In this document: positions 1 to 64,000 of the stretch, piece after piece
How the letters are laid out: each line of letters starts with the position of its first letter
How positions within the stretch are numbered: position 1 is the stretch's first letter
From: Rhodosorus marinus CCMP1338
Taxonomy: Eukaryota > Plantae > Rhodophyta
DNA: 64,000 nucleotides
Assembly (NCBI GenBank): GCA_029953675.1
Contig: JAMWBK010000004.1
Location: 372,001 to 436,000 of the forward strand
Reading direction: 5' to 3'
Made by a program: the position numbers and the translations under genes
Notes under the pieces: model-generated
Told to the model about the DNA's origin: nothing
The model's database searches: none
The model's input: only the letters and a program-made list of their open reading frames with translations

Positions 1-759
1 CAAATGTTCCAGCCGCACCAATACGACCTGGGTGTTTCATCCAGGAACCACCACTCGAGGCTGCGGCGATGGCAGCTTGGCCTCGATCTCCAACGATGCA
101 AACGGCACCCACGGTTTCCATCGATTGAGGCGCAGCGAGTCGCTCTCGATACTTTAGCCACTGACTTTTTGTGTCCGTAGTTGAGAGCTCGGCTTCTGCG
201 AGTCCTTGTTTGACGCAAAAGGAGGTTGCTCCAGTAGAACACAAGAGCCCGGGCGGAACCTAGTAGTTGACGAGAGATGGTAAAAGAGATTAGACCCAAA
301 GGGAACCATTCATGTTATCCGGAAGAAAATACTGATTCGTAGGAGCGAGTGGTTCAATGTGGAACTCACCAGTCCACAAGGGAGGTCCGATTTTACTTTG
401 AACTCTAGAACTTTTACGGCAGCCTTGGTCGGGTTTTTGATCTTCTTGAGAGCAGAAACGGAGGCAAAGGCATTGGAGTCGGATCCGTCTACAATGGACG
501 CATCGCACTCGACCTCTCCGTCAAGGTTCAAGGACGATCCAATCCCAGCATTGGTCAAGGGGCTGTCTTCCAGGACTGACATTGCGTTCGTTATTACCGT
601 CTGACCGTTGTTTCCATTAGAAACGGCCGAGTGTGCTGCACGCAGAGCTCGTTTAATGGTTCTCAACAACCTGACCTCAGCCTTCTTCGGGTGATCTCCA
701 GCTCCCGCGTGGACCACGATGACAAACGCGCTTGAATTCTCCTCCGCTTCTTCGGCCAT
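1..759 (-). CDS. TASP1: Threonine aspartase (Taspase1)-like Ntn hydrolase, 3' part outside the window
   Basis: Exon 1 (759-370) reads VIVVHAGAG...LEDSPLTNAGIGSSLNLDGEVECDASIVDG. A GT-AG intron spans 369-260. Exon 2 reads ...SMETVGAVC...ASSGGSWMKHPGRIGAAG, which includes the nucleophile Thr and a taspase-type SSGG..KHPGR motif. Confidence 0.85.
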
Positions 760-1993
760 TCCGCTTTAAGTCATTCGTACTGTGCTCATTTGCAAAACAT
801 CTTCATGCCTCGTTTTCTCTGCGCTTCAATAAGAGTCGACTGCTCCTCAAGGCGTGAGCAAGCTGTAGCATTCATTTTCATGAGGCTTGAACCGGAATGA
901 CTCAAAAAATCCTTCCGAACGCACCCCAAGGGTTGCGACCAGGCTTATCCCGACTTGCAGGGGAAAAGTGAAGGTGTTTGGCTCTTTCGGCGGGGACGGA
1001 GATGTGCAGCCTCAGTTGTTCTTGCACGGCCTCAGACTTCCCGTATCGCTTGGGCGCCAGCTTTTCTGCTGGTTACCCACGCTCCAAAAGCACCCTGTCC
1101 CTCAATGCAGCCAAAAAAACAACATATGCCCGTTTTCATTTGATCAGCGGTCAGGCAAAGGTTAAAACGTCAGGGCTCGAACACTCCTCACCCACCTGGA
1201 GGCCATGCGAGGGCGACTGTAGGAAGACAAGGTGGAAAATCGGGACATCTACAAAAAGAGCGTATCCTGTGGTGGTTTCATTTCTTAGCTTCTCCAACCA
1301 AGAGCGACAACATCACGACCCAAGACGGGTTATCAGTATCAGCATCCCGAACAGAATTTTTTGATAGGGGAAGATCAATCAACACCGTGGGCTCGGGACA
1401 AGGAAATATTTCGGAAAAAAATTCTTAATCAATATAGCAGTCAATATATGGATAAAGATATACTCAGTCATTTATTAGCCAATCTAAATCGCGAGAGATT
1501 GTAGCCCTCATAATTTCTTTACTAATATTATAAACAGGATTTGTAAGCATCCTGACATCTTTGGCCGTTGGAGCTAAAGTTTTTTACGACAATGATTAGT
1601 ATTTACTCTCTATTGAAAATACTAGAAAAATTCTTTGATTCAACTCTATCGCACTACAGGAATGTAAATATATAAAAAGACGATAAGCGGCGTATCCAAA
1701 ATAACGTTAAAAACATACGGGCGGAAACTTTGAAATATTGACGATTACTATTTAATACACTTTTGGCATATTAGTGATGGAGTCGAGCGATTTTGGGACT
1801 GGTGTTGAATAGTTCGGAGGGTATCTTAGCGAGTCGGGAGGAGTCACCAAGATCAAGGACGAGGCACAGAGACAGGTTTTTTTCTCCTTCTGATAGATGA
1901 ATGGGTCTTCTCATCACTGTTGAACGGGTTTTGATTTGACTGATGCTTTGTAGGGGAACATAAACAAGAAGTTTTTGAGGTGTAGGACAGAAG

Positions 1994-2691
1994 ATGAAGG
2001 CTTGGCAAGTTCTGCTGGCGATCGCGGTGTTTGCGGTCCTGGCCAGTCCGGTTATCGGCACTGATGATCCAGACGATGCATGGGAAGAATGGGGAGAGAC
2101 CAAGAGTCAGAAGGAGAAGGATCGTCAGAGACCTAAATTCCAGCCGAAGGTCGACATGAGGCCCGGGAAAAAGGTAGGAAAAGCATGAGCACTTCTCATT
2201 CGCGTGGAGACGATCAAGCTTGTTCAAAACATTTTTGCGGATTCAACGTGGTTTCAGGTGAACATTGATTCTTTAATGGGATCCGTTCCCAAGAAGCTTC
2301 AGCTTTTCTTCGTCAAGGGGAACTTTGCGAACGAGCCAGCCTGCAATGCCCGTGTTGCTCAGTGGCGTGAGCAGCTGAGAATTGGAGCCGTTGAGGCCAA
2401 CATCAGCTGTGTGAAAGCAGGAGATGAAATAACTATTGTAGGACGAGCGGAAAGCCAGCGAGACGCTCACAACGCTAAGGATTTTCTTTTGCGGTTTGAT
2501 GAGGTATGAAAGCACAGGAGCCATCCATACTCGTAGAGTCACAAGCTTTCGAGAACGAAGCTTTGAGGCAAGCCCTTCCTCATACTGCTTTGCTCAATTG
2601 CTTACCGGCACAGATCACTAGCGTTAAGATCGACACCCAGGAGTTCACAGAACCGTTGGTGCGTGGAGATGAAGACGAGGATGATCTCTGA
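1994..2691 (+). CDS. MESD-like ER chaperone (plant At2g46000-type), 3 exons
   Basis: Exons are 1994-2173, 2258-2503 and 2614-2691, with in-frame GT-AG joins. The protein has a signal peptide, DDAWEEWG, W..QLR.G, A..KDFLL and VKIDTQEF, and an acidic C-terminus ending EDDL. This matches the MESD consensus as recalled from memory. Confidence 0.7.
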
Positions 2692-3105
2692 TCCAACGCG
2701 TGTACGAAGTTGTTGATCTGAACCAAACCTAGCTAGCCACCCAGTACTCCTCAACTAAATATACTAAAACTACCTTTCCAATGTCTGGAGATTCTCGTTG
2801 AGAGTCGATGTTGCCTCCTTGCGCTCTTAATCGCTGCCTTGCTTTGCCCGCACCTTGCGATCCCGTCGAGGCCTAAGCCATCATTTCTAGCACTGCCTGA
2901 TACGGGGCTGTCCTCGTCAGAAACTGCGTGGATATCGAGGATTTGACTTCTCATGAAAATGAGGTTGTATTTACAGAGTATTGAAGGCTCGAGAACACTG
3001 TACACAGGTAGTTGATTAGAAAAATCTTACTAAAACTAAAGGATTTTGGAAAAGAACGATAGTGGAGGTAGGGGCAAGCTTCGCGCGACCCCGAGAGCCC
3101 ACCAT

Positions 3106-4729
3106 CTAATCGTCACTTGCTGTGTCTGTGCTCATGAAGTGCACCGGGATATCGGAACATGCTGCCTCGAAAGCTTGCTCAGCATCCATCTCTCCTAACA
3201 GCTGCAGAAAGGGGATCATTTTCAAGGCAGTTTCATGCCATTCCTGCTCCGGGTCAGAAGTTGGCACAATCCCAGCACCAGCATAAACGATCATACGCTG
3301 TCCAACGAACAATGCTGACCTTATGGAAACGCAAAATTCGCTACTGTTCTCCCCTACATAACCAAATGGACCAGAGTACAGCCCCCTGAAATGAAGGTAA
3401 ATGAAAGCGCTTCACAGTGAGAAAGCCGCATGGGTCATCCACACGACTGGGCCTGTTGACCACTTCCAAATCAGCCTACCTGTCGAATGGCTCCAAGTCT
3501 GACAGGCTCGACTTGGCAACCGACGTCGGAAGTCCGCACACAGCGGGAGTTGGATTCATCGCTTGCAGTAGTCTCGTTGCGTTGTCCAGCAGGCTCCTTT
3601 CCGTTAGTGAAGCGGAGAGTTTGGTGCGCAGATGAACGAGGTGCGGGAGGTGGACGATATCGTGAGTCCCATCCACAGATCTAGCTCCACACTGCTTGAG
3701 CGACGAAATTATGTGCTGCGTCACCAGACCCTGTTCGTATCGATCCTTCTTCGACGACAGAATATATTCCACCGCCTCTTTTCTGTTCCCGTCCACCGCG
3801 CACGTTCCTGCCAGAGACTCCGTCAATACCTCGAAGCTTTCAAGATAGAACAATTGCTCCGGTGAACAACCCAGAAACACCTTATCCTTCATCGGCTGGA
3901 GACCGAAGAGGAATCCGTTTGGGGTAAGCTCATGGAGTAGCGGAAGCAAGCTAAAGGGGTCTGGAGGGGTCCTTTCGCACTCAAAGTTGAAAGTCCTCGC
4001 CAAAACAATCTTTGAACTCTCGCCGGCTTGGAACTTGTCCTTTATCGATTTGATCGAACGAGCCCAATCCCCTGACTTGCTCCCCTGGCTCTGATGAGAC
4101 AGTGGAGCATTCCATGAAACCAAATCATCGGCGTGCCCAGTGATCAGCTGTCGTAGCGTCCCCTCTGAATGCTCTCTCCATCGACTTTGAGACCGGTCCA
4201 CATTTAGCACAAGAACACCCCCTTCCCTATACTCAACCACGGGCACGAAAACCAGCCCATCTGCTCCAAAATCTTCCCATTCAGAACCTGCGGGCCGCTC
4301 CGAATCGAACTTACCAGCCACGTACACTCTAAGACCCTTACACAACTCCCCGACCTTGGACAGACTATCCAAGCTTTCTCGTTTCCACGCGAATCCAAGA
4401 CCCCCGACCTCGACTCCGCCTTCGCGAGATCGGTAGTAAAACCTCTCCTGACAACATGACCCTAGTCTCCTCACAAAATCGAGAATAGACTGAGGTCCCG
4501 ACTCGCTAACCTCGACCTCTAGCCGAAGCCAGCCGGAATTTCCCCTGCACCCTCGGAGTCCATCCAATAGTTTCCGCAGGCCCTCGTTTACCCCGCAAAC
4601 ACCCCCAATTCGCTGCACGACGTCCTCTCCATCACCGACTTCTACCTCTGCGCCTCCCATCCCATTACACATCAAGCCGCCCTGAGGTCCTCTACCAACA
4701 ACCACCCCGCCAACCTCACCAATACTCAT
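3106..4729 (-). CDS. menF: Isochorismate synthase (MenF-like), stand-alone, 2 exons
   Basis: Motifs KIVLAR, FLGCSPEQLF, ESLAGT, KDRYEQ and NPTPAVCGLP are in exon 1. After an intron (3479-3386) it reads DRGLYSGPFGY..EFCVSIRSAL..YAGAGIV..S.PEQEW.ET.LK. The true start is uncertain, and an upstream exon is possible. Confidence 0.9.
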
Positions 4730-6521
4730 TTCACCTCAGTATCAAAACAAACCATTCCACCAACCCGCTTCATGAAGCAATTCGAAAAACAACTCCTGCG
4801 ATTCGACAGACGCATCCCAACATTACATGTTTACCAGGTCCCACCCTCCCCAACCCCCTCCCTCCCTCCCGCCCAATACACGTTGCCTGCTAACTGTCGC
4901 TCTTTATGCTCATCGACATTCGCGACCTCGGAACTCGAGTTCCCAAAGCAAACACCTCCCCGAAGACAAAAGTTGGCACTGGACTTTTCCCACAATGCAA
5001 ACTCTCCCCCCCCCTCTCTATCCATCTCAATACCCCCCGAAAAAACTGTCATCAGGGACAGTGCCGAATAGAAATTTAATTTTGTCGTAAATAAATCGGT
5101 GGTTCTTGGTCTGCAATTTTTCTGGGAAGGTATGAAATTTACCTTCAAATAGCAACCAGAACGAGGATGGTTGGCTTGGCAGTGGACTCTAGTGTGCACA
5201 GTTAAACGAAACACAAAGTCATGTACGGCCACAACGTTTTTCCTGATGAACAGGTCTTCGGCTACGAACACTCTTGAGCTTGAGAAGATCATCGAGCATC
5301 ATCAAGTTCTGCTTTTCTCGTAGTCTCAAAGCTGCCACTTCCAGGCGCGAGTCACTAGCATCATGTTGAAAGGGAAGGGGGGGGGAGGGAGATGGGTGGG
5401 GATGGGAGCTGGAGGGGGGGTAAGAATTCCGTGATTTTGTTTCAGGATCGCTTTGAAAAACAATGAAAAAAAGTTACTCGTCTTGAAAATTTACCAATTC
5501 GAATATCTCCGGGTCTTACACAAATTTAGCGCAAGCTATTTTCTAAGCATGTTCTAATTTAAGGATATAAATCTTGTATTAAATAATTTTCAATGAATAT
5601 ATCGTATTTTAAGCACTCTATTTTCTTTAATTTTGGAGGCCAACGATCGGCGTTTTGGAGGCGAACGATCCCGATGTATACATTGTTCCAACATTGGGAA
5701 ATGGCTTGTCCCAAATGGGGTGCTTATGTGGGACAGTAGGGACATCCCTTCTCTGCATCGTACTTGTTTCCCATCACCGGTTTTTGGGTATGGGAGGATG
5801 AGGGATGAAACAAAAGAACACGCTGCCATGCGCTAATGTTTCTGTGTTCTTCTGTTGTAGTGTATCAAACTCTTGTCGTCCTATTGATGCTCCTCTATTT
5901 CATATTGTGTTCAACGGAGACGGAAGTATACCGGAGAAACACACGGCTCCAGTGAAAGTACTCCTCCGGCGGTCAACGATGCGAGGGAGAAAAATATTGC
6001 AGCCACTAGCGAATAAGGAAGCTGAATCTGGAATTGATAATTTCCTGCTTCCTGCGACTCTGAATCCATGACGTGTATAAATGCCTTTGTTAAAACGCGG
6101 TGAGTAAATACTCGGACGTGGTTTTTCCCTCTGACTGGATGATGCTGGTTTAGTACTCTCCTCGTGTCGCATTTCACCCCCGGCATGCACGGGCTAGGCC
6201 CTATGGCGAAAGGATGACTGTGCTTGAGCGTGAGCAGAGTCCTTGGATGTCTAATGATTTACACCGTCGACCAGGAAACCCATTGGATGGTGTTATGCAG
6301 TGGTACTTATTCTTCGTCAACTGTTCGCGCACGAGTGAAACCACTCAACCATGTCCTTATCCATTGCCTCTCATTCAGAACGGAATCCATAGCATGAGGT
6401 TCAAAGATTACCTCCACCGAGCCCACTCCATCCTCCTCCAGCTAAGCCTATACTACTGGCACGCATTGTGACAAAGTAGCACATGCCAAGCCAGTTAGGG
6501 GACACAAGTAGTAGTTCAGGA

Positions 6522-6582
6522 GCCTCCATAGCTCAGTGGTGGATGCAACAGTCTAGGAAGCTGTAGGTCGCGAATTCGATTG
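6522..6582 (+). pseudogene. tRNA-derived sequence (Thr-like) lacking the 3' T-stem and acceptor strand
   Basis: GCCTCCATAGCTCAGTGGTGGATGC-ACAGT-CTAGGAA-GCTGT-AGGTCGCGAATTCGAT has an intact A box (TAGCTCAGTGG), a paired anticodon stem, a variable loop and a degenerate B box. No complementary acceptor 3' strand follows. Confidence 0.7.
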
Positions 6583-6705
6583 TTGGCTTCATGCTAATTT
6601 TCGTAGCGAGCCAGGGCGTCCTGATAAGCTCCTCAAGGAACTGTCTTTGACTCTCTGGCGTTCAAACGCTGCTTTTACCAGCTGAAACATCACGTTTCTA
6701 GCTGT
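6522..6705 (+). mobile_element. Candidate SINE or tRNA-LINE chimera: tRNA head plus the 3' tail of a CRE-like RLE retrotransposon
   Basis: The segment from about 6583 to 6705 aligns by eye with 14205-14340. It translates FRSEPGRPDKLLKELSLTLWRSNAAFTS* against FRNKAGRLDSLFTELSLILCRSNDCFV, and both carry a catc..gtttct.gct 3'UTR motif. Confidence 0.6.
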
Positions 6706-7324
6706 TCAACACCAGTCTTGGGCGCACTCCGTTGCTCATAGTATCTTCGATACGGAGAGTTGTTGGACTCAAGACGCGCGTCATGAGCGTCTTGAGTCCC
6801 GCTTCTCACGGTAGGCTCTGGATAGACGCTGATGATGAGGTAGTACTAGTTCTCACTCTAGGACACTCACGGCTGAACATAAATTATGCCAACCTTTTAT
6901 TCCTATTTTTATTTGAAAAAGCCGTAACTTGAGTTTCCAGATTCATAATACGAGTAGTTGCCCAGAAAGTAATAAATCAGGAACAGAAAATTCGAAATAA
7001 GTTCTGAAATATATATAATTTGGGTTTATCACGTTCTATTTTTGTGTTTTTCTGAAAGGGCTGTTTAGTACGTGAAAATCGGCAGTCGCAAACTGGTGAT
7101 TCAAGCGGGAGGGCCCATCCCGGTCCAGAGGGTTTGTGACGGCAAGGGTACTTGGGTGCTATAGCTATACAGCGATCCAGGTTTGGGAATGGTTTGTTAT
7201 TTTGCTAATCTGGACATCTTCAAGTCTGCATTTAGAATCGAACTAATGGGGCTCTGAATTCCCCTGGAAGGTTTGTACGCGGGTGCAAGCTGATCGAGAT
7301 TCTTGGATCAGATTCTTTGTGCAA

Positions 7325-10300
7325 ATGTCTGGGATGCGGCCGGGATCTGGATCGAGACCTGGATCGAGATCAGGGACACCATTGAGGGCATGGTCAACTG
7401 CATCTTCTTCACGACCGGGATCTGCGGGCTCGCTAGGAACCTCTGATCGTGGTACCGTTCTGTTGCTGAGGTATCGTGACTGGAAGACTTGAAAACCCCC
7501 CAACTGAACAGCGTCATTTCTAAAAATGTTTACTCTCATTATCGATGATTAGGGAACTAGTTCACGCTCATGTCGGCAAAACGGAGGTTCGCCTCACGCC
7601 CGAATTTATCCGCGTCGGCTTATGACAGGGGTCTCACTTTCTCTTACCCTTGAATTCGATGAATACGATTACAGGGTGGTGCTGACGCACGCCAGAGCGT
7701 TAATACGTTAAGGTACGCTATCCGAGTCGTGGGCTCGAAAATCGGGCCACCACCGTCCTTGTCAAGTACAAGCGCGGTTAGCGACGCGATCGTGCGAAGG
7801 CTCGCGAAGTCCCATAGACATGAGGATGCGACAAGGTGTGTACTGGATGTTTTCATGATCGGTCTTTCCATGCGAGTTAGGATGCTCAGCAAACCGGCTG
7901 CAAATCTTTAATTTCCCCAAGGGCATCGTACCTTATTGAAGTGCTTCGCTCAAATGACTCGTTGGGCAATCCCCAGCTACTTCTTCAGCTGCTCGATGCT
8001 CTCACGGGTTCTGCGCACGATGATATATATGCGGCCTGGCCAACAGAAACTCAAAAGGTTCCTTCACCCCAGTGCTGTGAGATGCAGGCAGAGTGTGATA
8101 TCTGACCTCACAGAACTGATTGGATATTGTTTCCGCTGGATCACTTTGATTCTACCCCTTGCAGGTCTATGAAAACTATGGCGACCGCGTGGATTCACGC
8201 GAGCCCAAAGAGCCGCTGCTGGACTTACCTAGCTCAGGAATTCCACGGCCACCGTCGAGCAAACCCCAGCAATCTGGATCGGATCACTCCGGACGCGCGG
8301 TTCCCACTGGAATGGACGCGACTGAATCACCAACAGTTCCGCCTCCAGCACCGTCACCTGAGCTTTTGGCGGCTGTAGTTCAGCGCGAGAATTCGGCAGT
8401 TCCAGAAAGGGTCCTACTCAGGCAGGCGCTCTTTGTTTTGCATGGAATTGATGGCGACCTCGTGAAGTCCGATCCCACTGGAAATGGACACCCATCGGTA
8501 AGTGACCGCCGCACCCGGCAAGTTGGAAAGGGTGACCAGGGCCTAATAATGAGCTTGTGGTGGTGTGCCTTGCAAAGATATCATCAAAGATTGGTCGTGG
8601 CAGGAAGGGGCTGTTGATTAGGGTCTGTGGATTAGGAGCTATCCTCTCACGAGTGAGGGAATTCTCTCAGTCGAGCTCGGAGCAGGACGAAACCAGCGGT
8701 GGTGGGAAGGGGCTTGTCGTAGGAGCCTTCAAAGCCGCGCTGTCAGCGGAACTGGACAAATTCTTCGCCGAAATGGCGGCAATCGAAACGCAGGGCAAAA
8801 ACGACAAGGCATGGTCGTTGAGAAGACTGACGTCATGGTTGGTCCCTCCACGTCCGTTAGCCTGTAGTGGAGCCCGCCTCCAACTGATTTCCGATATCCG
8901 TTTGCTACTTTCCCCAGGGTCGAAGAGTCATCTTCTCGGATACTGCTGATGAACAAGCTCGTATCCATCTCCATGAAGCTCAAGGGGTGTGCGCTCACGA
9001 GCGAGCTGGACAGACAGTCGCGAAGAACGGATGGGGACGTTGGTAGGACTGCTCGGCGTCTGTATAGACAGTCCTGCCGTCCAATCCTCAGGATGCTGAG
9101 GAAGTGGCTTGCGGAGGGAGTAATCGACGACGAGTACGATGAATTCTTCATTTTCGCGGATAACTCCGTCCAACCCGTCAGGCTTTGGAGTGAGAAGTAT
9201 AAGCTCGTACCAGAACGTATTCCCAGCATGATTACTCCTGAGGTAGCAAGCGCCGCACTGATTGCGGGGAAAGCAGTTGACTTTCTGCGAGCCTGCTGCG
9301 ACGACCGTGAATGGGTGCTCCAAAGGGCGTCGAAGATGACCGAAAGAGATTTCGAGGACAATCGGGAGCTATCAAATTTAACAGAGGCGATCACGGCGGC
9401 TAGCAGTGAGGCATCAGAGCGTGTCAAAAAGCTCATGTTCGGAAAGTTCCGGTAAGCACAAGGATCCTAGAGCGTACATCTATTTTCGACCTCTGCGCTT
9501 GCCAGTCTTTTTGCCCGGCACCACTTGAGTTTAAGCTTCGCCCGTGGTTAACTCGACATCCTCACCAGGCTCGTGGAACATCTGGAATCGCTGAGATCCT
9601 ATTTGCTCTTGATGAGGGGAGACTTTGTGCAAGTGATCACTGACGCCTTGGGCGAAGATCTGGACAAACCCGCCGGGATGATCCTGAGAAATAATCTAGT
9701 GCGGGTTCTTGAGAACTCGATGCGTATTTCGCCCGGTGAGAACGAATCGGAGGTTGACCACGATCGGCTCGATGTCCGGCTACTCGAGGCCTCGAAGAAA
9801 GACACGGGTTGGGACATTTTCCGGCTCGATTATCGGTTTACAGAGGCCGCGCTTGAGAACTTTTTCAGTGACAGGGTTATGAGTCGGTACATGAGGATTT
9901 TTGCTTTTCTCTGGAAGCTGAAGCGCGCTGAGCATTATTTAAGAGACTTGTGGGAAGTCCAGAGGAGCTGGAACGCGTCCTTGAACAGCTCTAGGAATCA
10001 ACTGTTTCTGCAGTGCGCTTTTCTGAGGGTGAAAATGAACCATTTTATTCTCAACCTTCAGTACTTCCTTGTGTAAGTATTTAGCTATTTCCCCGATTTC
10101 ATCCTTCGGCGTTGGTCCAGGACATTCTTGACAAGTGCCTTGATTTTTTTTGAGACTTTTTCGGCTGACCCCCTACGCCCGTTGCAGGTACGAAGTTTTG
10201 GATAGCTCATGGAAGACTTTTATGGAAGAACTCAAGTCCGCGAGCGACCTACAAGTGTTGCTGGGTTCCCACGCGAACTACCTGAACTCGATAACAACGA

Positions 10301-10703
10301 GGGCACTCCTTAGGGAAGAGTCAAGAGATCAACACGAGCGTATTCTCAGAATTTTGGACACCGTATTAGACCTGAAAGAGCTGCAGGATCAAATTTACAA
10401 GCCAGGGTCTGGCTTAGAAATCGGCATGCAGGCGGGTGGAAGGGTAAGCGTGCAGAAACAGATTCTGTGCACTCCGACAGCGCTACTTGTCTGCGGCTTA
10501 GCTCGTTGCTCTGTCACTCGAACACCGCATAGGTAGACACGCAGAGTGCCCTCGGAAAGCTCGAGAAGGAGTTTGACTCTTCCATGGCTGGACTGTTGGA
10601 ATCACTCAATGTGCGGACAAACGACGACAACTTGGTCCTACTGGCTCTGCGTTTGGACTTCAACGAGCACTACAGCGTATTAGGGAGAGAACGCTTCCTC
10701 TGA
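7325..10703 (+). CDS. GCP3: Gamma-tubulin complex component 3 (Spc98), multi-exon
   Basis: The spliced N-terminus reads LLRELVHAH..LRYAIRVVGSKI, followed by LLRQALFVLHGIDG, WLAEGVIDDEYDEFFI, VPERIPSMI, LRSYLLLMRGDFV, GWDIFRLDY and the C-terminal LRLDFNEHY* at 10703. Confidence 0.9.
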
Positions 10704-11604
10704 TAATCGAGCGTCCGCCCCGGTTGTTTCCTTCTGTCAATACTGACGAGGAGAGTTCGACGACGTATCCACGAGGCACCCTAAGGGTCGGAGAAATGCC
10801 GCCTCTGAATTCCATGAGAATGGGTTACTCTCATCCATGGTCATGCATATAGCAACGTATTGGAACGGAGACCGTTCTGTGTTGGTGTGTATTTAAGACA
10901 ATAGAACAGGCACATACGCGAAAAAGCTAGCGAGTAAACTTGACTAGAAAAAACAGAAGGCTAGAGGAAGGGAGGTTCAGCAGAAGAAGCAGAAGAGACC
11001 AGTGCCATTGTCTCAACGCGCTCTGTCGAACAGAAGCTTTTCTCTGTATCCGTGAGGGGCGCCTTGCATTCAATGGTCGTTCAGCCCTTCCTTGACTGAG
11101 CATCGACGAACCGTTGCTGGCTTCCTCGCCTAAAGGCCCTTGTGTACACTGCGCGCTCTGGAGATTCCTCGATTCTGTCGGCGAGGGTTGATCATCGTCG
11201 AATGTTTTCCAAGAGCACACTTGAACTGATCCAATCGATCCTTCAGTTCTTTCGGGCAGCAGCTGCGAGGCTAGATATCCGATAACCGATGTGGATGTGT
11301 AAAAAAGCGGGCCAAACTGTTAGCGAAAACAGACCAATTTCTTTCAGATCTACGTGGTCGTAGCACTGGGCAGCAGGGCGACTACGTTTGTGTCGAGCAT
11401 ATCCCGAAAATTTCTCGATCCTCATCGGACTGCTCTTCATTCTGTCAGTGAACCCGGTAAACACCCGTTGCGGCACCGTCGTGCAAGGATCGGACAGCAG
11501 AGCGAGCGTTGCTTGGTGTCTCCCATAGATGTGCATGGTTGATGCGCAGGACTTTCTTGGCAGTCGACAGGCACTGGTAATGGTAATGGAAAACTGATTT
11601 CTAG

Positions 11605-13715
11605 ATGATGGAAGCAACACGAGATCATGGCGATGAATCGAAACGAAAGACTGGTTCTAGCGACACTGGAGAACTGGAAGAAGCGTCGATGAGGAAAGAC
11701 CAAAGTCAAGGGGCAGACTCGGGAGGGGGAGGCGGGGCGCAACAAGAGGATCTACCCTCACCTTCTGTTCCACTGAATGGAGCAGAGAGTAGAGAAGCCA
11801 AGGCCAATGGTAAAAATTTATCAAGAACAGGGAGTTCAGATCAGCTGGACTGGATACAGCAGTCGGTTCAATCTCGTGTATTTTTCCTGTCCACAGAACA
11901 ACAAGCTACATGCTCCGAGCAAAAGGCCATTGAAATTTCAGCGGGTGCGAAGATTGCAGAAGCAGGAGGTACGTCAGTTCGTGAAACAAGAGAACAGATC
12001 TCTACAATATAAAAGTCCAATAACGCTCTGGGGTCTCGACTTGCGCATCCTCATCGCATGCTTCAGAACTGGAAAAAAGCTCTCATTCTGATGCAGACCT
12101 TGAGGGGGTGAATAAGCCATCGCCCGACGACCCACAATCGGAACAGCGTTCGTGATCAAGACCATGAACTTGCTCCGGGTTATCTCGACCAGAACGTTGA
12201 AACCGAATAGATTTTCTTTCGTCGCATGTATAGATGAATCAAAGCAGAGCGCAGGACTTTCGAAGAACGCCCTCAAGAAGCTGAGGAAGAGAGCGCAACT
12301 TCAGGAGCAGAAGAGTCTCAGGAAACAGAGGGAAAAGAGAATAAGGCAAGAGTTTCATGATATGAGAAGAATAGAACGCGAGGTAGCATTTCTAGATCAG
12401 CATTATGACCACAAGTGGAGATCGCTTACGAGGTCAGCTGAAGACTAATGACCTTCGGAAAAAAATTCGTTTCTTCCAGGAACTGCTACAATCTATGACC
12501 GAAGAGGAGCGAGAGACTTACAGAGCCGGAAAGCGGGCACGTTCTTTGGAGTTAAGGGCGAAGGAGAAAGAAAGCATTCAGACTACGAGGAAGATGATCG
12601 CCGAGAGCAAACAAAGAGTCTGCATCGATATGGAGTGGCATTCTCAGCTCACGGAGAAGGAGCTAAACTCACTGTATAAACAGCTTAACTACACGTACTC
12701 TGCAATCAGAAAAGTACTTTTGAGGCACCATTTTCTGACCTTGTAGAGGTCGTGGTTGAATGTTGGCTGACGTAACCACCTCCAAACTTGTTTGTGTACC
12801 TGAAAGGCCGTTGCTGGAGGACGAAAGGGCCTGAAGCTGATTTTTACTGGTGTGGATGCCGCTTTAAAGCAAGACATGGAGCGAAAGGTACGACGACCTG
12901 TATCTGTCAACTAAGAAGCAGTCTATTGCTGGTCGCAAGAAAACAAAGCTCCGCGCTTGATCCGAATGTATTCGAGAACTCGTTCGATGAAGGTTTTCGC
13001 GATCTGCGCTTGCAAACGTCGAACTCCTCGCAGCCTCTGCAGGGTTTGTGTTCGGAATCTAACCTCCTTTTTCGACTTTTGTCCTGGGGTCAGCTTAACG
13101 GTTCCGACAGCTGGCCTGTTGTGTGGAGCGAGGCGACTCTTCTCGACCAATTCAAATGCGAGAAGGATTCACTGGTGTATTTAACTCACGAATCATCAAG
13201 GGTCCTAAAACAACTGTCGGAAGATGAGGTACGCAGTGGAAGACAATTCCTTCAGCCTAAGGCATGAGTCGGCTTTTTCTTCTAAGGCGTCAGTGCGTTT
13301 AGTCGACATCATGTCGACTGAGGTCGATCTGGTACGATTGGCTCTTCAAGGGACTGAACGCGCTAGTTTGAGATTGCGCAGGTGTACATTGTTGGTGGAA
13401 TCGTTGATCGAAATCGCATTAGAGGGGGCACTGCCAGCAAGGCAAAGGAGGTCGGACTACAGACCGCTCGCTTAGAGCTCAGTGAGGAATCCTTGCGTTT
13501 TACTAGCGGAACTACTGTCTTGACAGTGAACCACGTTGTGGAGATTCTTCTGGAAGCCGCTAACGGAGCGGCTTGGCGAGATGCGGTCATGAAGGTTCGA
13601 AAAACGATTTTCAGCTTTCGTTTTGCTGAATGCGCGGCTCATAGATCTGGGGCTCTTCTGTGAACAGGTTCTTCCGGCAAGGAAGGGAGTCATTGACACA
13701 AGCAAGAAGAAATAG
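11605..13715 (+). CDS. TRM10: tRNA (m1G9) methyltransferase TRM10, multi-exon
   Basis: Motifs are GLSKNALKKLRKR, RVCIDMEWHSQLTEKELNSLYKQLNYTYS, LVYLTHES, YIVGGIVDRNR and VLTVNHVVEILL..W..A...VLPARK. The start and the first exons are less certain. Confidence 0.88.
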
Positions 13716-13855
13716 CAACAAGAGTTACTCGTGGGCCATTTACACCGTCAATTTTTCATATCCTAGCTTTTACTTTATTAAAAGAATAATCGGAAAGCGG
13801 TTGAGACAGGGATTTTGAGATCTCAACCGCTTTGCTGTTCGCTTTATCTTCTTCG

Positions 13856-14672
13856 TTCTCCGGTGATGGCCACGGACCTGGAGGTGTTGAGTATGAGGTC
13901 GCGCTGCCGGTGGTAACGGCAATTTGCTGATGAGGCTGACGCCCCAGTGGTGCAGCGGGTGGCGGATCTAGTGGTCACTGATCTGAGTGCTCGTCGGAGT
14001 GAGTACGTCGACCTTTTCTATCCCTCGTCCCCAGGCTGGCTACCAGATACCTAGCTAGCGTCTGCTCGACGCCGAGGCGCCGCAGCTCGGTCAATGCGGG
14101 CAACTGCAAGGAATCCCCAGTTACACTGCGGCTATGTTGGACTCTACGCTTCAGCGATTCGGCATGTGCCCTACCGGTTTGTTCCACTCATCATCAAGTG
14201 CCTTTGGTTCAGTTGATAGTGTCTTTCGGAACAAAGCAGGGCGGCTTGATAGCCTCTTCACGGAGCTGTCTTTGATCCTCTGTCGTTCCAACGACTGCTT
14301 TGTTGTTGGACGCGTCTAATCAGCATCTTGTTTCTCGCTTCCCAGGGTAGTTAGGCTCTGAATAAACGGATGTATGTATGTCATTTAAGAGCTCACCCGC
14401 TTTGCTATTCCCTCTCTTTGTTCTCCAGTGGTGGGCACGGACCGGGAGGTGTTGAGTATGACGGTCGCGCTGCCGGTGGCAACGGCAATTTGCTGATGAG
14501 GTTGAGGCCCCAGTGGTGCAACGGGTGGCCGATCTAATGGTCACTGATCTGAGCGCTCGTCGGAGTGAGTATATCGACCTTTTCTATCCCTCATCCCCAG
14601 GATGGCTACCAGGTACCTAGCATCTTGTTTCTCGCTTTCCCAAGGTAGTTAAGGCTCGTGAATAAACGGATG
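13856..14672 (+). mobile_element. Decayed 3' end of a CRE-like non-LTR retrotransposon (RLE domain), followed by an internally deleted second copy
   Basis: Reading across stops and frameshifts gives RVADLVV..EYVDL..ASARRRGAAA..YA.AI..YRFVPLII.CFG..ELSLILCRSN, then a 3'UTR with AATAAA. Segment 13856-14055 recurs at 14421-14621, and the UTR at 14323-14372 recurs at 14620-14672. Confidence 0.65.
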
Positions 14673-15056
14673 ATGAAATCTGAGAGGAATTTGGTAGGAA
14701 TTTTGAGGGGGAACTTCGGAGGAATTTCGGGGAGAAGGAATGGGCAAAATGTAACCGCTACAATTAGGAAGAAGAGGGTGACATTCTCTTTTAGCTTTTT
14801 TTGATCGAAAGCGATGTTTGCAAAGGGGAATTTTTTTTTTTTGGATTTGGGAAAAAAGTAGACTGGGTGGAAGGCTGGCTTAACAGATTAAAAGATATAG
14901 ATAAATTTTTGGGGAAAACGGGGTTTGGAATGGAGGAATGGAGATACAGTGATGATTGATAAGAGTATATAGTGAGGATGGGGAGAAGGGGAGGGGAAGG
15001 ATAGGATGTGGAAGGAGTGAGTGCGTGGGGAGGACTGTTGATGAGACGTTTTAAAA

Positions 15057-16057
15057 ATGGAAGGTTATGTGTCGAGTTTTGTGGGAGGAGGGAGTGGTTC
15101 TGCTGATAAGGGGAGGCGGGTAAGGTGTAGCCGATCAAGAGGGAATTGGGTGGCGAAGACTACGGTGTATTCAAGTGGGAGAGGGCCTTCCTTTGCTGAA
15201 ACTGTTGGAGGTGAGTTGTGTTTTGGATGGAGTATTGGCAATGTTACTTCGTTGTTGGAGGTGGATCGTATGGTTAATATTTTTCGGTTGTTGTGACACT
15301 GCAGAGGACACGCCGGTTTATGATGTCAACGGGAATAAACTGGCCTTGACAGATGTCGTATCAGAAGGTGGCAAGACTACTGTGATTTCGTGGTTGAGGC
15401 ACTATGGTTGTTCACTATGGTAGGTTGTGTGAGAACTAGCAAAAGTTGTTCTGGCCTGATGAGCCATTGCAGTAGGGCTAGATGAATGTTCATACCTGCC
15501 AACTGAGATACCTAGTCGGACTGAACATCACCAAATCGAATTCCACTACCGTGGGCTTCAGTCGGAAGCAGGTGGCTGACCTGTCCAGGCTGAGCGATTC
15601 TGGACTGGATGAGCTGAAGAACGTTGACCTCATTGCAATTGGATCTGGAACCGCCGAGCAAGGCGCTGAGTTCTTGAAGGAGGTAAAATTTCCGGGAGAA
15701 GTATACAGCGATCCTCAGAGAAAGTAAGTAGTCGGCTATTCCCCAGGCCCACTAGGCTTTGCTTTTCATCAGAAGCTGAATGTTTCAGCTCAATAATTCA
15801 CCCCCAGGACCTATAAGGCGTTGAACTTTACAAAAGGGGTTCTGAGTACGTTCAACCCGGCCGGACTTGGAAAACTCATGGAATCGTTCTCCTCAGGGAA
15901 TAAGCAAAGATTTGAAGTCATTCCGACCGACCCATTTCAACAAGGCGGATGTTTGGTTGTATCTCCATCCAACGAAGTTGTCCTGCTGCACCGGGACGAT
16001 TTTGCAGGAGATCACGTGGAGGAGAGCAAGCTTCTTCAGGCTTTGAAGAGCGTTTGA
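15057..16057 (+). CDS. Peroxiredoxin-like 2 (AhpC/TSA, AAED1-type) CxxC redoxin, probably plastid-targeted
   Basis: After splicing it reads WLRHYGCSLCRKQV, LIAIGSG, FPGEVYSDP.RK.YKAL and QQGGCLVV...HRD.FAGDH. The N-terminal extension is Ser/Arg-rich. Confidence 0.85.
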
Positions 16058-16801
16058 GCTCTATGATATGTATAAAGGGCTTCGGCCAAAGTTGATGGGA
16101 TGTCTCATGGTCTCGCGAAAAGAATGCAGCGGTGTGATATGCTTCTCCACACACTCGTTTGGTTCCACCTTGTCGTTGCTTCCTCGTGGTCCCACGATAC
16201 CTGCCAGACTAGAGCCAGCTGCGGAATCTTACCTGAAAGATTGAGCAACCGCATGCACGAGAAAGCCAAAGCCCTGCCCTCCCCCCTTCCCCTCCGGGAT
16301 GAGCAACTCCTCCTTTTGGACTGGGAAAACCATGCTACTGCCTGGCCACTTCGTTCGCTGTACTCCTCAACCTGTGTAATGGTATATTATTCTCGACTCT
16401 CTCCTTTATAAGATTTTTCGTCTGTCACATGGGACTTGCCCACGATCCAACACTACCGGAAGCGGTCAACTAATAGAATATATATCTTTCTCAAGAAGCA
16501 AATGCTGTGCCATCTTACAAAGAGCTTGCTGAAAGCTCTCCCGTATGGGATGCAAACCATCCCAGCAAAGCAGTCCACACCAGACCGCATGCGAACTGCT
16601 CAGGCTCACAGCAATCGTTTCTAAAGAACTCGCCACAAGACGGCGTGGAAGCAAATCCCTCCGTAATAACTCTGCGATCAACTTCGGTCCCGCGGGATGG
16701 GCGAGGATGTTTCCCTTGTTCCGCGGAGCCTCTCTTCATCTACACATCCTCGCGAATATACACTTTTGACGAATAGCAGGTGGGCTCGTGGACGCATAGG
16801 G

Positions 16802-18212
16802 CTAAATATTATTCTGAAACCCGTGAGCACTTGACAACTGCACACCTCCCAGCAAGGACTTGCCCTCGTAGCGTCTATCACGACTGTAGTCGCAAGGTGG
16901 AATGAAGATGTACCGTCGGTGCTGTTCTATGGCCAACCCCGCTCTGAAACAAAAAAACAGAAGCAAGAACGACCCCACGAGCAGTTAGAACGTCCATACG
17001 AGCATCCACTATGAGCTCCTTCGCTATCCCCGTACCTGTCTCGTCTGATCAAGTACTGGATGAATCCTTCAAGACCCTCCTTATCTTCGTCAGTCTCAGG
17101 TTCAAAGTACAATAACGGGGAATTGATGGGGAGCATAGCCAACGTCAAATGCATCAGAGCGAACCTTCTTTCTACTGTCAGCGTGGACGGAAAATTCTGC
17201 AGTTCAAGAAAAAGAGACATAAACCCAGGGGTTGAGATTCATTTATGCCCGGACTGGAGGCTTCCCTTGACGCAAGGACAAGCCAAAAACAACAGTTTCG
17301 CGCGATTTTCTTACGTCTCCAAGTGATTCTCCATCGATTTGGTGAACGATTAGGTTACAGACAAACTTGTTAGTTTTCATCAGCTTGCATCTCCACCATT
17401 TCTTTCGAGCTAACGTGGGGTAGACCTTCCTCCATACGTCTGGGTCTTTCACATCCAGCGTGGGATCAATCAAGCTGTTGCGAAACACAAGGTATTAGTA
17501 CAAAGCTCAACAAGAGGGCTGTCAGTTGACAATCATCAGGGCTAGGCAACTCACTTCCATAGGGCTCGATCTGTCTGTAGCGACCGCCACGGCTGCTGAA
17601 GGCAGAGTTGTCTCCACAGGGAAGGCTTGCTGCCGCACTTGTTCCAATCTTTAGATACTCCTCTGGCAACACTCAAGTCCTTGGCGCTCAAGTAGCGGAA
17701 AACTGTCTCCAGTATGTCATGTACGGCGTACCACTCCACTGCAGTATTCTCGTCCTTGCTGTCGTCACCAGATATTGAAGACGACCTCGAAGGACTATCA
17801 ACTATCGAACTTTCTGTTTCAAACGCGAGCTCGGCTGGATCGGGGAAGAAATGCGGGCGAGGTGAAGGGAGTTTGAAAGTCAGTACTCTTCAAATGATGA
17901 GCAAAAGGAGCCGGTCCAAGACACAAGTTCAAACTTATATGGCCTCACCTTCGCGAGTGCACTTAATCAGCATTGTCCTCAAGGAATCCCTCATGAAGGA
18001 CGCATTTGCGTCGTTCAGCTGTGGTTTTCTTCGCACGTACTCTATGAGTCCTTTGAGCTCCGATTCCATTCTCGGCACTGAGTCTGGCGACCATAGCGGC
18101 TTCGCGAGAACACTCATTTCTTCCTCGGGTCGGTCCGAATTTCTGCAAGTACGAAAATCGCAGCACCGGGGTCAATATAAAGACTAAAAACAAACTCTGG
18201 CGAGGGACTCAT
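16802..18212 (-). CDS. F-box plus SPOC domain protein, multi-exon; 5' end may extend further upstream
   Basis: The F-box reads DILETVFRYLSAKDLSVARGVSKDWNK...LWRQLC. The SPOC-like part reads WWRCKLMK..FVCNL..FPSTLTVERR..LLYFEPETDED..GFIQYLIRRDRAGL..YIFIPP..SLLG. All introns join in frame by eye. Confidence 0.75.
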
Positions 18213-19560
18213 GATTCTCTCGGCAAGTTCAAGCCAAGCAGTAAACGCGATGAACTAGGTTATGAAACAAACCGTTCAAAAAGTCATGCCAAAAAAACCA
18301 AGGGCCAATGCAATGGGGGGAAAACAGATTGTTATGAAAACACCAATAAATTCTGTACCAAACGGTGGAGGAGCATACCCAGACCGAGCATCATCTTGAA
18401 TATCTTGAAGCCCATCGTCGCCTTCCATTACCACCCTGCTTCTCTTCCTCGTGCTCCCTTCAGCGACTCCGTGCAACATGAAGCCTCCACCAAGAAATAA
18501 AACACAACAAACAAGACCCGAACCAAACCAGGATTGCAAGTATCGAGCGATATCAAAAACGTTCAATTCTCACTTCCCGCAAACAAAGCAAACTATCTTC
18601 TCAAAGAAACAACACCCGACCTTTCTCTTCAAAGTCAACCAAACCCAAACAGCTTTGTGTTGGTCCTATGATGGCCACCCCGTCCCACCCCCAAGCACAA
18701 GGCCTCCTCAACACACAATACTCCAACAAAATTAGCAGATGACCATATTCCCTTTACACAAAAATACAAGAACTACAACGCCAAGGCTTTCAAAACCAAG
18801 TCTTCCCACCTCAGCTCTTCCAGTCTCGCTCAAAGCAACATGCTGTAATCCTAACCTATTTCCCCCCTTTCCCCCTCACACCCCCCACCCCCCAGCCCCC
18901 CACTCACCCGATTACCGCACCCTCAGCAATTCGCAATCCCTCTCCCAACTCTAACGGTATTCTAAACTCATAACAACCAAGCTCTCCACGTAAGAAAAGA
19001 TGCGCTACCCGCCTCCCAGTAAACAAACCACCCCCCACAACACCCCCTTGCAATCCACCAAACAAAAAGACAAAAAAAATTCCTTCTCACTTTTTAAGTA
19101 GGCTCAAACCGAAAAACACACAACAAACGCAAAAACATAAAACACATAAAACACATGAATTATTAAAATGAATCGGAGGGAAGTGACTTTTTTTTGTTAG
19201 TATGGTAAACCTCTTTAAAGACGATACAAGTTGTCCCTCCCTTTGAAAGGTACACAATTCCCATCACCCAGCCCTACACCTCTCTGTTTCACCCCCCCAA
19301 AAAAGAAGCCAAGGACTTTCTGCTCCAACAGAAGGTCTTTTTTTAGAGTATTTACCATATGAGCAAGTGACCACAACAACGTTTTTAGATCAATATTTAT
19401 TCAAAAAACCTTACTTACTACTTTTCTTCGATCGTTTTTTTGTGGGGAACATGGACTTTTTCCATCTCCAAACGGAAGAGTTGGTTTTGATTGACCAAGT
19501 TAGGAGGAACATGACCTTGCGAAAAGGATACATGAATTATTTTATTTTGGATTCGATTTG

Positions 19561-19620
19561 AGTTTAGCACAAGGTGTCGTAGCTGAGCCCCTAACTGGCT
19601 ACGACACCTTCTGCTAAACT
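19561..19620. repeat. Near-perfect 23-bp inverted repeat with a 14-nt loop
   Basis: AGTTTAGCACAAGGTGTCGTAGC pairs with GCTACGACACCTTCTGCTAAACT, with one mismatch. Confidence 0.9.
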
Positions 19621-21066
19621 TCTAAAAACGATCTTCCAGGAGGTCCTCTAAAACGTAAAAATGACGAAATAGCTCATAAAGTATTCATTGGTAAGTATTA
19701 CTATTTCATGTGGCATATCTCCCAGGGGTACGAGTAATTTCAAGACTATCTCCTAGACATGCTTTTGGGCAGCATCTTTCCCTATGTACATCCAAGAGAT
19801 CAAGGGGTATATGAGCGAGTCATTTTTCTGCTAAAGGCAAAAAGTAATTGACCCCAAAGCTTTTTTTGATGTGCACGGCTTCACCTCCCAGGGAATCTTT
19901 TTTTTTGAAATGGATAAATTTCGAGGGGTATTCGAGGTATCCACGATCCAGATAGATTATCACAGGCCCAAAGACGAACGAACGAGTTGGCGAGAAAGAA
20001 ATTGCGAGGACAAAAAAATTAAGGGGTCATGCCGAAGAGGTTTGTCTCAGACAGTGAGTTGGTCTACTAAAGTAGAAATGACGATGGAAGTCACATTTCT
20101 GGCAGACAATAAAATCCGGCTACAGTCCACTGGTCGCCATCCGTTTTCAATCTTTAACATTAAAACCAAACCCCCCTTCTTTGCATGCAGCGTCGTATTG
20201 ATCGTTACTTCTGAACATAAAAACTTAGCCCCTTTCCGGACTCCACACATCGAGATGACGAAATTATTACCCCCCGTCGTGTGCGCATATAATTTCTGGT
20301 TTAAAGTGGTGTCAAGTGCCGCTTTAGTGTCAAACTAACTGCTTTTATCCATCTTCGTTTGTCCAAGCAAAATTTTATTCTTTTTTCGTACACTCTCAAT
20401 GGCTCCGTTTTAGACCGGAGGTTGCTGGGAGGAATGGGACAAGCTCGTTTAGTGGGACACTCACGTTTGGGAGGCTTTGATTGGATTTGTTGGACACTGT
20501 GTGTGATTGGTGTAGGACAGGATTGTTTACTAGTTGAGATTGGTCGGGATCTTTGTTCGAAGATCGAGATGGGCAAACCGTGCGACAAATCTAAACTCAT
20601 AGATTGGTGGAATCCTATATGTCTCTCCATGCCTTAAATTACTAAGCCCTCTAGTCTACTCGCAAACATTTCTCGGAGTCTGTCCACTTCTAGCTGACCG
20701 CTCGTAAGTATGCGGAGACGCTTGCAGAATGCTGGCACGCTTCCATCTGATGGAAATCCGCAGTATTTTTCGCCAGGGCCCATAGCGACAGAGTCCACAA
20801 CACCAGCCAGGAACCATGAGGTAACAAGGCAAGAGGTAGATTCTTGTCTAGCACGGGGGCAATTCAGGAGACTATCCTCTGTCTCGTCGCGTTGTTTCTA
20901 CATCAAGCCTCGCTTCAATGGTAGCGGCACTGGGCCTCCGTCTTTCTGACCTCGGCGCAGACTTGGGCTATTCATCGCAGACAGTGTATTCGCCAACTGC
21001 CGCTGACACCCCTCCTAGTCGAGCATATCAAACACTGATATGAAATCGCGTTTCTCTGTGGTACGT

Positions 21067-24000
21067 TCACAGCTTTGAAAGAATACTCTTCGGTGCAGCT
21101 TCGTGACTGAGCAAGCTCCTAGAAGCTGCTTCAGTCGCGAACTTCATGGCATCAATGTCGCTGCAGCCTGTCGCGAGTGCATGGACAACTCCTGCAGCTA
21201 GCACATCCCCGGCACCGGTTGTGTTCACTACCCTCTCAACCTGTCCACGATCAGGGTACTTAGCCTCCGAACAAACGCGTCGTCGCGGACCGGGTTCCAA
21301 GTATAGCCTCACCTTGACAGCAGGGAAGTGAGTAATCCTTGGCTCCATTTTCCTGCACAGGTCAGCTCCTTTGCTGCCTCGCGTAATGACTACTCGACTA
21401 ACTCCCATGTTCTGCAAAACCTCCGCGCCTTCGTGAGGGGAACGAACCCGTCTCCCCGCAGCCGCTGTAGCCATCTCAACCACCTCAGCTTCATTCGGGA
21501 ACATCCACGAAACCGCATTAAGGCAACCGGTTCTTACAATCTGTGCACACGAAGGCGAGGCGGAGATTTGAGAACACATCGAGCTCAGAGGCGCACATTG
21601 GACCGGTAACGCTGGCCGCTATGGCTACGACTCACCCTTGTGCTCTTTGGCACCGATGTCGGTTCGTACATCAACTCCACACCATAATGCAAGCAATGCT
21701 CTGCTACGAGCTTCAGCTCCGAGACCTGCAGATTCGCATCGACGATTGCATACCTAGACATATGAAGCAATATTGCTACTACGTTCAGGACCACTGGCAA
21801 TCTGTCTTCGCAGTCCTCTGACCCCGTCTGTTGTCGTTTGTCGCATACTTAGAGTCGCGCAGAACCGAACCGTCACGAAGTACTGAAAAGAAAGGGCACG
21901 AATCATAAAGTGAAGTATCGACAACGGCAACGTGCATGTCACCGTCCTGGCCGTGTACGGCAACATAAGTGGCTGTTCGAAAACCGGGCTTCCGGATGAC
22001 GTTGCTCGTCGGCAGTCCAATGTGCTTGAGACTTGATACCGCTTCGGAGCCTATAAGATCGTCTCCTACGGCAGTAATAAGATCCACGGGCAACTGGCTG
22101 ATGGCCCCTAGTGCCGCGGCAACGTTCCTCGCAACGCCTCCGAAACTCGTTCGAACCTGGAAAGGACGAAGGTAAAGTATTACAACGAGGGCAACTGTGA
22201 GCACACTCTCGCAAACTTCAACGAGCTCATATTTCGAAGTCCGATTCAAATGTCATGGGCTCGGAGCGTGAGGTACAGCAGAGCGAGGAGATTAAAGTCC
22301 ATAACAAATATCTTACAGTACCAGGATTCGATGTCCCCAGGATCAGTCCGTTCTGCATATCCTCTGGTTGAGTGTATATGTCGAGGACAGTAGCTCCAAT
22401 CACCACTATTCCATCCCGAGCTCTAGGCACCCCGTGGTTTGCACGGGTAGAGCTCCCACCTGCTAGGTTGACGAGTTTAAAGGATTTAGGCACAGGCCTA
22501 CTGAAACGGGAATTTACGTACAGATCGCTGGTCTGCTTCTCAAACGTACAATCGCAATACTCAGCAGCGATGCGCGCAGCCACTGCAGCGTTGTTCTCGA
22601 CAAGCCTTCGATTGGTTGCTAGGGCTTCACCTCCCGTGTACTGGACGACCTTCGAAAGGACGAACGGGGTTATTGCTGCGCCCGCGATCCCGTTCTGTTC
22701 CGCCTCACTAACCGCCCTGTCTATTGCCTGATTGAGTTTCACAGCCTCGGCCTCATACTGTTCCGGTATCTGCGCCACCGAACCAATGGCTGTTAGAATT
22801 AACGGAAAGGCCGCGCATTATGAACTGGCAACATGCTGAGGGGTTATCGATGTTACCGGTACAGCTACGAGAGTTCCTGATGCAAGGCTCAGCCCTCGGG
22901 ATGCGGAAAGTATTCTGGCAACCTCAGCCTCAGATTCGGCAATTCTCGGTGCCCTACTCCCGCTCTTTCTCATGTAGAAGGCAGGAAATTCGTCGGCGGA
23001 CAGCGTAACTACAGATACCCCGAGTGTCTCAAGGCGCTCCAAGGTCTGTTGAATACGATCATTTCTCAACGTGAGACAGTGAGGGACATCCAAAACATTT
23101 GCGTAGGGTGAGCTGCCATACCTTAGGTATGTCCAGGATGCTCTTCACACCAGCAGAGACAACACAAACGGAGCTCCTTGACAACTCGACGAGATCCGCG
23201 GATTCATCAAAAGTATGTTCAGCGCCGCGGTGAACGCCGCCGATGCCTCCAGTCGCAAAGACCTTTATGCCGCTGAGCTCGCAGGCGATCTTCAGAAGTG
23301 TTTTGGTTTTTCGGGAGATATGTAACAAAGGACAACACGGCACTAGAAAATAAGCAGTGGCCAGATCGGGATGCGCTACATCACCCTAGTTAGCAGACAA
23401 GGACGTACAATAGTACCAGCTACGGTAGTTGCCCCATTGCCGCCTGACGAAATGACTGCCGCAATATCTCGTCTTGACACTTTGGCCATGCTCTGACCTT
23501 CCATAGCAAGGAGAGCTAGCTCGTCCTCCTCAAGCCCGATTCTTAGAAATCCGCCGAGAACAGCTACTGTGGCCGGAACTGCTCCATTTGTCCTGAACAC
23601 GAAAGCGGGTTTCATGTCAAAGGACAAGGCTTATCAGGCGTTGCCAACCGATCATGGATCTCACCGAACAATAGACTCCAGCTTCCTGGCGGTGGCCAGG
23701 TTCTCCGGATACGGCATTCCATGAGCAATGATCGTCGACTCCAGCGCGACAACTGGTCGACCATCGCTCAGAGCATTCGCAACTTCAGCCTTGATCCGGA
23801 TTCTATCCTCCAAACTATGATCCACCTCCATGTTCCAAGGCTCCGCCGGAGGCACGCTCGTCTTGCCACAATGACTTTGTTCCGACGTTTCCGCAGGAAG
23901 GTAGTCGCGATCGAACAGAGGAGCACCTCCTTGCGCTAACCGCAAGATCCTCGCGAGGGCGTCACGCAACGCGCTCCGCAGTTCACTGGCTACAGATCTA

Positions 24001-24083
24001 AGGCGAGATTGCCCTGCTCGCAAAGCATCTCTCGCGGTGCGCGCGGAAGGATCGTTATGTACGTAGAAGGAGAGATAGAGCAA
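21067..24083 (-). CDS. Bifunctional pseudouridine-5'-phosphate glycosidase (PsuG) and PfkB pseudouridine kinase fusion, multi-exon
   Basis: The PsuG part has [46 protein letters not shown] and ITPFVL. The kinase part has [22 protein letters not shown] and NTTGAGD. The protein ends in SKL. The exact start codon is uncertain. Confidence 0.92.
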
Positions 24084-26193
24084 GGACGAAAGTGCTTGGT
24101 TTGCTCCCGATGCCCGTGATGGATGGAGGAATCGGATTAGAAGAAGATATCCAAATCCGCACCAACGCCGAAGACTTTCGCAGTTGGCCTCGAGTTTGAG
24201 CTAGAATTTGGATATCCTCGAAGCATGATGAGCTCCAACCTCTTCTTGGTTACCCGTCGAGACGCATGGAAAGCGCAAAGTTCCTCCACCTCCACCTAAG
24301 AGCACAGTCATTTGATGTGGATACTTGTCTCTCTGCATGAGTGGAGCTGTTTAGCAAACGCGGCACTGTAGAGAAACCCGTGGAAGCGTTGGTGGACTAG
24401 AAACATTGACGAAGCTGTAGCTAGGGGTTAAGGGGTTCCCGACGGAGAGCCAGTTAATCTGCTTTTCACTGCAGAAGGAGCGCAACTCTGCGGGTTCTGG
24501 TAGAGGAGAAGCGTTGGATCTGCACCTTTGCAAATTGCAAGTCCAGAACAAGTTTGGTGGACTGTTTGGAGAAAATCGAACGCCACGTTACGTTATGGAA
24601 GATAGTGATGAGAATGATGGCATTCATGACGGTTCAGATATCGAAATAAGTCCGTTGGATGACGTGGAGGAGGTCCGGCTTGGTCCTGGAGTCCGGGCGG
24701 CGGTAGAGAAGTCAGTGCCTGTTGATGGCTTTTTGAAGCCCAAGACGGATGATTTCGATGAGAAGTAGGGATAAACAGTAGTTCATTCTACATTTAACGA
24801 TATTGATCCTGCTAACGTCTACTGATGGAACTGAGTATTCCTCTTGTCTTATGTCTGGGGTTCTCGATAGTGCCGTCATTCTGGAAGACAGAAGCAATGA
24901 CAAAGAAACGGGTGATGGAAAACCCTCAAGCTGAGGCTGCGGAGTACGGCTCGTACCAGACCCGAAGTTTAGCATAGACGCCAGCTTGGACGGAATCCTA
25001 GCAACTGCGGGATTCAGGGGAGGACGGAAAAGCCACTTAAAGCGCGCTCATCATTCCACGGCAAAAAGGGTTGACCTCAAATTATTGTTAGTTTTTTTCG
25101 CTTAAGTGAACGAAGATCTATACTCAACAGACGGATTCGCAATTATTATCTAGTTGGTGGACTGCGATTCAAGCGGCACCGCCTCCTGCCCAGTAGAGCG
25201 TTCCCGTGATGCACCAACCGCCTCCCCTCGGAGAACCCGCTTAAAGAATGGCATCGGGTTCACCCAGATCCAATCGTTTGGATCCCTAATTGTTTTCTGC
25301 GTTTTAATTCCCGAACTTCGAACGTTGTAGAGGAATCGCCTTGGTAGACTTGTAGCCTTGAAACGATGAGCCAATTCGAAGTGTTCCATGTTCAACTCCT
25401 TCGCCCTCCTCGTCAAGACGACCGAAACGGCGTCCAAAGCATCAGTGTTGGCAACATGCTTCGGAAGTCCATCCTTCGCATTCCCTGTAGCCTCTTTCTT
25501 CTCCCGAATCAGCTCCCTGACCTCCTGCTCTCCAGGATCAATCGTTCAAACCTCAAGAGTTAACGAAAACCCCAATAACATTGGGCTCTGGTCCTTACGA
25601 CTAGGACTAGCTTTGAGAGGCGTAAAATACCTTATCAGTAGTTCCTATACTAAGCAGGTGTTCGTTCGTCTCCCTATGGAACACTAGTGCCCGAATATGC
25701 TTGTTGCTTATCATCAACGCCAGCTTAAAAGGCGTCGTCGGCCTCCTCAACCTAATCCTCTTCATCCAGATTGAATCAAACAGATAATCTTCTCCAAGCC
25801 TTCACCTCGATCTTATCCTACTCCATTAGATAATCCCAACCTTCAACCAGCTTCAACTTTAGAAAAAAGCAGACTGGCACCCCCCCCCCCCCAAGCTTCA
25901 CCAAAAGCAGACTGCAACGTCTCAACGCTTTGGTAGTCTATTAGAAAGCAGCCGGGAACCTTGCTTGGGTGGTGGACAGGGACAGGGGGAGTCACAAGTG
26001 TGTGACTACGTAAGGGGAGGGTCTTTGGACTAATTTGAGCGTCTAAGGACTAACTGGCGGACCAACGGACTAAGAGAATAGCTCGCTCTCAGGGAAACAA
26101 CCGCGTGAGAAGTTCAGGTTAATAATGACTTTTTACTTAAGAGTTCCAGTCAAAGACCAAAAAAAACGGTCTCAGCGGAGTGCACTACATGCA

Positions 26194-28533
26194 CTACCGG
26201 CGAGCGACAGTGGTTCTCTTCGGAATCTGGGATTTCTTTACCCTGGATCCTGACTGGAGCGCTGTGCTTGCCTTTTTTATGGCAGTTTTTCGGATGGTTG
26301 GCTTCGGGTGCTCTATCGCCTTCTTTGCCAAGTCAGGGCTTGCTTTTGCCACGGTTCCAGCGGCTTGGGGCATAGTAGAATCTGTCCTGCCTCTTCTCGT
26401 TCTCAAAGAGGGTTTGGGTATTTTACTGACCGCCGGCTGCCTCGAAGGGAACGCGCTCTCTTGGTTAGGCTTCACGAGCGAGGGCTTCCTGTTCGCCGCG
26501 GTAAAGTTCGCTGAACGTTCTTGCCGTATGGTGTGCGGAACAGTCGGCACGACTGTGCCCACCGCCACTTCTGGTGTTTGATACCCGGGTGTTCTTTGGA
26601 CTTCTTCTTCCAGAGCACGGGGTCGACTCGAGCGTTTCGTCCTTTTCAGGATCTCCTTTTGCTTCAGCTCCTTTTGAAGTGCCATCTCCTTCTCAAGCTG
26701 CCGCTGAAGGAACAGATCCTGATCAACCGTGATGTCCAGACTCGTCCTGTTGGATGTACTCGAGTTGCGCTCCGCCACCCGTTCAATCGCCGCCGAAACC
26801 TTCTGGTTTGCTGCAGAATCTACATTTTCGGCGCTGATTCCCCGGCTTCTTCTGCTTGATGCCCTGCTCGGCGCGCGGGTCTTGACAGTTGATCCAGATG
26901 AGACAGGGCTGATGGGAGTTGAACCTTCCACAGAAGCTGCTTTTGCCAGGCTCGGCTTCCCCTTCCGTTCGCTTAACCGCAAAGGCTGTACTGGAGTTGG
27001 ATTTGGTGTAATCGCTGGCTCTATCTCTGCCCCGGTGCTGCTCATCTTTCGCGCCATCCTCGTAGCAGGTTTTCTTGACCCCGATGCGGATGAGCGCTTC
27101 TGTTCATTCGTCTGCGGGTCATCGCACAGGATCTTCTTGCTGACGCTTCGGACAGTAGATAACTCAACCTTGTTGCCAGTGGAAGTTGTCCGATTCTCAG
27201 GCACAATATGTTGTGGATCCTCAAGACCGGCCTTCCCTTGGGGTGTCCTTGAAAGTGAGTTTCGGCTTACAGGCAACGAAGCATGTCCAGTTCGGGTGTG
27301 GCTATCAGGGAGTAGTGATACCTCCGGGTACAGAGCCTGCGTAATTTTCGGAACCTGTCCAAAAGGTTCCACAGATTTAAAACGTTCAAACCCTCGTGAT
27401 TGATTCAGCTGTCGTCCGTGCTCAACAGGTTTGTCCTCAGTCGCTGGTGGTTGCCCTGCGCTGCCTGTCCTCGCCCGGCTCTTCCTGGATCGGTTTTCAT
27501 CTGCATTGGACTCTGCGGGCTTGTCACGAGTACTGCTCGCTGAAGGCGGTCCTTGAGCGGAAGTCGGAACGTTTGGCAGTTGCTGGTTGTTTTGCAACTG
27601 CGCTTCAATGACTCTGTCCACTAGCTCAGCCTTCTTTCCATTCGTGTTGAGGCCAGCAGCCTTCAGTTTAATCCGAAGTGCGGAGACGGTGTTTGTCCTT
27701 GAAACTTCATCCCGGAGGCCTAGATCAGGTTCCACCTTCCCGTTCTCGTTCTCACCGGCGGCTTTGGTCTCGCCAAGGGTCACCTCAGGATCCAACGGTA
27801 CCTGAGTCTCAGTCCTAATCTCAGCCTGGTAAAAACACGAATCTATCGCTTAGACACGCGCTGTGTTTCCTGTTCGTTCATTGGATTTTACCGATGCTCG
27901 ACCCACCTGCTCGGATAAAAGCGATTCGGCGGCCGCTTCAAGGACTTTTACGGCGGAATGGCCGCATGCATCACCTGCCAACTCTTCCTCGTCGTCAAAG
28001 CTTGGCAGCTTCTGAAGCGCGGGGGCAATCAGGTTTGAAGCTGAAGATTTCCGCGAAGTCAGCTTCTTAATGGCCGAGAGAAAAGGCGAAAAGAAAAACG
28101 GAGCTGGACTTGATCCCGAGGATGCGTCTCTGGCTGGTGTCAAGAAATCCGCCAAAGACGAACTCTTCCGATCAGGCATTTCGGGACTATTCATTTTTGC
28201 GGCCATCTCATTTTGAGTAGATCTCTGCTTCGGAGAATCTTCCTGAGACCAGCCTGTGACTTCGCTGCCGTTGTCCTTGTCAGTGCTCTGGGTTTTCTTC
28301 GCGCTTAAGCTGTCCACGTATTTCGGAGGAGCGTCCGAGTCCATCCATTCAGTTGCACCTGCAGCCGCTGCTGCAGCAGCTGTGAGCAGCAAACCTTCCA
28401 ACGACGAGCGGGCATTGGCTTTTCCACCAACCTTGCGTACTTTCCTCTTCGAGCTCTTAAGGATCGGTTTTGCTACTTTACTCACTTGCTCTTGCGGTTG
28501 GGCCCCTCTTCGTGCCCTTGTGGAAGCAGGCAT
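26194..28533 (-). CDS. Low-complexity basic protein with one SAP domain (2 or more exons)
   Basis: ORFs 27850-28665 and 26194-27795 join in frame through a GT-AG intron (SEQ|AEIRTETQVPL). The SAP motif reads TVSALRIKLKAAGLNTNGKKAELVDRV. Confidence 0.65.
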
Positions 28534-29204
28534 GGTTTCTTTCAAATCACAAGCGAACTGCAGTCCCAAAAAAGTCAAACTCTCCTTCTCTCCCACTAAC
28601 CTCGACGCATACCACCAGTACAGGCTAAAGGGCTCTCGCTCCGAAACCACCTCAGTCGAATGCACCCCTTATACTCAAACAGATATTCATCCATGCTCGA
28701 ATAAATCTGAAGGGGCACTATAGCGCTGAAGTGACCAAGTTTCCTTTTCTTCTCTGCTGTAACGTTCGCCCAACCATCCCAATAGAGAGAAGCCCACGGA
28801 TCACTGGCAAAGGGCAGTGCTAGCCAATTTCAGTTGTGAAACGGACATATTTTTACCAATGAGCTTATGATTAATTTGTATTTATGAAGAAAAAGTCAAG
28901 GTTGCTGACAGTTTTAGGGTTATGAGGGCTTTTGCCAGGCTGCGGCTTGCAGGCGACTGAGAGGCAAGTCTTCCCATCCGGGTTGGTCCGCCGTGCATGG
29001 GTGGGTGACTCCTAGGTTGTGATGAGCAGGGCGAGAGAGAGTATTGTAATTGAAGAAACACATTTTGTATGGATCCTGCGGATTTGCACGCAATAGCTTT
29101 GCTGAGGCGAGGTTGAGACCTTCTGTCGTTCCCGGGTCCTCTTTCTTCAAAGATAGTACAACTCCTGCTCACATGATTAGGACCACAACACTACGCTACA
29201 CATA

Positions 29205-29236
29205 GCTTTTGACAAGACTCATGTCTTGTCAAAAGC
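29205..29236. repeat. Perfect 14-bp inverted repeat with a 4-nt loop
   Basis: GCTTTTGACAAGAC-TCAT-GTCTTGTCAAAAGC. Confidence 0.9.
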
Positions 29237-30334
29237 GATCAGAGTTCCCCTACAAGTGCAGGGATACAAAGAAGAAATCGAAATCTTTTTGGCGCATTGC
29301 GTTGAGATTGACTGGTCAGTACTAGACGCATAACTAGTGACCACTTTCAACGCGGTGGTCACCCATACCCATGTATGGTCAGTAACCTCAGACTCAAGCT
29401 AGGACCCCCTAAACCCATTCGGAAACGGCTGTCCAATGTTGTCGCCAACTCCCAGTCAATGAAATCAGTTCTCGTTGGTGCAGAACTTCAACCGTTACAT
29501 AAAAAAAGAGAAACTGAGGACACGTGTAGGAAAGTAATTTGTTAGTTAGACAAGCTTAGAAATTTCGGTCGGCAAGGCATGGTGTTCGGCCGGTGACAAC
29601 AACCTGCTTGATCTCTATCATAGCGCACGCTAACACTGATCTTGCGAGCCAAAATGTTTCCTCCTGATATTCTGCAGACGTAATCCAAGTTGAAAGTCGT
29701 CCACTCCGGGGATAGAGTACCTTTGAAGGTGAAGCCTCACACGCCTTTTGGAACGAAAACCAAGGGCGGAGGAGAGGCGAGACGAACAGTTTTTAGCGAC
29801 GAGGTCGGGACCTCAAGGAGATTCTAGATCAAGTCCTCATGCAGACAGTCTGACAGACACTTGATATACGAATTCGGAAAGTGAGGAGCTAGCCGTGGGC
29901 TTAATTTCGATACCGTTCCCTCGACCACAGCTCAATATCATAGGTTCCCGGCTTCCGGCATTGGCAGCCTAGCTCTTGCCCTGTTCGAGTGCTTCACGTC
30001 TCCTTCATCTGGGACGATGCACAAGAGATGAATATCCTGATTTTAACAAGGCTTTTGTTTATCTGTTTTGTACATTGATTAACTTTCTAGCGAGTGTTCT
30101 AGTTCTCCATGAATTCCGAACGCTTCAGTACTTTGGGTCTGGATGGGACTCGTCAGAACCCACGTGCACTGCAGGAGGACGGATGAGAGGAAGCCTGCAA
30201 CTCTGGCGATCCTGTCGTTGGCTCTCTCACGACTCGACCATGGACAAGAACGGAGCCGATCAAATACCGCATACGTTGAAAATCGTGTTCGCTCCTGTCC
30301 GTCACACACACGCGATTCGCCGCAGAGAACCCAC

Positions 30335-31823
30335 TCACGGGGGTACGATCTCTACGACGTATATTTTCGGCCAGTTCTTGCCCGTTATATACAGAGTTTT
30401 GGTCTTCTCGTCGTATGCAATACCGTTCAGCACACCCGCCTGCGCAAGGGGAAACCAACCAAAACCTAGTTTAGTACAGGAATCGAAGTGAGAGACAAAA
30501 ACTGGCTGCGTTGATGTTTTCGGGCCTACTACGCGTCCCATAAGCTTATCCTCCTCTTGAAGCAGTCCTGTGAAGTCAATCTTGCCCTTGATTCGTCCTG
30601 TATCTGGGTCAATTCTCAGCACAACGTCCTGCTGCCAGACATTCGACCAAATCTCGCCATCTATGTATTCCAGCTCGTTTAACATGTCCACAGAAGTATT
30701 GTCATAATCATAAACCACGAGATTGTCCATTGACTTCTCTAAGGTGACAGGATCTATTAGGATAACAACGGAATGGTAAAGTCAGGCAAAGGCGGATGTA
30801 CAGTTCGTCAACATACAGGACGTTACAGGGCATCCGTACCAAGACGTCGAATCTCATCGCTCCCATCCGTCATGTACACAATCTTCCCGTCCGAACTCGC
30901 GGTTATGCCCCACCCTTCACCTTCGTATCTCCAAGTCCCGGTTAGTTCCTATTCCATACGTTTTGGTTCCGTGAGTTCCCGTGCTGAGATTTTCCGAGTC
31001 CAGACCATCGGGCTTGGAACTGATTGAGTACTTTCTAGAGATGCACGGGCCTTACCAAATCAGTTGGAGAGTATTTGAAGCCCTTTCCCTGCTTCCACAC
31101 AAGTTGAACTACTTCATCATTTACGAGAGCACACCCTTCTCCGAACAGATTGTTGTTCAAAGGCCGTCTTTGCAGATCCTTTTCTGCATCCAGTTCGTAC
31201 ATGCGCATCGCGCTTTTGCCTCTCAGCCCCTGGCTTTCATACATCAGCCCTGGAGAGCGGCGCCACAAAATATCACCAGAACCGAGGTCAGAACAGACCA
31301 AGTGGCACGATACTCACGCTCTGCAGCCTATGCTTACCGTTGTGGAAAAAGAGCCCTTGGGTAAAGGAGCTTGCGGTGTGGTTGTGCTTGCCCACGATCT
31401 TGTAGGAATAGACTGGTGTCGGTTCATGCTTTTCTGGCGCTGGAGTCTCTTCTGCTACAGGAGTAGCATCCTAGTATTACAAAAAAACAGAAGATACGCG
31501 GATATGAATCAAACAAGCTCCTCAAAATCAACGAAACAATCTGGATGCGGGCACATCCATACCCCCTCGCCTCTGCTTCTCAGTGTGAAAAGAACTGCCG
31601 CTGCTGCGCCGAGACAAACAACAGAGATAATCAAGGTCCAAACACATATCCGAATAATTCTAGATTTCCTCGAGGTTCCAGGGCCATTCCCCTCGTTCAA
31701 CCCGGCTAGATCATCCTCAAGGTCAAACGCAAATTCCTCAGGAGGTACCTCATCGGGATCAGCTCCCTCCACCCTAGGACTATACATTGACTCCGCACGA
31801 CGATATGAAGTTTCTCTTCCCAT
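30335..31823 (-). CDS. Plant/bacterial-type glutaminyl-peptide cyclotransferase with an N-terminal membrane anchor, multi-exon
   Basis: Motifs are H..SSFTQGL, LMYESQGLRG.S, FGEGCA, QLVWK, EGWGIT, TDGSD, LNELEYIDGEIWSNVWQ, VLNGIAYD and LYITGKNWP. Confidence 0.92.
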
Positions 31824-31890
31824 TTATTTATTCTACACACACGGAAGTTCTTTTTACATATCCAAACTCAACCTTAGCTTTCTTCATGAA

Positions 31891-32826
31891 CTCTTACGGA
31901 CGACCCCATCTCACTCAGTCTCTCTGCTTTCCCAACGACATCATTTAACAAGCTGCTCTGCTTCCAATCGAGTATGGGAAGCAGGTAAGGGCTCTGCCAC
32001 TCTTTGACTATCCGGGGTGCTGTTGAGAAGCATATAGGACACGGACCAGCTCATTAATAGGTAGTATGCATTGGTCGACTCTTAAAGGCAGCTCTATACC
32101 CATCTCACTCAGTCTCTTCGTTCTCTCGATGTCATTTAACAAGCTGTTTTGCTTCCAATTGACGATCGGAATCAGGGAAGTGCTCTGCCAGACTTGTACG
32201 ATCGGGGGTCCTGTTGAGCATCGACCAGCTGATTAATAAAGCATGCTTTGTTTGACTCTTACAGACCGCTCTGTACCCATCTCACTCAGTCCCTGCTTTC
32301 CCACCGGCATCATTTGACAAGCTGTTTTTCTTCCAATTGACGATGGGAAAGGGGTAAGCGCTCTGCCAGACTTCTACTATGAGGGGCGCTGTTGAGAAGC
32401 ATATAGAACATGGACCAGCTCATTAATGGAGTATGCGTTGGTCGACTCTTACAGACCGCTCTGTACCCATCTCACTCAGTCCCTGCTTTCCCACCGGCAT
32501 CATTTGACAAGCTGTTTTACTTCCAATCGACGATGGGAAAGAGGTAAGTCCTCTGCCAGACTTCTACTATGAGGGGCGCTATTGAGAAGCATATAGAACA
32601 TGGACCAGCTCATTAATAAAGTATGCATTGGGTTACTCTTACAGACCGCTCTATACCCATCTCACTCAGTTTCTGCTTTCCCGCCGAGATCATTCAACAA
32701 GCTGTTTTGCTTCCAATTGACGATGGGAAACCGGCAAGTGCTCTTTAAGACCTCCTCTATTGGGGGCGCTGTTGAGAAGCATATAGAACATGGACCAGCT
32801 CATTAATGAAGCATCTATTGGTCGAC
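31891..32826. repeat. Tandem array of 5 diverged units of about 190 bp
   Basis: The anchor CCATCTCACTCAGT occurs at 31906, 32100, 32277, 32467 and 32657, giving periods of 194, 177, 190 and 190 bp. The units share ACAAGCTG, TTCCAAT and GACCAGCTCATTAAT. Confidence 0.95.
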
Positions 32827-34071
32827 GACCTGTTAGAAGATAAAGACACTGTCAAATGAGCTCCGGCTCTCCCACCTGGAGGGGTACCACATAAAAGAAT
32901 ACAAGTATAGAAGTGTACAAAGTGTACAAAGTGTAAAAAGCGTCGCCAGCCGATGATGGAAGAACGGGTAGACTGCCTTGCTTGTTGGATCCGGAGTTTT
33001 AACAACCATCTAGACCATCGACCAGTCCCAACAGTGTAAAAGGATTCGTTTGGATGGTGTGCATTGATGCGCGACCTGCTGGAATACCAGCACAAGAGCA
33101 CTCGCGAGCTTCATCGTTCGACATGGAACACTCAGAAAATACCAGCGTTCGTGCTTCTGGGTCATCTATAGCGTGAGTGGAGGAGTACCTGGTGAAGGCT
33201 ATGCTTCCAAATTGGGAAACCGCATTTGGATGGGACCGCTTTCCTCGGGAAGGTGCTAAGTCTAATGGTGAAGCTTCGACGAGTCTGATACGAACATGCT
33301 TGATGTTTGAAGAGATGTGAAGTATTGCAAGTGTTGCATTATTGAGGACTTGTATGGAAGGACAACCGCAAGTTCATCTTGATGACAAGCTGTTTGTCCA
33401 TAAGACCTACTCACCAAAGCTCTCTACCGAAGCCCACCGCTCAGAATCCATGAGACACCCGCCAAGCAATCTTGCCCAAGCCTGTCACGGCATCAGCCAA
33501 GTGTTGAGTCCTTCACGCCAACTATTAGTGGATAGAGGACAGTTCGGGCGTGTGGACTCATCCAGGACCATGAAAAACATCCCATCAGGACAAGCGGGAG
33601 CGGCATATCAACGACAAACCAAACGCCAACCAGCGGATCTACTTCTTCGATGCACTTCGTAAGTGGCTGGTAGAAATGCTGCAAAACAAGGATACTACCG
33701 GTACAAAAAAGGATCGTCCTTTTGACCTCCCTATTGTTATCCAAGGCCTCTCGACAGGTCGGACTGATGTCTTTGGCACTACCACCATTAACGCAAGCTG
33801 TAAGGCAAAGTCTTTGCTGCGATGTCCTTCACACTTGCGTGGTGACTGAGGAGAAATACAATGCCTGGGTATGTACAAAGCTTGTGTGGATATCTGTTGG
33901 TAGCTTTGGTCGCCTGGAAATCAGCGGCAGCGTGTTTTCGTGGAGTGACAGCAATGGAAGGAAAGGCTTCTTCTCGATGTCGTCTGCTGTGATTTAGGGC
34001 CTCGTTTCTCGGATTTGGAATACGAAGAAGAGTTCTTTTTTTTTTTGATAGGGGTCACGGTTTTCGTTGGC

Positions 34072-36275
34072 ATGTTTAAAAGCTTCAAGAAGGCGCTTGA
34101 GGGACTAGACGGCGCTCTAGGTTCAGCAGGTCCGCTTGGCGAGGGCAGTCCGGCGGAGCTCCGTGTTGGGAAGCACTTCCGCTGCGGACCAGTCTCGTTC
34201 AGAATCAATCAAATTGTAGCTGAAGGAGGCTATTCCTTTGTGTATGCAGCTGAGGATGTGGATAGGCCTAATGCCTACTACGCGGTTAAAGTTATTCTAA
34301 TTAATGACGAGGAGGTGGGTAGACGCGCGCATGAGGAGATTGAGTTATTGAGAAGCCTTCCGCATCACCCGAACATTATGCGGTTCATTGCGGGTAAGAC
34401 TCCAATTGATTGAGACACCTATACCGCGTCAGTCGCATTGACCCTAAGATTCCGACAGGTAAGGTTCACGATCAGGAGGCTATGATCGTTACCGAGCTGA
34501 TTGACGGTGGTTCGCTGGCGGATAAGCTGCTGAGGAATCACGGAAGTACCTTTTCCGAAACGGAAATTCTGCGAATCATGGCAGACACCGCACACGCTTT
34601 GGCTCACCTCCACGCGCAGCAACCACCCATTGCACACCGGGACCTCAAGCTGGAGAACGTACTCTATGACCGACTCCAGGGACGCTTCAAGCTCTGCGAT
34701 TTTGGAAGCTGCACCACCAAGGCCTGTCGGTGAGCGTGCTTCTGCTGTTCCGTTTCCCTTACCCTGTTTTGGTTCCCGCAAGGGTCTCGTGAATGTACTT
34801 TGGGACGGAACTGAAGTGCTTACTGTTCAAAATGAACTGCTGTTCAGGTATGAGAGTTTCCAGGAAATTGCAAAGGAGGAAGAGGTTATTGCTGCACATT
34901 CGACTCTGATGTATAGAGCTCCCGAGATGGTCGATTTGTACCAGAAGAAGGTAAGCCAACAACGATGCCCTTGTTCCGACGCTGCGTCGCCAGTTTTTTA
35001 TTTTATTTCCCATCTGTACTTTATTTCGGGCTAAGGGTCATGCTCTTGTCCGTGTTGTAAATGAGAACAGCTCGTGTGTGAAAAAGTGGACGTATGGGCT
35101 CTTGGATGCATGTTCTATACTCTGTGCTACTCGGTGCACCCTTTCCAAGACGGGTAGGACCTCGTTCTAGAGCAACGAACAGCGGCACTTTAGAAGATGG
35201 ACTAACAAATCATGTGCCGGTCGGAATACCTTTGTAACCAGGACGTCGCTCCAAATTCTCAACGCCAAGTATACGACTCCGGAGACGCCCTCGTATACAC
35301 CAACTTTTAACAAACTGCTGAAGTCGATGCTGAACCCAAACCCGGAGACGAGGCCGGATATTTTCATTATTTTGGAAGGGCTTTGTCGAATGAGCGGGAG
35401 GCAGATGGATCCTAATCTAAAGCGCCTGGGTAAGCCAATGTCTGATCGGAAAGACAAAACCAGTGGTACCTGTGCTCGTCTGGTACTAATTTTTCCGGTT
35501 ACCCTGCAGGAGACCGTCGGCGGGATAATTCCGAGGCGTCGACGAGTAGTCCGAGATCAACGCACCACTTGAATAGTACGTCGGTTCCGGCAGGTGTATC
35601 CAAAAGCAAGCTACAACGCAATTCCCAGCCAAGGGGGTTTGATAGGCCAGACAACCCTCAGAAGCCGCAACCCCGAAAAGAAGGCGCGACGAAGCCGGCA
35701 GTAGCCGTTGCACAAAAGGAAGATCTGCTGATATCCTTGGAAGGTAAGTTACCTTTCCGTCTCAAATCGTCCAACTCCGCAAAACGTACGCATGGTTCAC
35801 TGAGCTCGGAAGAAATACCGTTCACCATCAGGGTCCGGGAAACCTGCGAACGACGACTGGGCGGATTTTGAGGGGGTTTTCGGTGGCTCTGAACAGAGCG
35901 CGACGAACACGGTGCAGGGAACAAACTCTGAACCAGTAGCAACGAGGTGGGCCAGACTGGGGGAGACGCGCTCATCCGCCTTGCCCTCAACCGCATGCCC
36001 TCTTCAGAGTTGTTTGACTAATGATGTTACTGCGTTTGAAAGTTTGCTGATTGGTTTTCTTGGATCTCCTACGCAGAACAACAGGCTCGAATCCGTCAAC
36101 TCCTGGCGATTTCCTCAGCGATCTTTACAAATCATCTTCTGATGGCGGGTCAAGTACCACCTCCGCTGCTCCTCGATCAATACCTTCATTTCTTTCATCG
36201 AAGCAGACAGCTCAGTCTAAACCTCGAAGCACCGATCCATTCGCAGACCTGCTCTCCCTTTCTAAGAGTAAATGA
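34072..36275 (+). CDS. NAK-family (AAK1/BIKE/GAK-like) Ser/Thr kinase, multi-exon
   Basis: Kinase motifs are AEGGYSFVY, YAVK, HHPNI, IAHRDLKLENVL, LCDFGS, HSTLMYRAPEMVDLY, DVWALGC and YSVHPFQD. The tail carries DLL and DPF endocytic motifs. Confidence 0.92.
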
Positions 36276-37478
36276 GCATCGCGCCAGACAAGCGCTAAAA
36301 GAAAACTAGTCACCTCCAATAACTGACACTTATTTGACTGAAGAATGACAGTTGTCGAATCTTAATTGGATAATGTGTATGTCATTTTAAAATAAAAAAA
36401 GTACACTGGATCCAGACGATAGCTTCTGCCAATCTGCTGTTCACTACGCAAGGCAGGTAGGAGTTGGCTGAAGCGGGTATAGGTCAGGTAATGTCTAAGT
36501 CTAGCGATCAAAAGCGAAGAATGGCCTAGTAGCCTTTAGCTCCAGTTGGGTATTCCTCGCTCTCTGTTTCTTATATCCGTTTTCTGGGTTTCTCACAGTT
36601 CTTGCAGTTTCCAATATATAGTCCTACTGAAGGTAACAATGTTACCACATTCTAACGCAGTGAATGAGCAAAGTCCTAACTGGTAGCATGATGAATGGTC
36701 TTGTGACTGCTATTGGTGAAAGGCGGGGCGAGCTCTCTTCGAGCGGCAGTGCAAACAGATTTACGCCTGACAGATACTCATAAATTATTTTTTTTAGATT
36801 GGATTCTTCGATATTGAAAAGTCAATTTCCATAACACAACTAGGAGTACCGCAAAGTCGGGGCAGGCCTCCAGGTTCTTAAAGACTCGTTCGTTACGCAA
36901 GCCGTGCAGATGAGTATCCCAATGAAGGTGCGATCATCTTTGCGTTCTTCGAGGCATCAAGCATAACGTAGTACGTAAGTTCCAGTACGCGTATTCCAAA
37001 ACGCTTCTAAGCAGACACCCACACCCCGCAAGATTTACCTTGGCTCCGCCAAGATTCCTGGATTTTTACCTAATTTCGGTCTTCCCGTCCCTGCTCGTTT
37101 CCTCCTTGGCCGCGTTTTTTTCACCATCAGCGTGCAGTCATGAAAAGAAAAGTATCCTTACGACGGTGCGATCATCTTTGCATTCTTCGATGCACCAATC
37201 ATTAAACTGGCACGTCACTTCTAGTACGCCCAGCCACCAAAGGCCACTAAGCAGACGCTCAGCGGATTGATTGTACCCCTCAACGCCCAAGGTGTAAGGC
37301 GCCATCTCGTCTTGGTCAGTTGAGCTCCCGCTGGTTCCTCTCTCCGGCGAGGTTTTTCCCGGGAAAGGCCGTCGTCGTTCACTGGTGTTGGAGGGCGAAA
37401 GGCGAAAGTTGGTAGTTCCTTTGTTTTGAGAGTGGGACGGTTGAATCCTTTCCTGAGTTATCACTAAATAGCATCACT

Positions 37479-40027
37479 ATGAAACTCGCAGTGGATGGCC
37501 TGTGCGCATCGACTGTGGATCACCGTGAGCTTTTCGAGAACGTGTCTTTCAATTGTGAGAGGGGTGAACGAGTATTTATTTTGGGACCTTCGGGAACTGG
37601 AAAGTCGACTCTGCTAAGGGTTGTCGCGAGGCTTCATGATAAGACCGGCGGGTCTGTGATGCTGGATGGGTCGTCATCGTCAAGATTTGTTCCCGGATCC
37701 TGGCGAGCGCGAGTGATGTACGTCCCACAGGCGACGAAGAATAATCTCCCGGCCGGACCAAGTGAGCTGCTTCATGTGGTGGCAAAATACAGGTTAGATG
37801 AGAAAGCAATCCAGATTATCGAACACTATGTTTCTGTACGCTCAACCTCCTGCACGCTCTTGCCGCGTAGAGCTCAGATTAGAAGAAACCAGGTCAGAAA
37901 GGACCTGCTTTGTGATTTCCTGAAGAAAGTTGGACTGGACGAGGCCTTCGCTGAGAAGCAATGGAGAGATATGAGCGGTGGGGAAGCTCAGAGAGCTGCG
38001 CTCTGCGTAGTCCTGTCTCTCCAACCTGATTTCCTCCTCCTAGATGAACCAACCAGTAAGAAACACTTCCCGCTGGTACGATGATGCTCCTCGCGGTAAC
38101 CGACCCGATTTGCGAACGTTTCCTGCAATGATCCGCAGGCGCTTGCGACCCAGAGTCAACTCGAAAAGTGGAGAAAACACTGATTGAAAGCGGAATCGGG
38201 CTTGTCTGGGTCACCCACAACCCTGAACAGTACAAGACGGTAGGGGGACGAGCCATACATATGGAGCCTCTAGAAAGGTTCGCCTCCCAGACACACCAGC
38301 AGAAACCAACGGGGCGACAAAAACTGATGCGCATGTGCTCGGCCCTGCTGGCCATGACCGCGTGCGCGTTAGGAGCCTGACACCGGCAGAGCCTTCACAA
38401 ATCGAACATAAGCAGCCCGATCAAGTTGGATCACATGATGTGGAGAAGGGTTTGAGTAGATCCCTCAACAGAACAGCCAAGACTGCCGCAGCAGCTGTCG
38501 TATCGGCTAGCTTGATAGAGAATTCCCACGCTCTGAAAGCAGTCACAGGGAGGTCTGTCCTTAGCACCTTTCCTTGTTTAGATGATGCGCGTCCTACTGA
38601 AAAGGCTCATGTCGTTGTTGATCTCAACACTACAGTGGCGGCGACACTGAGGAGGTTTCATGGATAGGTTTGGCGGAAGCAGGATTACTGCTCATTATGA
38701 TAGCTTTACTTTGTTCGGTTTTCACTCTCGGGATCGAAGGCAAGCTCGTCGTTGCTGGGTTTCGCTCCTTTGTCCAGCTCTTGCTGCTCGGGTTCGTCTT
38801 TTGGTCACTGCCAGTCTCAGTACCTAGCTAACTGGCTGAACGATTATCAACGCTTTTTCTGCAAAACGAAAACCCACGAGCGTAGGGCGGTTCTGTTTCC
38901 TGTGTTTAACATCAACAATGCACTTCTATCTCTCGGATACATATGCATAATGGTTCTGGTGGCCGTGCAGGAGGCAATGTCGCGGCCGAGTTACACGTTT
39001 CCAGTACGAAGGCACGCCCTTTCGGAAATTGGCCAAATCTTAGTCCCTCTTGCTGACTTCGTATTCCTTTTCCTTGTCCATACTTTTTGTTACGTTTCAT
39101 CTCTCCTCCATGGATAGAGAATGCTTCGGTGTGTATATCTATCCGTTGGCGGGTCCATAGGTGCCTTTTCAGTCTTTGGCCTGTTCGTCGTCTTAAGAGT
39201 TGGTCTGGACGCGAGGTAAGCAACTTGAGCTGTCCGGTCTCATCTAAGCGATCTGACACCATAGTTCTTGGTGTGGTGTAGGTACGCGGTCCCTTTGACC
39301 GGAATGATGCTTGGCAACTGCTTGACATGTATATCCGTCTCCCTATCCGCGTTGGTCGCTGATCTCAAGGAGAAATCAGAAGTTTTAGAGCACTACCTCT
39401 CTTTTGTACGACGTTTCACAAGAATCAAGCAAAGAAAGGCTGCAGTTGAAGAGCTAATGCATTCTGTCTTTCGTCGCTCCAGGGAGCGAGCAAGTATGAG
39501 GCTACCAAGCCCCTGTTAAACAGCTGCATCCGCCTTGGGTTGACTGGTCAACTGAACCAGATGAATGTTGCCGGTATCGTCGCCATTCCTGGCATGATGA
39601 CAGGACAGATTCTTGGCGGGAACCCGCCTCTAACTGCCGCCCGGTATCAAATTTTTGTTCTTTTGATGAACGCTGGCACGAGCGTCATCGGATCTTTTGC
39701 GGTGATGACGCTGACTGTACAAGAGCTTTTCGACGTAGATCATAAGTAAGCCACAAGAAGCTTCATAACATCGTCAAGACCGAAACACGCTTGCTGAACG
39801 CGTGAATGTGGTGCTTATCGTCAAAACGCAGGTTCGTAGGAGAAGCTCTCACGAAACGCAAGAACACGTTTTCCGTTACGAGTGTAATGGAAGGGGCCAT
39901 CCACTGGCTTACAGACGTTGCAAAGGCCGTTGTGAACTTGTTGTTAAGCAAGTGGAGAGAGTTTCACCCTGCACCCTCCCCCCAGGAATTTCAGCCGCTA
40001 CTAAGTTCCCCTCCGCCCAGGAACTGA
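37479..40027 (+). CDS. Single gene fusing an ABC ATPase (FetA/STAR1-like) to a UPF0014 permease (FetB/STAR2/ALS3-like)
   Basis: The ATPase has GPSGTGKST, YVPQ, MSGGEAQR, LLLDEPT and WVTH. In-frame spliced linker exons read ERSLTPAE...AVTGSGGDTEEVSW. The permease has GIEGKLVVAGFRSFVQLLLLG, YAVPLTGMMLGN and IPGMMTGQILGG..P..AARYQI. Confidence 0.82.
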
Positions 40028-40400
40028 ACAACCGTCGTGTATGTTCCAGAGACTTTTGATTTCGGTGAAGTGAACGGTTGGAGCCGCCCGCTTTTGACCA
40101 GTACACGAAATCTGTGCAACAGTCAGCTTTTCGGGTTTCGATAATCATCAAATTTGTGCTTATCTTCTGTACAGAACACTAAAAACATTACCCCAAAACA
40201 GTCGTTGGCGAAGAGGATACCAGATATCATCTTTTGTATTAAGCAAGGCTTGCACTGCGGTGTGGCCGGCACGGGAGGGCATTTGAAGGATAGACGGCAT
40301 CCAAAAATCCGCTACCAACAGTGGGCGAACAAAAAAGGAACGATTTTTTCTTTAAAACAAAAGCGATGAGGATCTGACACCCCTCTAGACAGAAAAAGAC

Positions 40401-41336
40401 CTATCTGCCTCCCCGATACCCTCCATAGGGTTTCTGATAACTCTGTTGGTTCATGTGAGGATCGAACTCGATATCCATATCGGATGGTAGACCTCCGGCA
40501 CAGATCTCTCTTCTCCATTTTGCCCTGTTCACGCCGACAGACAATAGTCAGCTCAAAAGTTTGAGAATCGCGATAAGAGTCGTCGCACTTGCGGGCGCAA
40601 GAACAAATTAGGTGGACGAGGCCTACTTGATATTATCGCGAAGCGCAAAGTTGTCGGATGTACCTATCCACATGGAAAGCCGTGTCTGCTGCGATCGAAC
40701 GGCCATTTCCAAACCACAAATCTCGTCGCTGTCATCGGAGGCAAACGAATCTCCCAAAACGAGCAAAACCTAAGGTAGTAGGAGAACAAAAATCAGGATG
40801 TTGGCGATATCTGACGTTTTTCGCTGAGTCTTTGGTGCTGGTTCTCACCGAGTTGAGCCAAATTTCATTCACCAGTGATTTGTCACGGAGCTTGATGGTG
40901 AACTTCCCACCATTCTCATTTGCCTTATCCTCCCACAACGGCTTAATTCCAGTTTTGAATAGATAGTACGTACTGCTCGGCATCAGCGCCGTAGGCTCGG
41001 CAATCGCATTGAGTGTCCTAAGTCATTGGACACAAACAATCAAACCAAAAATCGTAGGCAAAGCAACGTCAGCACGACAAGTGCTTCACAACGACATTGA
41101 AACGCCCAGTTCGCATTAATCCCGATCACCTACCCCCAAAGGCTCTCGACAGTCGAGATCTCCGTGACTGTTTTCAAGTTCTCATCCCAACTCGACTTGC
41201 CACCCTTCCCACCAGCACCAACTGAAGTATTAAAGTACAGGGTCCATGAACTCTGCAACCGATGAGGCACAGACATATCAACCCCACTACCGGTTCGCTC
41301 CGCACCTTCCGCAGTTCCAACCTCAGCAGCCATCAC
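40401..41336 (-). CDS. eIF4E: Eukaryotic translation initiation factor 4E (class I residue pattern)
   Basis: Motifs are HRLQSSWTLY, SWDEN, STVESLW, YYLFKTGIKPLWED.AN.NGGKF, EICG...VR...LSMW, KAKWR and IEFDPH. Confidence 0.93.
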
Positions 41337-41609
41337 ACAAAAACACCACCTCCCCGATCCAAAAACAAAATCCCTTCAAAGCTCCTTTATACCAACTTCC
41401 TTTCTACGACTAAAACAACCAATTCAAGATCTCCTAACCCCTTCAATCCCCCTTTCTATTCACTCCACTATCCCCTTGTCCAAGACCTCTTCCGCTTCTC
41501 CCCCAAAATGCTATTCTCCTTCCCAAAAAATTACAATTCATTACCAAGCGGCGTCCATCGTTACTTCAGTTTTGTCCCCACCTCTCTCACACACCCCCAC
41601 CAGCCCACC

Positions 41610-42062
41610 CACCGCTCACGGCCGTCTCCGACTACAGCCTGTCCTCAACTTGCTATGGTCATCCGTAGGGAGGGAGTGAGAGTGCGGGCATAGAGAAAAA
41701 TGAAAACTCGTGAATCTGGGCTTCGAATTTTAGCGGAACGGGGGGCGTGAATAGAGGAGACTGGCGTTAATGTCCCTATTGGTGTCTAACTTTCCTTCCC
41801 CGCAGCCCGCCATTCACGACCGGCTCCGATGGCAGCAGTGTCTCCCCATAGCTTGCTATCGTCCTCTACTCTATGGGGCGGAAGTGAGAGAGTGGGCATC
41901 GAGAAAAATGAAAACTCGTGCCTCTGGGGCTCGGGTAGCGGAAAAGATTGTGGATATTGGAGACTGGTGTTAATACCCCTGTCGGTGCCTTCCCTCTCAG
42001 CACCCACTGTTCACGGCCGTTTGCTACCACAGCCTGTCCTCGGCTGCCATCGTCCTCTATGG
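41610..42062. repeat. Degenerate tandem repeat with a period of about 200-208 bp (about 2.3 units), upstream of eIF4E
   Basis: GAGAAAAATGAAAACTCGTG is at 41693 and 41901, GGAGACTGG(C/T)GTTAAT occurs twice, and a CACG(G/A)CCG motif occurs three times. Confidence 0.85.
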
Positions 42063-43537
42063 GCGCGCCTTCGTCAAAATGGAAAATCTTGGCTTTTTGT
42101 CCGACTGGATATTAGGTGTTAACGGAGCGTGTGGCTTGAGGAGAGAGGTGGGTGTGTTTACGCATGTGCGCTTCTTCTCCCCAGCCCCGCCGCGCAGCGA
42201 GGCCACAATGTGTCGACACGATGGTGTTGCTTTCAAGACGGTCTGGGTCGAGAACAACTAAAATTAAATCTACTGGTTTGATGTGGGTGGCGTGAGCGTC
42301 TACGAAGCGTATGGATTGAGGATACTGGTGGGATTTGTCTCTACATATGCCCTACCCTCTCTCACAGTCGATTGCACGCACCCGCAGCCAGACCGAATCA
42401 ACTCCTGAAGAAGAAGTTGCGGCTGTCTAAAAGCACCGAGAAATTCTTCCTACTGGCTTCGGTGGGTATCTGGTGTCAGCGAGGGTCCCGGTAGAGACGA
42501 ACGATGCGGTGCTCCAAACCCCATCCATCCAAACCCTGTTTCTGTTTTGCTCTTGCGCAGTGTTGCCTAAACAGAGATATTGCTCCGAGCTGAAGCGGGC
42601 CAAATGTTTCGAATAGGGCTTGGATATATGAACAAATAATCTTCGAGAATAAACTGCTAGTCGAATGGAGATGCCAAAGAGGAGCCTTGTGTAGGAGAGT
42701 CTCCGAAAGTGTTCTTCTCCTCTGCCCGTTCCCAGCGCAAACACAGCGGGCTTCCGCGGTCGTCTTCTTTCACGGTATATGTACCACTGAACTCTTTTTT
42801 GGGCCCGAAATCTGTTGAGAAGAAGTCAAAAGCATCCACTCTTGTCGCATACTTCCCGTGCCCATTCTCGAGCGTTCAAGGTCCTTCAACCTAATACATG
42901 ATCTCAAACCCCGCAGTCTTGTGCTCCATACTCATTCGCCTCCTCGAACATCCTACTTGCGCGTTGTTCAGGTCTGGCAGATCTCAATCAGATGATGGCA
43001 GTGAATCCGCCTTTCTGTCCCAAAACCATTGTGTTCACACGAACTCAAAAGATGACCCTGAAACAATGGAACCCTATTCAGGGGAAATAGACTCAACTAA
43101 GGACATAAAAATCACAAATATACATCAATATCGTCTTGTTATTCAGCAAAAGTAATTCTTTATATCGTAAATGTAAGTATTTCTGGGTAATATCTCAGAT
43201 TACGAGATCGGATTGGCAAACAATCGAAAAAATAACAATGAATCAATGAATGTACTTCGGCAATGGGGCTGGCGCTCTGATATGAGTACTGGACATTCTT
43301 AGGGAGAGTTTGTTGGTGCTTGGCATGGTGCTTGGTCAAGTGGAAAGGGTTTGAACTTGGTACATTAAGTGCTAAACTCGACCTTTAAATTATTCTGTCA
43401 TCGCCTCCGGGGGAAGCGGAAACGTGAGGGCTGCTGAACATTGCGGGTGAGACAGGGTTTGAATCGATACCGAACCGTATCGACTGGTTTTTAAATGTGA
43501 GAAGGTCAATCCCCTCAAGTGGCTGTTTTGGTTCAGA

Positions 43538-44484
43538 ATGGTAGTGGAAAGGGAAGAAAGCGTTCATGATGAGGACTTGGAAAAGTGGTTTTCCGCTTTT
43601 GCGCAGGGCAGTCAGACTCTCTCGGCGTCCTCGGTACGGTTGAACTTGTTCGTGTTCTGTTGCGGTGCAAGATGATCCCAGCTCCCTGTTAGTCTGCAGC
43701 CCCGGCTAATGATTTGTGTCTTGTGCTTTTGCTAAACCGATGCGGCGTCACTCTTTTTCAAGTTGCGGTCAGCGCTTGAAGCAGCGGGCTTACTTCTCAC
43801 GTGGCAATGCGTGAACTCGTTGATCAAGATGATGGACGGCCGAGGAGATGGAAGGATCACTGCACAAGAATTCTGCACTCTTTATCGCTTCATAGAAAGC
43901 ATTCGAGTGCGTTTTGAACTTCGTCTATCTTTCAGCCAGTGTCGGATCCTCCCAAACTAAAACGTCTTTTTACCATCATGGCTGCCTAAAGAACTCCTTT
44001 GTTCAGGTCGACTCTCGGGGAGATAAGAAGTTGCAGATTCACGATGTCGCGCTCGCCCTCAATCAGTACAGTCAGAGACTAGCTTTTGAAGCACTCAGTA
44101 TGCTCTTTAGGGTATGTGCCTGTTCTCCACCGGGCGCAGAGCAAGACTAATCCGAGGGGCCGCTGACAGATCGGTGTTTTGTTATCCGATCTGAAAAAAG
44201 GTATTCGACAAAGGGTCCAAGGGATATCTCATCCTGCCAGAATACATCGAGTTGGCGGTTTTCGTTACATGTGCCCGACATTTGTACGAGAGCTGCACCA
44301 GGTACGGCTAGGGAACAGGCTTACGAGCGCGATGTAGTGCACCCGCGCCGAATTTAACTTCGCCCAACCTGGAACCAACTGACTTATCTCCCACTGCTCC
44401 CATGCTGCAAACATCAGGGAAAACAAGGAGTTCATTAAGATCGACCAGAACGCGCTCATCCAGTTCGCGGTCAAGCTTCGATAG
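43538..44484 (+). CDS. Penta-EF-hand (peflin/sorcin-like) Ca-binding protein, multi-exon
   Basis: EF-like segments read DLEKWF, LRSAL...SLIKMMDGRGDGRITAQEF..LY.FI, SFVQVDSRGD, VFDKGSKGYL..EYI, and a terminal FIKIDQNALIQF. Confidence 0.7.
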
Positions 44485-44509
44485 GACGGAACTCTCATGG
44501 ACAGACTTC

Positions 44510-45813
44510 TCATGTGCCTCGCTTTCTACTACGTTTCCCTCGAGCACCCCGTCGTGTCTTCTTTCCTTGTGAAGGCTGCTGCGCTCCCTGATAGCCAACC
44601 CGCAGAGAGGAAAAGCGATTTTACATATCATGAGCAGTGGACGATGAGGCCTTTCTATCAGGAAGCCATTCGCGAGCCCGCCTTCCGCGGAAGTGCCGGC
44701 TGTGGATAACTCACCTTTTTCTCGGCAGTTGGATCTCTGCGATCATCTTCCTTAGAAGGGTTTAGAGTGCTGCCGCTCTCGGGTTGGTCATCAGGACTAC
44801 CCTCCTCGTCATGCTCTTGTTCCACAAAAAAGTCGTCGTCCTCCACCATGCCTATATCCTTCTGAGCGCCGTCGTCTGCGCTTGTTTCTTCGTCATCTTC
44901 ATCCAGGTCGTCTTCGGCTCCACGTACAATTCTCTGTTCAATTGCCGCTCGGATGTTCTGAATCTCTGCCTTGGCTTCTTCTCCATGCTCAGCATGCGGA
45001 AATAGGGATAGATAGGGGCGATCGTCCGGGAACATCTAGGCTCGTCGTCAAAATCGATAAGGAGACGATGCAAGAGTCATTGTCAGTCAGCGGAGCTACT
45101 TAATCGTCGAGCTCGGTCAATTTCAAAATTGGGGAGCTGAATGCGCGGATCCTCAGAGCAATCAACGTAAAACCAGAAAGCATAGTACAGCTAGAGGATG
45201 GCTCTAAACTTCGCCCCGAGCCGAGGAGAGTTCCCCCTTGGAATCCAATTACAAGCATCATTAAACCATGAAGATTGCCGAGGATCGGAGTGCCGTCCAA
45301 ACAGCTGGAATCAAAGCAAGATATAAAGGCGCAAATACACCGCACTTTTGTTGCTCCCTAACACTCTGGACATACCTTTACGTACAGGAGGTCCTTATAG
45401 ATCTGCTCCTTCCTTGTCATGGCTGTTTCTTGATCAATCTCGCCGTTTTCCAGTAGCTTCTCCACGTGCTGCTGCATTCTCATGAGCCTCTTGCGCTCTT
45501 CATATACGGTGGTGAAACAATGAATTTGGTCTCAGAGCGCATGAGGAAAAACTGGTTTCCAGAGTATCAGATGGACTTACTCACCATACCACCTAAACCT
45601 TCTGTACTTTAGCTTTAGCAATCGCTTATTTTCTCTTCGTTGTCGTTCCTGTTGAACACGCTTCAGCTCCTCAAGCTCTTCCTGCTTTGCTAATCGAGTC
45701 TTCTCGGGAAGCTCTTCACCCTTGACATGAAGCAGCCTCTCAATCCCACGAATTCGGGACTTCATCGAGGACTTTGCCTTCTTCTTCTTCTTCCCTTTCG
45801 CCTGCTTCTCCAT
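44510..45813 (-). CDS. EFG1: rRNA-processing protein Efg1
   Basis: The spliced protein reads KSRIRGIERLL, KYRRFRWYERKRL, KDLLYVKMFPDDRPYLSLFP, then an acidic region with DDFF and a basic tail. Confidence 0.85.
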
Positions 45814-46780
45814 ATCAACTCGTTCTTTAACTCGCTAATCTCAATTCAAAGGAAGAGTTCAGCAATTTGTCCATGTCAGAAACCGATCCGCCAAACAGGA
45901 CTTGTGCGAACGAAGAAAGCTCAGCAACAAATTGTCCATCCTTCCGCCCACGTGCGAGCTCGGGGCGGGGACGGAGTTCACAACATCAGGATAAAAATCG
46001 AGTTCGTACAAGGCGCAAGTCATTGGCTTGGTAGAGAATGCCAACTATCTCAGATTGTAACAAGTTTCAGCGTCAGTTTCGGTACCGTCTTCATCTCTGG
46101 TTTTGCATAGGAAACATGAACCAAGCAGGTGGCTTCCTTTTTCTTGGTACTTGGTGCTCGGCCTTTCAAAGGGGTTCGGTTGCTGCACGTCTACCCTGCC
46201 CTCGATGGTGGACGGCTTGTTTGCATATCAAAATCGATGCGTGTTTGCTTTGACGTTGAATGCGCGCGCGCATGTGGTCGTCCTGTTCAGTGAACGCGTC
46301 TGGATGGTTCCTTGTAACCTCGTTGAGGGAGAGCTGAGGGAGAGGGAGACTGTCCCCCCCCGGGGTCTCATTGTGTGCCTGCAGCGAGGAACGTGCTTTC
46401 GCGACTGAACCGATCCACAACTGGAGCTTCCGCAGGTTGGGCAGCGCAGTGTGGTAGATGGTGCTGCTTGGACCACAGGTCAAGAAACAGAATAAGTGCG
46501 AAAACCGGGGGGTAGCGACTTGACTCCATTCGTGCTCACCTTTTCAAGGACCCTTTAATCTCACCATTAACATCAACGGCTTTTACAGTAAGTGCAATTG
46601 GATCAATCCGTAGGAGCGGAAACGACACATGCCGTTGTGAACCGGCTCTCTCGAAACTACAATTTCCATATTGGACGCCAAGTCTCCGATCTATTGCTAT
46701 GAGCAACTAGCACGGCTAAGAACTGTCCATAAATATGAGCCCAGACCAGACATGTTGGGGCGGTCAACGGTAGGCTCATG

Positions 46781-47230
46781 TCAATTGGCAGCGGCAGCAG
46801 CCTCTTCCATGTCACGCTTTTGTATTTCCTTAAGCTCCTGGTCCAGGTTCGCGAGACGCTTTTGAGTTTCATCATATATGTCTTGGTTCCATTTCTTTCT
46901 CAATCTGTTCAACAGAGATATCGATTGAAAAACGGGGTTCAGTACTGAGAGAGGCGAACGAAATTACACACGCCACCTCAGAACTTACTGCTGATAGTAG
47001 TGATCGCAATAACCCCCAAACGCCATGAAGCCGATGTGCTCCCACGGATCTGACAGAAATTTGAAAAGCGGTATCATGGTCCACTTGAGTTGAAATCAAC
47101 ATGAAGACAAGCAACGATCACAGGAGCACCCGTTGTTAGGGAGAGTCAACTTACGATACATAACCGGATTCACTCTGACCATATTATGTAGACAGCAACT
47201 ACTGAATCCAAGCACAATTCCGTACCACAT
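46781..47230 (-). CDS. NDUFC2: Mitochondrial complex I subunit NDUFC2/B14.5b (plant type), 3 exons
   Basis: The spliced protein reads GIVLG...HNMVRVNPVMYHPWEHIGFMAFGG...W. This resembles the plant B14.5b motif NALRKLPYMRHPWEH recalled from memory. The start may lie slightly upstream. Confidence 0.8.
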
Positions 47231-47738
47231 GATGCCGATCTCAACCTAAATAACTTCACACCCGAGAGCCCAACGCGCAATCCAACGCCCAAGCTCTTCC
47301 CCAAACCTGTTCACCACCCCACCTTCCCCCTCCCCCCCCAACAAGGGCACCCCAGAAAATACTAGAGACTACTCCGTTAAAGAGTCCGCCAAACACGAGG
47401 ACGGAGCCCGCGAAAACAGAAAACAAACAAGCGTTAATGAAACTTTCGCTCAACTGCTCTTACTCGTAGAGGTACCAAGAAGAACTTTCCACTCGTTTTT
47501 TGCCAAACCAACCTCTCAGCATCGATATTTCCGATTCATCGATTCGAAACCGACCTGGCCAATACTACGGACTCCAAGGAACTTTGAAGTCTAGAATAGA
47601 ATATATATTCTATATCTTCCTTTCAAATAATATCACTAAAAACAAATATCTGAAAATTTTGGTTCTAGTGTGTACTAAATATTTTCAAATCTATCCGCAG
47701 TCTCCCAGAACCGCCCCCAGTCAACACCAAAAAAAAAG

Positions 47739-48043
47739 TGTTGGAATATTCAAGGATTCCTGACCTTGACCTCAGTTTCATCCTCCAAACCTCGGTACCT
47801 TCTTTATTGTTCCACAGACGACTAATGGGCCCGATATGTCCCACTTGGGTACTCTTCTGTAATTTGAAGATGATCGATATCTTGTACTGTTCAAACTGTT
47901 TCCTCCATATGAGACAGTAGCGGTATGAGTCCGCATCCACCCATCGTATCGCCATGTGCGTATCGGTTATACCGTACGTATTACGATGTGTGAATACCTT
48001 TCTACTTGTTGAGAGCGCATGGTCGCGATTGACCGTTTCAACA
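47739..48043 (-). repeat. Copia 3' LTR (305 bp)
   Basis: Direct repeat of 51552-51848, with TG/CA ends and an adjacent PPT. Confidence 0.95.
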
Positions 48044-51000
48044 CTCCCCCTGTAGAGTCTCGATCTACAATGCCCAGCCCGGACCTCAATATCTCCGTCC
48101 TCTCCTTCGTCAGAGGCTTGGTCAACAGGTCAGCCACCATCTCGTCGGTTCAGCTGTACCTCTTCGGACGCACACCTCTCGCGTGCGTACTGAAGTTTGA
48201 CAGATACGTGGCGCGACATCCTGCTATCCCCGGATGTCGCCCACCGCAGACACGACGTGTTCTCCGTGTATGCAACTAAGGACATACTCACGTCCCTGCC
48301 AGTCTCGACGATGAACTCCTGCACCCACCTCTGGGTCGTCATCATGTCCCCCAGCGCCTGGTACTCCGCTTCCGCCGTCGATTGGGCCACCGACCCTTGC
48401 TTCCATGATCGGTAAGCCACTGACGCTTCATCGACTGTCACCGACAAACTTAAGTACTCCTACTGTCTTCGTGACTGGCCCAGCTCGCATCAGAGTATCC
48501 GGTCACTTGATATCTGATTTGTCTCTGCTAACCATCGTCCGAAGAGTTACCAATAGCCGGATCCGTTTTTGATTTACCACCCAATTTCATTACTTTTCGC
48601 TGCATTCCCGCCAAATATATATTAGCAGGATCCGCCGCGGTTTTTCGAAATCTCCGAGTCGATAATCTGCCTTTTTTCGCGCGATCAAGCCGACTGCATA
48701 ACTTATATCAGGTCGCGTTCTAGTGCTTAAGTAGATCCGGTTAGCTCCTGAAACGGTGATGAGGTCATTTCCATCCAAGTCTCTTTCGTAGAGGGTGCGA
48801 TGGAGATTGGTGCGGATAAGGGACGGCATCCCTTCAATCCGTACGCGAGGGTAAGTTTGCGAATATAATCTGCCTGCGAGAGGTAGATTTCTCTTTTCCT
48901 CGGGTCTCGCTCTATGCTCACACCGAGGAAATCTCGTGCCGCTCCTAGATGTTTGATGTCGTACAGGTTTGACAAACATCTTCTTCGTTATCTCAACGTC
49001 AGCCCGGCTCCCAACGATAAGCATATCATCTAAGTAGACCGCGATGATGCACTTCTCCTTCCCGTACACGCAGCTTTCTGTTTTCAGCTGCTGAAAACCT
49101 TGCGCAAGGAGATCGTTGCTTAGTTTCCGGTGCCACTCTCTTCCCGCTTGTTTTAGGCCGTACAAGCTCTTCCGGAGGCGGCAGACGTGCTCCGCCTTTC
49201 CCGGTTCCTCCATGGCGCGGGGCTGCGTCATGTAGATCTCTTCCTGCAGTCTCGCAATCAGGTACGCAGTCTTCACATCAGCCTGCTCCACTTCGAGATC
49301 TTCCGTCGCTGCTATGATCAGGAGTACTCGAACGCTGGCGAACTCCACCGTTTGCGGGAAGACCTCCTCGTAGTCAATTTCATATCTCTGGGCAAATCCT
49401 CGAGCTACGAGTCGCGCCTTGAACCGTTGAACTGATCCATCTGCATTTTTCTTGACTAGTCCGCTACGAGCATGAGGATTCCTGTACTGGACCTGCTATC
49501 CAGTTTACCCTGTTTTCCCGGTTCGTACCGCTTGTATGTGATCTCACACCCAAACAGATATGCGTCTCCCAGCTCCATGTTGGTGCCCCTATCCGTCTCG
49601 TCTGGACATTTCCCTTTCAGGAACTTCCGTGGGGTTCGATTGATGCTGGCGACGACTACCGGTAGTGCTTCCAGCATTTGTCGTCCGTCACTCCGCTGTC
49701 GAACGTGGTGGCACGCAGTGTTTCTGAGACTGTTCTCACCATTCGCTCCGCTATCCCGTTGCTGGAGGGAGTATACGGGGCGCTCGGGCCCCACGTGATA
49801 CCCAGGTCACGTAGTAAGGGTTTCATGCTACTATACTCAAGTGCGTTGTCACTTTTGAGTCTCCGTTAGATTTGCCACATGTTGCGTTTTCATTACCATG
49901 ACAAGCTCCCTAAAGGCTGCATCACTTGGACTTCTTTGTTCAAGGGCATGCGCTCCCAGCATCCCTGTTGCCTCATCCACGAACTCCTGTATATTTCTCT
50001 CCATGTCTTCCAGCACGGAACCCGTCCGGCGATGTCAGTATGTATGCACTCGCCGAACGTCTCTGCCTCCCTGAGAGGTCCACTTCCGCCCATCGCGGTC
50101 ATCTTTGCTTTCTCGCAGCTGGAGCATTCGAACTTGTCAGGTACTTTGTCGCTCACGCGGATAACACTGTCCTTTTCTAGTTGTTTCATAGCTACAGCAC
50201 CCGGATGTCCGAGCCTCCTGTGCCATCCCACGGCATCCGTATCTTCGTTGTTACGGACTACTGCTGCCGCTGCTGTCTGAGCTCTGCTGTTGCCGCTAAT
50301 CTCCAAGTCAGTATAAAGGAGACCAGACTTTGCAATAGCTTTAATCACTTCCCTACCGTCCTTTTCTACGACTAATGTCTTTGCATCTAAGGATCTAATG
50401 GAAAAACCGTTTTCCATTAATCTACTAAGACTGACTACATTCAATGAGCCGCCTGGAAGGTAGATAGTGTCTTCAGCGACAACATATCTCCTTTTCGCGT
50501 CTTCAGCTAGACCGCACCCATCTTGCCGAGAGTCTTCGTTGTCCCGTCCCCGAATGTGACGTCAATGTCAACCATCCTTGTGGGGCCCGAGAATGCACTC
50601 TCCGAGGTGCATATGTGGTCCGTTGCTCCAGAGTCCAGCAAGAACCTCGCCGGAGCTCTGACCGCCGTCATTCCCGCATGGAATCTTCGCGTTTCCGGCC
50701 TGTTTTCCTCCTTGTCCTGCTCCTCAGGACAGTTGGCTCGGATGTGTCCGGGTTTCTTGCACCTGTAACACAGAAATCCCCTGGGGATCTTCTTCTTCTT
50801 CTTCTGCACCGTTGCGGCGTGGTGCGTGCTGGAATCTGTTTTGGACTTGATTTGCTTGGAACCTCGAAGTCGGTCCAGCTCCTCGAAGTCGTTACAGAAA
50901 CCTGTCCAGCCTAGAGTTTTGTCGTTCGCAGGATAGAACAGGAACTTCGCATACTCGTCGCCCCACACCTCCAAAATCTTAAGAAGGACCCGACGTTTTT

Positions 51001-51551
51001 CTTCATCCGTGGGCGCCACGCCCGTTATCTCCCTGATCTCTGCAAACTGGTTTTGTAGCCAGTTCACCAGAGAGCGTGGCGACTCGTTGGTGTGCATCTC
51101 GCGCCGATACCTTGCCCCACACGCTGTCAGCCGTCTCTCCGGAGGAGGGCTCATACCTAGCCCGAAGCGCCGCCCATACCTGCTCTGGCGCTGCCTCTCT
51201 CGAAGAGGCGAAGGCAGTGTCCAGCGCCGGCCCATCCAGCACTCTGGAGAACACCGCAGGGACATACTGTCTCTCCGCTTCCGTCGCGTCTATCGGGTTG
51301 TCGATTACATCCCTAAGACCTTTGACGGTCAGGTAGCACTCTACTTGGTGTCTCCAATTCCGGAAGGATCGGAACGAATCCTGATCCCCGGTGAATACTG
51401 ACGGTAGCGGGAAATCCTTCAAGCGTCCGTCATGTTCTGCAACACTCCCCCTCGTCCTGGCCGCCATTCCTGAGGCAACACCACACACAATCCCTATTCC
51501 CGTAAAAACGCACGAGCGGTTCTTACAAAATCGCACAAAGCGAAGAGAGCA

Positions 51552-51848
51552 TGTTGGAATTTTCGAGGATCCCTGACCTTGACCTCAGTTTCATCCCAAA
51601 CTTCGGTACCTTCTTTATTGTTCCACTGACTAATGGGCTGATATGTTCCACTGAAGTACTGTTCTATGATGTGCAAATGATCGATATCTTGTACTGTTCA
51701 AACTGTTTCCTCCATTTGAAACAGAAACGGTATGATTCAGCGTCCACCCATCGTATGCCATGTGCGTATCGGTCTTACCGTATGTATTACGATGTGTGAA
51801 TGCCCTTCTACGTGTTGAGAGCGTACGGTCACGATTGACCGTTCAACA
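51552..51848 (-). repeat. Copia 5' LTR (297 bp)
   Basis: Direct repeat of 47739-48043, roughly 85% identical by eye with small indels. Confidence 0.95.
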
Positions 51849-52579
51849 AAAGGATTGAAACTTGTTCTCCATAGAATAGGACATCCACCCTAATATTTCA
51901 CGTATTTTATTGGTTGTGCCTACTTTGCTTAGGTTCTGTTCCATAAGTATCCAAATCTGTTCGATATCTCCCCAGAACATTCTTTTCTAGTGCAAAAAAG
52001 TTTTTCTTTTTAATTTAATGGAACACAATCTCAGGAAATGGACTCCCTGTCCACCGGCTCTTCTGCGGTTATTTATTTATAGCCTGCCCTCAGTTCTCAG
52101 GAAGTGAAAGAGCGGTGCGCAGCCTCGCAGGTACGCTGACGGCCAGAGAGACGGCAAGGGGGCTGGACGAGGCAAGTACTGTTCAATAGCTTGTCGGTTT
52201 TCAACGATCTTTAAACGTGCGGGAAGATCCCGGCAAGGGATTTTTTTTCAACTAGAGCGTGGTGCTGGAGCTTGGTGGCGGGACTCCGCCAGGCTATCGG
52301 CAAACACACAGCCTAAGCAAACCGGAAGAAGACAATAGACAATACCCAAGCACTGTGATAAGTTTGCGGTTTTGTGACCCCAAGCCGTCCCCACCTCCCC
52401 GATCACGGACACCATCCCGCGTTCGGACCTTTCCCGTGCATGCCGGCGGCGATCAGTGCAAGTCGTCTAATTGTTGCTGATGACTGTGCGCTGTGCGCTG
52501 TGCGCTGCTCGAGTTTTTAGAGCTCAACTAGTCCGACGTTCGCCTCACAATAACAACAGATATCAACACAAATAGTGTT

Positions 52580-52831
52580 CTAGGCTTGGCTTCTCTCAGA
52601 ATACACGGCATCGACAAACAACACGCCACCTTCCTTGTCAACTCGGTTGATAGCCCATCGCACAGGGTCCCCTTTTTCTTTCAAAGCCTTTTCGATCGTA
52701 TCTCGAACAGACCCAGGGTCCATGGCTGTCCGGCGCACTTTGATCGTTTCAAAACGCAGTGATAGACTTTGAACGCGCACTCGTATTCTCCTCCCGGTGT
52801 AAGAAATCGGCGCTATCCATGAAGCATACAT
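52580..52831 (-). CDS. Small intronless protein resembling a conserved uncharacterised cyanobacterial family, with a putative transit peptide
   Basis: The core FETIKV...VRDTIEKALKEKGDPVRWAINRVD....FVDAV resembles the recalled cyanobacterial pattern FITAEV..AIE.EL..QGEPLRWAI..VD...VEAV. The N-terminal ~25 aa are Arg/Ser-rich. Confidence 0.65.
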   Translation of the reverse strand: MYASWIAPISYTGRRIRVRVQSLSLRFETIKVRRTAMDPGSVRDTIEKALKEKGDPVRWAINRVDKEGGVLFVDAVYSERSQA

Positions 52832-54179
52832 CTTGGAGACAACCCCAGACTATGTCTTGTTTCATCCACAGTCAAGTCAACCAACGCTCACCAGCTTTCC
52901 TCACGTCGGATTTACTGCTCCTACCCAGTCGCGCGACCACCCCACAACACTCAAACACAGTCTGAAGTTCAAACCCGAACGAAAAATAGATTGATATAAT
53001 TGATTGATAAGCAGATGACAGGTAGCCGACAGCTGTCCAGCTTTTTACTTTTATTTTGAAAATAAATGTTGCACGGTAAATCAAAATGTTTTTAGGGAGG
53101 GTAGTAGAGCCCATAGTAAAACAAACAAATTAGAAAAATTATTAACGTTGTTAATGAAATGCCCGCGTTGACCAAATTCTTGACCCAGGGCACAGTTCTG
53201 ACAGAAAAATTCCGGATCCTCAGATGACGCGCACGGCAAAAACCGGTGTGAAAGTTTACGTTAAAGGAGAAGAGCAGAACGCAGAGAACGAGGTTTTTTC
53301 ATTGAACGAAAAAATATCTCGAATTCACAGACCTACATTATGAAGATTTTATTTCAAGTAAACAGAAACGGATATGAACTTGAATCGATGTGAAGGGGTG
53401 GAGGGGGGAAGACGCACAAGGGGTGCCCCTTCACGAATATTTTTGTACATCACACCCCTCTCGTATTTGAAACAAGAATCCATATTTTCATTTCTGCATC
53501 AAATAAAAAGCATTTTTGTGTGCATATACAAAAATCTAACCCAGGAGAAGCAATTGTTAGACGTATCAGGTTTGCAAAAAATCCTGAGGGGTATATGATC
53601 GATATTCACCAATGGAGGAAATGCTGTGATGAAAGCAGCATGCAGAGTTCAGAGTTGAGCTGAGGCTCTCTTTGCTGTGGAGACATCGAACTACTTCCGC
53701 AGCGGAACAACTTGCTTCAAGATTGAAGTTGATAATTAGAATCGAGAGAATGTGTAGGAATTCAGACTGAGTAGAATATGGGTCGCGTCCCGTGCTCCCA
53801 AACAGACAAGTTTGAAACACCGTCACTCAAAGTCAAGCAGAGCATACTCATGTGTGACATGGTGACACAGGGGAAGCCTTAGAAATTGTGCCGTAGACGT
53901 CTGCGCTCGAATCATCGTACACACCTGCTTTCTGGGGAAGTGGGAAGGGGCAGGTTGACCTCCTAGCCGCTGCATAGTACGGTAGAGGATTGGGGTCCAA
54001 GGAGCGTCGGCCTGTTTTCTGTTTCAGATTTTCTTTGCAAGGTGCGGTTTCCCTCAGTTTCAGACGCGCGTGGGGAGATGTACCTGTGCTCCGTGGATGC
54101 TCTTAACTCGTTTCGTTGGTTTCCAGGAGCTGAAGTTGTGTCGTCAGAGCTGTAGTGGTTCTGTGCTGGTCTTTGGGGA

Positions 54180-54518
54180 ATGCCTGAATTCGAATCTCTT
54201 CCTCGAGAGTTGCTGAGCATTATTTGCTCGTATCTCCGTGAGGATGATTTGTTGCAGTTGTACAATGCGCTGCCGTCCCAGAAACTCAAGGACGTCGCCA
54301 GTGTAGCATATTCGCGAACCGAAGGGAGACGACAAAACGTTCCAGTCCGGATAACGGCTGCCGGGGAGATTGACTGGCAGAGGGCCTTTCAAATGGCCTG
54401 TGAAGAGCGCAGTAGGCTCGCTCAGAATTTTGTCAGAGAGGGCTCTGCTTGGCGATTGCGAGATAGTCCAGCGTGCTACCCAACAGCTGCGATTGAGGTT
54501 GTCGGGAACGTGAGGTAA
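54180..54518 (+). CDS. First exon of an F-box protein (downstream exons unresolved)
   Basis: It begins FESLPRELLSIICSYL...DLLQL, has an in-frame stop upstream of the ATG, and ends at an AG|GTAAG donor. Confidence 0.65.
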   Translation: MPEFESLPRELLSIICSYLREDDLLQLYNALPSQKLKDVASVAYSRTEGRRQNVPVRITAAGEIDWQRAFQMACEERSRLAQNFVREGSAWRLRDSPACYPTAAIEVVGNVR

Positions 54519-54784
54519 GTGTCGGGTCTTCGGCAGCGTGCTCAACTGTGAGGAACTTTCCGCTCAAAAGCAAGCTTTGTGGGATGTTTATCATGCCATA
54601 GGCGCTTCAACTGGCGTGCCAGTCCAGTCTGTGCTTGCGGAAATCATTAGAACAAGAAAGCTTTGGACGATGCAACTCACCGACGTGCGTCGTAGAGCAC
54701 GTTGTACCTCGTTTGGCACCTCGTTTGGCCTGCATATTTACTGTACTATAGTTCCGTCTGATCACGAAGACGGGCGCGGCTCTG

Positions 54785-54986
54785 CTAGCGATGGTGGGTC
54801 CAGTTCTCGGTGCCGCAAGTATTGCCTGTCATTTCCTATTTCAGCCCCCTCCGCGAACTGAGGCTGCTGGGCGTTGCTTGTTTGGATCTACTAGCGATGA
54901 TGGTCCAGTTCTCGGTGGCGCAAGTATTGCCTGTCATTTCCTATTTCGGCTCGAGCCAAACTGAGGCTGCCGGGCGTTGCTTGTTT
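54785..54986. repeat. Recent 106-bp tandem duplication
   Basis: CTAGCGATG..GGTCCAGTTCTCGGTG.CGCAAGTATTGCCTGTCATTTCCTATTTC..AACTGAGGCTGC.GGGCGTTGCTTGTTT starts at 54785 and again at 54891. Confidence 0.92.
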
Positions 54987-55219
54987 CGCATGTACGCGCC
55001 AAGTTTTCAGTCATAGCCGGTTCGAATTGCTTTATTTTTACATCAGACCCGCATCAAAAGAAGACACTAAACTCAAACGACGCACGATGGCTCCCCAGCA
55101 GATTCGATCTACGATGCTCCCAGTTAAGGTATGGTTTTTTTTTCGGTTTCGGTTTTCCGTTTCCCTTCCCTTCTTTCAGTTCTCTACACAAGCAGCTTCC
55201 CAAACCCTCAGGAATAGTA

Positions 55220-56479
55220 TCAGGCAAAGCCGGTCAGCTTCGCGGTTAGCTCCCATAGTCGATTCGCCTTTTCCGTATCCAACGCCTCGTAGCTGACGTC
55301 CTTTTCGAATACTGGCGAATCAGATTTAGTACCCTGCCACCGCCAATAGGCTCCTCCTCGGGCGAATCGGCTCTCTGAAGCCACTTGTGCGGCCCTCAGT
55401 CCAGCCAACTCCTCGGACACGTACTGCTTGGTGATATACGTTTGGAAAACCGGGAAAATGCTTCGGAACCATCCCCGCTTCTCTCGGAATAGCCCAGAAT
55501 CAGCCACGCATCCTGGGAAAAGGGTCGTGAACGTGATATTGTTCTGCCTTCCATAGCGTCGGTCGAGCTCCTTCATCAGGATGGAGATGCAAACCTACGA
55601 AAGCAAGGACGATCGGTGCGAGACCCAGTCAGAATTTTGGTAGCGAGATTACGCGGGCAGAACCTTCCCGGCATGCCGCTTCACGTCCTTGCCTCATGGC
55701 CGGTTGAGTGCACAGCTTACCTTGGAGTCTTTGTAGGCCTTTGTTGGCTCAAACTTGCCTGCGTTGATCATTCCAATCGGCTCCTTGAAGCCTGCCTCCA
55801 GGCCCTGCATATCTCCGAGATCCGCCTGAGGCGGGATCTTGCCCGGCAATGTGTCAGGATTGTGAGTCTCCGTGCCGATGAAGACAACGCGGCTCTGATT
55901 TTGTCCCCTTTGCAAGTTCGGTCGAATGGTGCTATTCTTGATCATCAAATTGACCATGAGGAAATGTCCAAAGTAGTTGACCGCAACGGCTTCCTCGTAG
56001 CCATCCACAGTATAGCGGGGTTCCGTGTCCTTGGGATGCCAAGTGGCCGCATTGCAAACGAGGGTATCCACAGTGATGCGGTCGTTCCTGAGGGTATTCA
56101 CAAAGCTCCGCACGCTCTCGAGGCTGCCCAGGTCCAATTTCATAATCTTGTAGGATTCTTCGTCGAGGTCGTATTCCTCTGCTACTTTCTTTGCCTTCTC
56201 TGGATTCCTCACCGCCATGATAACGTTCCATTCGCCACTACGGGAGAGATCCTTGGCGGCGTGCTTACCGATACCGGATGACGCTCCCGTGATTACGACG
56301 GTCTTCGTCCTACTCTTTGGAACCTGAGGATTCGACTGCTTCGGCACCTCAGGAGCCGTCACCATGCGCACTCGCCCATTGTAATTCACGCTCCTGGGTT
56401 GGCTCACCGGTTCGCCACACACGGACCTCAACCCTGCCTTGCTCGACACACTAAAGCTACCCGCTACGAAAGCCATCAT
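55220..56479 (-). CDS. POR: Light-dependent NADPH:protochlorophyllide oxidoreductase, 2 exons
   Basis: It has a MAFV transit peptide, VVITGASSGIG, LDLGSLESVR, LVCNAA and AYKDSK|VC (intron 55720-55595), followed by LFPGCVA.SGLFRE, YVSEE.AG.R and LWE. Confidence 0.96.
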
Positions 56480-58792
56480 GTGCTAAATCACCCGCACCCA
56501 ACCCTCCTCAACCCCCACCCCACCCCCACCCCCGCCCCGCAAAACAGTCAAAAGCAACAACTCCTCGCTCGAATCTTCGTTCACCTCCCTCTCCACCTCA
56601 ACCTTTCCCTAGTAAGATATCCACCTTCTCACCGCTTCATAAATATCTCGAAGGATGGGCCCGATGTCCTACCTAAGATTGGTGGGTCAACTTGGAACAC
56701 ATTCTCCTCGAAAGACAAAACCAGCAAAAGGGGGGTTGCAATCGCAGACAAAATATCCATCAAATAGACGGACTATCTTTCATCCAATAAAAAGCCAAAC
56801 AATACTAAAGTTTTATTTCTGAATACCACGTATAATTCTCAAAATACATGCTTATTATGCAGGAATTCAATGTGTTTAGTTAAAAACATATAACACATAT
56901 TTAACCAATGAAAATTTCTTAAATTCTTCTTAAACTAATCATTACTTTACATCTGTTCTTAATCTTATTAACACCGTACAAAGATCTCCGCGTGTCCAGA
57001 ACCGTTATTTTTAGTATTTGATAAAGGGGGTACGAGATTTTTCCTGAAATCCGGAGCGTCACCTCCGTGCCCAGATCAAACCGTTTTTCGCTTGGCGAGA
57101 GTAAATCTAATGGATATTTTTTGTTTCAAGAGATATGGAAGAAAAAACATCCCTCACGAGAATGCCCGATGATGTCCTTGATTGAATACGAACACCTGCC
57201 ATTGGATGAAAACCTGAAGTCCGCTCTAATTCTTCATAAGTTCATATTTATGGTGGACGGTGGATATTTGAATTTCCATTGTTTTAGATAAGTATCTGCT
57301 CGATATGTCAGTCAACTGGAAAATCTACTTCTAGTTGATTGAATCACAAACGGGTTGTTGTTGAAAGTACGAATCTGTACTCGAAGGACATGCTAAATGG
57401 CCACATCCAGTCAGGCCTGTGTCTGAGGCTACAGCAAAAAATCTGGAGAGAGTCCCGAGGAAGGCACCAGTCCATCATCGCGAAACCCACAGTCAGGCGG
57501 GCTACTCGACGGCTTGGACTCGGTGGGTTTCGGTACCGATCGCACGCGTTATTCCTGCTGATATTATCCCAGGCAAGGTTTACTGCAATTCCGCAAGTCA
57601 GACGGGTCGGGCTTGATGGATGTGTGGGCTCATCTAATAAAGCAAGGGAAGCGCACTCCTCATTGCAATCTTGCGCTTCCTGAAGATCTCTTCTTCCTTA
57701 TTTTTCATGTAGGAATCGTCACCCTGTGTCGACCTTTCCCGTAGGTTCCTGAAAGTGGTATCCAGCTCCTCGAGGATGGGGATATTAGGGCGGAAAGGCA
57801 GGGTTGAGGGAAACCTGCGTGTGATATCAGGGCTGGACTTTAGTCAAGGGCTAGCAATCTCCCGAGAACGAAAAGCTACGAGCGACGCATGGAACGAGCC
57901 TCACGTGTATGGGTGGCTGAACTCCGTCAAAGGGTTAGAAGATATTGGCAGTGCAACCCAGGACATCTATGCTCATGCCTCTGCACCTTTCACTTCGGAT
58001 GATGAGAATGCGCTCCCAGGGAACGGTACCGCGCTCAAGCCAGGTGACTGCAAAATGCCTGGGGCAATGTTCCGGACTTGGGTAAATCCGAGTCTCCAAG
58101 ATTTCCCTATGTTGGCGCAAGTCAGCCTGAGCCAGATCGATGTTTTTTAATACGGATTGACGAGCAAGAGAAAATTGTCACCATCGCATGACTTCGACAT
58201 CTTTGCATCCACTGACCCGAGCCCTACGCTTTAGCATTGACTCAGAGTGTAAATCGTTCGCTTTTTATGCCACATGAAAAGCCCGGCGATTCCTCTTCTG
58301 CGGCGATGCCGCCTGGCGAAGTTAACTGGTCACGTTTCTACCCGGTTGCGAGCCTTTCGCTTCCGCTAAGCCGCTGAGCTGTGAAAGGAATCCGCTCAAT
58401 TGCTTGCTATACCAGGAACCCTCGATGGTGCGGGGGAGAAGCTGGATGAGCGCTCAGTCCACAGAACCGTTTACTTTCTAATCGACGCTTCCAAATTAGA
58501 CAAATGCGCGGAATTATTTCGCCGATGAAACAAACACCAACAGAAAGAGGTGAGTTACCTTCACCAGTCCAGCCAGAAATAACTATACGATTTAAACTGG
58601 ATCTGGGCCTAGCACGGTAGCTAGCTACTTGATAACAGGCCATTTTAGTTTACTGCAACCCCTACGTCCAAGTCCACCTACTATTCATGTATGAATTCAG
58701 ACACCGGAGATAGCTGCACTGGCATGGAAGGTTCTCATTATAGCCCTCTCGAATACGACTCACCTGAACAAGAGGCAGGGAGCAAGTAGTCT

Positions 58793-59002
58793 CTACGCGA
58801 TAAAAGTGAAATGATTCTCCTTATACAACTCTTCGAGATTGTTCCGAATAGTCTCCACTGCCCATCCCTCAACAAAAATGTGGTTGTCATCCAGATCAAA
58901 CAAAACGAAGCTCCTAGGCTTCAAGTCTGCATCAAGCTTCAGGATGAACTGCTTCGTGGGTACATCGCATGCAACCAAAACCCCTTCCGTAAAGTGCACC
59001 AT
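58793..59002 (-). CDS. TFB5: TFIIH subunit Tfb5/p8 (TTDA)
   Basis: MVHFTEGVLVACDVPTKQFILKLD...FVLFDLDDNHIFV...EELYKEN. An alternative ATG lies at 59014. Confidence 0.93.
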   Translation of the reverse strand: MVHFTEGVLVACDVPTKQFILKLDADLKPRSFVLFDLDDNHIFVEGWAVETIRNNLEELYKENHFTFIA

Positions 59003-59939
59003 CCTTCCGGGCATCCGTCAGCCCCTAAGTGTTCCTCATAGATCTTCAGCGAACCAACAAAACTCAGAGCTAATAGACCTCAAGGACCATTCCCACTGCT
59101 CTCAAAGAATCGACCAAAGTCTAGCTAACCACCAGCCCAGCTAATCAGGTCCAGGGTCCTCATCCCAAATGTCCTTTAACATTAACCAGTCTCGCATCCG
59201 GAAGCACTCTACTCCAGGTTCGCAAGAGCATCATACTAAATCATCATTTATGGAAGAACCCAACCGATTCCGTGAAAGTGCGGGACGGGAAGCGATCCGT
59301 TTGCTGTTCTCGTAAGGACTACTACAGCATATAAATAGAACGGGTCACGCAGAAAAGCGACATGCCGTTTTAAGTCCGATCTCCACAGCTGGAATCAAAA
59401 GTGAGATTCTAACTGGCAAGGCCTCCCACCATAACCAGGGGTTGTGGATGACGAGCCGGTTCGTCATTTGCACAGATGAACTTATTAGACTGTTAGCTTC
59501 TTTGAGTCTAACTCTCTGGCGCTGTAATGCAAACCTTAGTTCTGGAGTAGCTGCTCTCTGCGCCCTTCCCAGTGCACCTTAACAGGCCCCGTTTAAAACT
59601 GATCTGATTCATGAGCTTTTGAGATATTGCTTACTGTAGAACGTAAACACATAGCATAACACATTAGGGGGTCCCTAGTACCTGGATACACTCCTCATTT
59701 TCTGTTTATAGCCTCCATTCAGGAACCCTACCACGAGGAGTACACTAAAATGAGCTAAAAGTGTATTAAAAAGAGCATTGTGTCAGTGCGAGTCCTGCAA
59801 ACTGGGAAGCTACCTCCCCCCCGGGATGAGTCAAGGGAAGAACGTTCAAGGGGTCTCCTAGGTCAGAAACAGGGTACAGCGGCTTTTTATGGTATATTGA
59901 GTACCAAAATGTGCGCTGAGCGGTACCCGACCGCTCGCG

Positions 59940-60212
59940 GTGGGGAGGCCTTAGTCTACCTGGATGACCTCGTGGTCACCTGTGAGGATAGCCGCCGTAC
60001 GACGTACGTTGATCTTGCTGCTCCTAACCCTCAGACTAGCCGCTATTTGCCCGCTGCGGGAGAGCGCCGTGGATTTGACGCTGAGACGTCGCAAAGAGTT
60101 GAAATATGCGGGGGCCTTGTCTTCCCCAGGCATTCGTGCTTCCGCTCTAGCTCATCGCCTGGTATCTCTGATCATTGAGTGCTTTGGGTTTATGGATTCC
60201 GTTGGCGAATAA
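59940..60212 (+). mobile_element. Another decayed RLE-domain relic of the CRE-like non-LTR family
   Basis: DLVVTCEDSRRTTYVDL..RYLPAAGERRG, then a frameshift, then KELKYAG..ASAL..LIIECFGFMDSV. This is colinear with the relic near 14 kb. Confidence 0.65.
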
Positions 60213-61706
60213 AAAGGGTTGTGAACGATCGACGAAGTCAAGAAAAGAGCCTTGAACGGTCGAACAGGTCAAGAAGGGGCTAAGATAGTAGTAACTGCTT
60301 GTGCTTTCCACATTTTTGCCTCTCGAATGTGCTTCCACAAGTTGTTAGCAAACAGATATTAACTCCTGAGTAGCAGGCCTGGCTGTAATGGACCGGATTT
60401 CCGAGTGGCAACATATACGCGCAACAGGTACAAGGTGTTGAAAGTTTTCAAGCTGACTGAAGCTATGAGCGATCTATTATATTATCGGGAGGCGATGTTT
60501 TCGCCCTTGTCCCGTTCGATTGTGAGGCAGTTGGAAGGCTGGACTGGCAGCAAAAGGTGGCCTTCTTGTGGAAGTTGCTCTGGCGTTTCGTTTCCGCGAT
60601 TCGTTTTCATAGTCCTCTTTCCCTTCGAGTCTAGTTAGCTACATCATCATCATCCGTTCACTACCCTGTTGGGTCTGCTCCTTTCGTTGCAACTTGTTTT
60701 TTTAGCGCCACAGTCTGTGTCGCCAGAACTAGGGAAAGGTTTGCTTCAACTGTGTACTGGCAGCTACGAGTGGAGGAGGCAGACATGCCGAACAAGCGCT
60801 CATCCTCTTGGAAGATAGCACTTGTCAGCAGTCGAATGACTCAGAACGATGTGCATCAGCTGGCGCGACCAAGTTTGGATGAGACTCATGCTGTGATCCG
60901 ACATTACGCCAGTCTTCCGGTGGGCTACATCGAACCTCTGCTATTATTAAGGAAAATGAGGGACGGGATTGTGTATTGTGTGTTGTAGTGGGGGCTAACA
61001 GCTAACATTTGGCGTGTAGCTTGGATAGTGGGAATAGGGTTGTGCGTGAAATGAATTGCCCGCGCTATGTAGAATATAAAAAAATTCCCTGAACCGGGGA
61101 TGGACGTGAGGGTTTTTTTTGTTGGCTGAGTTTGGCGCGACTGAGTTTGTTCGCGATCTTGGTGTGGGCCGCCATCTTTCTGCGGCTGTTCCTCGCCTTT
61201 CCCGGCGTCTCCGGGTCGCCCGCGAAGGGGTTTAGGGTGGTTTTGGTCTGGGAAGGTGGTCCCGGTAGGGGATTGGTTTAATTTTGGTGTTGGTGTTTTG
61301 AGCGGCGATATTTCGGTCATCGGCGGTGCTTGTGGAGTACACCTGAGCAAACTCAACCCGGCGTCCCTCTGAGTCTCCGCTTCAGATCGGTTCGTCAACT
61401 GCCTCTCCGCAGATTGCTCGCGCTGTTGCTGCTGCTGCTGAAGCCAACCGCCTCGCGGAGCTGACTTCCGCGCTCACTGCTTTTGCCGATGCCCCGTGTC
61501 CCGGCGCGACGACGGCGGCCGCGGATGTCCCACATGCGCGTGTCCCATCTGGGACAACTGCTGTCGAGACAGCTGTCCATTAGACAGCTGTCCTCCCGAA
61601 TCGATCTCCTGATACGTCTCAACTATCCACCGGGCGATGAGACCACTTGATACGTCTCAACTATCCACCGGGTTGACGTCTCCAATTATTCCAGAATTCA
61701 GGTTTT

Positions 61707-62184
61707 CTCGACTCTCTGATGATGACGACGATTATAAAATTACCCTGGCGGAAGGGTACTTAACCGGTGATGCGTCTTACTGGTGGTGCTTGATTCCCGA
61801 CGACCAAAAACCTACTACGTTTGAAGGTTTTGAGATTCTGCTGAAATCTCAATTCTATCCAGCGGACACGAAGATCAGAGCCAAATAACGACTTGCGCGA
61901 GCCACCCAGCGCGCGACAGTCGCGTCGTATATGGCATATTTCAACCAATGCCTTATACAAGTGGGAGAAATCTCTGATTCAGAGAAATTTGACCGATTTG
62001 TGGAGGGTCTTAAACCAGATATCAAACGGTATATATACATCCAAGATGTGACTACGTTCGAGGATGCCCAGTCTCTGGGCCTAAAAATCGAAGGAGCTGA
62101 CCACGCGAGTCAGGGGCTTCGACGGGATCCGCAAGACCAGCGACACCGTAAACCAGAGAGCCAAATAAACCCGATACCACGGGG
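61707..62184 (+). repeat. Inverted copy of gag segment 62748-63225
   Basis: 478 bp with 6 substitutions, compared base by base. Confidence 0.97.
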
Positions 62185-62569
62185 TTCAACATCAGCAGCT
62201 GATTTGGTAGGTCGAATCTTGCTTGATAGTAGTTGAGAAAATCTCTTCCCAAATACCCTGGGCTTGTGGCGTCTTCCACAACGTAAGGTTGCCAGTCGAA
62301 GCTGTGACCGCCCAGTTGTAAGGTTACGTTGGCTTCGCCCAAGATTTATATGGATGTGCCCGGGGAGGCCGTGTCCAATTTCCCGTGTTCAGTCGGAATT
62401 ATTGGGGTGGCGTCCGGTCTTCCTCTCAGTACGGAGTGGCTGCTACCTGTATCGACGAGCAGGGAAATCCTCTTGCCGTTGACCAGCCCTTCCACGGTCA
62501 TGTCTTCCCTCATCGGAACCGGGGCGCCTTTATCAGCAACAGTATCGGCACCTCCTACTGCTGCTCCTC
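62185..62569 (-). pseudogene. Retroviral-type aspartic protease in the -1 frame relative to gag, with one in-frame stop and truncation at the inversion junction
   Basis: VEGLVNGKRISLLVDTGSSHSV...*...GYLGRDFL. Confidence 0.85.
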
Positions 62570-63337
62570 TTTTAACTCTGAAAACGAAGGGGGTGCCGAT
62601 TTTGACACAGTTGGGTCCCGACCCGGGTTATTCCAACAGATTCTTTGGGTATGTCCTTTCTTGCCGCAGAAATTGCAAATGACGTTGACATATTTCCCGT
62701 TGCGTAGCTCCTGGGTTTTGGGTTGGTACGAAAGGCCGGATCTTGTTCCCCGTGGTATCAGGTTTATTTGGCTCTCTGGTTTACGGTGTCGCTGGTCTTG
62801 CGGATCCCGTCGAAGCCCCTGACTCGCGTGGTCAGCTCCTTCGATTTTTAGGCCCAGAGACTGGGCATCCTCGAACGTAGTCACATCTTGGATATATATA
62901 TACCGTTTGATATCTGGTTTAAGACCCTCCACAAATCGGTCAAATTTCTCTGAATCAGAGATTTCTCCCACTTGTATAAGGCATTGGTTGAAATATGCCG
63001 TATACGACGCGACTGTCGCGCGCTGGGTGGCTCGCGCAAGTCGTTGTTTGGCTCTGATCTTCGTGTCCGCTGGATAGAATTGAGATTTCAGCAGAATCTC
63101 AAAACCTTCAAACGTAGTAGGTTTTTGGTCGTCGGGAATCAAGCACCACCAGTAAGACGCGTCACCGGTTAAGTACCCTTCCACCAGGGTAATTTTATAA
63201 TCGTCGTCATCATCAGAGAGTCGAGCTAACTTGAAGTATGTTCTCAGGTTGTTCAAGAAGGTGCTTATGAGCAACGCGTCCCTTCTTCCGTCGTAAGCCT
63301 TCGGCTGCGGGGCTTGGATTTTGATCAATGCGGCCAT
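62555..63337 (-). CDS. gag: Intact 260-aa retrotransposon Gag with a CCHC knuckle
   Basis: Uninterrupted ORF with PKAYDGRRD, YLTGDASYWW, FVEGLKPDI and CNFCGKKGHTQRIC. Confidence 0.92.
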   Translation of the reverse strand: MAALIKIQAPQPKAYDGRRDALLISTFLNNLRTYFKLARLSDDDDDYKITLVEGYLTGDASYWWCLIPDDQKPTTFEGFEILLKSQFYPADTKIRAKQRLARATQRATVASYTAYFNQCLIQVGEISDSEKFDRFVEGLKPDIKRYIYIQDVTTFEDAQSLGLKIEGADHASQGLRRDPQDQRHRKPESQINLIPRGTRSGLSYQPKTQELRNGKYVNVICNFCGKKGHTQRICWNNPGRDPTVSKSAPPSFSELKEEQQ

Positions 63338-63528
63338 TCTGGTTCTGTCAGGTTTTCTGGTTCAGGGTTCTGGTTCTATACGGGTTCTCGTGGTTCACTG
63401 GTTATATAGGATTCCTCTGGTTCAACTGGTATAGGATTCCTCTGGTTCTTTTCTGGTTCTAGTAGTACTGGGCTCACTTTTCAGGTTCGCATAATGGTTC
63501 CTCAATCGCAACTTGCGATGAGACCACT

Positions 63529-63840
63529 TGATACGTCTCAACTATCAACCGGGTTGACGTCTCCAATTATTCCAGAATTCAGGTTTACTTCCCCCTAATT
63601 ACTCCCTAATTAGGGAATATATCCCAATTCTAACCTTTTGCTATTAATTCTGGTTCTCTCCCCTCCTCCTTCTCCAGCGAACCTTAGTGGCATCGGATTT
63701 TCCATCGTATTTATACTCTTGCTTCATCGGGACGTGCAATAACCATTGGGACCAAACTGGTGTTGCACCTCCATAGATTCTGGCACAGCCCGAGCATAAT
63801 TTTGCATAGCCGGACGTTGCTGGAAGGTGCAGACGTCACA
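63529..63840 (-). repeat. Gypsy 5' LTR (312 bp) with a TATA-like motif
   Basis: Imperfect terminal inverted repeats, TATAAATA on the minus strand near 63710, and adjacency to both the PBS and the TSD. Confidence 0.85.
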
Positions 63841-63843
63841 TCT

Positions 63844-64000
63844 CCTCCTGCAGACTCTGATGATGATACCGACTCTTCTGTGTTGATGATGTAGACTCTG
63901 ATGATCAAACTCTTCTGTGTCTACTCTCTTCTGTGTTGATGATGCAGACTCTGATGATCAGACTCTTCTGTGTCTGCATCATCATCAGAGTCTGCAAGAG
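63844..64000. repeat. Short-unit repeat (GACTCTGATGAT and CTCTTCTGTGT) closed by an inverted copy
   Basis: CCTGCAGACTCTGATGATGAT near 63845 is the near reverse complement of ATCATCATCAGAGTCTGCAAG at the window end, with direct repeats in between. Confidence 0.8.

Follow-up and report, generated by a model that had tools for sequence, protein, structure and literature searches.

The unit at positions 61610-63840 of the window, which is the whole 64,000-nucleotide stretch of Rhodosorus marinus CCMP1338 DNA analyzed here, is probably a genuine but defective, decaying copy of a Ty3/gypsy-type retrotransposon in the nuclear genome, single in the window, which arose as an accidental by-product and serves at most as an incidental source of gag siRNAs. 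In this copy, all that would follow the protease, namely the RT, RNase H and integrase regions together with the PPT and the greater part of the 3′ LTR, has been swapped for inverted gag codons 38-197 and a patchwork of U5, PBS and again U5. Signs of decay are a TAA codon in the protease frame, another TAA in the inverted gag segment (arm B) and six substitutions between the two gag arms.

The initial annotation had read the minus strand as LTR, PBS, leader, intact gag and protease, followed by antisense gag, and our analysis bore out this order (Table 1). The LTR has TG...CA termini with short terminal inverted repeats as well as a TATA box, and TATAAATA lies inside it at 63715-63708. According to the homologous transcript L001, R begins at ~63626 or farther upstream. 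The PBS was conserved in the transcripts L001, L003 and L005, and a tRNA scan for its primer returned 0 tRNA genes in the window. The perfect TCTCC target site duplication (TSD) that had been claimed around the unit was also found; its length falls within the 4-6 bp characteristic of such duplications, and a 5-bp chance match at a fixed position has a probability of ~1/1024. Because this TSD frames canonical U3 and U5 termini, we conclude that the element was inserted by integrase.

Table 1. Features of the element and its target site, in window coordinates (strand as in the window; a dot marks features without strand).
Feature	Position	Strand	Details
Left TSD, TCTCC	61605-61609	.	Identical to 63841-63845
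Terminal 25 bp of U5	61610-61634	-	Element 3′ end, ...GTATCA; 24/25 identical to 63529-63553
Junction J3	61634/5	.	1 nt of microhomology (junction alignment)
PBS copy and 2-nt spacer	61635-61647	-	PBS 11 nt, plus shared G at 61634
Second U5 copy	61648-61705	-	Last 57-58 bp of U5, oriented like the 5′ LTR
Junction J2 zone, U5 to gag	61692-61708	.	Crossover at 61706
Arm B	61707-62184	+	gag codons 38-197; repeat search, blastn, base-by-base comparison
Junction J1, protease end to antisense gag	62185-62193	.	CCC microhomology, deduced from relatives L005 and L006
Protease frame	62194-62621	-	DTGS motif; Asp_protease_2 4.8e-5; collinear with L001 and L006
gag ORF	63337-62555	-	260 aa, uninterrupted, CCHC knuckle
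Arm A	62748-63225	-	Stretch of intact gag present again in arm B
Leader	63338-63514	-	~8 GAACCAGA-like repeats
PBS TGGTCTCATCGC	63526-63515	-	Adjoins LTR after 2-nt spacer AG at 63527-63528
LTR, sole complete one	63529-63840	-	312 bp, TG...CA, TGTGACGTC...GACGTATCA on element strand
Right TSD, TCTCC	63841-63845	.	Read directly from sequence

The gag ORF, the only intact ORF of the element, matched the Pfam families Ty3_capsid (PF19259, 2.5e-12) and Retrotrans_gag (PF03732, 1.5e-10). Its full length (100%) aligned at 70% identity with an expressed gag of Rhodosorus marinus, and the sole close gag relative in the collections searched was from this species. The protease reported before is indeed present, but its frame is -1 relative to gag, ends in ...NQLLMLNP and is interrupted by an in-frame TAA at 62346-62348. 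The label 'Gypsy' stands for the Ty3-type capsid gag with its CCHC knuckle and for the aspartic protease, and it is to be read as referring to these two parts, RT, RNase H and integrase being absent from the element. Instead of a second, direct LTR, the 3′ side carries only the 57-58-bp and 25-bp fragments of U5. U3 and the 5′ part of R are missing at the element 3′ end and there is no PPT, antisense gag (...CAGAGAGTCGAG/AAAACC) standing right before the U5 fragment.

Base-by-base comparison confirmed the inverted gag repeat, with 472 of 478 positions identical between the arms and a loop of 563 bp. Since arm B is sense on the plus strand, it is antisense within the element. A repeat search of the window called somewhat wider arms (61692-62193 and 62739-63240, 502 nt, 97%), and blastn aligned 497 bp at 97.6%. 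As a correction to the initial annotation, arm B carries a nonsense TAA at 61886-61888; the ORF at 61637-61885 showed a weak match to Pfam Retrotrans_gag. The six mismatches are all C/T transitions, four of them at CpG, and amount to an arm divergence of 1.3%, or ~0.6% change per arm. Polarization with L001, at only 4 or 5 informative sites, revealed no significant strand bias. The intactness of both the gag ORF and the LTR could reflect youth, given arms diverged by 1.3%, or retention. When the LTR transcript was modelled from 63626 to 61610, the arms were predicted to pair in register at 475 of their 478 positions (MFE -1266 kcal/mol), in line with the ~480 bp of dsRNA anticipated from the arms. 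The hairpin alone reached -1145 kcal/mol versus ~-460 for shuffled sequences, and the predicted duplex contained perfect runs of up to 133 bp. According to these models, any transcript crossing the unit would form ~478 bp of near-perfect dsRNA against gag, a Dicer-type substrate.

The patchwork described at the left (3′) end was recovered as well, namely 57-58 bp of U5, a PBS copy and the last 25 bp of U5, and it comprises a direct repeat (D2) in which 61634-61708 equals 63515-63589 at 97%. At the J2 zone, donor and acceptor were identical at 12 of 17 positions (P ~1e-4), to the left of the crossover. L001 was collinear with the element from R/U5 to the protease end, and its alignment ended exactly at J1. 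All three novel joints, with the qualification given for J1 in Table 1, thus lie at microhomology, and for this reason they fit a single polymerase run with three template switches, which the position of the J2 homology would orient 5′ to 3′ along the plus strand of the window. The strand made by such a run would have the polarity of minus-strand cDNA and begin at the U5 end. The run itself may represent reverse transcription that went awry ahead of integration, or MMBIR/FoSTeS-type replication-based repair of a full-length copy afterwards. Nested or head-to-head insertion of two elements was rejected because arm B is bordered on its outer side by U5/PBS oriented like the first element and not by a leader and LTR of its own; in addition, arm B is without gag codons 1-37. 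Autointegration or a 2-LTR-circle product was rejected because no internal joint falls at an LTR terminus. The unit could be transcribed from the LTR promoter that it still has, or through read-through from outside, and the resulting hairpin would at most incidentally feed gag siRNAs into host RNAi.

No second copy of the element was found in the window by blastn, and no autonomous family copy was found there or in the collections searched. Several relatives were detected among Rhodosorus transcript contigs. L006 is collinear over gag, PR and RT, integrase not being seen in this contig, and L005 points to relatives that have an LTR-like stretch and a PBS close behind the protease, while L003 and L004 are other rearranged, transcribed relatives. 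Three of the five related contigs (L003, L004 and L005, from MMETSP strains) likewise pass from sense gag into antisense sequence of an element, a hint, unless the joins are transcript-assembly chimeras, that such products may be recurrent and not accidental. The metagenome scan yielded only a weak zinc-knuckle match (L002), and exact-protein look-ups of gag, an SDR ORF of the host and two ORFs that span junctions gave no match. Rfam produced no match near threshold on 61000-64000, nor did Pfam match the flanking ORFs at 56.4-61.4 kb. One ORF of the window was 94% identical to the isochorismate synthase of R. marinus, which, like the gag match, places the host in Rhodosorus.

It is possible to see in the same anatomy a functional silencer like Mu killer, whose LTR-driven hairpin RNA would be diced into siRNAs that silence autonomous copies in trans, a reading that specifies post-transcriptional, perhaps heritable silencing. 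The complete LTR with a TATA box, the transcription of a homologous family from the corresponding LTR position and the predicted 478-bp near-perfect duplex, with perfect runs to 133 bp, speak for it. So do the precedents of Mu killer (as cited in PMC11624286), Ac/Ds (bioRxiv 10.1101/2020.01.07.897926) and tomato EPRV (PMC9868043), and the fact that loss of DCL1/AGO1 among red algae has been reported only in Cyanidiophyceae, non-cyanidiophycean red algae being reported to keep both (PMC9812998). A literature search for RNAi in Rhodosorus gave nothing specific. We nevertheless regard a functional silencer as unlikely: there is no autonomous target copy in the window or the collections searched, the nonsense mutations and the six arm substitutions resemble neutral decay, and the CpG content bears no methylation footprint. 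The idea of such a footprint was dropped: CpG sites account for four of the six arm differences, but the observed/expected CpG ratio is 0.98 for the element and 0.91 for the window, with no depletion. The locus does contain an inverted transposon duplication of the Mu killer type (478 bp, 472 identical), and the analogy is a fair statement of how it could work. We consider, however, that the locus is not a maintained silencer but at most a candidate siRNA source, whose mode of origin, transcription and siRNA output we infer.

Packaging and mobilization in trans, which the initial annotation had suggested, are contradicted by the anatomy, since the 3′ end has neither PPT nor U3, lacks the 5′ part of R and retains only the last 57-58 nt of R-U5. 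With R starting at ~63626 or farther upstream and the 3′ end truncated, minus-strand transfer could not take place canonically, nor could the LTR promoter be regenerated in that way, by the established replication scheme of LTR retroelements. It is accordingly very unlikely that the unit is a non-autonomous gag-protease derivative, packaged and reverse-transcribed in trans, with its hairpin spread through a mobile subfamily. Its TSD, its correct U3 and U5 termini and the retention of PBS, leader and gag would suit such a derivative, as would the arrangement that L005 suggests and the rearranged, transcribed relatives L003 and L004. Yet the 478-bp intramolecular duplex would impede translation and reverse transcription, and of the features of a mobilizable TR-GAG or LARD-like element (both LTRs, PBS, PPT, multiple copies) the unit shows a single LTR and lacks the PPT, and the window contains no sibling of it. 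The intact Gag might alternatively act as a decoy that poisons particle assembly of relatives, by analogy with Ty1 p22 or Fv1-type restriction, the hairpin being irrelevant. Among the ORFs of the element only that of gag is intact, with 260 aa and full length relative to its expressed homologue, and this agrees with the proposal; on any full transcript, however, codons 38-197 would be locked in the predicted duplex, and the integrity of the ORF is expected by chance because each arm has changed by only ~0.6%. A Gag decoy is therefore highly improbable. Just as improbable is an assembly or chimeric-read artefact, with a fold-back missing from the genome. Fold-back chimeras do arise in long-read data, but here the six arm differences are all transitions instead of indel-type errors, which argues for real, aged, separate sequences and against sequencing error. 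The arms enclose a 563-bp unique loop and do not form a zero-spacer palindrome, and the published R. marinus assembly, which may be the source of the window, is long-read and chromosome-level, with a CCMP1338 genome of ~31 Mb (PMC10250338). Furthermore, a perfect TSD and correct LTR termini frame the whole unit, and there are three separate joints at microhomology; overlap-based misassembly is disfavoured because these joints connect non-homologous sequence.

Like LARD, TRIM and TR-GAG elements, the accidental by-product that we favour has no RT or integrase and keeps an LTR and PBS, with a gag ORF as in TR-GAG. Those elements have two LTRs and a PPT and form multi-copy families (cf. PMC13570524), whereas this one has a single LTR, no PPT and no known sibling. 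In maize Mu killer, for which silencing was shown by genetics and siRNAs (Slotkin, Freeling & Lisch 2005, as cited in PMC11624286), part of a transposon has likewise been duplicated naturally in inverted orientation, and the transcript is able to form a long hairpin homologous to coding or terminal sequence of the family. Mu killer originated from the DNA transposon MuDR, in contrast to the LTR retrotransposon of a red alga described here. Both arms of the latter are contained in one unit that a TSD flanks and that brings its own LTR promoter, and silencing is only a candidate function of this unit. The closest conceptual parallel is the self-inflicted origin, by alternative transposition, of Ac/Ds composite insertions, in which the element itself errs at one step of its replication or transposition and leaves inverted duplications that yield dsRNA and siRNAs (bioRxiv 10.1101/2020.01.07.897926); there, DNA transposase acts on two termini with re-replication, whereas for Rhodosorus we propose that reverse transcriptase or a repair polymerase switched templates. 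The nested EVD insertion in antisense in Arabidopsis (PMC11624286) and the endogenous pararetrovirus (EPRV) loci of tomato (PMC9868043) also provide retroelement inverted repeats that are proposed or shown to be siRNA sources. Their repeats come from two insertions or micro-scale genomic rearrangements, unlike the internal gag repeat of a single Rhodosorus element, and the EVD repeat is made of LTRs, its siRNA output being untested in that study (PMC11624286). Hairpin loci that derive from transposons are already known (Mu killer, Ac/Ds composite insertions, tomato EPRV repeats), and the Rhodosorus locus joins them by its structure.

Eukaryotic genomes commonly contain transposon copies that have been rearranged and bear inverted repeats. 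How a genome first recognizes an active retrotransposon is still debated, and derivatives with inverted repeats, themselves rare, are a proven route of recognition for DNA transposons (Mu killer, Ac/Ds). For LTR retrotransposons the hairpin route is largely hypothetical; the EVD work (PMC11624286) sought hairpins and came upon a single one, an untested case. In a unicellular red alga with a 31-Mb long-read-assembled genome, a clean gag hairpin that has its own promoter and is flanked by a TSD would be an unusually tractable natural test case, and the structure of its three-switch joints neatly records how replication went astray. The TSD-flanked unit with a minus-polarity run from U5 and the switch from sense to antisense in three of five contigs are hints of recurrent self-made hairpins. 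We think it rather improbable that error-prone strand transfer in the course of reverse transcription recurs in Rhodosorus gypsy elements and generates integrated, LTR-driven and transcribed hairpin copies, self-made, that act as the family's own RNAi trigger. If true, such hairpins would be a built-in brake on copy number, one without precedent in red algae or among LTR retrotransposons.

Part of the intact gag of this rearranged gypsy-type LTR retrotransposon copy (arm A, 62748-63225) is matched by an antisense gag copy (arm B, 61707-62184) over 478 bp, with six mismatches and 563 bp between the arms in a base-by-base comparison. The initial annotation had reported a gag inverted repeat here; direct reading and repeat scans confirmed it, and its arm coordinates proved exact. 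The scans extended the repeat to 502 nt (97%) by extension and 497 bp (97.6%) by blastn, and the few ill-matching bases thereby added at each end represent the zones of microhomology at the joints. Every one of the six arm differences is a C/T transition, and four occur at CpG sites. No further LTR or gag copy was detected by blastn in the 64-kb window. Divergence of the arms by transitions, a unique loop and three joints between non-homologous sequences, all within a framing TSD, make it very likely that the structure is genuine.

Anatomy of the rearranged gypsy-type element in window coordinates
Feature	Position	Strand	Details
LTR	63840->63529	-	312 bp, reads TGTGACGTC...GACGTATCA
TATAAATA within LTR	63715-63708	-	
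PBS TGGTCTCATCGC	63526-63515	-	2-nt spacer between LTR and PBS
Leader		-	177 nt, after PBS; many GAACCAGA-like repeats
gag ORF	63337-62555	-	260 aa, unbroken; CCHC knuckle
Protease frame	open from 62621	-	-1 frame relative to gag; DTGS motif; Asp_protease_2 match 4.8e-5
Protease end (...NQLLMLNP) to antisense gag	62193/62184	-	
U5 end	61705-61648	-	57-58 bp, beyond antisense arm
Spacer and PBS copy	61647-61634/5	-	
Last 25 bp of U5	61634-61610	-	
TCTCC, both flanks	61605-61609 and 63841-63845		direct reading

The gag ORF matched the Ty3_capsid (2.5e-12) and Retrotrans_gag (1.5e-10) profiles. Nonsense mutations are already present in the protease frame (a single in-frame TAA, 62346-62348) and in arm B (nonsense codon, 61886). 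Each 478-bp arm has taken only about three changes, few enough that chance alone would be expected to leave a 780-bp ORF intact; the uninterrupted gag is therefore no evidence of selection. In the leader (63340-63500, minus strand) we counted about eight GAACCAGA-like repeats, and similar AACC(A/G)GAAA motifs occur in the leaders of L001 and L005, two transcript contigs carrying related gag; these repeats may represent a conserved element for packaging or dimerisation. The PBS TGGTCTCATCGCAA can form a hairpin with TTGCGATTGAG, immediately 3′ of it (63500-63526, minus strand), an arrangement also found in L001 at ~100-125 (ATCGCA TGTT TGCGAT).

The most plausible reading of the element is a defective gypsy copy whose rearranged form arose by template switching. 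At the U5/PBS joint (61634/5), the PBS is connected to U5 at a point 25 nt from the U5 end, with a 1-nt overlap. The U5/gag joint connects U5, 57-58 nt from its end, to gag codon 38; donor (U5) and acceptor (gag) are identical there at 12 of 17 positions (61692-61708; binomial P ~1e-4), and these matches are located left of the 61706 crossover. At the third joint (62185-62193) the protease end meets gag codon 197 in antisense, and because the related contigs L006 and L005 read TTGAACCCAG and TTCAACCCAG there, we infer a CCC overlap with the acceptor ...TTCCCCGTGG. The location of the U5/gag homology, within the newly made 3′ end, is consistent with 5′->3′ synthesis on the plus strand of the window. 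Such a run would have started in the flank or on a primer, copied 25 nt of U5, switched back to the PBS and U5 (~70 nt), continued into 478 nt of sense gag copied from an antisense template and then antisense protease, and proceeded normally to the 5′ LTR. Because the proposed run has minus-strand cDNA polarity and starts where minus-strand synthesis starts, an origin by aberrant reverse transcription is attractive; this would have involved plus-strand strong-stop DNA from a normal co-packaged genome. Replication-based repair (MMBIR/FoSTeS type) within a formerly full-length insertion predicts the same sequence as aberrant reverse transcription.

Folding of a model transcript (63626->61610, 2017 nt) gave -1266 kcal/mol with 475 of the 478 arm positions paired in register, which supports the earlier proposal that an LTR transcript would fold into gag dsRNA. 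The hairpin alone reached -1145 kcal/mol, versus about -460 for shuffles, with perfect duplex runs of up to 133 bp. Given this predicted energy and pairing, any RNA spanning the unit would form a long dsRNA homologous to 61% of gag. Mobilisation in trans, also suggested earlier, is unlikely: the 3′ end of the element has no PPT and no U3, and its R-U5 is reduced to the last 57-58 nt, short of the full R-U5, given that the distance from the start of R to the LTR end is 98 nt or more. For the same reasons, canonical replication is not possible for an element of this sequence.

A HMMER search with gag in 1.84 billion representatives returned 3003 matches at E <= 1e-3, of which no more than five were at 1e-30 or better; these five are all short fragments of 60-80% identity and come from JGI transcript assemblies. 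The homologous transcript contig L001 runs collinear with the element from the LTR interior (~63626) to the protease, with U5, PBS, leader and gag in between, and the alignment ends exactly at the protease/antisense-gag joint. Its start places the beginning of R at ~63626 or upstream, and its homology from the LTR interior onward indicates LTR-driven transcription of a related family. L006 is collinear (gag-PR-RT). Among five Rhodosorus-type transcript contigs whose gag is related (55-73% nt identity), three pass from sense gag into antisense sequence of the element. L003 reads U5-PBS-leader-gag(1-121), then antisense RT/RNase H pieces (1371->1186); L004 reads gag(1-103), then antisense gag segments (530->444, 749->522), plus a zero-spacer palindrome; and L005 reads sense PBS-leader-gag, then antisense gag start, leader, PBS, protease and gag C-terminus, its PBS-leader-gag start forming an inverted repeat (315-432 versus 1006-1234; arms 76-90% complementary). 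Either these joins are assembly chimeras, which short-read, unstranded transcript assemblies can produce and which the L004 palindrome resembles, or they are real, and rearranged sense-antisense copies may be common and transcribed in the genus, a lead rather than a result. On the L005 minus strand (~1405-1226), the protease end (...FNP) is followed by ~55 nt and an LTR-like stretch of ~140 nt (TGACGTCC...ACGTGTCA), with TA and the PBS next; the arrangement may reflect either a deletion derivative reduced to gag and protease or tandem elements with a shared LTR.

Isochorismate synthase of Rhodosorus marinus shares 94% identity with the window ORF at 3479-4729 (minus strand), and the sole close full-length gag among 5.8 billion proteins was an R. 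marinus transcriptome protein (70% identity, 100% coverage). These similarities assign the window to the nuclear genome of a red alga of the genus Rhodosorus (Stylonematophyceae); the transcriptome strain is probably a different strain or species. A long-read assembly of R. marinus CCMP1338 has been published at chromosome level (31 Mb, 15% repeats; PMC10250338). Adjoining the TSD on the right, 63845-64000 contains nested direct and inverted repeats of CTCTGATGATGA / CTCTTCTGTG units that continue past the window end, with only sub-threshold Rfam matches. Copia-type fragments at 48590-51265 (minus strand; RVT_2 2.3e-31, zf-CCHC, Pol_BBD) are spread over separate ORFs, pointing to a degraded element. 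The ORF at 59780-60178 (plus strand), with a YLDD-like motif (ALVYLDDLVV) and no Pfam match, may be what is left of a heavily degraded RT.

Silencing triggered by transposon-derived inverted repeats is established, with examples in Mu killer (as cited in PMC11624286), Ac/Ds composite insertions (bioRxiv 10.1101/2020.01.07.897926) and tomato EPRV inverted repeats (PMC9868043). For LTR retrotransposons, silencing by inverted-repeat derivatives is mostly hypothetical; a study of EVD found one antisense nested insertion and left it without assay (PMC11624286). The initial annotation had likened the element to Mu killer. The structural part of that likeness, the inverted repeat, holds, and by analogy the element could work in the same way, its functional role being that of a candidate. 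Cyanidiophyceae are the sole red-algal group reported to have lost DCL1 and AGO1 (PMC9812998); our literature search found no paper on RNAi in Rhodosorus. CpG observed/expected is undepressed in both the element (0.98) and the window (0.91). The element joins the known kind of transposon-derived inverted repeats, in a lineage without any described case, and its candidate role would be cheap to test.
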